Shown: positions 1-64,000 of the stretch, one piece after another | Numbering within the stretch: position 1 is the first letter of the stretch | How the letters are laid out: every line of letters starts with the position of its first letter | Program-made: the position numbers and the translations under genes | NCBI GenBank assembly: GCA_963665115.1 | Contig: OY762007.1 | Location: 1,856,001 to 1,920,000 of the forward strand | Length of the DNA: 64,000 nt | Origin: an uncultured Rivularia sp. | GTDB lineage: Bacteria > Cyanobacteriota > Cyanobacteriia > Cyanobacteriales > Nostocaceae | Direction of reading: 5' to 3' | Notes under the pieces: generated by a model | Told to the model about the DNA's origin: nothing | What the model saw: the letters and a program-made list of their open reading frames with translations, nothing else | Databases searched by the model: none

Positions 1-272
1 GACGATTCAAAGAGAATTTGCATTCCCAGACATATTCCTAAGAAAGGTTTACCGCTGTAGATGACATTCTTTATTGGTTCAATCAAACCTCGCGATCGCA
101 AATTTTGCATTGCTGGGTCGAATGCACCAACACCAGGTAATACAATAGCATTGGCTCTTTCTAAATCTTTTGGAGAACTTGTAACTTTAGGAGTTGCACC
201 AGCTCTTTCTAAAGCTTTACAAACTGAGTGCAAATTTCCCATGTCATAATCAATTACTGCAATTACCGCCAT
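1..272 (-). CDS. hisH: Imidazole glycerol phosphate synthase glutaminase subunit HisH (5' part; runs off window)
   Basis: Manual translation from ATG at 272: MAVIAVIDYDMGNLHSVCKALERAGA...VLPGVGAFD...KPFLGICLGMQILFES; class I GATase motifs PGVG and GICLG. Absent from the ORF track. Confidence 0.95.
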   Translation of the reverse strand, partial: MAVIAVIDYDMGNLHSVCKALERAGATPKVTSSPKDLERANAIVLPGVGAFDPAMQNLRSRGLIEPIKNVIYSGKPFLGICLGMQILFES

Positions 273-1044
273 AACCTACTCCCGATAAATTTATAGATGG
301 AGGGTGTTTCTATTTTAAATAATAAATTTTAGCAAGGCAAAGATTGTTATTTACTTCCGAACAAATTTTGGCTTATACGTTACAAATAAATTTGTTCTGA
401 ACAATTCCTGCTTAAAATTGCTTTACATTGTTAGATTCTCTCGATGATTTGATTTTCCTGCATTGACTTACCTGTAAAATTACAACTTGTTAGTTTAAGA
501 GAAATTAAAGAACAGCGAACTTTTAACTCTATGCTATTCTAAGCGGCTCAATGATGCAAAGTAATAAGCCATTAATTTCAAAAATTAAGTGGCAAACATA
601 GTAAAACTTGCGTCTTCACCCTGCTTTTTTTTGAGACTTGAACGGATATAAACCCTTACAACATCTCTACTATTACCTAATTTTTAAATAAGCATCTAAT
701 AATTACTATAGTACAGACATATTGCCGTTTTAGTAAATAATATAGATTTGCACAAACTGTGTTGCATACAACTGTTGATTAAAAGCAATAAATGCTGGCA
801 TGGCAATTATGAACCGTTGACATCAAACACAGCTTCGGATAACTTTATTGTCCATCTGTTTTATTATTCAATTTTAGATCGCTGGCTCGTACCTAAATTT
901 TTAGATGTTGTATCTTGATTCAAGTTATTATTTTGACAAAAAAAAACGTCTATAATTGTTGTCAATTTGCGATTAATTAGAAGTCAGGTAGGCACTTTCA
1001 TCGATATAGGTGCGTCTTTAATGAAACGAAAAAACTAAAGATAT

Positions 1045-2406
1045 ATGTTCTCATTTTTACTCAATTATACTATTGCTCAAACAACTACTTTCACCCCCGC
1101 ACCTGTAGAAGTAGTACAGCCACAACAAGTACGTCCTTTACCAGGTAGACTTGATAATGTTCCGGTTTTTAATAGCAATAGTCCGGAATTAGTTCTCAAA
1201 GAAGGAATTCTGCTTTCGACATTTCGGGGAAGAGGAAAAAAAGTGCCCTCAGCACACCTTGATTTTCCTTTTAAAGGACGATTTGATATATTTGCCCATC
1301 ATATCGCTAAAGCATCTAAACCTTCGGATTTAAGGACGTTATACCTGGGGATAATTCTGCACAATCCCACTTCCCAACCTGTTACGGTAAATGTATTAAA
1401 TGCGGCTAGTTATTTGAGTCAACCGGATGCACCATTTATTGATTTACCATCCCAAAAAACTAATTATTTTGGTAGGGTATTTTCGGGCCCTGGAAGTCGC
1501 GTCATGAGCGATATTCTCAGAAAACGTCGTCAATCAACATTACCTGCTAAAGTAATAATTCCAGCAGGGGAAAGTCGCATGATGATGAATGCACCCATTC
1601 CTGTAAAAGAATTAGAACCGCCGATAAATGGACGTTCTACTTTAATGCGATTGCGGAGCAGCGGTAAAGTATATGCAGCATCTTTAGCAATGTTTGCACC
1701 CACTAACCCCGACGGAAACGAACGTGCGCCAACATTACAAGAATGGCAAAATTTACTTGATAACGGTGATTTAGCAGGGCCAAGAGATAAAGCTCCAACT
1801 CCACCCGAAGACATCAACAAACCAATTATCTACGGCAGAGTATCCGGAGTCGCAAAAGGTTCTCAGTGGAATTCCTTAGTCGTTGATAGTCCTAAAAAAA
1901 CTTATCTTACAATTCCCCAATCGGGTAAAGCTTTTTCCTACGGTATTGCTACCTTACATCGCGGAACTTTAGGAACCAACCAAATTCAAAGTGCTAAAAT
2001 GTTAGCACGATATCCGGACACTGCATATTACACTCATGGCAACTATGGGATTTGGTACAGTTTGCAGTTACCTTTATTAAATAAATCTTCAGCACCGCAG
2101 ACTGTTAAAGTATCATTGCAAACACCTATTAAAGAAGATAAATTAACCAAAGATGGGTTACGCTTCTTTGATAATCCATCTAAGCGAATATTCTTTCGCG
2201 GTACAGTAAGGGTGCGTTATACGGATGACAGAGGATTACCGCGCACTCGGTACTTGCATTTAGTACAAAATAGAGGTGAAAAAGGAGAACCTTTAACGAT
2301 ATTAAATATGAAACCAGGTGCTAAAAGACTTGTAGAAGTTGATTTACTGTATCCCCCAGATGCGACACCACCCCAGGTACTTACGGTTGAGACGGAAGAT
2401 AAATAA
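1045..2406 (+). CDS. DUF3370-like cyanobacterial exported protein
   Basis: 453-aa ORF; VRPLPG.LD..PVFNSNSPE, HGNYG and YPPDATPPQVLT motifs recalled from this family. Confidence 0.75.
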   Translation: MFSFLLNYTIAQTTTFTPAPVEVVQPQQVRPLPGRLDNVPVFNSNSPELVLKEGILLSTFRGRGKKVPSAHLDFPFKGRFDIFAHHIAKASKPSDLRTLYLGIILHNPTSQPVTVNVLNAASYLSQPDAPFIDLPSQKTNYFGRVFSGPGSRVMSDILRKRRQSTLPAKVIIPAGESRMMMNAPIPVKELEPPINGRSTLMRLRSSGKVYAASLAMFAPTNPDGNERAPTLQEWQNLLDNGDLAGPRDKAPTPPEDINKPIIYGRVSGVAKGSQWNSLVVDSPKKTYLTIPQSGKAFSYGIATLHRGTLGTNQIQSAKMLARYPDTAYYTHGNYGIWYSLQLPLLNKSSAPQTVKVSLQTPIKEDKLTKDGLRFFDNPSKRIFFRGTVRVRYTDDRGLPRTRYLHLVQNRGEKGEPLTILNMKPGAKRLVEVDLLYPPDATPPQVLTVETEDK

Positions 2407-2415
2407 AATTTTCTC

Positions 2416-2727
2416 GTAGGGTGCTGTGACGGTTACGGTAACTTATCAACTGTAACAAAATTGTTCAAATTTACCGTCACGCACCAAACTAAATACTACG
2501 CTTATTATAGTGTTATGTAGAATACAATCATCAACGTCGGCATCCCAAGCAGCAGTCAGATTAGCATCAGTCAAATCAACTCGCTCAAATACGACAGCAT
2601 CTAAAAGTGCATTACTTAAATCAACACAAATTTAATCGTAAATTCGTTAAATTCGCATGGTGGATTAAACGCAATAGAAAAATTACCCTTTAAAGCAATA
2701 TATAGTTAAGTGTCTAACACACCCTAC
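2416..2727. repeat. Inverted pair of GTAG-type REP-like palindromes (REPIN-like)
   Basis: GTAGGGTGCTGTGACGG...CCGTCACGCACC (2416-2485) and inverted TGGTGGATTAAAC...CTAACACACCCTAC (2658-2727). Confidence 0.65.
2503..2631 (-). pseudogene. Pentapeptide-repeat protein fragment
   Basis: Reads ICVDLSNALLDAVVFERVDLTDANLTAAWDADVDDCILHNTII; no start codon, in-frame TAA immediately upstream. Confidence 0.65.
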
Positions 2728-2769
2728 AAAATTCAAATAATTTAATTTATATAGAAGTAATTAAACAGC

Positions 2770-2805
2770 AAAAAACCCTTCTGTCATATTCAGAAGGGTT
2801 TTTTT
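2770..2805 (-). terminator. Rho-independent terminator of the rRNA operon (bidirectional shape)
   Basis: AAAAAACCCTTCTG-TCATATT-CAGAAGGGTTTTTTT just downstream of 5S. Confidence 0.9.
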
Positions 2806-2814
2806 AAATTACAA

Positions 2815-2933
2815 ACCTGGCACCGAGCTATTTTCACAGGAGGCAACCCTCCAACTATCGTCGCCGCAACGGCGTTTCACCTCTGAGTTCGGGATGGGAT
2901 CAGTGTGGTTCCACCGTGCCATAAGCACCAGGA
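2815..2933 (-). rRNA. rrf: 5S rRNA
   Basis: Reverse complement TCCTGGTGCTTATGGCACGGTGGAACCACACTGATCCCATCCCGAACTCAG...GTGCCAGG. Confidence 0.97.
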
Positions 2934-3028
2934 AACTTGTAGGGAATACAGAATCCCTGAAGGCTGCACATTCACGCGCTTTTTGTAAAAATGATTAGTA
3001 TCTTTAAAATGTAGAACATCAATTGATG

Positions 3029-5848
<2,820 letters not shown>

Positions 5849-6067
5849 ACAAAGATATTCCAATACAATCATCGGTTACAAAATAGGATATCTAGATACT
5901 TTCCTTAACTACTTAAAGTAATCAAGGACTACCTAAATCATTTCGCGTGAATATGCAGTTTTCAAGGTTCTGACTGGATAATAATCCAGCATTCCAATTT
6001 ATTTCTATATAAATTTGGGTGCTGAAACTTATCTACTTTTTTCACTCATAATTCAATCAAAAAAATT

Positions 6068-6143
6068 TGGTGGAGGTAAGCGGACTCGAACCGCTGACAT
6101 CTGCCTTGCAAAGGCAGCGCTCTACCAACTGAGCTATACCCCC
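6068..6143 (-). tRNA. tRNA-Ala(UGC), CCA encoded
   Basis: GGGGGTATAGCTCAGTTGGTAGAGCGCTGCCTTTGCAAGGCAG...GGTTCGAGTCCGCTTACCTCCACCA in the 16S-23S ITS. Confidence 0.97.
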
Positions 6144-6196
6144 ATCTACAGCTACCAGTGACCAAATAATTATTTAATACTGTTTGCTGTTTCAGG

Positions 6197-6270
<74 letters not shown>

Positions 6271-6413
6271 ATAAGTTATGAGTTCTTACGAACCGAACCT
6301 ATAATTGTTTGAAAGCCTTTCAAATACCTAAATCTACATCACGACCTGGGATATACCAACTCGATCATCTAATCACAAATTGCTTTGGATGTATGAGTGG
6401 TTAGGTCTCCCTG

Positions 6414-7899
<1,486 letters not shown>

Positions 7900-8113
7900 T
7901 GGATAAGTTGAATACTTAGCAAATAGTCACATCCGTAACCACCTAAGCATCCTTCGTCCTTGACTGACTTTTTTTAAACCTTAGTCTTGGTTAATTACTT
8001 TACTAACGCAGACCTTTTATGGTATGCTGGCTTTCAAACAAATATATAGTTTTCTTGGTTCGGAACCCTTGAGGAGTCGGCGTTTTGCGCTTCTCTCTCT
8101 CAGGCACTTATAC

Positions 8114-8142
8114 ATAGTACCGAGAACACCTATTCGTGTCAA
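8114..8142 (-). promoter_or_regulatory. Sigma70-type rRNA promoter
   Basis: Minus strand TTGACA-N17-TACTAT with A-tract (UP-like) upstream, about 215 bp before 16S. Confidence 0.85.
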
Positions 8143-8352
8143 CTCTTTTTTCAAAAAATTTTGGAATTAGTTTATTTGTCATCGCTATAATCCCTACTCC
8201 ACAACGGTTTTAAGCGATAAAAATTTTTTAGTTATTTTGAAAAATGCTTTCATGGAAGCGAACTTTATTGGTTTCGCGTCTATCGAGGGCGAACTTATTG
8301 CCGAATTTTCGATTTAAGTTGGTAGTTTAGGTTTGGAAATTCTGTTTGGCAT

Positions 8353-8707
8353 GATGACGGTCCAAATTGCTTCTATATAGAAAAAGTCCGGCAGCGCGTA
8401 TATAGAACCTATTTGTAATCTTTTATTGAAATGCAAAGGCTTATAGATTCCAAATGGATTCTATATATTGAGATGCATAAGAATTATTTTTTTGATGGCG
8501 GAGGGTTGAAGCCGTTCCTATACAGGAAAAATCCGCTTCCGTAGACTATATATATAGAAGTTATTCAATTTGACGGTTGAAACCGGGCTTAAACAGGCAA
8601 AGTCCCCCCTGCGCGGGCTGTGTATATGAGAATTATTTTTTGATGGCGGAGGGTTGAAGCCGTTCCTATACAAGAAAAAAATCTGCTTCCGTGGACTATA
8701 TATAGAA
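8353..8707. repeat. Degenerate direct-repeat region upstream of the rRNA promoter
   Basis: Near-identical ~80-bp units at 8480-8559 and 8629-8707, diverged relatives at 8353-8407 and 8560-8628. Confidence 0.8.
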
Positions 8708-8881
8708 ATTTTGAGCGATTCAAGGTTTGTAGCTGAGGTTTTTTCGCTAAGGTTTTAAAGCGGTTGGTTGAAAGTATTTGTTATCCGAGCAGCACATTGC
8801 ACTGAGCCTCGAATAATTTAGTATGGATGAACTAATAAAATAACTAAATCAACCAAACTGCCTTATGAGACAGAAATTAAA

Positions 8882-9056
8882 TAAGTACTTAGGCAAAATT
8901 AATTGTGTATTTGTCATTGCGAGTGGAACGAAGTGAAACGAAGCATTCACCGAAGGTGTGGATCATCGCAGCACTTTGCGATTACTATGTCCTATCGGAC
9001 ACGCTTCGCTAACGCTGTCGCTCGTAATGACACAAATAATTTTGCACACCCACTTA
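8882..9056. mobile_element. TA-flanked MITE with nested palindromic repeats
   Basis: Imperfect TIRs TAAGT...GCAAAATTAATTGTGT / ACACAAATAATTTTGC...ACTTA; inner TGTCATTGCGAG...CTCGTAATGACA palindrome. Confidence 0.7.
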
Positions 9057-9183
9057 TCCCTCTTGTTTCACTCTCTGGAAAGCTTTTATTTTTTATAATC
9101 TCGAAATTCTTGTACACAAAGCAATTGCGAACTTCTAAACTAATATTAAATCAAGGCATATAGAAAACATATCCTAGAATTAT

Positions 9184-9584
9184 TTAATTTTGAATTTTAA
9201 AACCCTTACTATCTATAGCTTGTAAGAACCCAGTAAAGTTTCTAGTATTAGTAAACACCGAATGCCTTAAAAGACGTTGATTTGCTGCCACCATACTATA
9301 GGCGATCGCAATTATTAGTCCCATTAAAGGTGCAACTATCATCGCCCCAATAATGGTTGCCGCACTATTGGCTAAAAATTCAAAAGTTGCAATTACCCCA
9401 GATAGTGAAAGTAAAACATAAAAGCTGATTGAAGGAACCGCACCTCTCCACAAACTGCGCTTAATTCCCGCGATTTATATCGCTTTCTCTGCCAACCAAG
9501 GTCACAGTCTCCACTATTACTCTCCCACAACCATACAAATTTTTTCTTACTCCAACCACCAAGTTTTTTAACTAGCAAAAGCAT
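9184..9584 (-). pseudogene. DUF389 (TIGR00341-like) membrane protein, frameshifted and 3'-truncated
   Basis: Two overlapping frames; IATFEFLANSAATIIGAMIVAPLMGLI motif; far shorter than family members. Confidence 0.75.
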
Positions 9585-9805
9585 TTGGAATATATTGCCT
9601 TTACTTAAAATGTATGAATAAATACAGTTAGTTACGATTCAACCAGATTTTATTTGCCAGTACTATCTTGCGGAATGTGGGTTATAGATTGCGTTACTTT
9701 ATTTTTTCTTAGCCTGAAGACAGGCTTATCCAAAAAAAATCGACACCGCTAACCAAAAAGTTAGCGATGCGAAAATTAAATTTATTTAAGATACTTTAGA
9801 AAAAA

Positions 9806-10207
9806 TTAGAACTTAATTCCCAATTGTCCGTTGATACCGCGACGTGTATTGTAACCAGCACCAACCATTAAGTTTTCAGTAGGGTTAACTTGTACTCCAC
9901 CCGAAAGGGATACACCTTTACCTTCAGTATAATATCCAACCCCAACATAAGGAGAAACAGCAGGTAAAGGAAGGAATTGCAGTACATCTACACCAACAGC
10001 ACCATCTTCTCCTACTCCCAATTCCGCACCGTAACCCATAACCTTTGCACCCACAGCATAAGTAACATCACCATCTTTAGTTCCAACAGATACCCAAGGT
10101 TCTGGAACTATATTTGGAACTATTTGAGCATCAGCTTGCTGAGGTGCAAATACAGCCAATAAACCTAAAGACGCAGCTAATGTTTTACCGATAAAAGCTA
10201 TTTTCAT
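9806..10207 (-). CDS. Small exported protein, probable outer-membrane beta-barrel
   Basis: Signal peptide ending ADA, Gly-rich amphipathic strands, C-terminal QLGIKF. Confidence 0.7.
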   Translation of the reverse strand: MKIAFIGKTLAASLGLLAVFAPQQADAQIVPNIVPEPWVSVGTKDGDVTYAVGAKVMGYGAELGVGEDGAVGVDVLQFLPLPAVSPYVGVGYYTEGKGVSLSGGVQVNPTENLMVGAGYNTRRGINGQLGIKF

Positions 10208-10404
10208 TTTCGACTCCTACACTACCTATTAATAATTATGATTTGTTCATAACTTACTTCTCGTGACGGATATTACACTGTTTGTGTGCCGAGTTGGGAA
10301 AAATTTGTGAAAGAGAGAGAGGGTAAAGAGAGCAGGGGAAGCAGGGGAGGCAATTAATTTTATTTCTTAATTATTTATTTTCTACCTCCGCTCTCTTCTA
10401 TTCA

Positions 10405-11260
10405 TAACTCCTAACCGTTCATTGTCCACTGCTACTTTTGTTTTAGTAAAAAATTATACTGATTGGTTTACTTGTCCGTGTAAATTTAAGCTCAATACTG
10501 GTTATAATATTTATGTGTTGGCAATTTCGCTTAAAGTATTTGCATATTGCAAGATGGCTGGGCGGATAAAATAACCTTGCTTGTAACCAGATATCAGCGG
10601 ATTTCTACCGTCTACTAACAACTTGCCACCTGATGGCACTCCTTATTCAATCAACCTTTCAATTCGGGTTTTACTTCCGGCACTAATTACGGCTCCCGTT
10701 TATACCTTATTATTTAAGCCGTTACCTACAATTCGCTTGTTTGCAACTTCGGCGATCGCTTGGGTAAAAGTTTCTTTCGCTTCCCCTACAGTTATTGTCA
10801 CCGAAGCATTCAGGCAACTTTGTCCAGCTAAACCGAAAGCACTATCGGCAGCGATGCGGGTTATTCTAACTATGTCTGCGTCGGGCAAAACCACAATCGG
10901 ATTTTTCGCACCACCTTGATACTGCATTCGTTTTTTATTGGCAGCACCCCAACTGTAAAGATATTTGGCTACGGGTGACGAGCCAACAAAACTAATTGCT
11001 TTTATTTGTGGATGCTCTACTATTACGTCTACAGTTTCTTTCCCACCATCAACTAAATTAACTACATCTTCGGGTAAGCTAGTTTGTTCTAAATAATTGA
11101 AAGATTTTCTGCATCGTCAACGGTACCTTTTCCAAAGGTTTGAGAATGTAGGTGTTACCGCAAGCTAAAGCATATGGTAAAAACCAGAAAGGAATCATCG
11201 GAAAACTGAAAGGACAACTAGTTTATTAGCTTTAGCAACCAGAACAGCAGCCGGAAATTC
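10405..11260 (-). pseudogene. Degraded CoA-acylating methylmalonate-semialdehyde dehydrogenase (MmsA/IolA-like)
   Basis: Fragments [56 protein letters not shown]...FFTKTKV with several stops, frameshifts and deletions. Confidence 0.85.
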
Positions 11261-11466
11261 TTATTAAGAATAATGCAATATATTAGTTCAAATCAACACT
11301 GGAACTATTCCTTTACACAAACGTCAAAGAGTAAATGTTCTCAAAATGATAGACTAAAAATTAAATTTATTATTCGGGAAATACTGGTACTTTTTTTCCG
11401 GAGAATACATAGAAAGACTGAAAACTTTATTCAAGTAAATTCTCTGGTTGCTCGCAAATCATACAC

Positions 11467-12753
11467 ATGAGACTACCCTTATTATTCCTTAGCGCCGCTA
11501 GCAGTATTCTGCTTTTATCCTCTCCATTAAATGCGGCTAATTTTCAATCATGGCATTTTAATCCTACGCGGAATCAACTTAACTTAACTACTGATTCGGG
11601 AGTTCAACCAAGAGCGTTTTTAATTAACAATCCGACGCGACTTGTAATTGATTTACCCGGTACGAAATTGAGTGGTAATACTATTCGCAAAAAATTTGGT
11701 TCGTCAGTACGAGAAGTTAGAGTTGGAAAAGTTGATGATAAAACTACTCGTTTGGTGGTGGAATTAGCACCAGGTTATACAGTTTCTCCCGAAAAGCTAT
11801 TAGTAAAAGGCGATACTTCTTCCCATTGGATTGTTAATTTTTCATCTATAGAGCGCATTACCTCCAACTCTAATCAAAGTTCTGGTGAAGAAAAGATTCC
11901 CGTGCCGTTTCCTGCTGCATCTTCATTTGCGGGGGTTGTTCCTGTAGGAAGTAAAATACCACAACTCCATTCTCAAGTGAAAAGTTTGATGTCTCGCTAC
12001 AGTTATTTAGATCCGGGAATCTTTTTCATGGATTTGGAAACTGGAGATTATTTAGACATAAATGGAGAGAAGGCATTTCCCGCAGCTTCTACAATTAAAC
12101 TTCCGCTTTTAGTTGCTTTATTTGAAGAAGTAGATGCAGGTAGAGTTAAGTTAAATGAAACTGTAGTCATGCGTCGCGATTTGATGACTGGAGGTTCCGG
12201 AACAATGCGTTATAAACGTCCCGGTACTAAGTTTAGTTTGATGGAAACCGTGACTAAAATGATTACCATCAGCGATAATACCGCAACTAATATGGTGATC
12301 GATCGCTTAGGTGGTAAAGCTAGATTAAATCAGCGTTTTCGTAATTGGGGATTGCAAAACACTGTCATACGCAATCTACTTGGTGATTTTAAAGGAACTA
12401 ACACTACTAGCCCTAAAGATTTAGCTAGAGTTGGAGCTTTGATTTCTAATAATTTGTTGTTAAGTAATACCAGCCGTGCCAAAGTTTTAGATATTATGCA
12501 TCGCGTCGAGAATAAAGCGTATTTAGCATCAGGTTTTGGTAGTAATGCAAAATTTGCTCACAAAACAGGAACTTTAGGAATTGTTCTTGGTGATGCAGGT
12601 ATTGTAACAATGCCCAATGGTAAGCGTTATTTAGCCGGTATTATGGTAAATAGACCTTTTCGCGATGCACGGGCTAAATCCTTTATTAAACAAGTTTCTC
12701 GAATAGTTTACGGACACATGAATAAACCACAAGTAAGCAGTTTACCAAGATAA
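11467..12753 (+). CDS. AMIN-domain serine hydrolase, class A beta-lactamase-like (PBP-A type)
   Basis: Signal peptide, AMIN motif NPTRLVIDLPG, then STIK, SDN and HKTG motifs. Confidence 0.9.
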   Translation: MRLPLLFLSAASSILLLSSPLNAANFQSWHFNPTRNQLNLTTDSGVQPRAFLINNPTRLVIDLPGTKLSGNTIRKKFGSSVREVRVGKVDDKTTRLVVELAPGYTVSPEKLLVKGDTSSHWIVNFSSIERITSNSNQSSGEEKIPVPFPAASSFAGVVPVGSKIPQLHSQVKSLMSRYSYLDPGIFFMDLETGDYLDINGEKAFPAASTIKLPLLVALFEEVDAGRVKLNETVVMRRDLMTGGSGTMRYKRPGTKFSLMETVTKMITISDNTATNMVIDRLGGKARLNQRFRNWGLQNTVIRNLLGDFKGTNTTSPKDLARVGALISNNLLLSNTSRAKVLDIMHRVENKAYLASGFGSNAKFAHKTGTLGIVLGDAGIVTMPNGKRYLAGIMVNRPFRDARAKSFIKQVSRIVYGHMNKPQVSSLPR

Positions 12754-13012
12754 GTTTCGGTCTAATTTTATATTTTTATTAATGTAGAGATGGGGTTTAA
12801 TATGCTTCGTCTCTACAATTTTTTTTGCCAAGATTAACTTTATTAACGTTCAAGCAAGTAAACTTCTAACAAAAGCAGGCATTTTTGATAAATTTAAATT
12901 TTGATTGATTACAGTTTGATTAATATTTAATATTTGTTATAAAGCATATACAGTGAATGCAAATTGGAATGAATGCTTTAACATGAATTTAGGAAATGAT
13001 TGGGAAAAGTAA

Positions 13013-13565
13013 ATGACTTTTATTGCTGCAAAGTGGACGGTTGAAGATTATCATCGAATGATTGCCGCTGGGATTTTGCGCGATCGCCAAGTTGAACTAC
13101 TCAAAGGAGAAATTGTCCAAATGCCACCAGAAGGGGAACCTCACGCTTATTGTAGCGATGAAGCAGCAGAGTATTTAAGTGAATTATTGGGTAAGCGTGC
13201 TAAAGTTCGTCAAGCGAAACCAATTACTTTACCCAACGATTCGGAAACCGGAACCAGATTTAGCCATTGTCCAACGTTTAGGAAGGGATTATCGAGAACA
13301 TCATCCCTATGTAGAAAATATTTTTTGGGTAATTGAGTATTCCAATACTACTTTAGAAAAAGATTTAGAAATAAAAAGCAAAATTTATGCTGAAGCTGGA
13401 ATTAAAGAGTATTGGGTTGTTAATCTAAAAAGATTACATTTAATAGTATTTAGAGATCCATTAGATGGAGATTATGCGACTAAATTTACGCTAACTGCGG
13501 GAACAATTCAACCGATTGCATTTAGTGATATTTCTGTTTTGGTTGAGCGGATTATTAATAAGTAA
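13013..13565 (+). CDS. Uma2 family (DUF820) endonuclease; +1 frameshift at 13245-13247, probably sequencing error
   Basis: Removing one A from TCGGAAACCG restores SEPEPD as in the paralog at 31146; KxxxYA and YWVVNL motifs. Confidence 0.85.
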
Positions 13566-13722
13566 TCGGTAATTTACTATAGTTACGTTATCCGTGCGTA
13601 AGTCCTTAAGAATTAAAAATTACTAATTGTTTTGATAATATCTGTCTTTACCTGGGAACTATAAATTTAATAACTTAGAACCATATGGTATATTTGTACT
13701 ATACTGGAGATTAATTTAAATT

Positions 13723-16700
13723 ATGCAGTCACTTTACAGGGTTAGTGCATCGGATTTACAAAGATTTTTAGAGACAGCCGAAGAATTACTGAGAGAATCG
13801 GAGCAAATACAGATTGCTGTTGCAACTTTTCCTGAAACTCCCCGCAGTCTTTTAGCAGTTTTAGTTAATAGCGATTATTCCGCAGTTGTGGAAGCTGCTA
13901 GTTTACACGTTAATTTTGCAGGTGAGATTGCAGGGGATTATCGAGAAATTGTTGCGGAAGTACTGCGGAATCGGGATTTAGGGCAAAATGACAGATTAGC
14001 GGTGGAGTTGATACAATTTGCTCCGGTAGCTCCTGGTTTTTTGAGTGAATGGGTTCCCGCAAGGAGGTTAGTTGAAGGATTGCAGAATGAATATATGCCG
14101 TTGCGGTATCGGTTGCAGTTATTGGAAAGGTTGGCAGTTAGCGAGAAATTAGAAGCACGTTTAGTAGTTGCGGAATCTTCCGAAACTCCGGTTTCGTTAT
14201 TGGAATTGTTAGCGGGAGATTTGGAATTAGCGGTACGTTTGACGGTGGAGTCTAATGATAATTGTCCGTCGGAAGTAGTTGAATTGGTGAAAAGTCAGCA
14301 CGATTTGGCTGGTAATTGGGATGCTGAAGTTGAGCAGTTGAGGGAATTGGGGAATAGTCGTTGGAGTTGGATAAGGTTGACGGTTGCTCAAAATCCCTTT
14401 GCTCCGGAAGATGTTTTGATGAAGTTGGCAACGGATAAGTTATTTAGGGTACGGTTGGGTGTTGGGAAGAATCCGAATAGTACTTCTAGAGTTTTGGCTG
14501 TTTTAGCGGAAGAATCGCTCAGGTTGATGCAGGTTGCTGTTGTGGAGCATCCTAATATTGGGGAAGAGACATTACATCAGTTGTTTGCTGGTTATAAATC
14601 TGAAATTGAAAAACGGAATGATTTACCAGTTAGTATTTTGGAGCGGTTTTATCGGGAAGAAGCATGGAGAAAACCTTGGGAATATTCCCCAATTTGGCAT
14701 TTGCTATTAAATCAGTCGAATACACCGACATGGATCTTAGCTGAGTTAGCAAATGTTGATTTGGAAGAAGTGAGAGCAGATATAATTGCAACTCATAGTG
14801 AGGTAGACTTAAAAACTTTAAACAAAAAGATTAGTTATGAAATTAAGTATTTAGAAAATATTGCCAAACATCCCCAGGTTTCAACAGAAATTCTCGAAAG
14901 ATTGGTTGATTATCCAAATATTAAATTAAAGTTAGCTGTAGCTCGTAATGAAAAAATCCCCAACACATTACGAATGCGTTTATTAGAAGAATTGCTAAAT
15001 AATAGAGAACAAGACATTATTGAGGTAATTGCTAAAGATTTCAACACTCCTGTAGCAATTTTAGAGCAAATCGCTGATAAATTGTCTCCATCAAATCAAA
15101 TGAGCAAGACGTTAACTAAGTTTATGCGTGCTTCTTCAAAGAATAGGTTTAATGAGAATGAATTAGAAAACTTATTGAATAAAATTCGAGATTTTATTGC
15201 GACTTATCAATCTCCAGAACTTATATTATTTTGGTTACAACAAGATCCTGGGTTGAGTAAACCTATCTTAGAAGATTGGAATCAATTACTTGTCTCTCTT
15301 AATGACTCAGAAATTCAAGCTTTACAGGAGCTAGCTAAAATTTTGAGTGGATTTGGTTTTGTAGGAGGTTTCTCACAGAAAGATAGGGGATGGTTGGGTT
15401 CGGAACTTTTTAAACCCGATGGTACATTTACCCCGAATTATATTCTTTATGGGCTTTTGATATATATTAAACCTGCTTTTGTAGGCGATCGCCAACATCG
15501 AGCAATTGCTGCGAGTTTGATTCGTAATCCCAACATTCCTTTGTGGCTAAGAGAAACTTTGGTAAATCAATTTACTGAACCTCCAGATAGTGAAGGACAT
15601 TATAAATACGATTCCGATATACGTTTGGCTTTAGCTAGCAACCCACAAATTTCAGAAGCAGAACGAATTAATTATCTTCAAGAAATTATTTCAAAGAATC
15701 CAGATTACGCTCGGAGAATCGCAAAAGATGCTCAAACTCCAGCCAATGTCTTAGAACAATTATTGGAAAGAGGAAACTGTAAAGAAGAAATTGCTAGGAA
15801 TTCTGCAACTCCTGAATATCTTCTTAGAAGAATAGCAGACGAACACAAATATTGGGAAGTTCTTGCAAGAAATCCGAATACTCCTGTTGATTTACTTTTT
15901 CGATTTATTCGTGAAAAATTGAATAAAGAATCTTACAGCAATAATGTATCAATGTCTTTCTGGGTTTTGGAAAATCGCGGTTTATCTGTTTTACAACGCT
16001 ATCGGTTGTTACTTGAGAAAGAAAACGTCGAATTTACAGTTAAAGCACATAAATTAATTGTAGAGCGAACTAATAATTACGATATTTTAGAGCGAATTGT
16101 AGAAACAGGAGAGCAAGAAGCCAAAGTTATTATTGCACGTAAACATGAAACTCCGATTACTATTCTCGAAAGGCTAGTGAAAGACTCAGATGAAATTCGT
16201 AAAGCTGTAGTTAGGAATCCAAATTGTCCTTCACATTGTTTGATGGAATTAGCTCAAAACTCTACACAAGATATTCAGTACCTAATCGCGTCTCGAAATT
16301 ATTCAACTCCCAGAGATGTTTTATTGAAGCTTTTGGAAAGTAAAAATACATCAATATTTGCTGGAATGGCTGGAAATATACACACTCCTTCGGATATTCT
16401 TGCATCTTTAGCGGAAAACGAACAACGGGATATCCGAATTAAAGCTTTGTCAAATGCGAATATTCCCAGGGAAGTTTTATCGGAAGCTTTATTAGATGAA
16501 GCGAATCACAAAGATATTACTAACATTCTTCGTAGAAAAGCAGATTATAGAGAAAGTATATCTGTTGTTGCTTTGGAATGGTTAGTAGAAAATAGTTCTG
16601 AATCAAGTTTTCTACGTGCAATAGCACGAAATCCAAATATTACTCCCGATATTTTGACAAATTTATCAGTGAACGAATCATCAGAGGTTCGAGAAACTGT

Positions 16701-17295
16701 AGCAAGTCAACAAAATTGTCCATCGGAAGTCTTAGAAACCCTTGCTTTTGACTCTGCTGTAGAAGTCAAACAAAAAGTAGCTACTAATCAAAATACTCCA
16801 AATTACATTTTAGAAAATTTTGCTCAAAGCGAAGATTCTACAATTCGTACAGCAGTAGCTTCTAATCCCAACCTTTCACCAACAACTTTAGAACAACTCG
16901 CTAACGATGAAAAAGTAGAAGTACGTCGAGAAGTTGCTTGTAATCCTAATACTCCCGAAATTATCCGCCAAAGTTTACAGTATTTGATTTCACCACCTCA
17001 AACCCCAGACATCACCCCAACTCTTCAAAGTCTTTCCCGAATTTACAACCCCGACACCGACGACTTACTAATCCTACTAGCAGAATACGCTCAATCAAAT
17101 AACGGTTTCGTCAGATTCATAACTCTACTTCATCCCGTCACACCAGGGGAAACATTAATTCAAGCTGCAAATTCCGCTTCTTGGTTAGAAAGATATGCAG
17201 TTGCAGAAAACGAATCGACATCTTCAGAAATTCGTTCAAGACTTGCTCGCGATGGGAATCGGATTGTTAGAGCAGCAGCGAATAATAATTTATAA
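13723..17295 (+). CDS. Large leucine-rich-variant (LRV)/HEAT-like repeat protein
   Basis: 1190 aa with many VRxAVAxNPNTPxxxLxxLA repeats; no catalytic domain recognised. Confidence 0.85.
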   Translation: MQSLYRVSASDLQRFLETAEELLRESEQIQIAVATFPETPRSLLAVLVNSDYSAVVEAASLHVNFAGEIAGDYREIVAEVLRNRDLGQNDRLAVELIQFAPVAPGFLSEWVPARRLVEGLQNEYMPLRYRLQLLERLAVSEKLEARLVVAESSETPVSLLELLAGDLELAVRLTVESNDNCPSEVVELVKSQHDLAGNWDAEVEQLRELGNSRWSWIRLTVAQNPFAPEDVLMKLATDKLFRVRLGVGKNPNSTSRVLAVLAEESLRLMQVAVVEHPNIGEETLHQLFAGYKSEIEKRNDLPVSILERFYREEAWRKPWEYSPIWHLLLNQSNTPTWILAELANVDLEEVRADIIATHSEVDLKTLNKKISYEIKYLENIAKHPQVSTEILERLVDYPNIKLKLAVARNEKIPNTLRMRLLEELLNNREQDIIEVIAKDFNTPVAILEQIADKLSPSNQMSKTLTKFMRASSKNRFNENELENLLNKIRDFIATYQSPELILFWLQQDPGLSKPILEDWNQLLVSLNDSEIQALQELAKILSGFGFVGGFSQKDRGWLGSELFKPDGTFTPNYILYGLLIYIKPAFVGDRQHRAIAASLIRNPNIPLWLRETLVNQFTEPPDSEGHYKYDSDIRLALASNPQISEAERINYLQEIISKNPDYARRIAKDAQTPANVLEQLLERGNCKEEIARNSATPEYLLRRIADEHKYWEVLARNPNTPVDLLFRFIREKLNKESYSNNVSMSFWVLENRGLSVLQRYRLLLEKENVEFTVKAHKLIVERTNNYDILERIVETGEQEAKVIIARKHETPITILERLVKDSDEIRKAVVRNPNCPSHCLMELAQNSTQDIQYLIASRNYSTPRDVLLKLLESKNTSIFAGMAGNIHTPSDILASLAENEQRDIRIKALSNANIPREVLSEALLDEANHKDITNILRRKADYRESISVVALEWLVENSSESSFLRAIARNPNITPDILTNLSVNESSEVRETVASQQNCPSEVLETLAFDSAVEVKQKVATNQNTPNYILENFAQSEDSTIRTAVASNPNLSPTTLEQLANDEKVEVRREVACNPNTPEIIRQSLQYLISPPQTPDITPTLQSLSRIYNPDTDDLLILLAEYAQSNNGFVRFITLLHPVTPGETLIQAANSASWLERYAVAENESTSSEIRSRLARDGNRIVRAAANNNL

Positions 17296-17364
17296 AAAAA
17301 CTCCGCGCTCCTCCGCGTTTAGCTTTGTGTCCCTCCGCGTTTAAAATATAATCTGAATATTCAC

Positions 17365-18375
17365 ATGAACCCTTCAACAACCCAAATCCTCGCAACCCTC
17401 GAAGTTTTATTACAAGAAGAAATGGAATGCATTCTTCCTTATAATCACACATCGGAATGGCAACCTTTTTACTGGGAATCTTCTGTAAAAGGAGAATTTA
17501 ATTCAATATCCCTACTTTACTCCCAAGGTTGGATGAGAAACACAGATATTGAAATTGCTATCAATAATTGGCAGGAAATAGAAAAAAATGGTATTCCCAC
17601 ACCGGAAGAATATAACGATTATGCTGATGGGATTTTAGAAGAGGAAGAAGAATATGAATTTGAAGGATTTGAAGAATACGAAGAAGAAATAGTAGATAGA
17701 AAATCTCCAGCATTCCAACAACGTAAAAAGATTTACCAACAACTATCTCAACTCTTAAAATCCAACTTACAAAATTTACAAGTATATCAATTTAGTTCTT
17801 CGATAGAATATTCCTGCTTTGCTATTGTCGGACAACTCGATAATAAAAACTGGATTAGCATCACCTCTACCGTACCTCAAGAAACTCCAGATTTAAGCCA
17901 TATTTTAGTTGTTAAAAATAATGTAGAAATATTGCCAGATAAACCAAACTCTGAATTTGAATTCCAAATTCATCAAATTCTAAAATCTTTAAAATCAATT
18001 TTAATCTACGGACATTATTACGGTGGTTACGACCATACTTATCTCCATAAAATTATTTATCAAACTGCCTCCACAAAACAAACAGCACTACAAAATGCTT
18101 TAATTAAATCTGGATTTCTTCAAATCGGTAAATTCCAATGTTTTTATCCAGACGAACGAGAATATCTTTTTCAAAGCTTCAGTACCGATGAAGAAGGAAA
18201 AGAACTATATCAAAAATATCAACATTTGAACTCGTTTCTCAAAGCCAAATGTCCAGAATCAACGATGTTTACTTTCCGCTTTTGGGACTATACACAGATA
18301 TTCATCGTTGGTGAATCCACAGAAAACGACCGAGTTGGGTTAAAACTCACCAGCGAATTTGATTACAATCCTTGA
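17365..18375 (+). CDS. Acidic protein with two nuclease A inhibitor (NuiA)-like segments
   Basis: SEWQPFYWE and YQQLSQLLKSNLQNLQVYQF...AIVGQ resemble NuiA; second segment YQHLNSFLK...IFIVGESTENDRVGLK. Confidence 0.6.
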   Translation: MNPSTTQILATLEVLLQEEMECILPYNHTSEWQPFYWESSVKGEFNSISLLYSQGWMRNTDIEIAINNWQEIEKNGIPTPEEYNDYADGILEEEEEYEFEGFEEYEEEIVDRKSPAFQQRKKIYQQLSQLLKSNLQNLQVYQFSSSIEYSCFAIVGQLDNKNWISITSTVPQETPDLSHILVVKNNVEILPDKPNSEFEFQIHQILKSLKSILIYGHYYGGYDHTYLHKIIYQTASTKQTALQNALIKSGFLQIGKFQCFYPDEREYLFQSFSTDEEGKELYQKYQHLNSFLKAKCPESTMFTFRFWDYTQIFIVGESTENDRVGLKLTSEFDYNP

Positions 18376-18881
18376 TTATCTCAAGAATTTCAATTCGGTC
18401 ATAGTTTGTCAATGGTGCGTGACGCAATGTAACAATTCCAATCACCCAGAAAATTTATCGAAGCCTCACATACCTTACAATTACCGATTACCCATTTCAA
18501 AACCAATTCCTTGCCTTGAAAGCCTTTTACCATTTATTCTATATATATGACATTAATCAAATCTTAAGAATAGGGTAAAGTATAAAAAACAATGCGTATA
18601 TCAATCACTTCCTGCAAATACAAAAATGCTTTGCTTATCCGTATTCTCTTAAAAAGTTATATAAATCGAGATATGTAAAACTATTTAATAATGCTCTATT
18701 TATATTGAGAGCCTACCTTTAACAAGACATTTGTATTATTTTTGCTCAATTAAAATTAATTTTAATTTATAGTTTCTCGTATATCTTTATTACCACAATA
18801 TATACCAAACGACTATAGATAAAAAATAATACACTGGCTAGAAAATAACTATAACTAAACTTTACCTAAAAAGCAAATCTT

Positions 18882-19217
18882 GTGTTAGAAGCTTTTATCC
18901 TCGCAACAGTGTTATGCGGATTTTTCGGCATCATCTTTAAGAAAAATCTGGTGATGAAAATCGTTTCAATGGACGTGATGAGTACTGGGGTGATTGCTTA
19001 TTATGTGGCGATCGCCTCTCGGAATGGTTTATTTACGCCAATTTATTCGGGAGTTGAAAACCGTACTTATGCAGATCCAGTTCCCCAAGCGGTGATTCTA
19101 ACGGCTATTGTTATTGGCTTTTCAATCCAAGCCTTGATGTTGGTTGGTGTGATGAAGTTGGCTCGGGATAATCCCACTTTGGAAAGTAATGAGATTGAAA
19201 AGAATAATACACCATGA
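18882..19217 (+). CDS. mrpC: Mrp Na+/H+ antiporter subunit C
   Basis: DPVPQAVILTAIVIG motif. Confidence 0.92.
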   Translation: MLEAFILATVLCGFFGIIFKKNLVMKIVSMDVMSTGVIAYYVAIASRNGLFTPIYSGVENRTYADPVPQAVILTAIVIGFSIQALMLVGVMKLARDNPTLESNEIEKNNTP

Positions 19218-20659
19218 ACACCATTACCATCGTTTGGGCAACTCTACCGTTTTTTTTAGGATTCACTATTTATCTTATTCCCAAACTTGACCGCTATTTG
19301 GCATTGTTGGGGACAATTGCTTCCTTTGTATATGCATTAATACTATTTATCCAACAGTCGCCGTTAACGTTGGAATTAGTTGATAATTTTGGCGTAACTT
19401 TGTACGTCGATGAATTAAGCGGTTACTTTATATTAACTAATGCTTTGGTGACGGCTGCCGTTATCTTATATTGTTGGCGCAGCGATAAATCGGCTTTTTT
19501 CTACACTCAAGCTATTATCGTGCATGGCAGTGTTAATGCGGCGTTTGCCTGTACGGATTTTATCAGTTTATATGTGGCTTTGGAAGTCAGCGGCATTGCA
19601 GCATTTTTGTTAGTTGCCTATCCTCGCACAGATCGTTCGATTTGGGTGGCTTTACGCTATCTGTTTATCAGCAATACGGCGATGCTGTTTTATTTGATTG
19701 GTGCCGTGTTGGTATATCAAGCTACTCATTCCTTTACTTATGCTGGTTTACGGCAAGCACCTCCGGAAGCATTGGCTATGATTTTTGTCGGGCTTTTGGT
19801 GAAAGGAGGGGTTTTTGTTTCGGGATTGTGGCTACCTTTGACTCATTCGGAATCCGAGACTCCGGTTTCGGCTTTGCTATCGGGGGTGGTTGTCAAAGCT
19901 GGGATTTATCCGATGGTGAGGTGTGCGTTAATTGTTGAAGAAATAGATCCGATTGTGAGGAGTTTCGGACTTGCAACTGCTTTTCTAGGAATTATCTATG
20001 CTTTGTGTGAAAACGACACCAAGCGGATCTTAGCTTCAAGTACGATTTCCCAATTGGGTTGGATTCTTGCTGCACCTTTATATGGAGGATACTACGCTTT
20101 AGCGCACGGTTTAGCAAAATCGGCGCTGTTTTTGACTGCTGGTAATTTACCCAGTCGTAGCATCAAGGAATTGCAAAATAAACCGATTCGCACTTCTACT
20201 TGGATTGTTTTAGTTATAGCGAGTCTTTCAATCTCGGGTTTTCCCTTATTGACGGGGTTTGGTGCCAAAACTTTGACAATGAAGGGTTTGTTGCCTTGGC
20301 AAGAAATCGCTATGAACGTTGCCGTTGTCGGAACAGTAATAGTATATGCCAAATTTATCTTTCTTCCTCATGGGGAAGGAGAAAAACCAAAGCCCGGTTT
20401 TTGGGCTGCGATCGTACTTTTACTCGGTTGGTTGGTAACGGCTAATGTGCTTTATCCCCAAGCTTATAACCCCTATGATATCGGCAAAGCTCTTGTAACT
20501 ATAGCTGGGGGTTGGTTGCTGTATTGGTTGATATTCAAACGTATCGCTTTGAAATTACCCCACGTACTTGAAGAATTCGAGCATCTGATTGGTGTAATGA
20601 GTCTTGTTGCAATTTTATTATTTTGGATGGCATTTTCATGGTTGGGAATCTCATATTAA
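19214..20659 (+). CDS. mrpD: Mrp antiporter subunit D
   Basis: Proton-antiporter membrane fold: LYVALE, WLPLTH, PVSALLSGVVVK, STISQLG, HGLAK. Confidence 0.9.
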   Translation: MNTITIVWATLPFFLGFTIYLIPKLDRYLALLGTIASFVYALILFIQQSPLTLELVDNFGVTLYVDELSGYFILTNALVTAAVILYCWRSDKSAFFYTQAIIVHGSVNAAFACTDFISLYVALEVSGIAAFLLVAYPRTDRSIWVALRYLFISNTAMLFYLIGAVLVYQATHSFTYAGLRQAPPEALAMIFVGLLVKGGVFVSGLWLPLTHSESETPVSALLSGVVVKAGIYPMVRCALIVEEIDPIVRSFGLATAFLGIIYALCENDTKRILASSTISQLGWILAAPLYGGYYALAHGLAKSALFLTAGNLPSRSIKELQNKPIRTSTWIVLVIASLSISGFPLLTGFGAKTLTMKGLLPWQEIAMNVAVVGTVIVYAKFIFLPHGEGEKPKPGFWAAIVLLLGWLVTANVLYPQAYNPYDIGKALVTIAGGWLLYWLIFKRIALKLPHVLEEFEHLIGVMSLVAILLFWMAFSWLGISY

Positions 20660-21018
20660 GACTTACTATCTGGTTTTTGCTCACATCCGATTTGAGCGTA
20701 GAGAATATTATCATCGGTGTAATTGTTGCTTTTGCTTTACCTCGTGGTTATGCATCGAAAGAAGTATTAAAAGATTGGTTGACAGTGTTGGGTAAAATTC
20801 TCTTGGCAATTCCCCAAGCTTATATTGAAGCCTTTGAAATTATTATTCGTCCCCATCAACATGAAGATGTAATTTTAGAAGAGATTCCACCAAATCGTTC
20901 TGCCAGACTAATATTTTTAGATATTTTCTTAATTACTTTTACACCCAAGACAATCGTTTATAAATATCGAGATGGTTGGTATGAAGTACATCGAGTGCTA
21001 CCTAAAAGGTCAAAATAA
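20638..21018 (+). CDS. mrpE: Mrp antiporter subunit E
   Basis: ITFTPKT motif and operon position; ATG at 20638 preferred. Confidence 0.85.
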   Translation: MVGNLILRLTIWFLLTSDLSVENIIIGVIVAFALPRGYASKEVLKDWLTVLGKILLAIPQAYIEAFEIIIRPHQHEDVILEEIPPNRSARLIFLDIFLITFTPKTIVYKYRDGWYEVHRVLPKRSK

Positions 21019-21290
21019 TGAATACAAATATAAATCTAAATCTGATAATTTTATTCGCCATGCTTCTGGCTTTGTTAATACCCATTTACGAAGCTTGGAA
21101 AGATGAAAATATCTGGCAGACAATGTTGGCATTCGCCAGTATTTCCACCAAAACAGCCATTATCGCTTTGGTGGTATCCGTAATCCGCGACGATTGGATG
21201 ATTGGGGTAGTTTCAGTAATTATTCTCAGCGTAGGTGATGCCGGAATAATGTTGTTAGCACATATACTCAAAAGGTTAAGGGAAACATGA
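21018..21290 (+). CDS. mrpF: Mrp antiporter subunit F
   Basis: 90 aa, three hydrophobic segments, between mrpE and mrpG. Confidence 0.75.
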   Translation: MNTNINLNLIILFAMLLALLIPIYEAWKDENIWQTMLAFASISTKTAIIALVVSVIRDDWMIGVVSVIILSVGDAGIMLLAHILKRLRET

Positions 21291-21574
21291 TTAATATAGT
21301 TAGCTATTTCTTTATTGGTATAGGCATTTTTTTTTGGTTTTGGGGTACCTTTCCTTTGATGGGGAAACGCTCCGTCTTATTTAAATTACACAGTCTTTCT
21401 GTAGCAGATACTCTGGGTTCAATAGCCATTGTCTTCGGATTGCTGTTAAAAAGACCATCAGAATGGCCGTTGCTTCTCCTTGCTATCATCACCTTAGCAA
21501 TTTGGAACACCATGCTCGGTTACGTTTTAGCTTACTGTTCCGGTGAGGGAGATAGCAATGAACCACAATCTTGA
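21287..21574 (+). CDS. mrpG: Mrp antiporter subunit G
   Basis: KLHSLSVADTLG motif. Confidence 0.88.
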   Translation: MINIVSYFFIGIGIFFWFWGTFPLMGKRSVLFKLHSLSVADTLGSIAIVFGLLLKRPSEWPLLLLAIITLAIWNTMLGYVLAYCSGEGDSNEPQS

Positions 21575-22139
21575 CATTTATCTTTATATTATTGTCGCTT
21601 TACTACCTTTAACCTCCTGCTTAGTAGTACTTCAAGTTAATCCCTACCATGCTTTAGCGTTAAGGGGAATATTAGGTACGATCGCCGCTTTGGTTTATGC
21701 GGTTTTGGGTGCTGCGGATGTGGCTTTAACTGAAGCTTTGATGGGTACTTTATTAGCAATTACCCTGTATGCGGTAGCAGTGCGATCGTCCTTAGTTTTG
21801 CGTGTAGGGATGTTGGCAGATGCAGCCCATCATCTCCAAGAAGAACCCGCTTTTATCGAATTAACCGCTGACTTGCGAAAAGTTTTAAACAAGCGTCATA
21901 TGCGATTGGAATTAGTACCTTATAACGATATTCATGCTTTACAAAGAGCCTTAACTGAAAAAGAAATTCATGCAACCTGTACCCATCATTCAGATACAGA
22001 CATACCATTACGAACCACTATTCGCATTCCGCGCATCTACGACATTATGCAAACCGAACTTACATCCCCTCAAACGGTTTTGAATTACGCAACAGCAATA
22101 GATGCTAATTTACCTAAATTGAAGGAGCAGCAGTTATGA
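21558..22139 (+). CDS. DUF4040 / MrpB-N-terminal-like subunit
   Basis: GAADVALTEA motif. Confidence 0.82.
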   Translation: MNHNLDIYLYIIVALLPLTSCLVVLQVNPYHALALRGILGTIAALVYAVLGAADVALTEALMGTLLAITLYAVAVRSSLVLRVGMLADAAHHLQEEPAFIELTADLRKVLNKRHMRLELVPYNDIHALQRALTEKEIHATCTHHSDTDIPLRTTIRIPRIYDIMQTELTSPQTVLNYATAIDANLPKLKEQQL

Positions 22140-22795
22140 GATGGATATATATAGTTGCTGGAATGGCGCTATTTGTAAAAATGTTGCTCGTAGCCAATCC
22201 AGAAGGAGAGTTATCAATATCGATTGTGCAAGCAGTCGTAGCTGATAGCGGAGTACCCAATGCAGTATCCGGAATCATCTTTCGCAATCGGCTTTACGAC
22301 ACCATTTTTGAAGTCGTCGTATTTACAATTGCCATCATGGGAGCCACCTATATGTTGGCAAACGAAAGACCATTTTGTACAATTTATCATTTTAGCGATC
22401 GCCCTTCGATAATATTAGCTCGATTGGGAGCCACAATTGCAGCTTTAGTAGGTATCGAACTAGCAATTCGCGGACACCTCAGTCCAGGTGGTGGTTTTGC
22501 CGCCGGAGTCGCTGGAGGTACTGCAATCGGCTTGGTTGCCATTACCTCATCACCAGAATGGATGCAGTCACTTTATACAAAATGGCACGCTTCAAAATGG
22601 GAGAAAATTTCGGTATTGATTTTTATCGTATTGTCTGTAATTAAACTATCTGGATTTGAATTACCACTGGGTGAATTAGGTACCTTTTTTAGCGGTGGAA
22701 CTTTACCCTTATTGAATTTTTTAGTTGCAATTAAAGTTGCATTGGGTTCTTGGGCAGTGCTTTTAACCTTTATTCATTATCGAGGGATATTGTGA
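22136..22795 (+). CDS. mrpB: Mrp antiporter subunit B
   Basis: NRLYDTIFE and GHLSPGGGFAAG motifs. Confidence 0.9.
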   Translation: MRWIYIVAGMALFVKMLLVANPEGELSISIVQAVVADSGVPNAVSGIIFRNRLYDTIFEVVVFTIAIMGATYMLANERPFCTIYHFSDRPSIILARLGATIAALVGIELAIRGHLSPGGGFAAGVAGGTAIGLVAITSSPEWMQSLYTKWHASKWEKISVLIFIVLSVIKLSGFELPLGELGTFFSGGTLPLLNFLVAIKVALGSWAVLLTFIHYRGIL

Positions 22796-23193
22796 ATTGG
22801 GGATTGGGCATAGGGCATTGGTAATTGGTAATTGGTAATAGAGAAACGGGCAAGGATGCCCCGCAGTCGCTACAAATCTGGGAACCAGAGCAACGCGCTG
22901 CTCTCCATCCCACAAGAGATTGAGAGTTTTTTGTCGGGTGTGTGACGCTTCGTCGATCAATTTGAAATGTAGTTACAATTCTCTAGCGTCACGCACCATG
23001 TTTTATAAATCCTCTCCACTTCTTCCCTCTGCGTACTTTGCGTCTAGTAAGGTTTTTTTCAACAATCTTCTTCACCAACAAGCAAAAATAGGTTCGTAGT
23101 AGCGCTTCAGCGCATCCGATAATAGGCGCTTTTAACGCAGTTTCCTCGTTAGCGTAGCGTCTCCGAAGGAGAAACAGTAGCGCTACTACAAAC
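22796..23193. repeat. Cluster of STRR heptamers, REP-like palindromes and nested short dispersed repeats
   Basis: GGGCATT/GGTAATT tracts 22797-22839; interrupted element 22846-22918; palindromes 22933-22997 and 23091-23193. Confidence 0.75.
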
Positions 23194-23314
23194 TTTATAC
23201 AAATAATTATCTGCATATTTTTATTTTCATTTGGGGAATCATAAGTTTAATAATCAAACTTTTGACAATCCACAAAATAATAGTATATTAGTACTATGCA
23301 AGAATTTAAGAATT

Positions 23315-23818
23315 ATGCAGCTACTTCAAATCAGTACAGGGGATTTACAAAGATTTTTGGATGCTCCGGAATTGTTGGGGGAATCAGAGGAAATGCAGAT
23401 TGCGATCGCAACTTTCCCCTAAACTCCCCGCAGTCTTTTAGCGGTTTTAGTTAACAGCGATTATTCCTCGGTTGCGGAATCTTCGGAAACTCGGGTTTAA
23501 TTGTTGGAATTGTTAGCTGGGGATTTGCACTTAGCGGTACGGTTAGCCGTGGAATATAACCAAAATTGTCTGTCGGAGTTGGTTGAGTTGGTGAAGAGTC
23601 AGCACGATTTGGTAAGTAATTGGAATGCGGATGTTGAGCAGTTGATGGAATTGGGGGAGAGTCGTTGGGGTTGGGTGAGGTTAGCTGTTGCTCAGAATCC
23701 ATATACACCCGTACAAACTTTAAAGCTTTTATCAGAACAAATAAAAATTATAAATATTCTCCAACCCACGAAGGTGGGTTTCCCCTGTGTAGCCGCGATT
23801 TCAATCGCCAGGTTCTAA
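23315..23818 (+). pseudogene. Collapsed paralog of the LRV-repeat gene at 13723
   Basis: Aligns to its N-terminus; TAA at 23420 and 23498; in-frame 282-nt deletion; rest lost after AQNP. Confidence 0.9.
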
Positions 23819-23851
23819 TTCCAGATATTATATCAACCTAAACCCAAAACA

Positions 23852-24247
23852 ATGAACCCCTCAACAATTAAACTCCTCGCAACTCTTGAGATTCTCAACT
23901 CAGGTAAAACCTTCTTTTGGGATGCAACCCAAGATGAATTCAACCTCTGGAACTTAATGATTCATGAGGGTTTTGTCAACCCCACAGATATAGAATTTGT
24001 ATTTGAACATTGGAAAAACATCGAAACTTGGGGAACACCAACTAACCCAATTGACTACAGATACGCTCCACCCCGCTCGGAAAGAGATGATGATGATTGG
24101 AATGAAGAAATAGAAAATCAACGCAAAAATTATTATCAACAATTACAAAAATTAATTACTGATAATGCGAAAAATATCGAAGCATACAACCTTGATGTGC
24201 CTGTATCACTTGATAGTAGTTTTACCTTTTACGATAGTAATCCTTAA
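23852..24247 (+). pseudogene. Shortened paralog of the NuiA-like gene at 17365
   Basis: MNPSTIKLLATLEIL vs MNPSTTQILATLEVL; RKNYYQQL vs RKKIYQQL; ends YDSNP vs FDYNP; 131 vs 336 aa. Confidence 0.75.
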
Positions 24248-24509
24248 AATAGCTATCTAAAAATTTTAATTAATTATAATTATCTCAAAATAACAAATTT
24301 TATCCAACAACAACCACAGTTTTTCAAGACGTAGCAGTGCGAAGTCTCTACACCCAATTGCGTAATTACACCCTTATACCGTCAAAATCGAAGTTTATAT
24401 AATATTAATATAAAACACTAATTTATTTGTTCGTAGTAAGGGATTTATCCTTTATCTCCACGTCTAAATTCTTATTTATCTAATCTATATAAAACCAAAT
24501 TTAATAACC

Positions 24510-26666
24510 ATGTCATCTACCTTAAATACACTTATCGAAGGTGTAAGTGAAATTCAGCGTGGAAATTTTTCTACCGCTATAGAATTATTAGAAGAATATT
24601 GTCAAAACTATCAAACCGATTCCGAAGATAATTACTCGGAATACATTTATGCTCAGCAACACATTGTCAAAGCTTACGGTTATCTTGGAGATAAATCAAA
24701 AGCAATTGAGCGTACCAAAGAATTAGCAATAAGCGGACACCCTCAAATCAAAAAATGGGCTAAACGGGTACTTGCTTATCTATCTCCAGAAGCTTACCAA
24801 TCGCTACCTCAAGAAGTAATTGAAAGCAATAATAAACCGCTTTGGGATAGTGAATCTGCAAAGTTGGTATTGTATTCAATAAATGACTATTTAGAATTCG
24901 GAAGTAGTTCTCATGTTGTTGAAAGTTTAGAATCAGCTTGTGAAAGTCTAAAATTTAATAGTAAAGAACGTCTCTATGCACAGGCTTTATTAATTGAAGC
25001 TTACAATCTTAACGGACAATCAAAAAATGCAGTAGCACTTTGTAATCAACTTCTTAACAGCAAGCATTATGTAACTAGATTACTCGCAAATAAATATTTA
25101 TCTTCTTTGTCAAACCATCAATGGGTAAGAAAAAGGAATCTAGGAAAAGAAACGAAATTATTAACTGATAAACAAGCTTCGATTCTTTATCATCAAGGAT
25201 ATAATGCGTTGCTGGATAAAAATTACGCTAAAGCATTCGATATATTTGAAGAATACTGTGAAACTGCTTTACCGGGAACTAGAGAATATTTACAAGCTAG
25301 TAAGTATTTAGTTCATTTTTATCAAAGTAATGGAGAATTGGAACTCGCTACTAAGCTCTGCATAAACTTAATTACCAGCGATGATAAACCCAGTCAAAGA
25401 TGGTCACGAGAATTACTTTTTACCGATTTATTTCGCGAAACTCCACCCGAAAATCCAATTGAGAATCTAGATTTATCTATAGAAACAGCAAGTCTTGACT
25501 CATCTGCTGTCACAGATACGCAATTACAAAGCTCAATCTCAAAGACTAATTTCAAACCTTTTCGCTTAAAGACACTCTACGAATTCAAACATTTTTATGA
25601 ACAAAGCTTGCTTAAAAGTTTAAAACTCTTTGAAACCAGACGAAAGCAAGCAATAGCAACGATTATAGTTTGTAATATTACCGCTTTTTCGATAATACTA
25701 TTATTTTTCAAATTTCCATCTGTTATTTATTTCTCTTTAATTGTACTATTCTCTATCATATATTTATTGTTTTATCATTCTGCATTTAAAGCATTTACTT
25801 ATAATTTTGAAGATAATATAATTCACAAAATATATCAGTTTATTGATACAAATGGATATTTTAATATATCTATTGCATCTTCAGAGAAAGAAAATAATCA
25901 AACTCTTATTGATATACGTAACAGCCAATTTTTCAATGGTTTGATAGAACCCAATTATATTGAACAAAATCATTTAATTAATGGAAGCATCAACAATATA
26001 GAGATAAAGCTAGCATCTATCAATATTAATTCATTAAACAATCATCCTTGGACAAAAATATTTAATATAAATAGAAAACAAGATGTAAAATCATCAGTTA
26101 CCGTAATTTCAGTTTTTGCAGCAATTACATTAATCGCTTTCCGACTATTTAAAGGGATACCTTATGTCTTTAACCGAATGATGCACGGTAAAAACTTAGA
26201 TTTCCAACGTTTTCAGATTGAAGTACTAAAAAATGAAACTTATAATATTCGAGTTTTCAAAGGATTATTTTTCACAGCTAAATCTAAAAGATTATCTCAA
26301 GCATTAACAGTAATTAGACCAAAGCTATCAGAAAATGAAATAAATTTGCTATATTACGGTAAAAAACAATTTATTAAACTTGAAGATGCTGAATTTAATT
26401 CTTTATTTACAGTTTATAGTGAAGACCAATTACAAGCAAGAAAAATTTTATCTGTAGAGTTCATTGAAAAGCTGGTTCGATTGCGGAAAAAAGTAAATAA
26501 AAACATTTATCTTTCTTTCGTCGATGACATGATATACATAGCTATTGAGTACCCAGAAGGAATATTTGAACCAAACCTATTTAAAAGTATGCTCAAATTT
26601 GCACCAGTGCGAAGGTATTTTGAAGCAGTGCAGTTTATGTTAGGGATTGTTGAATATTTTAAATAA
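24510..26666 (+). CDS. TPR-like repeat protein with C-terminal DUF3137-like membrane domain
   Basis: Three helical repeats (e.g. LEEYCQ...EYIYAQQH), two TM helices, then FKGLFF and IKLEDAEFNSLFTVYSEDQLQARKILS. Confidence 0.75.
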   Translation: MSSTLNTLIEGVSEIQRGNFSTAIELLEEYCQNYQTDSEDNYSEYIYAQQHIVKAYGYLGDKSKAIERTKELAISGHPQIKKWAKRVLAYLSPEAYQSLPQEVIESNNKPLWDSESAKLVLYSINDYLEFGSSSHVVESLESACESLKFNSKERLYAQALLIEAYNLNGQSKNAVALCNQLLNSKHYVTRLLANKYLSSLSNHQWVRKRNLGKETKLLTDKQASILYHQGYNALLDKNYAKAFDIFEEYCETALPGTREYLQASKYLVHFYQSNGELELATKLCINLITSDDKPSQRWSRELLFTDLFRETPPENPIENLDLSIETASLDSSAVTDTQLQSSISKTNFKPFRLKTLYEFKHFYEQSLLKSLKLFETRRKQAIATIIVCNITAFSIILLFFKFPSVIYFSLIVLFSIIYLLFYHSAFKAFTYNFEDNIIHKIYQFIDTNGYFNISIASSEKENNQTLIDIRNSQFFNGLIEPNYIEQNHLINGSINNIEIKLASININSLNNHPWTKIFNINRKQDVKSSVTVISVFAAITLIAFRLFKGIPYVFNRMMHGKNLDFQRFQIEVLKNETYNIRVFKGLFFTAKSKRLSQALTVIRPKLSENEINLLYYGKKQFIKLEDAEFNSLFTVYSEDQLQARKILSVEFIEKLVRLRKKVNKNIYLSFVDDMIYIAIEYPEGIFEPNLFKSMLKFAPVRRYFEAVQFMLGIVEYFK

Positions 26667-26686
26667 AAACTGAATCGAAGTATTTT

Positions 26687-26719
26687 ATAAACCCGGTTTC
26701 TTAAAGAAACCGGGTTTAT
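26687..26719. terminator. Hairpin between convergent genes (bidirectional terminator or REP-like)
   Basis: ATAAACCCGGTTTCTT-A-AAGAAACCGGGTTTAT perfect inverted repeat. Confidence 0.7.
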
Positions 26720-26736
26720 GAAAATGCTAATAATAA

Positions 26737-28497
26737 CTACATCCTCTCCAACACCTCAATTCCCAACAAATTTAAACCCAACTTCAAAGTTCTCGCTGTC
26801 AAATCGCACAATGCTAACCGCGATGTTTTAACAGGTTCTTCCGATTTTAAAACCGGACAATTTTCAAAGAATTGATTAAACTTTTCACTCAGTTGATAAA
26901 GGTATTCACATAAGCGATTTGGAAGTAATTCTTGCTCAACTTCAGCAACTACTTCATCTAGCTGCAAAATATGTTTTGCTAAAGTTAATTCAGCTTCTTC
27001 CTTGAGCATGATTTTGATATTATCACCTAAGTTTTGATAGTCAATATCGCCTTTTCTACTAATACTTTGAGTTCTCGCATAAGCATAAAGCATATAAGGT
27101 GCGGTATTACCTTTAAGTGCAAGCATTTTATCAAAGCTAAATTTATAATTACCAGTACGGTTTTGACTCAAGTCAGCATATTTAACTGCGCTAATTCCTA
27201 CAACTTTAGCAACATTAGCAATAAAATCTTCTGTTTCTTCTCTTCCTTCTTCCCCTTTCAGTCTTGTTTCTAAATCTTCACGACACCGGGAAACTGCTTC
27301 ATCTAATAAATCCCGCAATCTCACTGTTTCCCCAGAGCGGGTTTTTAGTTTCTTCCCATCTTCTCCTAATACCAAACCGAAAGGTACGTGAACAATTTCC
27401 ACATCTTCGGGAATCCAGTTAGCGCGGTTTGCTACTTGAAAAACACTAGCAAAATGGTTTGCTTGTCCAGCGTCGGTGACATAAATTAATCTTTTGGCTT
27501 CGTCTTTGCGTATTCTGTAACGTAATGCGGCTAAATCTGTTGTTGCGTAGTTATAACCGCCATCGGATTTCTGTACAATTAACGGTAAAGGTTCGCCTTC
27601 TCTATTTTTAAACCCTTCTAAAAATACAACTTTTGCACCATCGCTTGATTCTAATAATCCCGCTTTATTTAAATCTTCCACGACTTCTGGTAACAAAGGA
27701 TTGTAGAAAGATTCACCTCTTTCTTCTACCTTGATATCGAGTAAATCGTAAATTACCTGAAACTCTTGTCGAGATTGTTCGCAAAGTAATTTCCAAGCGC
27801 GAATAGTGTCTTCCGCACCCGCTTGTAATTTGACAACTTCATTCCGCGACTTTTCTTGAAATTCCTCATCTTCATCAAACCGTTTTTTGGCTTGCTTGTA
27901 AAAATTAACTAAATCTCCAATATTTAAAGCATTTGCAGTAGTCAACGCTTCGGGTGAAACTTCGCGAAGATTGGTAATTAACATTCCGAACTGCGTACCC
28001 CAGTCACCAACATGATTTAAGCGGATTACATCATGTCCCCGGAATTCCAAAATTCTGGCGATCGCATCACCGATAATAGTAGAGCGTAAATGTCCGACGT
28101 GCATCTCCTTAGCAATATTCGGGCTGGAAAAATCCACAACTTCCCGCTTTGGCTGCTTTGCTGTGGGTACCCCCAAACGCGAATCGGTTTGAATCGAATT
28201 TAACTGCGCTTCAAGGTATGATGTTTGTAACCGTAAATTGATAAAACCGGGACCAGCAATTTCTGGCTTCTCGCAAATATCGGAAACATCAAGATTATCA
28301 ACCACCTGCTTTGCAATATCTCTCGGTTTTTGTCCCAACTTCTTCGCTAAAGACAAAGCCATATTTGCTTGAAAATCCCCAAACTTAGGATTTGACGCAG
28401 GAACTAAAATTGGATCGGTGTCGGCATATTCATTACCGAAAGCCTTGCTTAAAGCTAGCTTTAACTGCTGTTTTAGATGTTCTTGTGTAGCGTTCAT
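26737..28497 (-). CDS. argS: Arginine--tRNA ligase
   Basis: [17 protein letters not shown] (HIGH), [16 protein letters not shown]-terminal ERM. Confidence 0.98.
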
Positions 28498-28778
28498 ATG
28501 TAAATTTTCTCTTAATCTTACTGCTTACTTGAGTGCAATACAAAAAAGCATATTCATTGATTTTGGAACGTTGTAGCTGACTCAAAATTCTACAATATGA
28601 CAGGTGTATTTTACCGCTTATATTTTTCGTTAGCGGTTTGATACATCTATATATAGTCACTTGCAATATATCTACTTATCCAGCTTGATGTGAAAAAGCT
28701 TATGGTAGCGAATTACTTTCTTCGTCGTCTCATAATACGTTTATGCTACATATATGTAACGAGTGTAGCACAAATCTT

Positions 28779-29471
28779 TTAGCCAAAATCAGCAGAATTT
28801 AATCGAACTGTATTTCCAACCGATGATTTAATTCCAAAAATCACTCGATATCTAAGGGTTATTTCTCGAACAGCATTTTCAAGTTTTCTATAATTTGCAT
28901 CAACTTTTGATGATGTTGTAACCATTTTATCTTGTAATTCATTCTCATAAATTTCTGATTCTCCTATTATTGGAGAAAGTTCTTCGATTTTTACAACATT
29001 TTTAATATTAATATTCGCTGAATCTGCTAAAAGCGTTGCATGAGAGTAAGCATTTTTAATTGCTGCTTTTTTCGCTTGTTCCTTTACTTCTACACTTGCG
29101 CTAAATACAGGCTGACACATATCTAAAGTAAATGAATAGCGCGGTTTTCTGAATAATTTTTCTAACGTAGAGACAGCTTGTAATAAACGAGATATCTCGG
29201 AACAGGAAACAATAATTTTCTGCTTTGCTTCCTGTCTTATTCTTCTGCGATTTAAAGAGCGTTCCCGTACATCCATACCTCCTTCTTTTAATTCAGATTC
29301 TTTTAAACCGTTTGATAACAAAGTTTCAATACAAAGATTGCGTAGAATCGTAATTTCATTTAAAGGAATTTTTGTGCGATTTGTCCATACAATTATATTG
29401 ATATTCGCAACGTATTTTTGTACTCTTTCTAAATACTTCGATTCTCCGATAACTTCAATGTGAGATTGCAT
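28779..29471 (-). CDS. SIMPL (DUF541) domain protein
   Basis: IEVIGE N-terminus; AKKAAIKNAYSHATLLA...VVKIEE pattern. Confidence 0.65.
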   Translation of the reverse strand: MQSHIEVIGESKYLERVQKYVANINIIVWTNRTKIPLNEITILRNLCIETLLSNGLKESELKEGGMDVRERSLNRRRIRQEAKQKIIVSCSEISRLLQAVSTLEKLFRKPRYSFTLDMCQPVFSASVEVKEQAKKAAIKNAYSHATLLADSANINIKNVVKIEELSPIIGESEIYENELQDKMVTTSSKVDANYRKLENAVREITLRYRVIFGIKSSVGNTVRLNSADFG

Positions 29472-29763
29472 ATTAATTCTTCTATTGTAGAATAAACAAT
29501 TATCTAAACTCCAGCACTAAGATAAAACAAATAAGGAAACAAAATTGTCAAATGCTTCCCCATAAAGCTATATGCTGAGTACCGGGTGTAATATCCATAT
29601 GACGATGCTTTAAGTAAGAACAATATCGTAAATAATCAGTAATAATTGGTGTGAGGATAAAACAAGATAAAAAAATAAAATAAAAATGGTTTCAGCTTAT
29701 CCCTATATTTAAGAGCCTTGAAAGCAACTGTCATTATTGACGATTTTTGGTTTATTATATCCA

Positions 29764-29866
29764 ACATCTTGCACCATCTAAAAATCTTGCCCAGTCTGAT
29801 TTATCAGACTTTGTATATTAGCCTAAGAATTTATTCTAAGGCGCTGTTGAGAATGGTGCAACTCTA
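29764..29866. mobile_element. MITE-like element
   Basis: Terminal TTGCACCAT/ATGGTGCAA inverted repeats, internal hairpins AGTCTGAT-TT-ATCAGACT; matching end GGTGCAAGATGT also near 63595. Confidence 0.55.
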
Positions 29867-29892
29867 TGAAAAAACAAACTTTATTCTAATAA

Positions 29893-30060
29893 ATTAGTTT
29901 GGGGGGAATTGAAGGTTATTTACTTATCGAAGATATTGCTAAAATTACCCGAGTCTGTATTTACGATCGCGCTGGATATGGTTGGAGTCATTGTAGCCCT
30001 TTTATTTGGGTTGATAGCCCGGAAATTATTTTAAATAAATTAGGTTATAACAATCAATAG
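29893..30060 (+). pseudogene. Alpha/beta hydrolase remnant
   Basis: SLGGIEGYLLIEDIAKITRVCIYDRAGYGWS joined to C-terminal-like FIWVDSPEII; no start codon. Confidence 0.7.
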
Positions 30061-30090
30061 AAAACCGATAATTATTATACTAAATCTCTT

Positions 30091-31065
30091 ATGAGTATTT
30101 CTAAATTAATTTCCCGTATCGGATGGATTTACGTCATTTTATTTTTTCTATGGATTGCATTACGCTTTCTCTTCTTCGATAGTTTATGGGTATTGGCTTT
30201 AATCAATACTTTAGCCTTATATCTTTTTGTTCCTTTAGTAATATTTTTACCCTTTGCGCTGTTATTTAGAAAATCGTACTTATTTTTTGGGCTTTGTTTT
30301 CCTTTGGGTTTGTTTATTGGCTTGTACAGTTCCTTTTTTCTACCGTCTTTATCAATTCCTGTTTCTCAAAACCAACAAACCATAAAAGCAATGACATTCA
30401 ATATGCTTCGGAGTAACACCGACTATGATTCAATAGTTAAAATGGTGGCTGAAAATAATCCCGATATTATCGGTTTACAAGAAGTAACTCCGCAAGCTGC
30501 ACCCATTTTAATTAAACGTTTGGAAAAGGGTTATCCCTATCGTGCTTTTCATCCCATTGAACTTTCTCATAATGTCGGAATTTTAAGTCGTTTTCCCATT
30601 GACAAACTTATTGCTTTACCCGCACCACCTATAAAACGCGGAATTCAAGTAACCCTTCGTTTAAAGAATGGAGAACCAATAGAGGCAATAGTTGCACATT
30701 TAATTCCATTTTATCCCCTGAATAATTTTTATCGATTAGCTCAAGATTGGTATGCTAATCGTGCCAAGGAAGTGTCTTATTTAAGTAATATCGTAAAACA
30801 GTATGATGAGCCAGTAATAGTTATGTGTGACTGTAATTTTACAGATACTTCAGAAACTTATTCTCAAATGCAAAATGCAATGAGCGATAGTTTTCATCAA
30901 GCAGGATGGGGTTTTGGACATACATTTAAAGGTAAACATTTTCCTGTAGGAAGAATTGATTATATTTGGCATACTGAAGATATTAAAACTCTTGAAGCTT
31001 ACGTTGCAAAGGGAGGAGGTTCAGATCATTTTCCGTTAGTTGCGAAATTGCAGCTTGTAAAATAG
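30091..31065 (+). CDS. Membrane-anchored endonuclease/exonuclease/phosphatase family protein
   Basis: Three N-terminal TMs; TFN, LQE, D.N, RIDYI, SDHFP motifs. Confidence 0.9.
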   Translation: MSISKLISRIGWIYVILFFLWIALRFLFFDSLWVLALINTLALYLFVPLVIFLPFALLFRKSYLFFGLCFPLGLFIGLYSSFFLPSLSIPVSQNQQTIKAMTFNMLRSNTDYDSIVKMVAENNPDIIGLQEVTPQAAPILIKRLEKGYPYRAFHPIELSHNVGILSRFPIDKLIALPAPPIKRGIQVTLRLKNGEPIEAIVAHLIPFYPLNNFYRLAQDWYANRAKEVSYLSNIVKQYDEPVIVMCDCNFTDTSETYSQMQNAMSDSFHQAGWGFGHTFKGKHFPVGRIDYIWHTEDIKTLEAYVAKGGGSDHFPLVAKLQLVK

Positions 31066-31145
31066 AACAAAGCTTTCATAATTACTTTTAGATAAAATAT
31101 CAGATAGAACGCGATTAAGTTGCCTGGTTGTATGGGAGACTAACC

Positions 31146-31697
31146 ATGACAGTAACTCTAGCCAAATGGACGATAGCAGAATATCACCAAATGATTGAAG
31201 CGGGAATATTTGACAATCGTCGCGTGGAATTGTTGAAGGGAGAAATTGTAGAGATGTCACCAGAAGGGGAACCCCATGCTTATTTTAGTAGTGAAGCTGA
31301 AGAATACTTAATTTATTTATTAGGTAGACGTGTAAAAGTTCGTCCAGCAAAGCCCATTACACTTCCCAATAATTCCGAACCCGAACCAGATATTGCTATT
31401 GTTGAACCATTAGGACGCGAATATTTAGAACATCATCCTTATCCCGAAAACGTTTTCTGGCTAATAGAGTATTCTAATTCCAGCTTAGAAAAAGACTTAG
31501 AAACGAAAACAAAAATTTACGCTGAAGTCGGAATCATTGAATATTGGGTAGTAAATCTTAAAAAAAGGCAATTAATTGTATTTAGAGAACCATCTGATGG
31601 GGAGTACGCTTCAAAATCTACAATAACCGAAGGGACGATTTACCCGTTAGCATTTCCGGATACCGCTGTATCGGTAGATAGGATTGTCAGTAACTGA
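31146..31697 (+). CDS. Uma2 family (DUF820) endonuclease
   Basis: RVELLKGEIVEM, EPEPD, KTKIYAEVGIIEYWVVNL. Confidence 0.92.
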   Translation: MTVTLAKWTIAEYHQMIEAGIFDNRRVELLKGEIVEMSPEGEPHAYFSSEAEEYLIYLLGRRVKVRPAKPITLPNNSEPEPDIAIVEPLGREYLEHHPYPENVFWLIEYSNSSLEKDLETKTKIYAEVGIIEYWVVNLKKRQLIVFREPSDGEYASKSTITEGTIYPLAFPDTAVSVDRIVSN

Positions 31698-31716
31698 TTA
31701 TTCCCAGTCCAAAATC

Positions 31717-32583
31717 CTAAATGATTCTCATACTTAAATCTAACCATTTTGACTGAGTAATCGGCGCACTACTCGAAATATAATCAACTCCGGTTTCAGC
31801 GATATCGCGAATAGTTTCCAGTGTGACGTTACCGGAAGCTTCAATTTTCACTCTATTATTATGCTGACGAATAACTTTCACAGCCTCCCGCATCATATCC
31901 GGCTTCATATTATCCAACATAATAATATCGGCTTTGTATTCCAAAGCCTCTTTTACTTGTTCTAAATTTTCAGTCTCCACTTCTATAGTTAAAGGATAAG
32001 GAATTCGAGAACGAATTTTATTTACAGCTTTCCCAATTCCACCCGCAGCAACAATATGATTGTCTTTAATCATTACCGCATCATCCAAACCCATCCGATG
32101 ATTAATAGCACCACCAACTTGAGTCGCATACTTTTCTAAAATTCTCAAACCAGGTGTTGTTTTACGAGTATCTACAAATAAAGTCGGTAAATCGGCGATT
32201 TTTTCAACATATTTCCGAGTCAGCGTCGCAATCCCGCTCAAACGCATCGCTAAATTTAAGGCGACTCTTTCACCCGTTAATAAAGCATCAAGGGAACCTT
32301 CCATCTGAGCTATAACTTTACCTTGCTCGCAAAACTCCCCTTCCTTCACCAACGCTGTAAAATCAACTTTTTCATTCAAAAGCTGAAATGCTCTCCCCGC
32401 AATTGGTAATCCAGCAACTACACCATCAGCTTTGGCTATCCACCGCGCTTTACCTTCCGCTTCACCTTGACTTAGAAGAGATTGCGTAGTGCGATCGCCC
32501 CTGCCGATATCTTCTCTTAACCAGTCTTTCAAATGATTATCTAAAACAATAAATGGAGGCAATACAGCAGTTATAGTTTTCAT
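31717..32583 (-). CDS. nadC: Quinolinate phosphoribosyltransferase
   Basis: DTRKTTPGLR, HRMGLDD, IKDNH, MLDNM, EASG motifs. Confidence 0.97.
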   Translation of the reverse strand: MKTITAVLPPFIVLDNHLKDWLREDIGRGDRTTQSLLSQGEAEGKARWIAKADGVVAGLPIAGRAFQLLNEKVDFTALVKEGEFCEQGKVIAQMEGSLDALLTGERVALNLAMRLSGIATLTRKYVEKIADLPTLFVDTRKTTPGLRILEKYATQVGGAINHRMGLDDAVMIKDNHIVAAGGIGKAVNKIRSRIPYPLTIEVETENLEQVKEALEYKADIIMLDNMKPDMMREAVKVIRQHNNRVKIEASGNVTLETIRDIAETGVDYISSSAPITQSKWLDLSMRII

Positions 32584-32672
32584 AATGGTTGCTCTAATAG
32601 AAAATTTTGCGTTCCCAATTCTTAAGGTAGTACTCCACTCCTTTGAGCGATAAATCGCTTACTACAAACCTT

Positions 32673-33860
32673 CTAATTCCCAATCGGCGGTGCAAGTTCT
32701 GCACGGGGAGTTCCGCCACCACCAATACTATTCGAACTATTATTATCGACAATATATAATGCCTGAAACAGTTTCATGAAATCATCGTAAAATTTGCCGC
32801 TTCTAGTCTCGAAGTCATAGCTGTACTTTTTACGAAACTCGTCGGTAACTCCTTTTTCTACTGCAAAGTAATGTGCATCCCAGTCTGAATCTTCTACAAC
32901 ATAAGCACCGTAATTTTGCAAGGCATCAAATATCTTTTTAGCTGCTGGTGTTTGTAATTTAAGACTTTTCTTTGTGGTTTCTGGCGGAATTGCTAGCAAT
33001 GAACCCTGTACTAAAGCATGATTTTGACCACCATACCTCTTTCCTGCATAATCATCGGCATGACTTGCTGGCCAGCGATAACCACGTATTTCATCGTCGT
33101 AAAACAGATATTTTTCCGCCCAAATTACAACTTTCAAAGCGTGAGGAATCGGTTTATCGTTTGTAAGTTCGCCTTTACGAATTGAACCACCAATTGAGGA
33201 TAACCCCGAACCAAAGTGCGCTCCTCCGATTCCTTCTCCATAGATATCTACGTTTTCATATCGCCAACCGTATAGCGAACCTTCTTTTTCGCAACGAGCT
33301 AAGGGTGAAAGCTGTACTAACGTTCTACCATCTGGCATTAAGAAGGCTGAAGCGTTGTTTGGTGTATAGTGTGGTTCTTTCGTCGCGTCTGGAACAATCA
33401 AATCGTCGGGAATCGGTACGGCAATATCCATATATTTTGTACCCGTACAGCGCCCTTCACCCCAAGCACCGGGAGCGTAAACCTGACGGTACGGGTATGT
33501 ATCTTTTAGCTGAAAAAAATATTCTTTGTCTGCGGCTGCTTGCTGGGATTTACCTATACTCGCTTTAACGTAACGCGCATTGGAGCCTATGGGCATATTC
33601 CAAATTGATGTAGACAAAAAGGGCTGCAAAAACTTGTCTCTTTCGGACGTTTTACCGAAAGTCGGACAGCCCCACGCTAAAGCCATAATTATGCCAATCA
33701 AGAAAACAACCAAAATACGCAGCCAGAACGGACTTGTTAGAAATGAAAGGTTTTTCATCGAATAAAACAATCGCATCAATTTAGATTTTTTAGATAAATA
33801 GTTAAGAAATAATAAAGCATTTACTTGAATGATGGTCATTATGATAAATCCCCAATCCAA
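32673..33860 (-). CDS. Hypothetical exported protein (true start probably ~30 codons downstream)
   Basis: Long ORF, hydrophobic leader, Gly/aromatic-rich mature domain QPF.STSIWNMPIG. Confidence 0.7.
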   Translation of the reverse strand: MDWGFIIMTIIQVNALLFLNYLSKKSKLMRLFYSMKNLSFLTSPFWLRILVVFLIGIIMALAWGCPTFGKTSERDKFLQPFLSTSIWNMPIGSNARYVKASIGKSQQAAADKEYFFQLKDTYPYRQVYAPGAWGEGRCTGTKYMDIAVPIPDDLIVPDATKEPHYTPNNASAFLMPDGRTLVQLSPLARCEKEGSLYGWRYENVDIYGEGIGGAHFGSGLSSIGGSIRKGELTNDKPIPHALKVVIWAEKYLFYDDEIRGYRWPASHADDYAGKRYGGQNHALVQGSLLAIPPETTKKSLKLQTPAAKKIFDALQNYGAYVVEDSDWDAHYFAVEKGVTDEFRKKYSYDFETRSGKFYDDFMKLFQALYIVDNNSSNSIGGGGTPRAELAPPIGN

Positions 33861-34587
33861 AGCTTTAGTTAGGGGTTGCTTTCTTCATTTCTTTTCAAAA
33901 AACCTTTAGAAAAATTATAGATTATATGTATTTATTTACTTTGCGCTGTTAGCTATGAAAAAGCATAATTCTAAATGAAGATGTTTTGGTTGAGCGTATA
34001 AATCAATCTGATTAATTTACAATACCTGAATATTGTAGCAACAGGCGCAAGGCTCTTAAACAGGCTCTCTAACGGTATAATCGCAAAACTCTCACTTCTA
34101 GCTCAAACCGTTGCAATCTCAATGCTAAAGACTCTTGTCTCAATCTAATTACCAGAAAAATGTTAACCGAAATGATTTCGTGGTATTTACTGAAGTTTAA
34201 TTAATTATTGTCGATTACAAAGTAAAATAAATGACTTGTCTTCAAATTAGGTTGTTTATCACCAAATTCCCTCTACTTAAAGCTTGAGATCGATTTAATT
34301 ATCGCGATCGCCTAACTCGAACAGCAGATAAATACAACCTTTTATACATATACGCTTGCGAGTATTCAATATTTTGATTGCTGAGCTAAGTATTTATACT
34401 TTTATGTAGTAATATAAAATAATAAAATATAAAAAGTAACTTTTAATAAACTTTGGCTAAAAAATGCAAAGTTGAACGGGAAAACATCATATGAAAGTTT
34501 GTTTAACTGATGGGTGCCCATAACGGCTTTTTTTTTTCATATTGAGTTTGATTCCAATTTTCATAGGTAAAGAGGTAAAAAAGGGAA

Positions 34588-36295
34588 GTGAATTCACAAA
34601 CCCTCACACAAAACAATCGTAAGTACGATGCACGTCAAATAGCGCGATTCTATCGCCTACGTCCTTGGTTAGGTTGGGGACGTGCAATTAAAATTGTCTG
34701 GAATTTTGCCTGGTTTATTCTGGGTCTAAAGTGGGATGAATGGCAGGGAGTAGCCGAACGCAATAAGCTGAGACGAGCCGTTCACCTACGAAAAATTCTA
34801 GTGCGTTTAGGCCCGGCGTTTATTAAAGTTGGTCAAGCTTTATCAACGCGGCCCCGATTTAATCCGCAAAGATTTTCTAGAAGAATTGATCAAATTACAA
34901 GATCAGTTGCCACCGTATGATAATGCTCTTGCTTTGAGAAAGATTCAAAGTGAGTTAGGTCATCCAATCAAAGAAATATTTAGCGAACTTTCTCCGGCTC
35001 CGGTTGCTGCGGCAAGTTTAGGTCAAGTTTATCGCGGTCGTTTGCACACGGGTGAAGAAGTTGCTGTGAAGGTACAGCGACCAAATTTACGTCCGATTCT
35101 TTCGCTTGACTTATATTTAATGCGCTGGGCTGCTGGCTGGTTGACTCCTTGGTTGCCTTTAAATTTGGGACACGACTTGACATTAATAGTTGATGAGTTT
35201 GGTACCAAATTATTTGAGGAGATTGACTATTTAAATGAAGGTCGTAACGCTGAAAGATTCGCTACTAACTTTCGTAACAGTCCGCACGTTAAGGTTCCGG
35301 AAATTTACTGGCGCTACACTACAACCCGCGTTTTAACTTTAGAATGGCTCAACGGATTTAAGCTGACCGATACCGAAAGTATCATTGCAGCAGGTGTAGA
35401 TCCACAATCCCTGATTGAAATTGCGGTAACTACAGGTTTACAGCAGTTGTTAGAACATGGTTTCTTTCATGCTGACCCCCATCCGGGTAATTTGTTTGCC
35501 ATGCCAGATGGTAGAATGGGCTACATCGACTTCGGTATGATGGATCAGCTTAATGAAACTACCAAGGAAACTCTTGTAGATGCGATTGTTCATCTGATCA
35601 ATAAGGATTATACCGACTTAGCAGGCGATTACGTAAAGTTGGGTTTTCTAACGACTGATACAGATATTCGTCCGATTGTACCGGCTTTGGAAGCGTTACT
35701 TGGAGATGCAATTAATCGCAATGTCGGCGATTTCAACTTCAAGACAATAACCGATGAGTTTTCTAAACTCATGTACGAATTTCCTTTCCGAGTCCCCGCT
35801 AAATTTGCTTTAATTATTCGTTCCTTGGTGACTCAAGAAGGTATTGCACTATCGCTAAATCCTAACTTCAAAATTGTAGAAGTCGCATATCCTTATGTAG
35901 CGCGGCGATTGCTAACGGGTGAATCTGCCCAACTGCGACGAAGATTAATCAACGTACTGTTCAAAGATGGTACATTCCAATGGGAACGATTGGAAAATAT
36001 GATTGCGATCGCGCGTACCGACAACGATTTTGATTTGTTACCCACAGCACGAATGGGTCTAGAGTATTTACTGAGCGATGAAGGTAAGTTTCTGCAACAG
36101 CAGTTGGTACTTGCACTCACTGAAGATGACCGTTTACACGCCCAAGAAGTGCAGCGCTTGTGGAATATGGTCAAAGACGATTTAAATCCATCTCGCTTAT
36201 TCGGTGCGGCTTTTGGAGTTTTGACTCAGTATTCCCGAGAAAGAGTTGCAGCAATATTACCTCCCTTGGGCACTTCTAGTTCTATGAATAAATGA
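34588..36295 (+). CDS. ABC1/UbiB/AarF atypical kinase; +1 frameshift at 34852-34855, probably sequencing error
   Basis: Removing one C gives KVGQALSTRPDL; AAASLGQVY, VAVKVQRP, HADPHPGN, DFGMM. Confidence 0.92.
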
Positions 36296-36472
36296 CTGTC
36301 GTTTACCGACAAATTGGTTTATAGAGACGTGATATATCGCGTCTCTAGATTATTTATAGAAACAGGGAAAATTTTTCTTTGTGCAATCGGGGTTAGGTTT
36401 ACGAAATTTCAAGTAAAATGCAATACTTATTAAACAACCTCTTAGAAGGCAGTATATAAATTAGGAGTTTTC

Positions 36473-36847
36473 ATGTATTATTATCCTTCAGATCCCCCGT
36501 ATTTAATTTTAGTTTTGGGATTTTTTATCGCCGTAACTTCCGGTGCTGCATTAAGCGGAACTTTAAAAGTAATTTCAAAAACATGGCGTAAAAAGGGTGC
36601 TGAAAATTCTGCTCCTCGTTTCTCCAATAAACAGTTGGTTGTACCATTTATCGGTATTACTATCGGTATTGGATTATTTCTTTGTTCGGGTTTAGCAATA
36701 TTTGGTTTTCCAAATTGGCTAGCTTTAGCAATTGGTTTACCAATTACTCTTTTAACCTGCATCTTAACTGGTTTTCAACTAGGAAGTATGATGACTTATG
36801 CTGAAAGCCGAGGATTTCAATCTTTGGATTTGGATTCTTTTAGCTAG
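36473..36847 (+). CDS. Small membrane protein (three TM)
   Basis: 124-aa ORF with AGGAG RBS, followed by hairpin plus T-tract. Confidence 0.8.
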   Translation: MYYYPSDPPYLILVLGFFIAVTSGAALSGTLKVISKTWRKKGAENSAPRFSNKQLVVPFIGITIGIGLFLCSGLAIFGFPNWLALAIGLPITLLTCILTGFQLGSMMTYAESRGFQSLDLDSFS

Positions 36848-36870
36848 AATTAATAAGTTTAGAATGAGCT

Positions 36871-36926
36871 ATTCGCCGTTTGTAAGTTGTGTTTTAAGAA
36901 GCAATTTGTGAGCGGCGAATTTTTTT
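36871..36926 (+). terminator. Probable rho-independent terminator
   Basis: ATTCGCCG...CGGCGAAT followed by T-tract. Confidence 0.6.
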
Positions 36927-36959
36927 GGGTTAAGACGGTGTTTCCAAAATAAATTTCAA

Positions 36960-37140
36960 GTAGGGTGTATTACGGCTTTTAGGGATTTGATAGGAAAAAG
37001 AACAGGTAAAAATTTGCCAACGCACCAAGGGTTATTGGTGTTGGACGGTTTAATATGATTAATTCGGGAAATGGTGCGTTACGGCATTTTAAAAATGGCA
37101 ATGTATAACTTAAAAATACCGAAGCCGCAACACACCCTAC
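36960..37140. repeat. REPIN-like inverted pair of GTAG REP palindromes
   Basis: GTAGGGTGTATTACGGC...GCCAACGCACC and GGTGCGTTACGGC...GCCGCAACACACCCTAC. Confidence 0.75.
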
Positions 37141-37205
37141 AAAAAAGAGTTAGATAAATTATCTAACCCCAAGAAAACTTTAATTTTTTCTGATTTTTTA
37201 ACTAT

Positions 37206-38132
37206 TTACGACTTCAATGAACGCAAGAAACTTTTAGCTTCATTCATGGTTTTTTGCCAAGAAGTTGGCTTTGGCTTTTCTGGAAATACTGGTGGTGGTA
37301 ATTGTGGGTTCAAGTTGCGGTAATGTTCCCAAATCTCCCAATAAGGACAACCTGGCTCGATGCGAATACCTGCCCAATGCAAGTACTGTAAAGGTTGGTT
37401 GACTGTTGGATCGACTAATTTATTTCCTTCATGTAAGAAGTGAGATGTTCCTCCCCAGTTTCCTGGTGCTTTACCTTCTCTATTAACTATGTTGAAACGG
37501 TTGGGAATCCGCTTGAGTAACATATAGTTGATGATTGGTTGATCGGATGTTTTTTCGGAGAAATCAAAGTATTCGGGATGTTGGGCACATTCTGCAAAGG
37601 TTTCGTATAAATCCTGTTCGGATATCAGGTTTTTCTTGGAACCCCAAAAGCCACCGTTAAATATGTCTTTGACTTCGCTTTCGCTAAATACTTTTTCTTC
37701 TAAGACTGTGGAACTAAATACGTTTCTTATTCCACCTAAATGTTGATAATCACAGCAAATAAAGTCAGTATTTTGTAAGTAGTTGAGATTATCAATAATT
37801 CTTTCAAAGACGACAATATCTGTATCTATATACAAAAACTCATCGAAGGGACCAAACCAACAGGCTTGCTTGCGGAATTGATTGGGACGAGCAAAGAATT
37901 TACCACCGAATGTTTCGTATAATTTATTTGACAAACGATCGATAAATTCTAAATCTTGGTAAACTTCGACTCCATAATATTTGCCGAGAGTGTCAGCAAT
38001 TTTGTGATAATTATCATCATAGGGAATCATCACAATGGGAGTTTCTTTATCATGGAGACGAATGCTATTTAGTAAAGCAATAGCATGATCTGTCACCTTA
38101 TCATTCGCAATTATATAAATTCCTTTAGTCAT
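37206..38132 (-). CDS. Npun_R2821/R2822-like putative glycosyltransferase (GT-A, DxD)
   Basis: GIYIIAND...ALLNSIR, FLYIDTDI, DQPIINY, YLHWAG. Confidence 0.8.
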   Translation of the reverse strand: MTKGIYIIANDKVTDHAIALLNSIRLHDKETPIVMIPYDDNYHKIADTLGKYYGVEVYQDLEFIDRLSNKLYETFGGKFFARPNQFRKQACWFGPFDEFLYIDTDIVVFERIIDNLNYLQNTDFICCDYQHLGGIRNVFSSTVLEEKVFSESEVKDIFNGGFWGSKKNLISEQDLYETFAECAQHPEYFDFSEKTSDQPIINYMLLKRIPNRFNIVNREGKAPGNWGGTSHFLHEGNKLVDPTVNQPLQYLHWAGIRIEPGCPYWEIWEHYRNLNPQLPPPVFPEKPKPTSWQKTMNEAKSFLRSLKS

Positions 38133-38135
38133 GAT

Positions 38136-39140
38136 TTATGCTCCAGCTTTTATTCCTAATCTTTTCAAAACTCGGGTGCTTAAACTTGGGGGTGCGTTGT
38201 AAGCTACGGGTTTGGTGGTAAATTTTGGTCGCTTATCTGGTTCGTGTAGGTAGCGGTAATGCAAAAAGGTTTCGCGGTAAGGAAAACCAATATTTTCTCC
38301 ATTACAAAGCCGTTTGAAGAATTTGGAAGATAAGCCGATATAGTGCAGATAAGTTAAGCATTTATCTCCGTCATATACCAGATTATCTCGTTCTTCAAGG
38401 TGAGGTGAAGTTACGCAACATCCAGTAAGTTCGCTTTTAGATAAATTCAAAGCAAAATTATATATATCAACTTCCGAACGCATTACCAGGTAGTTAAGAA
38501 TAGTATTTATGGGGGCATTTTGATATAATATTTCTGCTTCTCCCGATTGCAGCTTAGATAACATATTTTGACGAGTTTCTTCGTTAAATAAATCTTTTTT
38601 CCCACCGTACAAACCAGTACAGAATATTTCGGTATCCAGTCGAGATTGCGGGAAAATATCTAGCAGTTTTTGGGACTTTGTATTGAATACATGATCCAAA
38701 TCTTTATACTGGAAGTCATAGACAACAAAGTCATTGCGATCTAGTTGCTTGAATATGTAATCTAGCGAATTGAGTACCAGAATATCAGCATCCAAGTATA
38801 GAAACTTATCAAAAGGGCCATTAAAACCACCGAATCTTCGATGCATTCCCAAACGGTAAATTCCTGAAATACCCTGTTCTTGCCAAATTTTAAAAGCTTC
38901 GGGGTGTGCTTTCCATATTTCTGTAGAATAATCTTCCCAAAGCTTCATTGCAGAATAATCTTCAAATATTTCTACATTGCTTCTATTTTTGATATTCTCT
39001 CGTACTAATTCCAAATCTTCGTTATATGGGACAATCAAAATCGGATACTTATTACCAACATTGACTTCAATCGAATTGAGTAAAGCTACTACCTGATCGT
39101 AAACTCCATCATTGCCTAGTATGTAAATTCCTTCAGTCAT
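38136..39140 (-). CDS. Npun_R2821/R2822-like putative glycosyltransferase
   Basis: Paralog of the neighbour: GIYILGND...ALLNSIE, FLYLDADI, YLHYIG. Confidence 0.8.
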   Translation of the reverse strand: MTEGIYILGNDGVYDQVVALLNSIEVNVGNKYPILIVPYNEDLELVRENIKNRSNVEIFEDYSAMKLWEDYSTEIWKAHPEAFKIWQEQGISGIYRLGMHRRFGGFNGPFDKFLYLDADILVLNSLDYIFKQLDRNDFVVYDFQYKDLDHVFNTKSQKLLDIFPQSRLDTEIFCTGLYGGKKDLFNEETRQNMLSKLQSGEAEILYQNAPINTILNYLVMRSEVDIYNFALNLSKSELTGCCVTSPHLEERDNLVYDGDKCLTYLHYIGLSSKFFKRLCNGENIGFPYRETFLHYRYLHEPDKRPKFTTKPVAYNAPPSLSTRVLKRLGIKAGA

Positions 39141-39294
39141 TTAAGCCTCCGTAAATTCTAAAAATATTAAGATATCCCGATCGATTGAAAAAAAAGGGAG
39201 CTTTGCCGAAACTCTAAACGATAGCGAAACATTTTTGAAATATTTCGACAAGCCAATCCTTTTTTATGCATAGTTGGTAATCTTAAAAAGCTTT

Positions 39295-40161
39295 TCAACT
39301 AGCTAATAATTCCATAACTTTTGAATAATACCAGATATTGCGATCGCGATTTTCCTGAAGACTATCTGGATAAGCACGACAATCTTTTAGATAATTTCTC
39401 CAATTATCTTGATTGCAGAGAAATTTATTTTCATAAGGTGATTCAAATAATGTTTTATTGAATATGGAAACTTTGAATTTAGCTTCAAACCATTTTTTAA
39501 CTGGATAGAGAACTGGTAAATGCTTCAGAGTATAAAATTTACTACTAAAAGGAAATGCGAGTACTTTTCTACCTAACAGTGTTCCCCAATAAGCACCATG
39601 ATATGAACTGGTGATTATAGTTTCTCCAGAACCGAGGAAATCAAAAATTTCATCAATACTTTGATGATTATTGGTCATAGTTGGAAATTCGGGAAAGTTG
39701 AGTTGAAACTTTTTGTGAGAAAAAACCACAAATTCATGTTTAATATCTCGCTTTCTATCAAAGCTAGGATGCATACAACTTACACATGGAACCCAATTAT
39801 CTAAATAATCACTATCGCGGATTCCAACTAAATCAAATCCTTGAATATATGCTTGATAATCAAACTTTTTAATCTCATCAAATTTATTGGTACCATAGAT
39901 TTGTTGTCCAATTCCCCATGAAATAAGCCTACTATGCTTTTTGCTCTTTACTAGCTTCTGAAATGAATCATGGAATCTAGTAAAGAGCAACCCTCCACCT
40001 CCAACAATTACATCTTTACCCTGAATATTTTCAGGAGTAATATGACGAATATCTAGGGGTTCAACTTGATAGCCGGGGAAATCAAAATAATGTGATGGTG
40101 CCGAATATAAATCACCAATGTTTGTAGGATCTATTACATGAGAGCTAATAATTTTTTTCAC
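39295..40161 (-). CDS. Polysaccharide pyruvyl transferase-like protein
   Basis: NIGD, IVGGGGL, GIRD, SSYHG motifs. Confidence 0.7.
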   Translation of the reverse strand: MKKIISSHVIDPTNIGDLYSAPSHYFDFPGYQVEPLDIRHITPENIQGKDVIVGGGGLLFTRFHDSFQKLVKSKKHSRLISWGIGQQIYGTNKFDEIKKFDYQAYIQGFDLVGIRDSDYLDNWVPCVSCMHPSFDRKRDIKHEFVVFSHKKFQLNFPEFPTMTNNHQSIDEIFDFLGSGETIITSSYHGAYWGTLLGRKVLAFPFSSKFYTLKHLPVLYPVKKWFEAKFKVSIFNKTLFESPYENKFLCNQDNWRNYLKDCRAYPDSLQENRDRNIWYYSKVMELLAS

Positions 40162-40180
40162 GATAAAATACTAAATATAA

Positions 40181-41332
40181 TTATGCGATAACTTTATCTA
40201 CAGCCAAACTATCTTCAAAGTATGTATCAACAACACCCTGAATATCTGATATGAACTTTTCGGTTGAGAATAAATACTTTCGATCTTCAAGAGATGCTAT
40301 TAATTGCTTTTGCTGATTTTCATCCTTGAGGGTTGCAATTATCTTTTCAACTGCCTCATCCTCAGAATTAAACAATAATTCCTGATTGCGATCGCCAACT
40401 ATTTCTACCTGGCCACCTATACTACGTACAAATGGAATAGCACCTGCTTTAACCATTTCTGCAATTGATATTCCAAATGGTTCTTTTTTATAGTGAATAC
40501 CATATTTACATCTACTCAGAAGCGTTGCATATTCTTCATAAGGTCGATTTTCGTGTAAAGTAATCCAAGAAGAATTTTCTGCCACCAGTTTGTTGATCGT
40601 TCTCTTGTATTGCCATCCGTAGATACCACCACCACCACCAGTGATATGTAACTTAATGTCAAAGCCAGCTTCGCGAACTCGTTTGAGTATTTTTATGGCG
40701 CGATGTGGTTCTTTTGCCTTGACGATTCTACCACTGCAAATAAATGAGTCTTCTTTTTCCTCCCACGAAACATATTGGGTGGGAATAACAACCGGAGGAA
40801 AAAGTACTTTCGCATCAATATCGTAGGCTTTTTCAACCCGCTTGAAAATCGCTTCTGAATTAACTAAAGAGATATTTTGACGCAATGATTCTTCAGAAAA
40901 ATTGGATAGTTTATGATAAAACTTTATTTCTTCAAAAACTCCCGGCCAATGAATATATTGAATCCCTTTTCGTCCCATATCAATCGCATTATAGCCAGAC
41001 ATGGATAAATCATATAGATGACAATGTTTTTTAAATTCACGTAATAATAGATGTAAGAAAAAATGCCGACAATGTTGGCTATTCGCAATCAAGAAATAAC
41101 AAGTCTTAGTTAAATATTTAGGAACAAGCTGATGAATTCTGATATTTTCCGTTGATATATTAGTCCCATACATTGAGTTCAGTTTCTGAATATTAATGGA
41201 GCCAACAGTAAAAAGTGTAATGTCGTATTTATCCATTAAAGCCTGTATCATCCATAGTCCTACAGCTTCTGCTCCCCCACCAGTAAAATAGGGATAATAA
41301 AATGCGATTTTTTTTCTATTTAACATTTGCAT
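40181..41332 (-). CDS. Glycosyltransferase family 4
   Basis: GGGAE, GRI..AK, EPFGISIAE (EX7E). Confidence 0.9.
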   Translation of the reverse strand: MQMLNRKKIAFYYPYFTGGGAEAVGLWMIQALMDKYDITLFTVGSINIQKLNSMYGTNISTENIRIHQLVPKYLTKTCYFLIANSQHCRHFFLHLLLREFKKHCHLYDLSMSGYNAIDMGRKGIQYIHWPGVFEEIKFYHKLSNFSEESLRQNISLVNSEAIFKRVEKAYDIDAKVLFPPVVIPTQYVSWEEKEDSFICSGRIVKAKEPHRAIKILKRVREAGFDIKLHITGGGGGIYGWQYKRTINKLVAENSSWITLHENRPYEEYATLLSRCKYGIHYKKEPFGISIAEMVKAGAIPFVRSIGGQVEIVGDRNQELLFNSEDEAVEKIIATLKDENQQKQLIASLEDRKYLFSTEKFISDIQGVVDTYFEDSLAVDKVIA

Positions 41333-41367
41333 AATTTTTAGTTAATATATTGTTTAATTGCCAAATA

Positions 41368-43204
41368 CTAATCAGCAACGCAGTTTAGTTCATCGTCTTG
41401 GAGCGCGTTTGGTTTCTCTCCATGAAATTGCATTTCGTACAGTCGAGAATAATAAGCTCCTTTACTCAGAAGTTCTTCATGGGTACCGACTTCAACAACC
41501 CTTCCTTGTTCCATTACCGCGATTTGATCGGCTTTTTGAATTGTGGATAGGCGGTGGGCTATCACTAAGGTAGTGCGATCGCGACTTAAATCATCGATGG
41601 CTTGCTGTACCAATCTTTCTGAAACCGTATCTAATGCGCTAGTTGCTTCATCAAGAATTAAAATATCCGGATCTCGCAGCAATGCACGGGCAATTGAGAT
41701 GCGTTGTCGTTGTCCTCCCGATAACATTACTCCGCGATCGCCGACTATAGTGTCAAAACCTTGGGGTAACTTGACAATAAATTCATAAGCATTTGCACGC
41801 TGTGCTGCTTTTATGACTTCATCTTCACTAGCATCAGGGTCTTCCATAAGCAATGTTTGCAAGTGCAGTGTCATTAAATAAGAAAGTATCTTGACTAACA
41901 ATTCCCATTTTCATCCGCAATGACTTAAGGTCATAATCTTGCAGGTTTACTCCATCAATAATTATGCAACCAGAACTAGCGTCGTAAAATCTTGGAAGTA
42001 AATCTGCTAAAGTCGATTTACCTGCACCAGAACCACCAACTAATGCTAAAGTTGTTCCTTTGGGTAAAGTCAAATCCACACTTTGAATAACTTGCTTTTC
42101 ATATCCTGGATAAGCAAATGTCAAGTCTTTGAATTCAATTTTTTCCCTTAATGCAGTATATTCAACTTCACCATCTCCCATAAAAGGTTTATTTTTGCGA
42201 CTCAAAAAATCGATGACAAAATCTACAGCAGCTGAATTTTTTGCAAAAGTACTACGTAAGTTATTCAATTGCGATACAAGTGGTAACAATCGCATTAAAA
42301 CTAATAAATACGTTAATAATATTGCTGAGAGAGAGGCAATTCTATCTGCAAATATAGCTCTGGCGATAAAAACAATGATTATTAAAGAAACAATGCCAAC
42401 AAATTCACTAGTTGGAGCTATCATCTCAGAATATAGTTGGGATTTATATTCAGCATCTTCCTTTCTCAAAATCAGATGATTAATTTTCTCTTCAGTTATA
42501 TCCTCATTAGCATTTGCTTTAATAATCCGAATTCCGGAGATACTCTCAATAACTGTGTTTGTCAAATTTTTCGCTACATTTGAAATTTCTTGACCTAATT
42601 TTTTAGATCGAGAAATAGGGAATTGACTTACCAGAGTAACTAATGATAAGAGAATTGTGGAACAAATAGTTAGCTCCCAAGAGATAGATAATAATATACC
42701 CAAGAAAACCAATATTGTGATTGATAGAGTGATTAAGCGAACAAAATTACTTAATGAACTTGCTGTTCGAGGAATCTCACCGTTAAAGCGATTCATTAAA
42801 TCGCCCAATTTGCTCGTAGCAAAGTAATTAATATCTACCGCCATTAAAATATTAACTGCATCTTTCCGCATTTCTGAGGATAGCTTTCTGTTCAAAGAAC
42901 CAGCAGTCAAAGCGCTCGCATATGTAGCAGCATTTTTAAAAAGTAAGGCAAGTATAATTGCTGCTGACATCGCTACTACTCGATAATTTTCGTCAATATT
43001 ATCGAAAGGGTACATAATTGCTTTAATCAACGATGGAGCCTTGCTTAAATCTACTTCTTGACCAACTATCTTTAAAATAACTGGTACGATTAAAGTTGTA
43101 CTTACTCCATTAAATAAAGCACCAGAAAATCCTAAAATAATTGAGATAACAATTAAGAAAGGATACTTTGTTGCAAACTGAGATATAAGAATTTTTTGTG
43201 ACAT
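41368..43204 (-). CDS. HepA/MsbA-like ABC exporter (TMD+NBD); +1 frameshift at 41837-41839, probably sequencing error
   Basis: [26 protein letters not shown]; removing one base gives [14 protein letters not shown]. Confidence 0.92.
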
Positions 43205-43301
43205 TTCAATATATAAAATATATCAACTCATAAAATTAATTACTTTGACGCGCGAATGACGAAAGAAGAGCTCGCTAAATCAGCAATTCTAACCGCATTT
43301 T

Positions 43302-43508
43302 TCAGTATTCCCATAATTGTTCGATTCTAACAATTCCAGAACGGAGTGAATTGTCTCCCCATCGAGAAACTTTATCGATCGTGAGTAGGCGCTTTAGGAG
43401 TAGATAGCTACACCTGTCTAATAAATGGGGAATGGTGTGCATAATAAACGGAATGTTTATGTCTGTAGGTGCAACCATAATTGGTAGGGAACAATTAACA
43501 TTTTTCAT
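43302..43508 (-). pseudogene. Degraded N-terminal fragment of a polysaccharide-cluster gene
   Basis: 68-aa co-oriented ORF (IPFIMHTIPHL) resembling a hypothetical protein recalled from cyanobacterial EPS loci. Confidence 0.35.
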
Positions 43509-43556
43509 AACAATTAATATAAAAATTAGGTAGCGAGATATTAGTAATCTGTCTTG

Positions 43557-44762
43557 TTATAGTTTTGAAACTAGGTCTGATAGGATATTAGCCATTGCAT
43601 CAATACTATAAAATTTAATACATCTTTCTCTAGCTCTTTTCCCTTTTTCAATTGCTTCTGGATAATTCTGGAAAATAGACTGAATTTTCTCAGCAATTTG
43701 TTCGGGACTACTAGAATCAACTATATAACCAGTGTCACCTAAAATATCTGGAATATCGCCTACTTTTGTCGCTAAAATTGGTTTCGCCATTGACATTCCA
43801 TCTGTCAACTTTAAAGGGAACTGAGCCAAAGCCGCTGGAGTATCTCGTTGGGGAACAACAATAACATCCGCTGCTGCGACAATATCTGGCATTTTATCAG
43901 ATGACTGTTTTGGTAATTGAATTATCCAACGTCCCCATTTTTCTATTAGTTGAGCATCATAATCATCATAGGGACTACCACCAACAATCACCAACTTTAA
44001 AGTGGAATCATTCAACTTATCCAAAGCAATTAAAACATCTTCTACCCCTTTATAAGGTCTTGGGGCACCGGGAAACATTAAAATTTTATGCTCGGAAAGC
44101 CCATAACGCTTTTTACTTTCTTCAGAGTTATAAAGTTCGGGATTAAAAAGCGAAGTATCCTTCCCATTGGGAATATAAACTCCACCAAACTTTTCTTTTA
44201 AAAATTGAGTATGGATGGTAATTGCATCAGCCTTATACGATATATCTTCCATCCATTTTAAATAAAGCTGATGGTCTGGATATCTCAAAGCTCCTTCCGA
44301 TTTCAAAACATCCCTAGCAAACTGTTTTAAAGAAGGACGATAACGCCATTTTTCACCTCCAGACCAACTCAATTCCCAATCATCAATATCTAAAATTATT
44401 GGCTTTTGAGTCTTCAATCTTTTTAATAACGATAAACCAAAAGTAGTCATTTTTGGTCTCATCGCATAAACAATATCACCATCTATCTTATTTATAAGTT
44501 GAGAAGCTGATGATAAAAATCGTGGATAATTATAACCATTAAAACTGCAAACTTTAATTTCAGATTGAGAGCTTACTACTGATTCATTGCCAAAAACAAA
44601 TCCTAAAATTTCAACTTGATATTCAAGCTTTTGGAGTGCTTGTGCAAGTAAAAATGAACGTACACCACCACCACCCCATCTACCCGCACCAGCACTGGAT
44701 AAGTCACTAACAACTATAGAAACTTTTAGTTGTTTTTTGCTTTGCATACTTCTCCATAACAA
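43557..44762 (-). CDS. Glycosyltransferase family 4
   Basis: PNGKD, RPYKG, QFPLKLTD, VGDIPDIL. Confidence 0.9.
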   Translation of the reverse strand: MLWRSMQSKKQLKVSIVVSDLSSAGAGRWGGGGVRSFLLAQALQKLEYQVEILGFVFGNESVVSSQSEIKVCSFNGYNYPRFLSSASQLINKIDGDIVYAMRPKMTTFGLSLLKRLKTQKPIILDIDDWELSWSGGEKWRYRPSLKQFARDVLKSEGALRYPDHQLYLKWMEDISYKADAITIHTQFLKEKFGGVYIPNGKDTSLFNPELYNSEESKKRYGLSEHKILMFPGAPRPYKGVEDVLIALDKLNDSTLKLVIVGGSPYDDYDAQLIEKWGRWIIQLPKQSSDKMPDIVAAADVIVVPQRDTPAALAQFPLKLTDGMSMAKPILATKVGDIPDILGDTGYIVDSSSPEQIAEKIQSIFQNYPEAIEKGKRARERCIKFYSIDAMANILSDLVSKL

Positions 44763-45236
44763 TTAAGTTCTGCTAATTTGCAATAAAAGATATTTGTAGA
44801 AGCCCCCAGCCAATTTAAGCAAAGTTTTAAAACTTCGTATAAAACGGCATTTACTCGATGTTTGTGTATAAAAACATGAGTCATAGTCTAACCCTGTATC
44901 TACTACTTATCCTAGAGCGAATTTACTGATAGTCCTAGAAAAATTTAAAGGATTATATTATCAGTTGAGTATTTTTACATAATTTAAAGCAAAGCCCATA
45001 ATATCAATTTATAGAATGCAATGTAGCATAAAATACGTGCGGCTAGAGTATTTGTAGCTTTTTAATACTTAAATCTTGTTTTACGTACTTAAGTAATATT
45101 TCTGAAGGTAATATCACTTATAGTTCAACTAATATTCACATACATTACGTAATATTTACCTTATTTATATGCGTTTTTCACATATAGTCTGTTAGGTATA
45201 GGTCATGAGACATTTATCTAATTGATGGAATTACTT

Positions 45237-45329
45237 ATGGTCGCTTTCGGGATTTACACCCTTGCAAACGATATAGTACTTGACCAGCTAGTTAAACAGA
45301 ACGTTGGACAAACAACTTATCTTACGTAG
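45237..45329 (+). pseudogene. First 19 codons of another Npun_R2821/R2822-like gene
   Basis: MVAFGIYTLANDIVLDQLV matches GIYILGNDGVYDQVV of the 38136-39140 protein, then switches to unrelated sequence. Confidence 0.7.
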
Positions 45330-47338
45330 TTCCAGTTACAAATGGTGACTACAAAGTAAATGTTAAGTTTGCAGAAATTTACTGGAATGAAGCAGGTAAA
45401 AGAAGTTTTGACTTATCTGCTGAAGGTCAATTAGTTATTGATGACCTTGATATCTTCGCAGAAGCAGGAGGTAAAAATCTTGCTTTAAACAAGTCTTTTG
45501 ATATTACCGTCAGCGATGGAAGCTTAAATTTAGATTTCCTGACTAATTCTGATAATGCGAAATTAGCAGCCATTGAAATTATTGGTGGTTCAGCACCAAA
45601 CCCCACAACACCACCAACTCCAACTACACCACCAAGCCCACCAACAAATCCCAACACAGGTACTATTCGCATCAATGCTGGTGGTAATGCCTACACCGAT
45701 ACAGTAGGTAATGTATGGATGAAAGACCAGTATTTTGATGCGGGCCAGACAACTTCTACTAATGCAGATATTTTCAAAACCGAAGAAGACAAACTCTATC
45801 AGACAGAACGCTGGGCTAAAAATTTAGGATATGACATACCTGTGAACGATGGTAACTACAGGGTTAATTTGCATTTCGCAGAAACTTATTTCGATGACTT
45901 CAACAAACGTATATTCGATGTATCTGTGGAAGGAGAAAGAGTCGTTGATGACTTAGATATCTTTGCTAAATCTAAGAATGCTTTTTTCCCAGGGAAAGAT
46001 TCTGCTTATGTCTACTCCGTTGATGATGTAAACGTTAGCGATGGTTTTTTAAATCTAGACTTTGATGCTAGCGTAGATAATGCCAAAATTTCTGCAATTG
46101 AAATTGTTTCCCTGACTGGTCCTCAAGTTATTTTCAAACAAACAGATGGTAATACCTCTGTGGTTGAAGGTGAAGCTACAGGAGATAGTTATTCAATTAT
46201 TTTAAACAGTCAACCAGCTAGTGATGTGACTGTTTACTTAAATCCCAACAGCCAAATTAATACAAGCAATAATAGTGTTACCTTTACTCCAGATAATTGG
46301 AATGTAGCTCAACAGATAACGGTTAATGCTTTAGATAATAATCTTGCAGATGGCAACCAAACTGTAGATATTACACACACCATTAGTAGCTCAGATGCAG
46401 ATTATGAGAGTCTGAGCTTGCCTAATATCTCTGTTTATATAAGTGATAACGATACCGTTGCAATCGACTTTACTAAAAAGACAGTTGCAGCTATGTCTAA
46501 ACCAACAGCAGCAGCTTGGGGTCCCGACCATAGACTTTATGTTGGCTCCTATTCGGGTGAAATCAAAGCATATACTTTTGATGATAATTACAATGTCATC
46601 GAGACTCAAACCATAACCACCATGAAAGGCTTATCTAATAAAAATATATTAGGTATAGCTTTCAACCCATACGATACTTCTGATTCTCCTACGATCTATG
46701 TATCTCATAACAAACTTTATGCTAATGGTGGTTCATTTTTTCCAGAAACCGAATTATCTCCCTACAGCGGACAGATATCAACCTTAGAAGGTCCAGATTT
46801 CTCTACCGTTACAGCATTAATAACCGGATTACCAGTTTCCAATCACGACCACGGTGTCAATAGTATGACCTTTGACAACGAAGGTAATCTATATGTTGCG
46901 GTTGGTGGAAATACAAATGCGGGTATATCAGCAGCTAAAATTGGTGGAATTCCTGAATCTCCCTTTGCTGCGGCAATTTTGAAGGCAGAAATTACAAAAT
47001 CAGATTTTAATGGTGAGATCAAATATAAATTACCTACTGATTTTGTACCACCTCAAGGATTAACATTCGACCCCGCAGAAAGTCAGGTATTCGGGGATAT
47101 AGCCAAGGTAGTGGATGGAGTTGATGTATCTGTATATGCTAGCGGTACACGCAATCCTTTTGATTTAGTTTGGACTACAGAAAACTTACTGTATGCAACA
47201 GACAATGGCCCGAATGGTGGATTTGGGGATGTCTCGACTTCCGCTACAACTCAAAAGCCAGTTAAAAACGCGCCAGACGAATTGAATTTAACTTTCACTT
47301 GTAAGAAGTCTCATACTTACCCGCAAGGGAAGTGTTGA
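45296..47338 (+). pseudogene. Malectin-domain / Calx-beta-like / PQQ-type sugar dehydrogenase beta-propeller protein, truncated at both ends
   Basis: Frame open from 45296 (TERWTNNLSY...VKFAEIYW), Pro/Thr linker, second malectin domain, propeller (NHDH, GTRNPFD, TDNGPN, PDELN) then runs into an IS-derived end. Confidence 0.8.
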
Positions 47339-47539
47339 GATGAATTACAATCCGAGCTTATGGTATTATGGCTTCGGTAGGTGTAGTCCAATTAAATGCA
47401 GAAATGCAGCCTACAAATAAAAGAAACAATTTGATAAAAAGTCCGTGGGGCGCACGGCTTCAAAGCTCGGTCAATGTTCTCATAGAGGAGTCGCCGAGAA
47501 GGCTACATCATAATCTGAGATTTGATGTAGGTGCGTCAC
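47299..47539 (+). mobile_element. Non-autonomous IS200/IS605 miniature element with left end, omegaRNA scaffold and right end, no intact ORF
   Basis: Both ends homologous to the ends of the tnpB element at 61042-62524; preceded by TCAC, ends in TCAC. Confidence 0.85.
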
Positions 47540-47559
47540 AAAATATCAGTTTATCTAAC
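47440..47559 (+). ncRNA. Putative stand-alone omegaRNA (TnpB guide RNA) with guide AAAATATCAGTTTATCTAAC
   Basis: Scaffold colinear with the tnpB right end, with compensatory substitutions; expression not shown; 5' end uncertain. Confidence 0.55.
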
Positions 47560-47617
47560 CTTTTGTTTCGCTAAACTAGTTCTGGGGTGAATAAATAAAA
47601 TTAGGAAGGCTATAGTT

Positions 47618-48391
47618 ATGCAGGTATTTCGTTTACCAGTTCTTTCAGATAATTACATATTTCTGCTATACGACAATAAACAAAATATAGCTGCTGTAGT
47701 CGATCCAGCCCAAGCAAAACCTGTTTTAGATAAACTCCAGGAACTCAAAGCGGAATTAGTCGCAATCTTCAATACCCACCATCATTCCGATCATGTAGGT
47801 GGCAATCAAAAATTAATTGAAAAATTTCCACAATTGACAGTTTATGGTGGAAGCTCCGATAAAGGCAGAATTCCCGGACAACAAGTTTTTCTCGAAGATG
47901 GCGATCGCGTTTCTTTTTCCAATCGCACTGCTGATGTTTTGTTCGTTCCCGGACATACTCGCGCTCACATAGCTTATTATTTTCCTCCCGAAAATTCCGA
48001 AGAGACGGGTGAGCTATTCTGTGGAGATACTTTATTTGCTGGTGGCTGCGGTCGCTTGTTTGAAGGAACACCAGCACAGATGGTAAATTCCCTGAGTAAA
48101 ATCCGCGCTTTGCCCGACAATACGCGGGTTTGGTGCGCCCACGAATATACTTTAAATAATTTAAAATTCGCCGTCACGGTGGATGGTAAAAACCCTAAAC
48201 TTCAAAAGCGATTTGAGGAAGTTAAGGCACATCGCAGTCGGAATGAAGCTACCGTTCCATCGTTGTTAGGAGTAGAAAAACACACGAATCCATTTCTCAG
48301 ATGGGAAGACACTGCTTTACAGTCGGCTGCAAATAGTAGCGATTCGGTGCAAACTTTTGCGCGGATACGGGGGATGAAAGATACATTTTGA
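47618..48391 (+). CDS. gloB: Hydroxyacylglutathione hydrolase (glyoxalase II)
   Basis: THHHSDHVGG, PGHT, GDTLFAGGCGRLFEG, HEYT, NPFLR. Confidence 0.95.
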   Translation: MQVFRLPVLSDNYIFLLYDNKQNIAAVVDPAQAKPVLDKLQELKAELVAIFNTHHHSDHVGGNQKLIEKFPQLTVYGGSSDKGRIPGQQVFLEDGDRVSFSNRTADVLFVPGHTRAHIAYYFPPENSEETGELFCGDTLFAGGCGRLFEGTPAQMVNSLSKIRALPDNTRVWCAHEYTLNNLKFAVTVDGKNPKLQKRFEEVKAHRSRNEATVPSLLGVEKHTNPFLRWEDTALQSAANSSDSVQTFARIRGMKDTF

Positions 48392-48485
48392 ATGGGGATA
48401 GGGCATGGGGCATTGGGGATAGGGCATTGGGAAAATGATTCCTAACTTTTAAGTCCTAATTCCTAACTCATAACTATTCATCGCG

Positions 48486-49593
48486 TTATTCAATAAATCC
48501 CGTCTTCTTGAGCAACATTCGTAATTCTACATAAGGAAGTTGAGTATCCTTCTTATTATTTCCCCACATATCAGCAAAGAAGTCTTGCATCAGAGCAATT
48601 ATGCTCCGGTATTTGATGATACTGGTAACATAAAAATCATCTAACTTTATGTCTCCCTCGGTATGTATCTGCTTGATGTTGTCGAGCAATATAGATCCTA
48701 ATTGATAAGGTTTTAAACCTTCTGCTATGCCATATTTTTGCATGATATTATGCTTCTGGTTCTCCGAACATGAATCATACGACCATCGAATCAAGATACC
48801 AAGATTTCGCAGAACTTCTCCGCAGTCGTAAAATGTGTTCTGTTCAAAGAAAGGCTCTTCATATGAAGTCAACGAAAAACTCTTGTCAAGTACTAAACCA
48901 AAATCGGTTAAATATGTCTGTTCGCCGTCAGTAAGGACGTTGCGAAAATGCGCGTCAAAGTGGATGATTCCCTTCGTTCTTAAAAAGTCAATCGTCGTGC
49001 GTAAGTCATCTAGGGCTAGCTGAAGTTTGTTGGGGTTTTCTCGGAGCCATGTTTCTAGAATATACGGTATGTATTCTAGGAACAAAACCAATTCATAGTT
49101 GGCGATCGCTCTATCTAACACGTACTTTCCGGCGTTTTCACTATTACCCCAGTATTCCACGTAATCTTTGAGACGCGACCCTATCCACATCCACACGTTG
49201 CCCAGAGAACGGAACAATCCGATAATGGTACATCAATGGAAAGTTAGCAATCGCCCCTTCTAATACCCAGTTAGTTGTCTTGATATGAGTTACGAGTTCC
49301 CGGAACACCCCAAAACCAGTTGAACCAAAGCCGTAGTTACAGTAAGTCGGCAAATTATAGAGATTTTTGGTGGAAAACTGGTTCTCATACTCAATGTTTG
49401 TAACCGGAATACGTTTCACAAAAACCTTGGATTCCCCAAGCACGATGGTGTGATTCATTCCCCAACCCGTACTTGACTCATTTGAATAACTATTAGCAAA
49501 TAAACAGCGCAATTGTGCATTATCTAAATGAGCGATTTGCGAACTGAGCTTGAAGTACCTTTTCTTTCTAAGTTCTATATGGTTTTTAACCAT
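48486..49593 (-). CDS. Protein-kinase-like protein; +1 frameshift at 49179-49181, probably sequencing error
   Basis: VFVK in first frame, HFDAHFRN and DFG in second; removing one base joins them. Confidence 0.75.
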
Positions 49594-49679
49594 TTTTCTA
49601 TGTCACTGCAACAACGCCGGTTTTTCACTCTTTGAAATCAAATAATGCCTACAAAAACCGGATTATACTCTGCGCCATA

Positions 49680-49786
49680 TACAGCATATTTCATCTTTGT
49701 GAGTTACATTCGGACGGGCAGGGATGCCCATCCCACAAGAGTTTTGTAATATGAGACTGTACCTCACTTATTGGCAAAGTGCTGTA
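49680..49786. mobile_element. TA-flanked MITE
   Basis: TACAGCA...GTGAGTTACA / TGTACCTCAC...TGCTGTA imperfect ~29-bp TIRs. Confidence 0.7.
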
Positions 49787-49788
49787 AT

Positions 49789-50052
49789 TCATGATTGATA
49801 TGCTTCGCTACGATGAGCGATCGCTATAACAAATACCTTTACCAATTCATCGTCTACCGAATAGATTACCCTATAATTGCCGATTCGGTAGCGATAGTAC
49901 CCGGCATAATCTCCCTTAAGGACTTTAATATTTGGGTGTGAGCGGGGAGTTTGCTCTAGTTGCTCCAAACATCGAGCGATTTTCTTCCCTAAAGCTTTGT
50001 CAGCATTGACATAAACTTTTTGGGCATCGGGATGTAGCAGAACTTCATACAT
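49789..50052 (-). CDS. RelE/ParE family type II toxin
   Basis: 87 aa, LKG...YRYRIGNYRVIY...IAHR. Confidence 0.92.
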   Translation of the reverse strand: MYEVLLHPDAQKVYVNADKALGKKIARCLEQLEQTPRSHPNIKVLKGDYAGYYRYRIGNYRVIYSVDDELVKVFVIAIAHRSEAYQS

Positions 50053-50323
50053 CGGAGCGAAGATTTCTCCAGTTTGTGTAATCGGTTTTAGGAGTTGTTT
50101 GATTTTGTTTAACTCGCTCTAGTAATCCAGGAATTGCCAAAATTTCTTGAGTTGCAGCTTCGCTTTCAGCATTTGCCAAGTAAGCCGCAAAATCAGCAAG
50201 CACCTGCAACCGTTCTGGCGATAGTTGCTTAAGTAAGTCATTAAGTTGGCTCTGCAACTCTGTCACAGATATCATATCTGTTGATGATTTATCATCCATT
50301 GAGGAATCATCGGTGGTATTCAT
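50045..50323 (-). CDS. Cognate antitoxin (putative)
   Basis: Small acidic ORF upstream of and overlapping the toxin; EAATQEILAIPGL. Confidence 0.75.
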   Translation of the reverse strand: MNTTDDSSMDDKSSTDMISVTELQSQLNDLLKQLSPERLQVLADFAAYLANAESEAATQEILAIPGLLERVKQNQTTPKTDYTNWRNLRSDV

Positions 50324-50404
50324 TGCTTACTTGGTAATTTTCTAGGTTTTATGTCCATTGTAGGGCAACAAATAAAGAGGTAAATATTATCTACTGCTTG
50401 CACT

Positions 50405-50983
50405 TTACAGGACTAAACCTTGCCACAAAAATACAATTGTCTCTGAAATAGCATTCTCCGTATCAGTTTCTTGATGCGAACCGATATTTTCTGATAATGC
50501 CAAATTATGTAAATACGAAAGCAAAACGCTTGCAGCAGTTGCAACGTTATCTTTACGAATCCTTCCCAAATCTGCTTCTGCATTCAAATATTCTGTAAGT
50601 TTATTACCAAGTTGAATCGCAGGCATGGTATGGCGTTGCAGAAAAGTTTGCATATCGAAGGATGGATGGCTGATCAGCGTTAAAAAAATTGGCATCACTT
50701 CGCGGAAGTAGTCAACAATCTGCAAGCTGATTGATTTCAAGTTTTCATTTACCTGTTTCTCTCCAGGCTTCACGCAGAATATAACCTCAAGTTGGGCTTC
50801 TGGAGGTACCATTGCAGCAAAAAACAGGTCTTCTTTTGTGCCAAATCGCTGGAAAATCACTGCTTCAGAAATACCAACTGCTTTAGCAATAGTCTTTGTC
50901 GAAGCTTTCACCCCCTGCTTGAGAAAGTGCGATCGCGCTACGTTCAAAATCTCTTCATCTGCAATCGTTTTATTGCGAGGCAT
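50405..50983 (-). CDS. TetR/AcrR family regulator
   Basis: HTH ILNVARSHF...IAKAVGISEAVIFQRFGTKEDL. Confidence 0.93.
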   Translation of the reverse strand: MPRNKTIADEEILNVARSHFLKQGVKASTKTIAKAVGISEAVIFQRFGTKEDLFFAAMVPPEAQLEVIFCVKPGEKQVNENLKSISLQIVDYFREVMPIFLTLISHPSFDMQTFLQRHTMPAIQLGNKLTEYLNAEADLGRIRKDNVATAASVLLSYLHNLALSENIGSHQETDTENAISETIVFLWQGLVL

Positions 50984-51003
50984 TCTTTTTTACTTTAACT
51001 TTC

Positions 51004-51447
51004 TCACAAAATAATGCCGTGTTCTCGACGAATTTCCAGCAAAGACATTTCCTTAAGTTGGGACAATTCTTCGATAGCTAACTTCTTTTTCATCCGCAAG
51101 CTTTTGGAAATAATACCAATGATGCGCGGAAGGCTGGTAAACCAAATACCCAACAACTTAAAATGCCCAATTTTAGACAAAACACTTTTATGCTCAATAC
51201 TTGCAACTGCACGATGCATTTCACTGATGTTCGCTGTTGTTGCAAAAAGCATCCATAGATGTGCGGCAATTTCCTCTCGAATAGAAGTACCACAGTTAAA
51301 CAACACGTGTACGGCATCATGTTGTTCCAATGCTTGGGTTACTTCTGCAGACATTTTGTTTGTCATATCGTCATGCTCCAAGCTACGCAATTTTTGAATT
51401 GCCTCACCCAAGGTAGTTGAAGCATCGCAATCCAAATGTTGATTCAT
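51004..51447 (-). CDS. Coq4-like metal-binding protein
   Basis: HDAVH-x10/11-E motif; C-terminal LLEIRREHGI. Confidence 0.55.
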   Translation of the reverse strand: MNQHLDCDASTTLGEAIQKLRSLEHDDMTNKMSAEVTQALEQHDAVHVLFNCGTSIREEIAAHLWMLFATTANISEMHRAVASIEHKSVLSKIGHFKLLGIWFTSLPRIIGIISKSLRMKKKLAIEELSQLKEMSLLEIRREHGIIL

Positions 51448-51461
51448 GGGAATGCCTTTAT

Positions 51462-51516
51462 ATAAGTAAGTGCTTGCTCATTTAGCATAGCATTAATAAG
51501 TAGGCGCTTACTTATT
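51462..51516 (-). promoter_or_regulatory. Two palindromic operators flanking an extended -10 box (probable TetR sites)
   Basis: ATAAGTAAGTGCTTGCTCAT (51462-51481) and AATAAGTAGGCGCTTACTTATT (51495-51516); minus-strand TGcTATGCT between them. Confidence 0.7.
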
Positions 51517-51741
51517 TTGCTCGAATTAGCTGTTAGATTACGACTTCTTAGTTTCTTTTTGCATAAAACCTTCAAAGTACTCTACTTCACCACATAAGTT
51601 ATAAGGGGTTCAGGGAGTGCGAGCCGGAAAGCTCGCTGGTTTTCACGAGGGAGCGAGACGCTCCCACTACATTTTGATTACCCAATAAAACTAATGTGCA
51701 GCAATACTATTTATGTTGATTTTTTAAGATGCAGCTAACTG

Positions 51742-52858
51742 TCAATTCCTCTGATATCGCATTCCTGGAAGCTGGCTTACTAAACCCATTAATTCCAACT
51801 GTAATAAAGCACTGGAAACTTCTGATGCTGGCATTTTGGTTTGTTGAATTATAAAATCAAAGGGCAAAGATTCTGAAGAAATTGCTTTCATTACTTGGTG
51901 TAATTCTGCTGGTAAATCTGGTAACGGCTTTTCTATATCAGGTGTCAAATTTTCTACATGAACTTGAGGAATTGCACCTAACATTTTTAATAATTCGTCC
52001 AACTCTTTGAGAATAGGAGTAGCACCTTGAGAAACTAATTTTAAGCATCCTTGGGAAGAAAAATCATCGAGTCTTCCCGGCAATGCGTAAACATCTCTAC
52101 CAAATTCGTTTGCGTAGTCGGCGGTAATCAAAGCACCGGATTTTTGAGGAGCTTCCATAACTAAGACAGCGCGAGACAAACCCGCAATAATTCGATTGCG
52201 CCGGGGAAAGTGAGTGCGATGAGGTTGAGTTTTTGTGGGATATTCGCTGACAACGAAACCTTGATTCAAAATATGCTCGTATAGTTTGCGATTTTTTGCG
52301 GGATAAACTACATCTACACCCGTACCCAAAGCGGCGATAGTACGTCCTCCGGCTTTAATTGCAGCTGAATGTGAAGCGGTATCGATTCCTTCTGCTAAAC
52401 CAGAAACTACCGTAAAACCATTTTGTACCAAAGCGGTACTAATGCGGCGCGTCCAGCGGATTCCGTACTCTGTGGGTTGGCGCGTCCCTACTATGGCAAC
52501 GAGGGGTTTTTGTGCCAAATTTTCAGCCTTATCCACCTTGCCACAATAGTAAAGTACGGCTGGAGGGCTGGGAATTTCCAGCAATAAGCGCGGATAGTCT
52601 GCATCTGCGGGAGTCCAGAAATTGGGGTTTTCTTGTTCGTGCTGTTTCAAGAACTGTTCTGGATTTATTTGGGAACGTTGTTTAGTTATCTTTTGCAAAG
52701 TTTGAAAACCAAAACCTTCAACCTCTCCCAATTGCGAAGAATTTGCTTCCCAAGCAGTTTTCGGCGAACCAAAATGTTGGTAGAGTCTTTGCAGTAAAAC
52801 TGGCCCCAACCCCCGAAACCCGCGACCAAGCCAACCAGTACGCACGTTCTTCTGTCAA
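51742..52858 (-). CDS. dprA: DNA-processing protein DprA; +1 frameshift at 52804-52807, probably sequencing error
   Basis: TTG start with GAGGA RBS gives MTEERAYWLAWSRVSGVGP; AIVGTR, VSGLAEGID, FPRRNRII, SGALITA. Confidence 0.95.
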
Positions 52859-53059
52859 TTTTCTATCCTCAACCCTACTGGTTTAGTATTCCCAGAAAGA
52901 CAATGAACAATTATCAATTATCAATTATCAATTGGGGAGATGCGGAGATGGGGAGAGCGGGAGAGCGGGAGAGCGGGAGAGTTAGGAATTAGAAATTAGT
53001 GAATAAAACTTCTACCCCCTCTTCTCAATGCCCAATCCCCAATGCCCCATGCCCAATTC

Positions 53060-53713
53060 TTAACCTTTAACCTTTAACTTTTGACCTTTTAGATATTCAA
53101 ATACTGATTTATCTCCAATATCGGGGGGAATTGCTTGTATGGTTTTACGAATTGCAAAAACTAAAAAAAATACTGCCCAAACTACTAATAAAACTTTTTC
53201 TACTTCTAGGGGAAGAATCTTTGTCATGTGTCCTAAAAGTAACAACGGAACTATGGGAGTTAATAGTTTGGTTTCTAATCGATTGAAACAAAAAGCTTCT
53301 TTAAAATAAATACCTGTTAAAGCTGCAAAGGTAAAGCCAATTCCTAATATAGTTAGGGGATAATTGTAAATTGTTTCTGCTAGGGTTTGGGTGTTAGAGA
53401 AAGCAAAAACAATTGCGGAAATACTGCCAATTGCCCAAAAAACTTGTAATAGTCTGTGCAACTCTACCATGTAGATATGAATGCTTAACAAGCTGACTCC
53501 AAGAGCAAGACTAAAACCAGCGTACAAGAATGTGATTAATTGTAAGTTGGGATTATCGCGAAATACCAAGGCTGTACCAATAGCAAAACAAAGTGCGGCG
53601 ATCGCCAATCCCGCACGGTAGATAATTACGCCCAATCGGTCATCTTTAGTAATCGTAAATTCGCCAAATTGACCTTGATAGCTTTCTGGCATCGGTGCTG
53701 TTTGTGTTGTCAT
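53060..53713 (-). CDS. DUF2301 integral membrane protein
   Basis: YQGQFGEFTIT, IHIY, KEAFCF, DIGDKSVF. Confidence 0.8.
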   Translation of the reverse strand: MTTQTAPMPESYQGQFGEFTITKDDRLGVIIYRAGLAIAALCFAIGTALVFRDNPNLQLITFLYAGFSLALGVSLLSIHIYMVELHRLLQVFWAIGSISAIVFAFSNTQTLAETIYNYPLTILGIGFTFAALTGIYFKEAFCFNRLETKLLTPIVPLLLLGHMTKILPLEVEKVLLVVWAVFFLVFAIRKTIQAIPPDIGDKSVFEYLKGQKLKVKG

Positions 53714-54003
53714 ATTTATAATAATCCTGTTTGATTTTTTAAATTATTCGTTTAGATGGTGCATAGCGCATTGGGAATAGGGCATTAGAAATAAATAGCG
53801 CAGGCTAAGCTTAAAAACAGTGGGGTTCTTATGTAGTTATTTGATTTATTAGAATAATTACATTTTGATATATCTATGCTGCGGCTGCTACCGCATTAAA
53901 TATGAATTTACATATTTTAGCTATTTGTAATTATTGACTTTTCCAAACGATTTTTAGCTAAACCCCAATGTCTAATTCCCAATCCCCAATGCCCAATTAC
54001 CAA

Positions 54004-56340
54004 TTACCTATTTCCAATTAACAAATAAGTAGTCATCACACCTCTTCCTTTAACAGAAATTTCTCCGCGTTTTTCTAAGATAAACTCATCTCGCAATCTG
54101 TTGTAAGTTTCAACAGTAACTTGAATTTTTCCAGGTAAACCGTGAGATTCCATTCTGCTGGCGATATTTACCGTATTACCCCATAAATCGTAAGAAAATT
54201 TTTGCAGCCCAATTACTCCGGCGACTACTGAACCAGTATGAATGCCAATGCGAATACTCAAGTCTAAATTATTTCTTTTGTTAAAAATCGTAATAGCATT
54301 TTGCATTTCTAATGCCATCGAAGCAATAGCTTGAGGGTGATTTGAACTTCGGGTAGGTAAACCACCAACAACCATATAAGCATCACCGATGGTTTTGATT
54401 TTCTCTAAACCATATTTTAACGAAAGACGGTCAAATACTGAAAAAATTTGATTTAACAAGTTCACCAAGGTTGTAGCGCTTACTGAAGTGGCGATTTGAG
54501 TAAAGCCGACAATATCCGCAAATAAAACCGTTACATCGTCGAAATCCTCCGCGATAGTACCCGGTTCCTGCTTTAAACGATTGGCAATGCTAGCTGGTAA
54601 AATGTTGAGTAACAAACGTTCGGTTTGTTCTTGCTGGTGACATAATGCTTTCTCAGCGGAGATCCTAGCAGTAACATCGCGAAAAATGGCGCGTGCAGCG
54701 ATGGGTTTTCCTTCGACAAATTTACAGTTAAGGTTTCCTTCGAGAAAGATCGTTCGCCCATCTTTAGTTATAAACGCAGCTTGAAGCTGTTCAAAATTAC
54801 CGCTTGACATAACGCGATAAAAAACATCTCGACAGCGGATTCTAAAATCTGGATGTACAATATCAAATACGCTTATTTTCTCAAGATCGGCTTCGCTATA
54901 TCCTAAAGTTTCTTGCCAAGCATGATTAATATATAAAAATCTTCCGTAAGGGTTAACTGACTGAATCAAATCGTTGGCATTTTCAAATAAATCGCGGTAT
55001 CTTTCTTCACTTTCTAATAGTGCTGACTCTGCTTGTTTTCTTTGTAGAAATTGCGCTATTTGACTGCCGATTGAAACCATCATTTGCAGCAAGTCTTCGT
55101 CTTTAAACAACACCTCTCGGCAAAAGAAAATCATTACTCCCAAAATTTTATTATCGTTCAAAATAGGGAAGCCGAAGCCTGCGTGTAATTGGGTTTCTTC
55201 TACCTGCTTGAATCGCGGACAAACACGGTCGTTTACCATATCTTCGCACCACAAGGGAGAAAGAGTTTCCCAAATTTTCCCGGCTAAACCAACTCCAGGA
55301 GTTAAAGTTGTTAGCCAAGTAATCGCTTCAAACTCTGGCACATCAATCCTTCGAGATGACCACATTTCGACACATCTTAAAACAGGATTGCTCGAAAATT
55401 TCTGGTTTACAGCGAGGTATTGACTGGGAGTCCACAATTCTCCTAAATCCCATCCCAAACTTTCACAAATTGCCTGCAAAATTTGCGGCATCGCTTCTTT
55501 AACAGTAATCGATTCCGACAAGATATTAGTAATTGCATATTGGGCGCTTTTACGACGTTGACGGCGTTTTTTAGCGGTAATATCTCGACCAATATAAACA
55601 ATATCTTCTACACCATTAATTTTCTTGCTAATTACCGAGCAAGAAAAAGCAATCAATTTTCTTTCTCTTGATTTTGTTCGACATACAACTTCTACATTTT
55701 GGAAATATTTTTTGTATAAAGAACGTTGTTGGATCGCTTTTTGCAATAATTTATTATCAGCGATAATTAAAGAAATTTGTCTATCAATTAATTCTTCTTC
55801 TGTATAACCTAATAACTCTACCGTTGCTTTATTTATTCTTTTAATTATCCCCGTTTTTGTCGTCACGATTAACGCATCCGCCATTGAAGCGATCACTTTA
55901 TCTAAATAATTTTTATACGCAACTAAAGTACTTGAGAGCAAATTCGTTTCATTGACTCTCTGGTTTAACTTTTGCTCTAGGAGCATTCTACCGGTTACGT
56001 CTTCAATTAAAACGATTAATCTATTTTCAATCGGTTCGCCGACAATATATATATCTATATAAAAATCGCCTTTATCTTGATTGAAACGGTAAATACCTTC
56101 TAATTCAAATAATTCCTGTTTTCCTTCTAATATAGATGTCATTACATCTTCAAGTCCGACAAATTCTGGGAACCCAAGACGGACATCTTTCTGTAAATTT
56201 ACCTCTTGAGGATAATAAGCAAAACGCTGCACCTGCTTGGATATATGTAAGATAGAAAAGTTTCTATCCAACTCCAAGCTTTCAAACTTACGTGGTGCAT
56301 TGTGTTTATTAAAAATTTTCTCTAACACATGATATTTCAT
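54004..56340 (-). CDS. Class III adenylate cyclase, PAS-GAF-PAS-CYC
   Basis: FADIVGFT, KIKTIGDAYM, YDLWGNTVNIASRME (Lys/Asp ATP-specifying residues). Confidence 0.92.
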   Translation of the reverse strand: MKYHVLEKIFNKHNAPRKFESLELDRNFSILHISKQVQRFAYYPQEVNLQKDVRLGFPEFVGLEDVMTSILEGKQELFELEGIYRFNQDKGDFYIDIYIVGEPIENRLIVLIEDVTGRMLLEQKLNQRVNETNLLSSTLVAYKNYLDKVIASMADALIVTTKTGIIKRINKATVELLGYTEEELIDRQISLIIADNKLLQKAIQQRSLYKKYFQNVEVVCRTKSRERKLIAFSCSVISKKINGVEDIVYIGRDITAKKRRQRRKSAQYAITNILSESITVKEAMPQILQAICESLGWDLGELWTPSQYLAVNQKFSSNPVLRCVEMWSSRRIDVPEFEAITWLTTLTPGVGLAGKIWETLSPLWCEDMVNDRVCPRFKQVEETQLHAGFGFPILNDNKILGVMIFFCREVLFKDEDLLQMMVSIGSQIAQFLQRKQAESALLESEERYRDLFENANDLIQSVNPYGRFLYINHAWQETLGYSEADLEKISVFDIVHPDFRIRCRDVFYRVMSSGNFEQLQAAFITKDGRTIFLEGNLNCKFVEGKPIAARAIFRDVTARISAEKALCHQQEQTERLLLNILPASIANRLKQEPGTIAEDFDDVTVLFADIVGFTQIATSVSATTLVNLLNQIFSVFDRLSLKYGLEKIKTIGDAYMVVGGLPTRSSNHPQAIASMALEMQNAITIFNKRNNLDLSIRIGIHTGSVVAGVIGLQKFSYDLWGNTVNIASRMESHGLPGKIQVTVETYNRLRDEFILEKRGEISVKGRGVMTTYLLIGNR

Positions 56341-57139
56341 CGTGGCGCTTTAAAATAATTAAAAAGGAGAAACGAATTAAAAAAAAATAAAATTAAAACT
56401 ACAATTACAATTTAAATTTAAATCAAATAAAACAGTAATTTGAATTTCATTCCTTGTTATCGTCTTCCTACTCTTAACTTTTCAGTTAGATGTAGGCACC
56501 ACTGATAATTGTATATGTACAAGATATATTACAGATCACCCTGAAATTAAAATTAGAATTGACTATTTTATTTAAAATATCGATACAATCAATAATTCGG
56601 GTTCTAGTGATTCTGGCTTGATTGACAACTGGTAGATATACTATCGTAGTAAAAATATGGGTCAAAACGCCCAATTTTATTAAGTACCCTTTTAAATGTT
56701 ACCGCAAACAGGAATTACTGTTCCTCAAATATATTTTACAATAGCTTTAGTTAAAACCATTATAATAGTCTTAAAACGTTAGGGAACAGCGAATCTAGCC
56801 ATAAGTTATACTGTATTATAAGAATCTATCGTAGCAGTGTGTCAGTGAAAAATATGTAATATATTTATCTATACTTACGTATAACGAAAAAAAGTAGTTA
56901 GAACTTACGCAAAAATAACCGGCGTTGTGCAATGTTTAGTTATGTCTATATACTTAATAACTGCTTAAAGCCCTACACTTAATGAACTTTATCGCTCATC
57001 GCAGGTAAAAAACATCACCTATATTAAATATAAATTTAATTGAGAATTACAAGTGAGTATTCATAAGTGTAAGTTCGTAGTAAGAGCTAATCGCCTTGTG
57101 AGAAGGGCTGAAGCCCTCACTACAGACTTTATAATGACT

Positions 57140-57585
57140 ATGGCGATCGCCTTGTTGTTACCTTTAAAGCTGCGGGCAGAAGCTAGCAATGCTAATGGTA
57201 TTGAGAATAAACCAGAACCCAGTTGGAGTTTGTGGCGCACGCGAGATGAAGCTAAAGAAGCAGATTTTGATTCCGGTTTCTCTAATTTTGAATTAGGAGG
57301 ATATAGCATTTCCCAGTCTCCGCAAGGTATATCTCAAAACCTCACCCCCAACCCCCTAATATGCGTAGAGGGGAAATAAAGCACAGCTTTATCGGGGTGA
57401 GGTAATCGCTGTACCTCATCTGCCTAATAAAGGCTATATTTAGACTTTGAATATGCTTGTAAAACATCTTCTGGGCTTCCGGAATCTGAAATTAAATATT
57501 GGTTTAGATTAAGTGATAGAGTAAATCGGATTGATACGGGTAAAGTAGAATTCGGTTGTGGGAATGAAAAGCATTTTTTACATAC
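57140..57585 (+). pseudogene. Hypothetical exported-protein gene interrupted by a MITE
   Basis: Removing 57304-57438 gives a continuous frame ...FELGG-Y-LDFEYACKTSSGLPESEIKYWFRL... Confidence 0.6.
57302..57438. mobile_element. MITE with TA target-site duplication
   Basis: TA-TAGCATTT...AAAGGCTA-TA; internal CCTCACCCC...GGGGTGAGG palindrome; right end resembles the MITE at 49680. Confidence 0.8.
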
Positions 57586-57589
57586 TTAT

Positions 57590-57692
57590 ACTAGCTTCAG
57601 AGATGTTAGAGCGAGGAATTGACAAACAAGATATTGTGTTCGGGTTTCATTCTGCTTTTAAGAGACAATTTACATAATTTGCTGTTGGATAA
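57590..57692 (+). pseudogene. XisI C-terminal remnant
   Basis: LASEMLERGIDKQDIVFGFHSAFKRQFT*FAVG* matches the XisI C-terminus. Confidence 0.75.
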
Positions 57693-57805
57693 TTTAGGAT
57701 TTACCAATTAGTAATTTGCAATTTGAAACAGATAATACAATTTTTCAAACTAATCTACTCGCAAAGCAAGATAAACTAAGATGTGAATCAACGATTTGAT
57801 TTTTA

Positions 57806-58993
57806 GTGTCAATATATTTGTTTATAAATAGCTTTGTGATTGAGAAAATTCTACTTTTCCAAAAATACGATCGTAAAGAGTGGCAACAGCAGCTTGTCTC
57901 TTCTCTTCCCCAAATAACAACAATTGTTTCTCAACTAGCTGTGGGAATTATTGCAGGTTTAGTATTTAACTGGTTACAAATTCCTGTAGGTTGGTTGTTG
58001 GGTTCGATGATTGGAGGAATTGTCTATTCAGCGATTCAAGGTAATCCCCAGCCATTACCGAAGATGTTCATTACTGTAGGTAAAGCGTTTATCGCTCTTT
58101 ATACTGCGGCACGTTTTTCTTGGGACACGATAAATGTTGCTGCAACTTATGCCGTACCATTACTGTTGTGCGTGTTGATTTCTGGCGCTTTAAGCTTGTT
58201 TCATGGATATCTATTATCTCGCCTATCTGGTATAGATAGAGTTACGGGGTTAGTTGCGTTTATCCCTGGTGCTGCTTCTAGTATTGTCCCTATAGCAGAA
58301 GAAATGGGAGCAGATGCAGTCGCGGTAGCAGTATTTCAATCAATACGTTTATTGCTAGTAGTATTGTTGATACCCAGCGCCGCCGGTTTCTTTTTCCCAG
58401 TCGATTTGAATGACTCCATGATGATGACAATCGCACCAACGATAGCAAATAATCCTTCAATTCCGATGTGGTTAAATTTGATTGTATTAGCTGGATGTTG
58501 CGTTGTGGGAGTGTGGGGTGGAAATCGTTTAGCTTTACCTGCTTCTGGGTTTTTAGGCACATTTATAGTAGGTTTAGCGGTGTTTTGGAGTTGTCCCTAT
58601 AATTTAGTGATTCCTCAATGGTTATTTGCTACGGGATTATTATGTGTAGGGCTTTCGATTGGGGTTAAATTCGATCTTAAAACGGTGAATAAACTTATCA
58701 AAGCGGTGTTAATTGAAATCGTTTTAGTAGTTTCTTTGATTCTTTTATGTCTTGGTATTGGTTACGAATTTCATGTATTTACTCACGTTGATACTATTAC
58801 TTCTTTATTAGGATTTACTCCCGGAGGATTGGAAGCAATGGTTGCTACCGTAATGCAATTGGGTGGTGACACAGGTTTAGTATTGGCGATGCAGTTAACC
58901 CGAATGTTGATTATTATCGCTTTGGGGCCTTGGTTGGTGAAGTTTGTAATGAAAGCAGCGAACAGTGAGGAGTTAGGAGAGAGTAGTGAGTAG
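57806..58993 (+). CDS. AbrB-family (putative ammonia monooxygenase-like) membrane protein
   Basis: Two internal repeats with PGAAS...QSIRL and PGGLEAM...QLTRM; start may be GTG at 57835. Confidence 0.85.
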   Translation: MSIYLFINSFVIEKILLFQKYDRKEWQQQLVSSLPQITTIVSQLAVGIIAGLVFNWLQIPVGWLLGSMIGGIVYSAIQGNPQPLPKMFITVGKAFIALYTAARFSWDTINVAATYAVPLLLCVLISGALSLFHGYLLSRLSGIDRVTGLVAFIPGAASSIVPIAEEMGADAVAVAVFQSIRLLLVVLLIPSAAGFFFPVDLNDSMMMTIAPTIANNPSIPMWLNLIVLAGCCVVGVWGGNRLALPASGFLGTFIVGLAVFWSCPYNLVIPQWLFATGLLCVGLSIGVKFDLKTVNKLIKAVLIEIVLVVSLILLCLGIGYEFHVFTHVDTITSLLGFTPGGLEAMVATVMQLGGDTGLVLAMQLTRMLIIIALGPWLVKFVMKAANSEELGESSE

Positions 58994-59347
58994 TGAGTAG
59001 TGAGTAGTAAGTAGTGAGTAGTTAGTAGTGAGTAGTAAGTAGTGAGTAATAAGTAGTAAGTAGTAAGTAATAAGTAGTGAGTAGTGAGTAGTGAGTAGCA
59101 GTCCTTTTCATTAATTTTAATGGGTTGTAGAGACGTAGCAATGCTACGTCTCCCGACGTTAGGTCGAAAACGAACCCATCAGAATTTATGCAATCAACTA
59201 GTAGTAGTCCTTTTCATCAGTTCCGATGGGTCGTAGAGACGTTATACATAACGTCTCCCGAAGGTTACGGGAAAAACGAACCCTTCAGAATTTATGCAAT
59301 CAACTAGTAGTAAGTAGTGAGTAATAAGTAGTGAGTAGTAAGTAGTT
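58983..59347. repeat. TAGTGAG/TAGTAAG heptamer array containing two tandem ~101-bp structured units
   Basis: Units at 59100-59200 and 59206-59306 (period 106). Confidence 0.9.
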
Positions 59348-59465
59348 AAGAATTTTTCTCCCCATCTGCCAAGAGTAGGTATAAATTTACTCTACTTTTT
59401 CAAAATTACTAAAGTTAAACTAGTGAGAATATATTCTTAGCGATATTTCATCACCCCGATTAAAA

Positions 59466-60800
59466 ATGCTATCTCTATCTACTATTTTTATTCCTCACGG
59501 ACACTGTTATCTATGGAAAACTGGATTGGTTTCGCTGCATCTAATCTCAGATTCTTTGATTACGGTGGCTTATTTTTTAATTCCTATCATGCTTGTCTAT
59601 ATTGTCCATAACCGAGATGATGTTCCTTTTGATTGGATATTTCTTTGTTTTGGTGCTTTTATTATTTTGTGTGGGTTTACCCATTTAGCGGAGGTTTGGA
59701 CGTTATGGCATCCGAATTATTGGGTTTCTGGTTGGTTAAAAGCTTCGACTGCGGCAATATCTTTAGGTACGGCAGTTTTGCTTTTTTGGTTAACTCCAAA
59801 GCTGCTAGCGATTCCTAATGTTCCAAAGTTGGCAGCGTTAAATATTGCTTTAGAAAAAGAAATTATTGAAAGAAAACAAATAGAAACAAAGTTAAGTTTA
59901 CAAACTCAACATTTAGAAGAAACTTTATTGGAACTCCAGCGTACTCAAGCTCAGATGATTCATACGGAGAAAATGTCTGGTTTGGGACAAATGGTAGCGG
60001 GGATAGCTCATGAAATCAATAATCCAGTTAGCTTTGTTTATAGCAATCTTGTTCCTGCAAGAGAATATGCTCAAGATTTCATCGAATTATTAGAACTTTA
60101 TCAGCAAGAATATTCTCAGCCTCTGGCAAAAATTCAAGAGAAAATAGAAGAAATCGATTTGGATTTTATGAAAGAAGATTTTATGAAATTGCTGAATTCG
60201 ATGGAGGTAGGAACCGAGCGTATTTATAAAATTATTTTATCGCTGCGTAATTTCTCTCGTTTGGATGAAGCTGATTTTAAAAAAGTAGATATTCATGATG
60301 GGATTGATAGTACTTTGATGCTTCTAAGAAATCAGTTAAAAGCAACATCAAAACGTTCTGAGATTAAAGTAATTAAAGAATATGGCGATATTCCTAATGT
60401 GGAATGCTATCCTAGTCAGCTAAATCAAGTATTTATGAATATTCTTGCTAATGCTATTGATGCTTTTGAGGAAAAATCAGATAACCAAAAAGTTAATTCT
60501 AACCAGATTGTAGTTTCTACTCAAAAAAATGATAACTTTGTCAAAATCATCATTGCTGACAATGCTTGTGGGATTCCTCATGAGATATATCCAAGAGTAT
60601 TTGACCCATTTTTTACAACGAAGCAAGTTGGAAAAGGTACGGGTTTGGGTTTATCTATCAGTTATGAAATAGTTACAGATAAACACGGAGGAAAATTATC
60701 TTTTGACTCTACTCTCATGCAAGGAACTAAATTTTTGATTGAAATTCCTGTTGCTCATAAAAATAAGTTAGTAGAGAAATTAGTAGAGAAAAAGAAATAG
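59466..60800 (+). CDS. Histidine kinase with N-terminal ethylene-receptor-type binding domain
   Basis: SDSLITVAYFLIP and FIILCGFTH; AHEINNP H-box; N, D, F, G boxes. Confidence 0.88.
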   Translation: MLSLSTIFIPHGHCYLWKTGLVSLHLISDSLITVAYFLIPIMLVYIVHNRDDVPFDWIFLCFGAFIILCGFTHLAEVWTLWHPNYWVSGWLKASTAAISLGTAVLLFWLTPKLLAIPNVPKLAALNIALEKEIIERKQIETKLSLQTQHLEETLLELQRTQAQMIHTEKMSGLGQMVAGIAHEINNPVSFVYSNLVPAREYAQDFIELLELYQQEYSQPLAKIQEKIEEIDLDFMKEDFMKLLNSMEVGTERIYKIILSLRNFSRLDEADFKKVDIHDGIDSTLMLLRNQLKATSKRSEIKVIKEYGDIPNVECYPSQLNQVFMNILANAIDAFEEKSDNQKVNSNQIVVSTQKNDNFVKIIIADNACGIPHEIYPRVFDPFFTTKQVGKGTGLGLSISYEIVTDKHGGKLSFDSTLMQGTKFLIEIPVAHKNKLVEKLVEKKK

Positions 60801-61021
60801 AAAAACTAGTTGAAAAATAAGCCTGGTATTTTTTATAATACCAGATTTAGAGAGTAGGGAGTTCGTAGATTGGTTTAGACACGTTAGCCTTAGCGAAGCG
60901 TCTCCCGGAGGGAGATAGCGTGTCCGGAGGACATAAACCAATTTAATTTGTAGCAAGAATCCATATTCATCGTGTCTTAGTCCAACATCACCCCGAAGGA
61001 TAAACAATATTATTGCTCGAA

Positions 61022-61150
61022 CGAAACGAACGGTATATTTGGTGACGTACTCACACCTCTCTTCGAGTAGGTGTGAGCTTCTCAGCGACTCGTCTTTGAC
61101 GACATAAACTGAGCTTTTAGGGCGTGCGTCCCACGCACCTTGATGTTCCG
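61022..61150 (-). ncRNA. omegaRNA/reRNA of the tnpB element; guide CAAATATACCGTTCGTTTCG from flanking DNA
   Basis: Structured right end overlapping the tnpB 3' end, as established for TnpB systems; 5' end uncertain. Confidence 0.7.
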
Positions 61151-62266
61151 CGCTGCGTTCAAGTCCCGGCAGATGGTGGTTTTGCACACTGGGCAATTAT
61201 GCATTCTTTGAGACAGCGGCTTTTTGACAATATGACCACAACTAGAACAAGATTGACTTGTACCGTTGGGATTCACAGCAATAACTTTCAAACCAGCATT
61301 TTCGGCTTTGTTTGTCAGTATACAAATGAATTGACCCCAACCAGCATCATTAATTGATTTAGCTAATCTTGTTTTAACAAGTCCTTTGATATTCAGCTTT
61401 TCAACTACTACGACATCGTATTTGTCTAGTAGTTTTTTAGCTGTTTTAAAGTGAAAATCTTTTCGGGTATCAGCTACCTTTTTATGTCTAATACCTAACT
61501 TTTTAATTGCTTTTTTGCGACGATTTGAGCCAATATGCCGCCGCGATACTTTACGTTGTGCTGCGGATAATTTACGTTGTGCTTTTCGTAAATGTTTTGG
61601 TGCAGCAATTCGGGTATTATCAGAAGCTACATAAAAATCAATCAGCCCAACATCAATACCTACAATATTATCAGCATTGAAATCTGGTTTAATTGTTGGG
61701 ACTTCTTTGTTATCAAGACTTAAAGTTACATAGTAACCGCTAGCTTTTTTCGTTACAGATAGGGTTTTGATAACGAAACCATCTGGGATAGGTCGGTGTA
61801 CAATTACTTTTACCTCACCAATTTTTGATAGCGTAATTTTATTACCAACTTTAGGATGCTGTTTGAATTGTTTATATGTAAATGTTTTATAACGTCCTAC
61901 ACCTTTAAATCTTGGACGACCAGAACGCTTACCGTTACTATCACCTTTGAGCCATCTATCAAAAGTTTTTTCTACTTTGTCAGATACAGCTTGAAGTACC
62001 TGGCTATGAATTTTTTTGTACCAAGGTCTATCTTTTTTTAGTTGAACTAAACTTTTTTCTTGGCTTACTTTGTTCGGTTTATTTTTTAATTCTGGAAGAT
62101 GACAAACAAGAGGGCATCTATCAATAGAACAGCGATTCTGTTCGTACCAATCAAACCGCTGTGCAAGCTGATAATTATATTGACAACGCAACATATCGAG
62201 TGTGTTATCAATAATTTCTCGTTGCTCTTTATTCGGCTTTAATCGGTATTGATAAGAAATTCTCAT
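61082..62266 (-). CDS. tnpB: RNA-guided endonuclease TnpB
   Basis: N-terminal YQYRLKP HTH; RuvC GIDVG, VVE, RDLNAARNI; zinc finger CSSC/CPVC. Confidence 0.95.
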   Translation of the reverse strand: MRISYQYRLKPNKEQREIIDNTLDMLRCQYNYQLAQRFDWYEQNRCSIDRCPLVCHLPELKNKPNKVSQEKSLVQLKKDRPWYKKIHSQVLQAVSDKVEKTFDRWLKGDSNGKRSGRPRFKGVGRYKTFTYKQFKQHPKVGNKITLSKIGEVKVIVHRPIPDGFVIKTLSVTKKASGYYVTLSLDNKEVPTIKPDFNADNIVGIDVGLIDFYVASDNTRIAAPKHLRKAQRKLSAAQRKVSRRHIGSNRRKKAIKKLGIRHKKVADTRKDFHFKTAKKLLDKYDVVVVEKLNIKGLVKTRLAKSINDAGWGQFICILTNKAENAGLKVIAVNPNGTSQSCSSCGHIVKKPLSQRMHNCPVCKTTICRDLNAARNIKVRGTHALKAQFMSSKTSR

Positions 62267-62335
62267 TAATAAATCCCTCTTGCTATCGACCTATTGATAT
62301 ATTAACATATATGTGTAGTTATTGTGTAGATTATC

Positions 62336-62512
62336 ATGAAAAACAAAGCACTAAATTTAAGAATTAGCGAAAAAAGATTAAATATTCTTAGAGCTTATGC
62401 TTTAGATAGAGATAAAACAATGACGGCAATTGTAGAAGAATGGATTGACTCGTTATCTGTTAAAACTCTGCCCGCGATTCATCTCAACACCGATTCAAAG
62501 AATTCGGTGTGA
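62336..62512 (+). CDS. Small ribbon-helix-helix (CopG/ParG-like) protein inside the IS, divergent from tnpB
   Basis: 58 aa MKNKALNLRISEKRLNILRAYALDRDKTMTAIVEEWIDSL...; below the ORF-track cutoff. Confidence 0.75.
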   Translation: MKNKALNLRISEKRLNILRAYALDRDKTMTAIVEEWIDSLSVKTLPAIHLNTDSKNSV

Positions 62513-62656
62513 GCCTTCTCGCGGTTGATGGTAAATTTCGATCGGTTCTTAGTTTGTCGCTTTAGCTTGAAATCCGAGGACTTTAGTCCTGATTACAAAC
62601 CTGCATATGGTTTTATATATGGAAATTCGGGAGGCAAATCTATCTATCGTTGCGAA

Positions 62657-63455
62657 TCATTCTAAAATAGGTTCTAAGTGAGAGGAAATTGTTAACGCAC
62701 CACCATTAACTTGCATCACTTGACCGTTGACAAAACCGCTATTCTCTGAAGCAAGATACAAACAAGCCTCTGCGATGTCTTCACAAGCTCCCAAACGACG
62801 CACGGGTATGAGCTTTTTTAAAAGTTCGTATTTAGCCTCTAAGTTCGGGTAATCTTGAGCAATACGGTTAGTATCAATTGTGCCGGGGCTAATTGCATTT
62901 GCGGTGATTCCGTATTGTCCTAATTCTGTGGCAAGTCCTTTAACCAAAGCATCCAAACCCCCTTTACAAGTAACGTTATGAGCGCGGTGGGATGCTCCGA
63001 TTGTTCCATCAAAACCAGAAATATGAATGATTCGCCCCCATCCTCTCTCTTTCATTCCCGCTACTGCTGCTTTGGCAAGATAAAATGCTGAATTTAAGTT
63101 TGTGTTGATAACTTGATGCCAATCTTCAATGGAAATATCAAAGAAAGGTTGTTTCCGTCTCAAGGAAACATTAGAAACAATAATATCAACTGCACCAAAC
63201 TTTTGAGTAGCAGTATCAACCATTTTTTGAACTGCATCAGCATCGCTCACGTCTGCCATGACTGCAATTGCTTGAGCGCCTAAATCGCGAGCTTCTTGAG
63301 CAACTTTTTCAATTTTTTCTCGATTGCGATGGCCATTAATTACAACATTCGCGCCGCATGATGCAAAAAGTAACGCGATCGCTCTACCAATATTTTGACC
63401 GGAAACCCGTAACTATAGTTGTTTTTCCTAGCAAACTTTTATTGCGATCGATCAT
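62657..63455 (-). CDS. Short-chain dehydrogenase/reductase; +1 frameshift at 63403-63405, probably sequencing error
   Basis: Removing one base restores MIDRNKSLLGKTTIVTGSGQNIGRAIA (TGxxxxIG); C-terminal NAISPG, VNGQVMQVNGG. Confidence 0.88.
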
Positions 63456-64000
63456 TATTTAATTTAACCTCTTTATAATTTTTTATACTGACTTATAGTA
63501 CTATTCTCAGCAAGTTCAAATGAACCCGGTTTTTTATCGATCGCACAACGAAAAAATCGTATTTGCTCGAAAATAAACCCGGCTTCTGAAAAAGGTGCAA
63601 GATGTAAATATCGCGAGAAAATAAATAAGTTTGTACATTCTACTACTCGAACTGCTCGTATTTAAATAAAATTATTTGAAGCAAGATTAATTTCTGTAAA
63701 ATCATCGAATTGTGTAAGAAAAGTCAGAAAAGTCAGAAAAGTTAGAAAATTAAATAAAACTCAGTATATTTTCTGTACTCTGCTCCCTATTTAGATTCGG
63801 TAATTTTATTAATAAAACCGGATTTGTATATATCAAAAATAATTTTATTTTCAAAAATAGAATAACGCAAAACCAAATTGTTGTAAAATAAATCAAGCTG
63901 TTGTGAAATGTAATATAGTCAATGTTATTAAGTAAGTTAGCGATTATTGACTCTACTTTGCGTGAAGGCGAACAATCTTGCTATGCTAACTTTTCTTCTA

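What the first reader, a model, noticed from the sequence alone, without database searches (positions are those of the whole stretch)
47299..47559. Protein-free IS605 mini-element that preserves a covarying omegaRNA: candidate trans-acting TnpB guide
Seen: a 241-bp element whose 3' part aligns with the right end of the tnpB element at 61042-61150, with stems kept by compensatory changes: CTCGG..CCGAG vs CTCAG..CTGAG; TTCTC-ATA-GAGGA vs TCGTC-AAA-GACGA; CTACATCA..TGATGTAG vs CTCACACC..GGTGTGAG; both end in CGTCAC. The left ends also covary (TTGTAA-GAAG..GTGTTGAGATGAA-TTACAA vs CCGCGA-GAAG..GTGTTGAGATGAA-TCGCGG). Almost all of tnpB is gone; only a decayed NAA-like tail remains. Known: TnpB uses a right-end RNA plus the next flanking nucleotides as guide. 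Inference: this locus could supply a guide (AAAATATCAGTTTATCTAAC, from the gloB upstream region) in trans, or be a parasite using TnpA/TnpB from elsewhere. It is a related, not identical, family member, so the covariation may predate loss of tnpB and its partner TnpB may lie outside the window.
Basis: partly seen in the sequence, partly recalled or inferred. Interest (0 to 1): 0.72.

Follow-up and report, generated by a model that had tools for sequence, protein, structure and literature searches.

The report
Gene-less guide-RNA mini-transposon with leader hairpin
This 248-base stretch is one of ten copies of a protein-free jumping element, found across filamentous cyanobacteria, that carries a promoter-like box, a conserved extra hairpin and the guide-RNA fold of a TnpB nuclease; it likely borrows enzymes from full-length relatives to defend its own insertion site, a known way of life in which only the extra hairpin looks undescribed.

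Summary
It spans 47292-47539 (248 bp), follows TTTAA, and is one of 10 ORF-less copies in this cyanobacterial genome; relatives in several genera carry it, one with 8 near-identical copies. Fixed layout: IS605 left end, extended -10 box, a 38-nt covarying leader hairpin absent from tnpB elements, an A-rich linker, then a full TnpB omegaRNA scaffold. A stem variant seen only in leader-bearing copies (23 of 23 hits, none behind tnpB) keeps stem and pseudoknot paired, so selection on the RNA likely continued after tnpB loss. The TAM is probably TTTAA, not TCAC, and the best partner TnpB lies outside the window. No copy's guide hits a TAM-flanked site elsewhere in the genome; this guide matches only the empty site in relatives, pointing to selfish homing rather than defence. 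The neighbouring gene has lost 225 codons, likely by a 677-bp left-end-adjacent deletion. Transcription and TnpB loading are untested. omegaRNA-carrying PATEs are in print, and this scan has noted similar elements, often with extra 5' modules, on other DNA (26 findings).

The parts
47287..47291 (+). Target motif TTTAA just outside the left end (predicted TnpA cleavage site and TnpB TAM)
   Evidence: TTTAA precedes 7 of 10 copies and 2 of 4 related tnpB elements
47292..47539 (+). Whole ORF-less mini-element (PATE), 248 bp
   Evidence: Boundaries from alignment of 9 genome copies and from two near-identical tnpB elements with different flanks; absent at this place in 19 relatives' loci
47292..47350 (+). 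IS605 left end: outer stem TTGTAA/TTACAA, GAAG, subterminal hairpin 47309-47340
   Evidence: Sequence; same layout in tnpB elements
47361..47369 (+). Extended -10-like box TG-G-TATTAT, ending 7 nt before the leader (predicted promoter; no canonical -35)
   Evidence: TAnnnT ends 5-9 nt before the leader in 30 of 38 family members, TG before it in 27 of 30; windows 15 nt or more upstream 0-3 of 38. Not listed by the -35/-10 scan
47377..47414 (+). 5' leader hairpin: GUAGGU/GCCUAC stem, 14-nt unpaired strand, inner UGCA-GAAA-UGCA hairpin; absent from tnpB elements
   Evidence: 94.9% of cells paired, 4 of 10 pairs with two-sided changes in 30 sequences; in G000 found only in mini-elements; no Rfam family
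47415..47438 (+). A-rich linker, variable in length and sequence (predicted trimming region)
   Evidence: Mean pairwise identity 49%
47439..47460 (+). Scaffold stem 1; its loop GGCG (47449-47452) pairs with CGTC (47534-47537) as a pseudoknot
   Evidence: Pair 117-217 of A1: GC 20, AU 8, GU 4, other 1 of 33
47466..47498 (+). Scaffold stems 2 and 3 (CTCGG/CCGAG; TTCTC/GAGGA)
   Evidence: 99.4% and 97.6% paired; pair 151-160 shows four pair types
47498..47539 (+). Right end: GAAG, terminal hairpin 47502-47531, final TCAC
47540..47559 (+). Flank that would serve as guide; equals the empty-site sequence of relatives
   Evidence: TTAA plus this flank occurs in 3 of 26 same-genus genomes, at the orthologous empty site, and not in G000
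45719..47338 (+). Malectin + glucose/sorbosone-dehydrogenase-like gene, cut at the left end; about 225 codons missing
   Evidence: Pfam PF11721, PF07995; relatives' gene ends 677 nt beyond the junction at a TTTAA in 8 of 13 loci; one contig of run X5 has 672 letters plus a second TTTAA before the element
47618..48391 (+). gloB (hydroxyacylglutathione hydrolase), downstream neighbour, same strand
   Evidence: TIGR03413 above cut-off
61042..62530 (-). Related IS1341-type element (1489 bp, after TTTAC) with tnpB at 61082-62266; related but probably not the closest partner
   Evidence: NF040570 above cut-off; RuvC motifs GIDVG, VVEKL, RDLNA intact (by eye)

Best explanation
It is a protein-free IS605-family transposon (PATE) that likely transcribes a standalone TnpB guide RNA from its own promoter and likely uses TnpA and TnpB made by full-length relatives to move and to defend its own site. 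Shown: the ends, the copy number and differing flanks, the TTTAA target motif, the conserved -10-like box, the covarying leader, scaffold and pseudoknot, and intact cognate tnpA/tnpB genes in the genome. Inferred: TnpA from the autonomous element (genome about 759.1-760.9 kb) excises and inserts it after TTTAA; the RNA starts at the leader and runs through TCAC into about 16-20 flank bases; a TTTAA-type TnpB (best candidate at genome 8468206-8469384) loads it, probably trimming in the A-rich linker; the complex cuts the empty allele (TTTAA + flank) left after excision or on a sister chromosome, and repair from the filled copy restores the element. The leader most likely protects or presents the short precursor, which lacks the long tnpB mRNA that normally precedes the scaffold; its conserved unpaired strand hints at a binding partner. 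The same left end was likely re-joined to an upstream TTTAA, deleting 677 bp of the neighbouring gene.
For: 10 ORF-less copies in G000, 62-89% identical over the RNA region among the 7 compared, each with its own flank. 8 near-identical copies with 8 different right flanks in one Dolichospermum genome show recent movement without own proteins. -10-like box at fixed spacing in 30 of 38 while upstream spacers differ widely. Stems 1-3 and the pseudoknot lie beyond the hairpin, guide and cleavage site that IS608 TnpA is described to use (PMC3201880, passages) yet covary (14 of 39 pairs, 0 of 500 shuffles); the pseudoknot is a core feature of TnpB omegaRNA (PMC10097598, passages). The CCCTA/TAGGG stem-1 variant, which would put a stop in the tnpB frame, is in 21 of 65 leader-bearing copies and 0 of 9 tnpB copies; all 23 family-wide hits carry the leader (21 by pattern, 2 by eye), none tnpB, with pseudoknot pairing kept (20 A:T, 3 G:C); a tnpB-context pattern found it in 0 of 201 genomes against 25 of 201 for the usual stem. 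Cognate tnpA (NF033573) and 4 TnpBs with intact RuvC motifs are in the genome. The guide matches only the orthologous empty site. Homing by TnpB and omegaRNA-bearing PATEs are described in 10.1101/2023.03.14.532601 (passages); 5' trimming by TnpB in PMC10278001 (passages).
Against: No transcript start, abundance or TnpB loading was shown; no canonical -35 was found. This copy's scaffold is only 70-75% identical to the nearest tnpB right ends (47% to the autonomous element, which has an insert), so compatibility is assumed. Family members are kin and 10 of the 33 aligned sequences were found by the leader pattern, which inflates leader identity and covariation counts. Some old, fixed copies show broken pairs (pseudoknot loop in G003/G007, stem 3 in G005), so not every copy works. 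The 677-bp deletion rests on one contig whose intervening letters were not read; a 5-bp microhomology deletion would look the same.
Confidence: 0.72

Rival explanations
1. The RNA binds TnpB but acts as a decoy or regulator (sponge for TnpB, or a leader-borne regulatory RNA) rather than guiding homing.
For: The leader's unpaired strand is conserved in sequence well beyond what a protective hairpin needs; ten copies with own promoters could outnumber four tnpB genes.
Against: No antisense partner found: duplexes of the leader with cognate tnpA/tnpB mRNAs are no better than with random genome pieces (10-89% of random pieces as good). The family still transposes, which homing explains directly.
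Confidence: 0.12
2. A host-domesticated guide library aimed at invaders or host genes, or a promoter donor for downstream genes.
For: Some copies are fixed at orthologous sites across species, e.g. before atpB in 4 genomes and before psbB in 2, in sense orientation (genes named from their N-terminal sequence, recalled).
Against: None of 10 guides has a TAM-flanked 12-nt match elsewhere in G000; no TTTAA+guide match in viral contigs; the element is not in the phage or plasmid sets; this copy is missing at the orthologous site in 19 relatives' loci; fixed copies show broken pairs; downstream ORFs are sense in 6 and antisense in 4 of 10.
Confidence: 0.06
3. A PATE moved by TnpA alone, whose internal structure is inherited or repeatedly recaptured from tnpB elements and has no current RNA role.
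For: Both pseudoknot states also occur in tnpB elements (5 G:C, 4 A:T); the leader's TTAAATGCAGCC resembles tnpB's L-N-A-A codons, so it may have grown from that tail.
Against: The leader and the CCCTA stem occur only without tnpB yet covary; G-U-type one-sided changes and a positioned -10 box point to RNA.
Confidence: 0.08
4. A single decaying remnant of a tnpB element.
For: None beyond first appearance.
Against: Multi-copy, multi-genus family with fixed layout and recent expansions.
Confidence: 0.02

Closest known systems
PATEs of IS200/IS605 (Haloquadratum, PMC3119063, passages) and omegaRNA-encoding PATE-like elements of Geobacillus stearothermophilus (10.1101/2023.03.14.532601, passages)
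   Same: No terminal inverted repeats, subterminal palindromes, no target duplication, no ORF, ends shared with tnpB elements; the preprint states that PATEs often encode omegaRNAs that TnpB from other elements would act on in trans.
   Different: Not a plain core deletion: a positioned -10 box and a covarying 38-nt leader that tnpB elements lack, plus a scaffold variant that evolved only without tnpB. The passages read describe no such leader.
Standalone omegaRNAs of OMEGA systems (summarised in PMC10691335, passages; the original 2021 paper was not held)
   Same: Mobilised, effector-less omegaRNA loci in genomes that hold a compatible effector; reported to work in trans.
   Different: Function here is untested; this is a TnpB-type right-end RNA in cyanobacteria with an added 5' module; the quoted review calls their role unknown.
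ISDra2 and AmaTnpB omegaRNA (PMC10097598, PMC10278001, passages)
   Same: Roughly 100-nt scaffold ending at the right end, with a 5' stem whose loop forms a pseudoknot with the last bases; guide from the flank.
   Different: Those are cut from the tnpB mRNA; here the precursor is predicted to be a 163-nt stand-alone RNA with own promoter. TAM predicted TTTAA, against TTGAT and TCAC.
TldR (nuclease-dead TnpB repressors; PMC13565253, passage)
   Same: Guide RNA lying near a host promoter region (gloB upstream).
   Different: Cognate TnpBs keep all three RuvC motifs, and the filled site has no TAM, so self-targeting of the gloB promoter is not expected.

Membership tests
PATE (IS200/IS605 non-autonomous derivative) | Too short to encode a transposase; no conserved ORF | tested here: met
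   248 bp; the one open frame through the element is broken in other copies and the linker varies by non-multiples of 3
PATE (IS200/IS605 non-autonomous derivative) | Near-terminal palindromes, no terminal inverted repeats, no target duplication | tested here: met
   Hairpins 47309-47340 and 47502-47531; ends and flanks of 10 copies read by eye
PATE (IS200/IS605 non-autonomous derivative) | Ends related to IS605 elements and insertion 3' of a fixed 4-6 nt motif | tested here: met
   Left/right ends 54-66%/47-75% identical to four tnpB elements; TTTAA before 7 of 10 copies
PATE (IS200/IS605 non-autonomous derivative) | Mobilisation by TnpA in trans | not testable with these tools
   Indirect only: cognate tnpA present; near-identical copies with different flanks
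Standalone TnpB omegaRNA | Scaffold homologous to a TnpB right end with conserved stems and pseudoknot | tested here: met
Standalone TnpB omegaRNA | Compatible, catalytically intact TnpB in the same genome | tested here: met
   Four related TnpBs with GIDVG, VEKL/VENL and RDLN/RDWN motifs; compatibility itself not shown
Standalone TnpB omegaRNA | Transcribed as a discrete RNA | tested here: inconclusive
   Positioned -10 box; the only RNA run holds one contig of a relative's copy, which cannot show start or strand
Standalone TnpB omegaRNA | Loaded by TnpB and guides TAM-dependent cleavage | not testable with these tools
   Needs bench work
TldR | Nuclease-dead TnpB with a guide matching a TAM-flanked host promoter | tested here: not met
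   RuvC motifs intact; no TAM-flanked guide match in G000
Catalogued RNA family (Rfam 15) | Match at gathering score | tested here: not met
   Only rRNA and tRNA in the window; best local hit E 1.9

The most novel reading that the evidence does not exclude
The leader is a dedicated loading module that lets a protein-free RNA gene win TnpB away from its own mRNA. These elements would then be guide-only gene drives of polyploid cyanobacteria: each copy is a self-promoted sgRNA gene that captures a new guide at every jump, homes with borrowed nuclease, and nibbles neighbouring host genes by left-end-adjacent deletion. The leader would be a portable part for expressing or loading TnpB guides in trans.
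Probability: 0.2. Interest if true: 0.72.

Novelty: new variant of a known kind. Interest (0 to 1): 0.42.

Why it matters
It offers a natural, multi-copy test of an open question, what standalone omegaRNAs do, with sequence evidence that selection on the RNA continued after the protein was lost. It names the likely TAM (TTTAA), partner TnpB and target (the empty allele), so the test is direct. The leader hairpin is in no Rfam family and in no paper found here; if it aids stability or loading it bears on guide design for compact TnpB editors. The polymorphic 677-bp deletion suggests that such 250-bp elements can truncate host genes without inserting into them.

Tried and rejected
1) Leader antisense to tnpA or tnpB mRNA: its reverse complement reads His-Leu-Ile/Val codons like the TnpA N-terminal strand, but other copies in G025 break the pattern and duplex energies do not beat random genome pieces. 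Rejected. 2) A small ORF through the element: broken in other copies. Rejected. 3) TCAC as TAM: it is the element's own end. Rejected. 4) Guides against the genome: 0 of 10 mini guides have a 12-nt exact match behind an N-TTA-(A/C/G) motif; 0 matches for TTTAA plus 16 guide bases in viral contigs; element not found in 72,556 plasmids or 50,697 phages (near relatives may be left out there). 5) Rfam: nothing. 6) Promoter scan needing a -35: did not list the box. 7) Expression: one RNA run (X1, share 0.04) gave one 239-nt contig of a relative's copy covering 47377-47532 plus 53 and 30 outside letters; it cannot show start, strand or transcription. Not counted as evidence. 8) First leader structure (TGTA paired with TGCA) replaced by the inner GAAA hairpin, which RNAalifold chose and which shows A-U to U-A changes. 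9) Literature: the leader sequence in three spellings found 0 papers; keyword searches found no description of this family. The MITE table in the supplement of PMC3542288 (Anabaena 90) was not read and may list such copies as unclassified MITEs. 10.1101/2022.10.12.511977 (passages) was uninformative.

Full report
Setting. The finding sits between a malectin/dehydrogenase-like ORF (45719-47338) and gloB (47618-48391).

Observation. The right ends of the mini-element and of the tnpB element align at 72.5% over 109 nt, and the predicted RNA folds better than all 200 shuffles (z -2.93). Two near-identical tnpB elements with different flanks fix the left boundary at a C after a 5-nt motif; by the same rule the mini-element spans 47292-47539, 248 bp, after TTTAA.

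It is a family. BLAST, a profile HMM and a covariance model find 10 ORF-less copies in G000 and four related tnpB elements, one with a divergent tnpA. Seven copies compared are 62-89% identical over the RNA region and all ten have different flanks. TTTAA precedes 7 of 10; the others have GTTAA, CTTAC and TTTAG. The element's DNA hits 22 of 24 same-genus genomes (some hits are tnpB element ends). An exact 25-nt leader pattern gave 53 loci in named records of Rivularia, Calothrix, Nostoc, Richelia, Dolichospermum, Cuspidothrix, Symploca and Coleofasciculaceae; in all 30 of these that I printed, the leader is followed by the scaffold, and one Dolichospermum genome has 8 near-identical copies with 8 different right flanks. 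The model rang in 26 of 151 genomes of the phylum, tnpB ends included; a distant lineage in G025 has the same layout with another leader loop.

Anatomy. Left end; spacer that varies widely; a TAnnnT box ending 5-9 nt before the leader in 30 of 38 members, preceded by TG in 27 of 30, against 0-3 of 38 in windows 15 nt or more upstream (20 of 38 in the 10-14 window, which overlaps the same motif). A scan that needs a -35 did not list it. Then a 38-nt leader: a 6-bp stem, a 14-nt unpaired strand and an inner GAAA hairpin, 94.9% paired with two-sided changes at 4 of 10 pairs in 30 sequences. In G000 close matches to the leader occur only in mini-elements. Mean identity in 33 aligned copies is 89% for the leader, 49% for the linker, 78% and 83% for the scaffold stems and 55% for the terminal hairpin; 10 of the 33 were found by the leader pattern, so the first figure is inflated. 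The scaffold has 14 of 39 pairs with two-sided changes, 0 of 500 shuffles as high, and a pseudoknot pair that is GC in 20, AU in 8, GU in 4 and unpaired in 1. Kin share changes, so these counts are not probabilities. Rfam has nothing for it.

Did selection outlast tnpB? A stem-1 variant, CCCTA/TAGGG, changes both sides of two pairs and would place a stop in the tnpB frame. It is in 21 of 65 leader-bearing copies and 0 of 9 tnpB copies. Across 201 genomes of the family it was found 23 times in 14 genomes, always behind the leader (21 by pattern, 2 by eye) and never behind tnpB, with the pseudoknot kept as A:T in 20 and G:C in 3. A pattern for this stem in tnpB context found 0 of 201 genomes; the control with the usual stem found 25 of 201. 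IS608 TnpA is described to need the subterminal hairpin, a 4-nt guide and the cleavage site (PMC3201880, passages), whereas the pseudoknot is a core part of TnpB omegaRNA (PMC10097598, passages). The simplest reading is that the RNA is used.

Partner and target. Four cognate TnpBs keep their three RuvC motifs. The element at genome 8468160 follows TTTAA and has the closest ends (66% left, 75% right); the window's element follows TTTAC (54%, 70%). The TAM is therefore likely TTTAA; that TAM equals the insertion motif is taken from the Geobacillus work (10.1101/2023.03.14.532601, passages), not tested. None of the ten guides has a TAM-flanked 12-nt match elsewhere in G000, and this one has none in viral contigs. 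TTAA plus this guide exists in 3 of 26 same-genus genomes, at the orthologous site where the element is absent. The natural target is thus the empty allele, as in the homing model. Old copies fixed across species show some broken pairs, which fits a selfish element that decays once immobile better than a domesticated one.

An adjacent deletion. In relatives the upstream gene runs on for about 225 codons and ends at a TTTAA exactly 677 nt after the junction in 8 of 13 loci (674, 680 or 764 nt in the rest); that stretch is not elsewhere in G000. One contig of run X5, same organism code, maps in two pieces, 47150-47291 and 47287-47406, with 672 letters between: 672 plus the repeated TTTAA is 677. 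X5 also holds a smaller share of the sampled words (0.88 against 0.96-0.98). The likely history is insertion at the stop-codon TTTAA, then re-joining of the left end to an internal TTTAA. Y1 chemistry allows it (left end held as 5'-phosphotyrosine, attacked by a target 3'-OH, my inference); a microhomology deletion is the alternative. The letters between were not read.

What is known. PATEs are defined in PMC3119063 (passages). The Geobacillus preprint says PATEs often encode omegaRNAs that TnpB from other elements would act on; PMC10691335 (passages) says standalone omegaRNAs were shown to work in trans and that their role is unknown; TnpB trims the 5' side of its RNA (PMC10278001, passages). 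I found no paper on this family or leader (subscription papers and the MITE supplement of PMC3542288 not seen). This scan has reported similar gene-less elements, many with extra 5' modules, in at least 24 genomes; no look-alike of this sequence.

Verdict. A real, well-resolved new variant of a known kind: an omegaRNA-carrying PATE with its own promoter-like box and an uncatalogued leader, likely a homing parasite of TnpA/TnpB. Interest 0.42; higher if the leader proves to be a loading module.

Noticed in passing
window 45719-47338; run X5 record 10: The malectin/dehydrogenase gene lacks about 225 C-terminal codons; another sample of the same organism appears to keep 677 bp more, so the truncation is likely recent and polymorphic.
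   Followed up: partly
G000 6716295-6716561 (L161), L028, L031, L097; G000 914975-915227 (L158), L022: Old copies are fixed 52 nt before an atpB-like gene in four genomes and 187 nt before a psbB-like gene in two, in sense orientation; their promoters could read into essential genes (gene names recalled from N-terminal sequence).
   Followed up: partly
G000 3196196-3197685 (L164): A 99.9% identical copy of the window's tnpB element has one extra G in the pseudoknot loop, which shifts the frame of the TnpB tail (408 versus 394 aa).
   Followed up: no
G000 33664-33681: TTTAC plus 13 nt match the guide of the window's tnpB element; possibly chance, possibly an off-target site.
   Followed up: no
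G000 3299461, 6780374, about 829821; L074, L083-L086: Many mini-elements carry a small GC-rich palindromic repeat nested at one spot in stem 2, reminiscent of the repeats that target Haloquadratum PATEs (PMC3119063).
   Followed up: no
L071, L072, L076, L078, L121, L211; L195-L201: The same promoter-leader module is joined to at least two other right-end subtypes, suggesting it is old or swapped between TnpB subfamilies.
   Followed up: partly
L023, L065, L081-L084, L091, L136, L147: Several copies keep promoter box, leader and scaffold but show no left end close by: immobile or longer versions.
   Followed up: no
window 59466-60800: Histidine kinase with an ethylene-receptor-like N-terminal domain (PF25487).
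   Followed up: no
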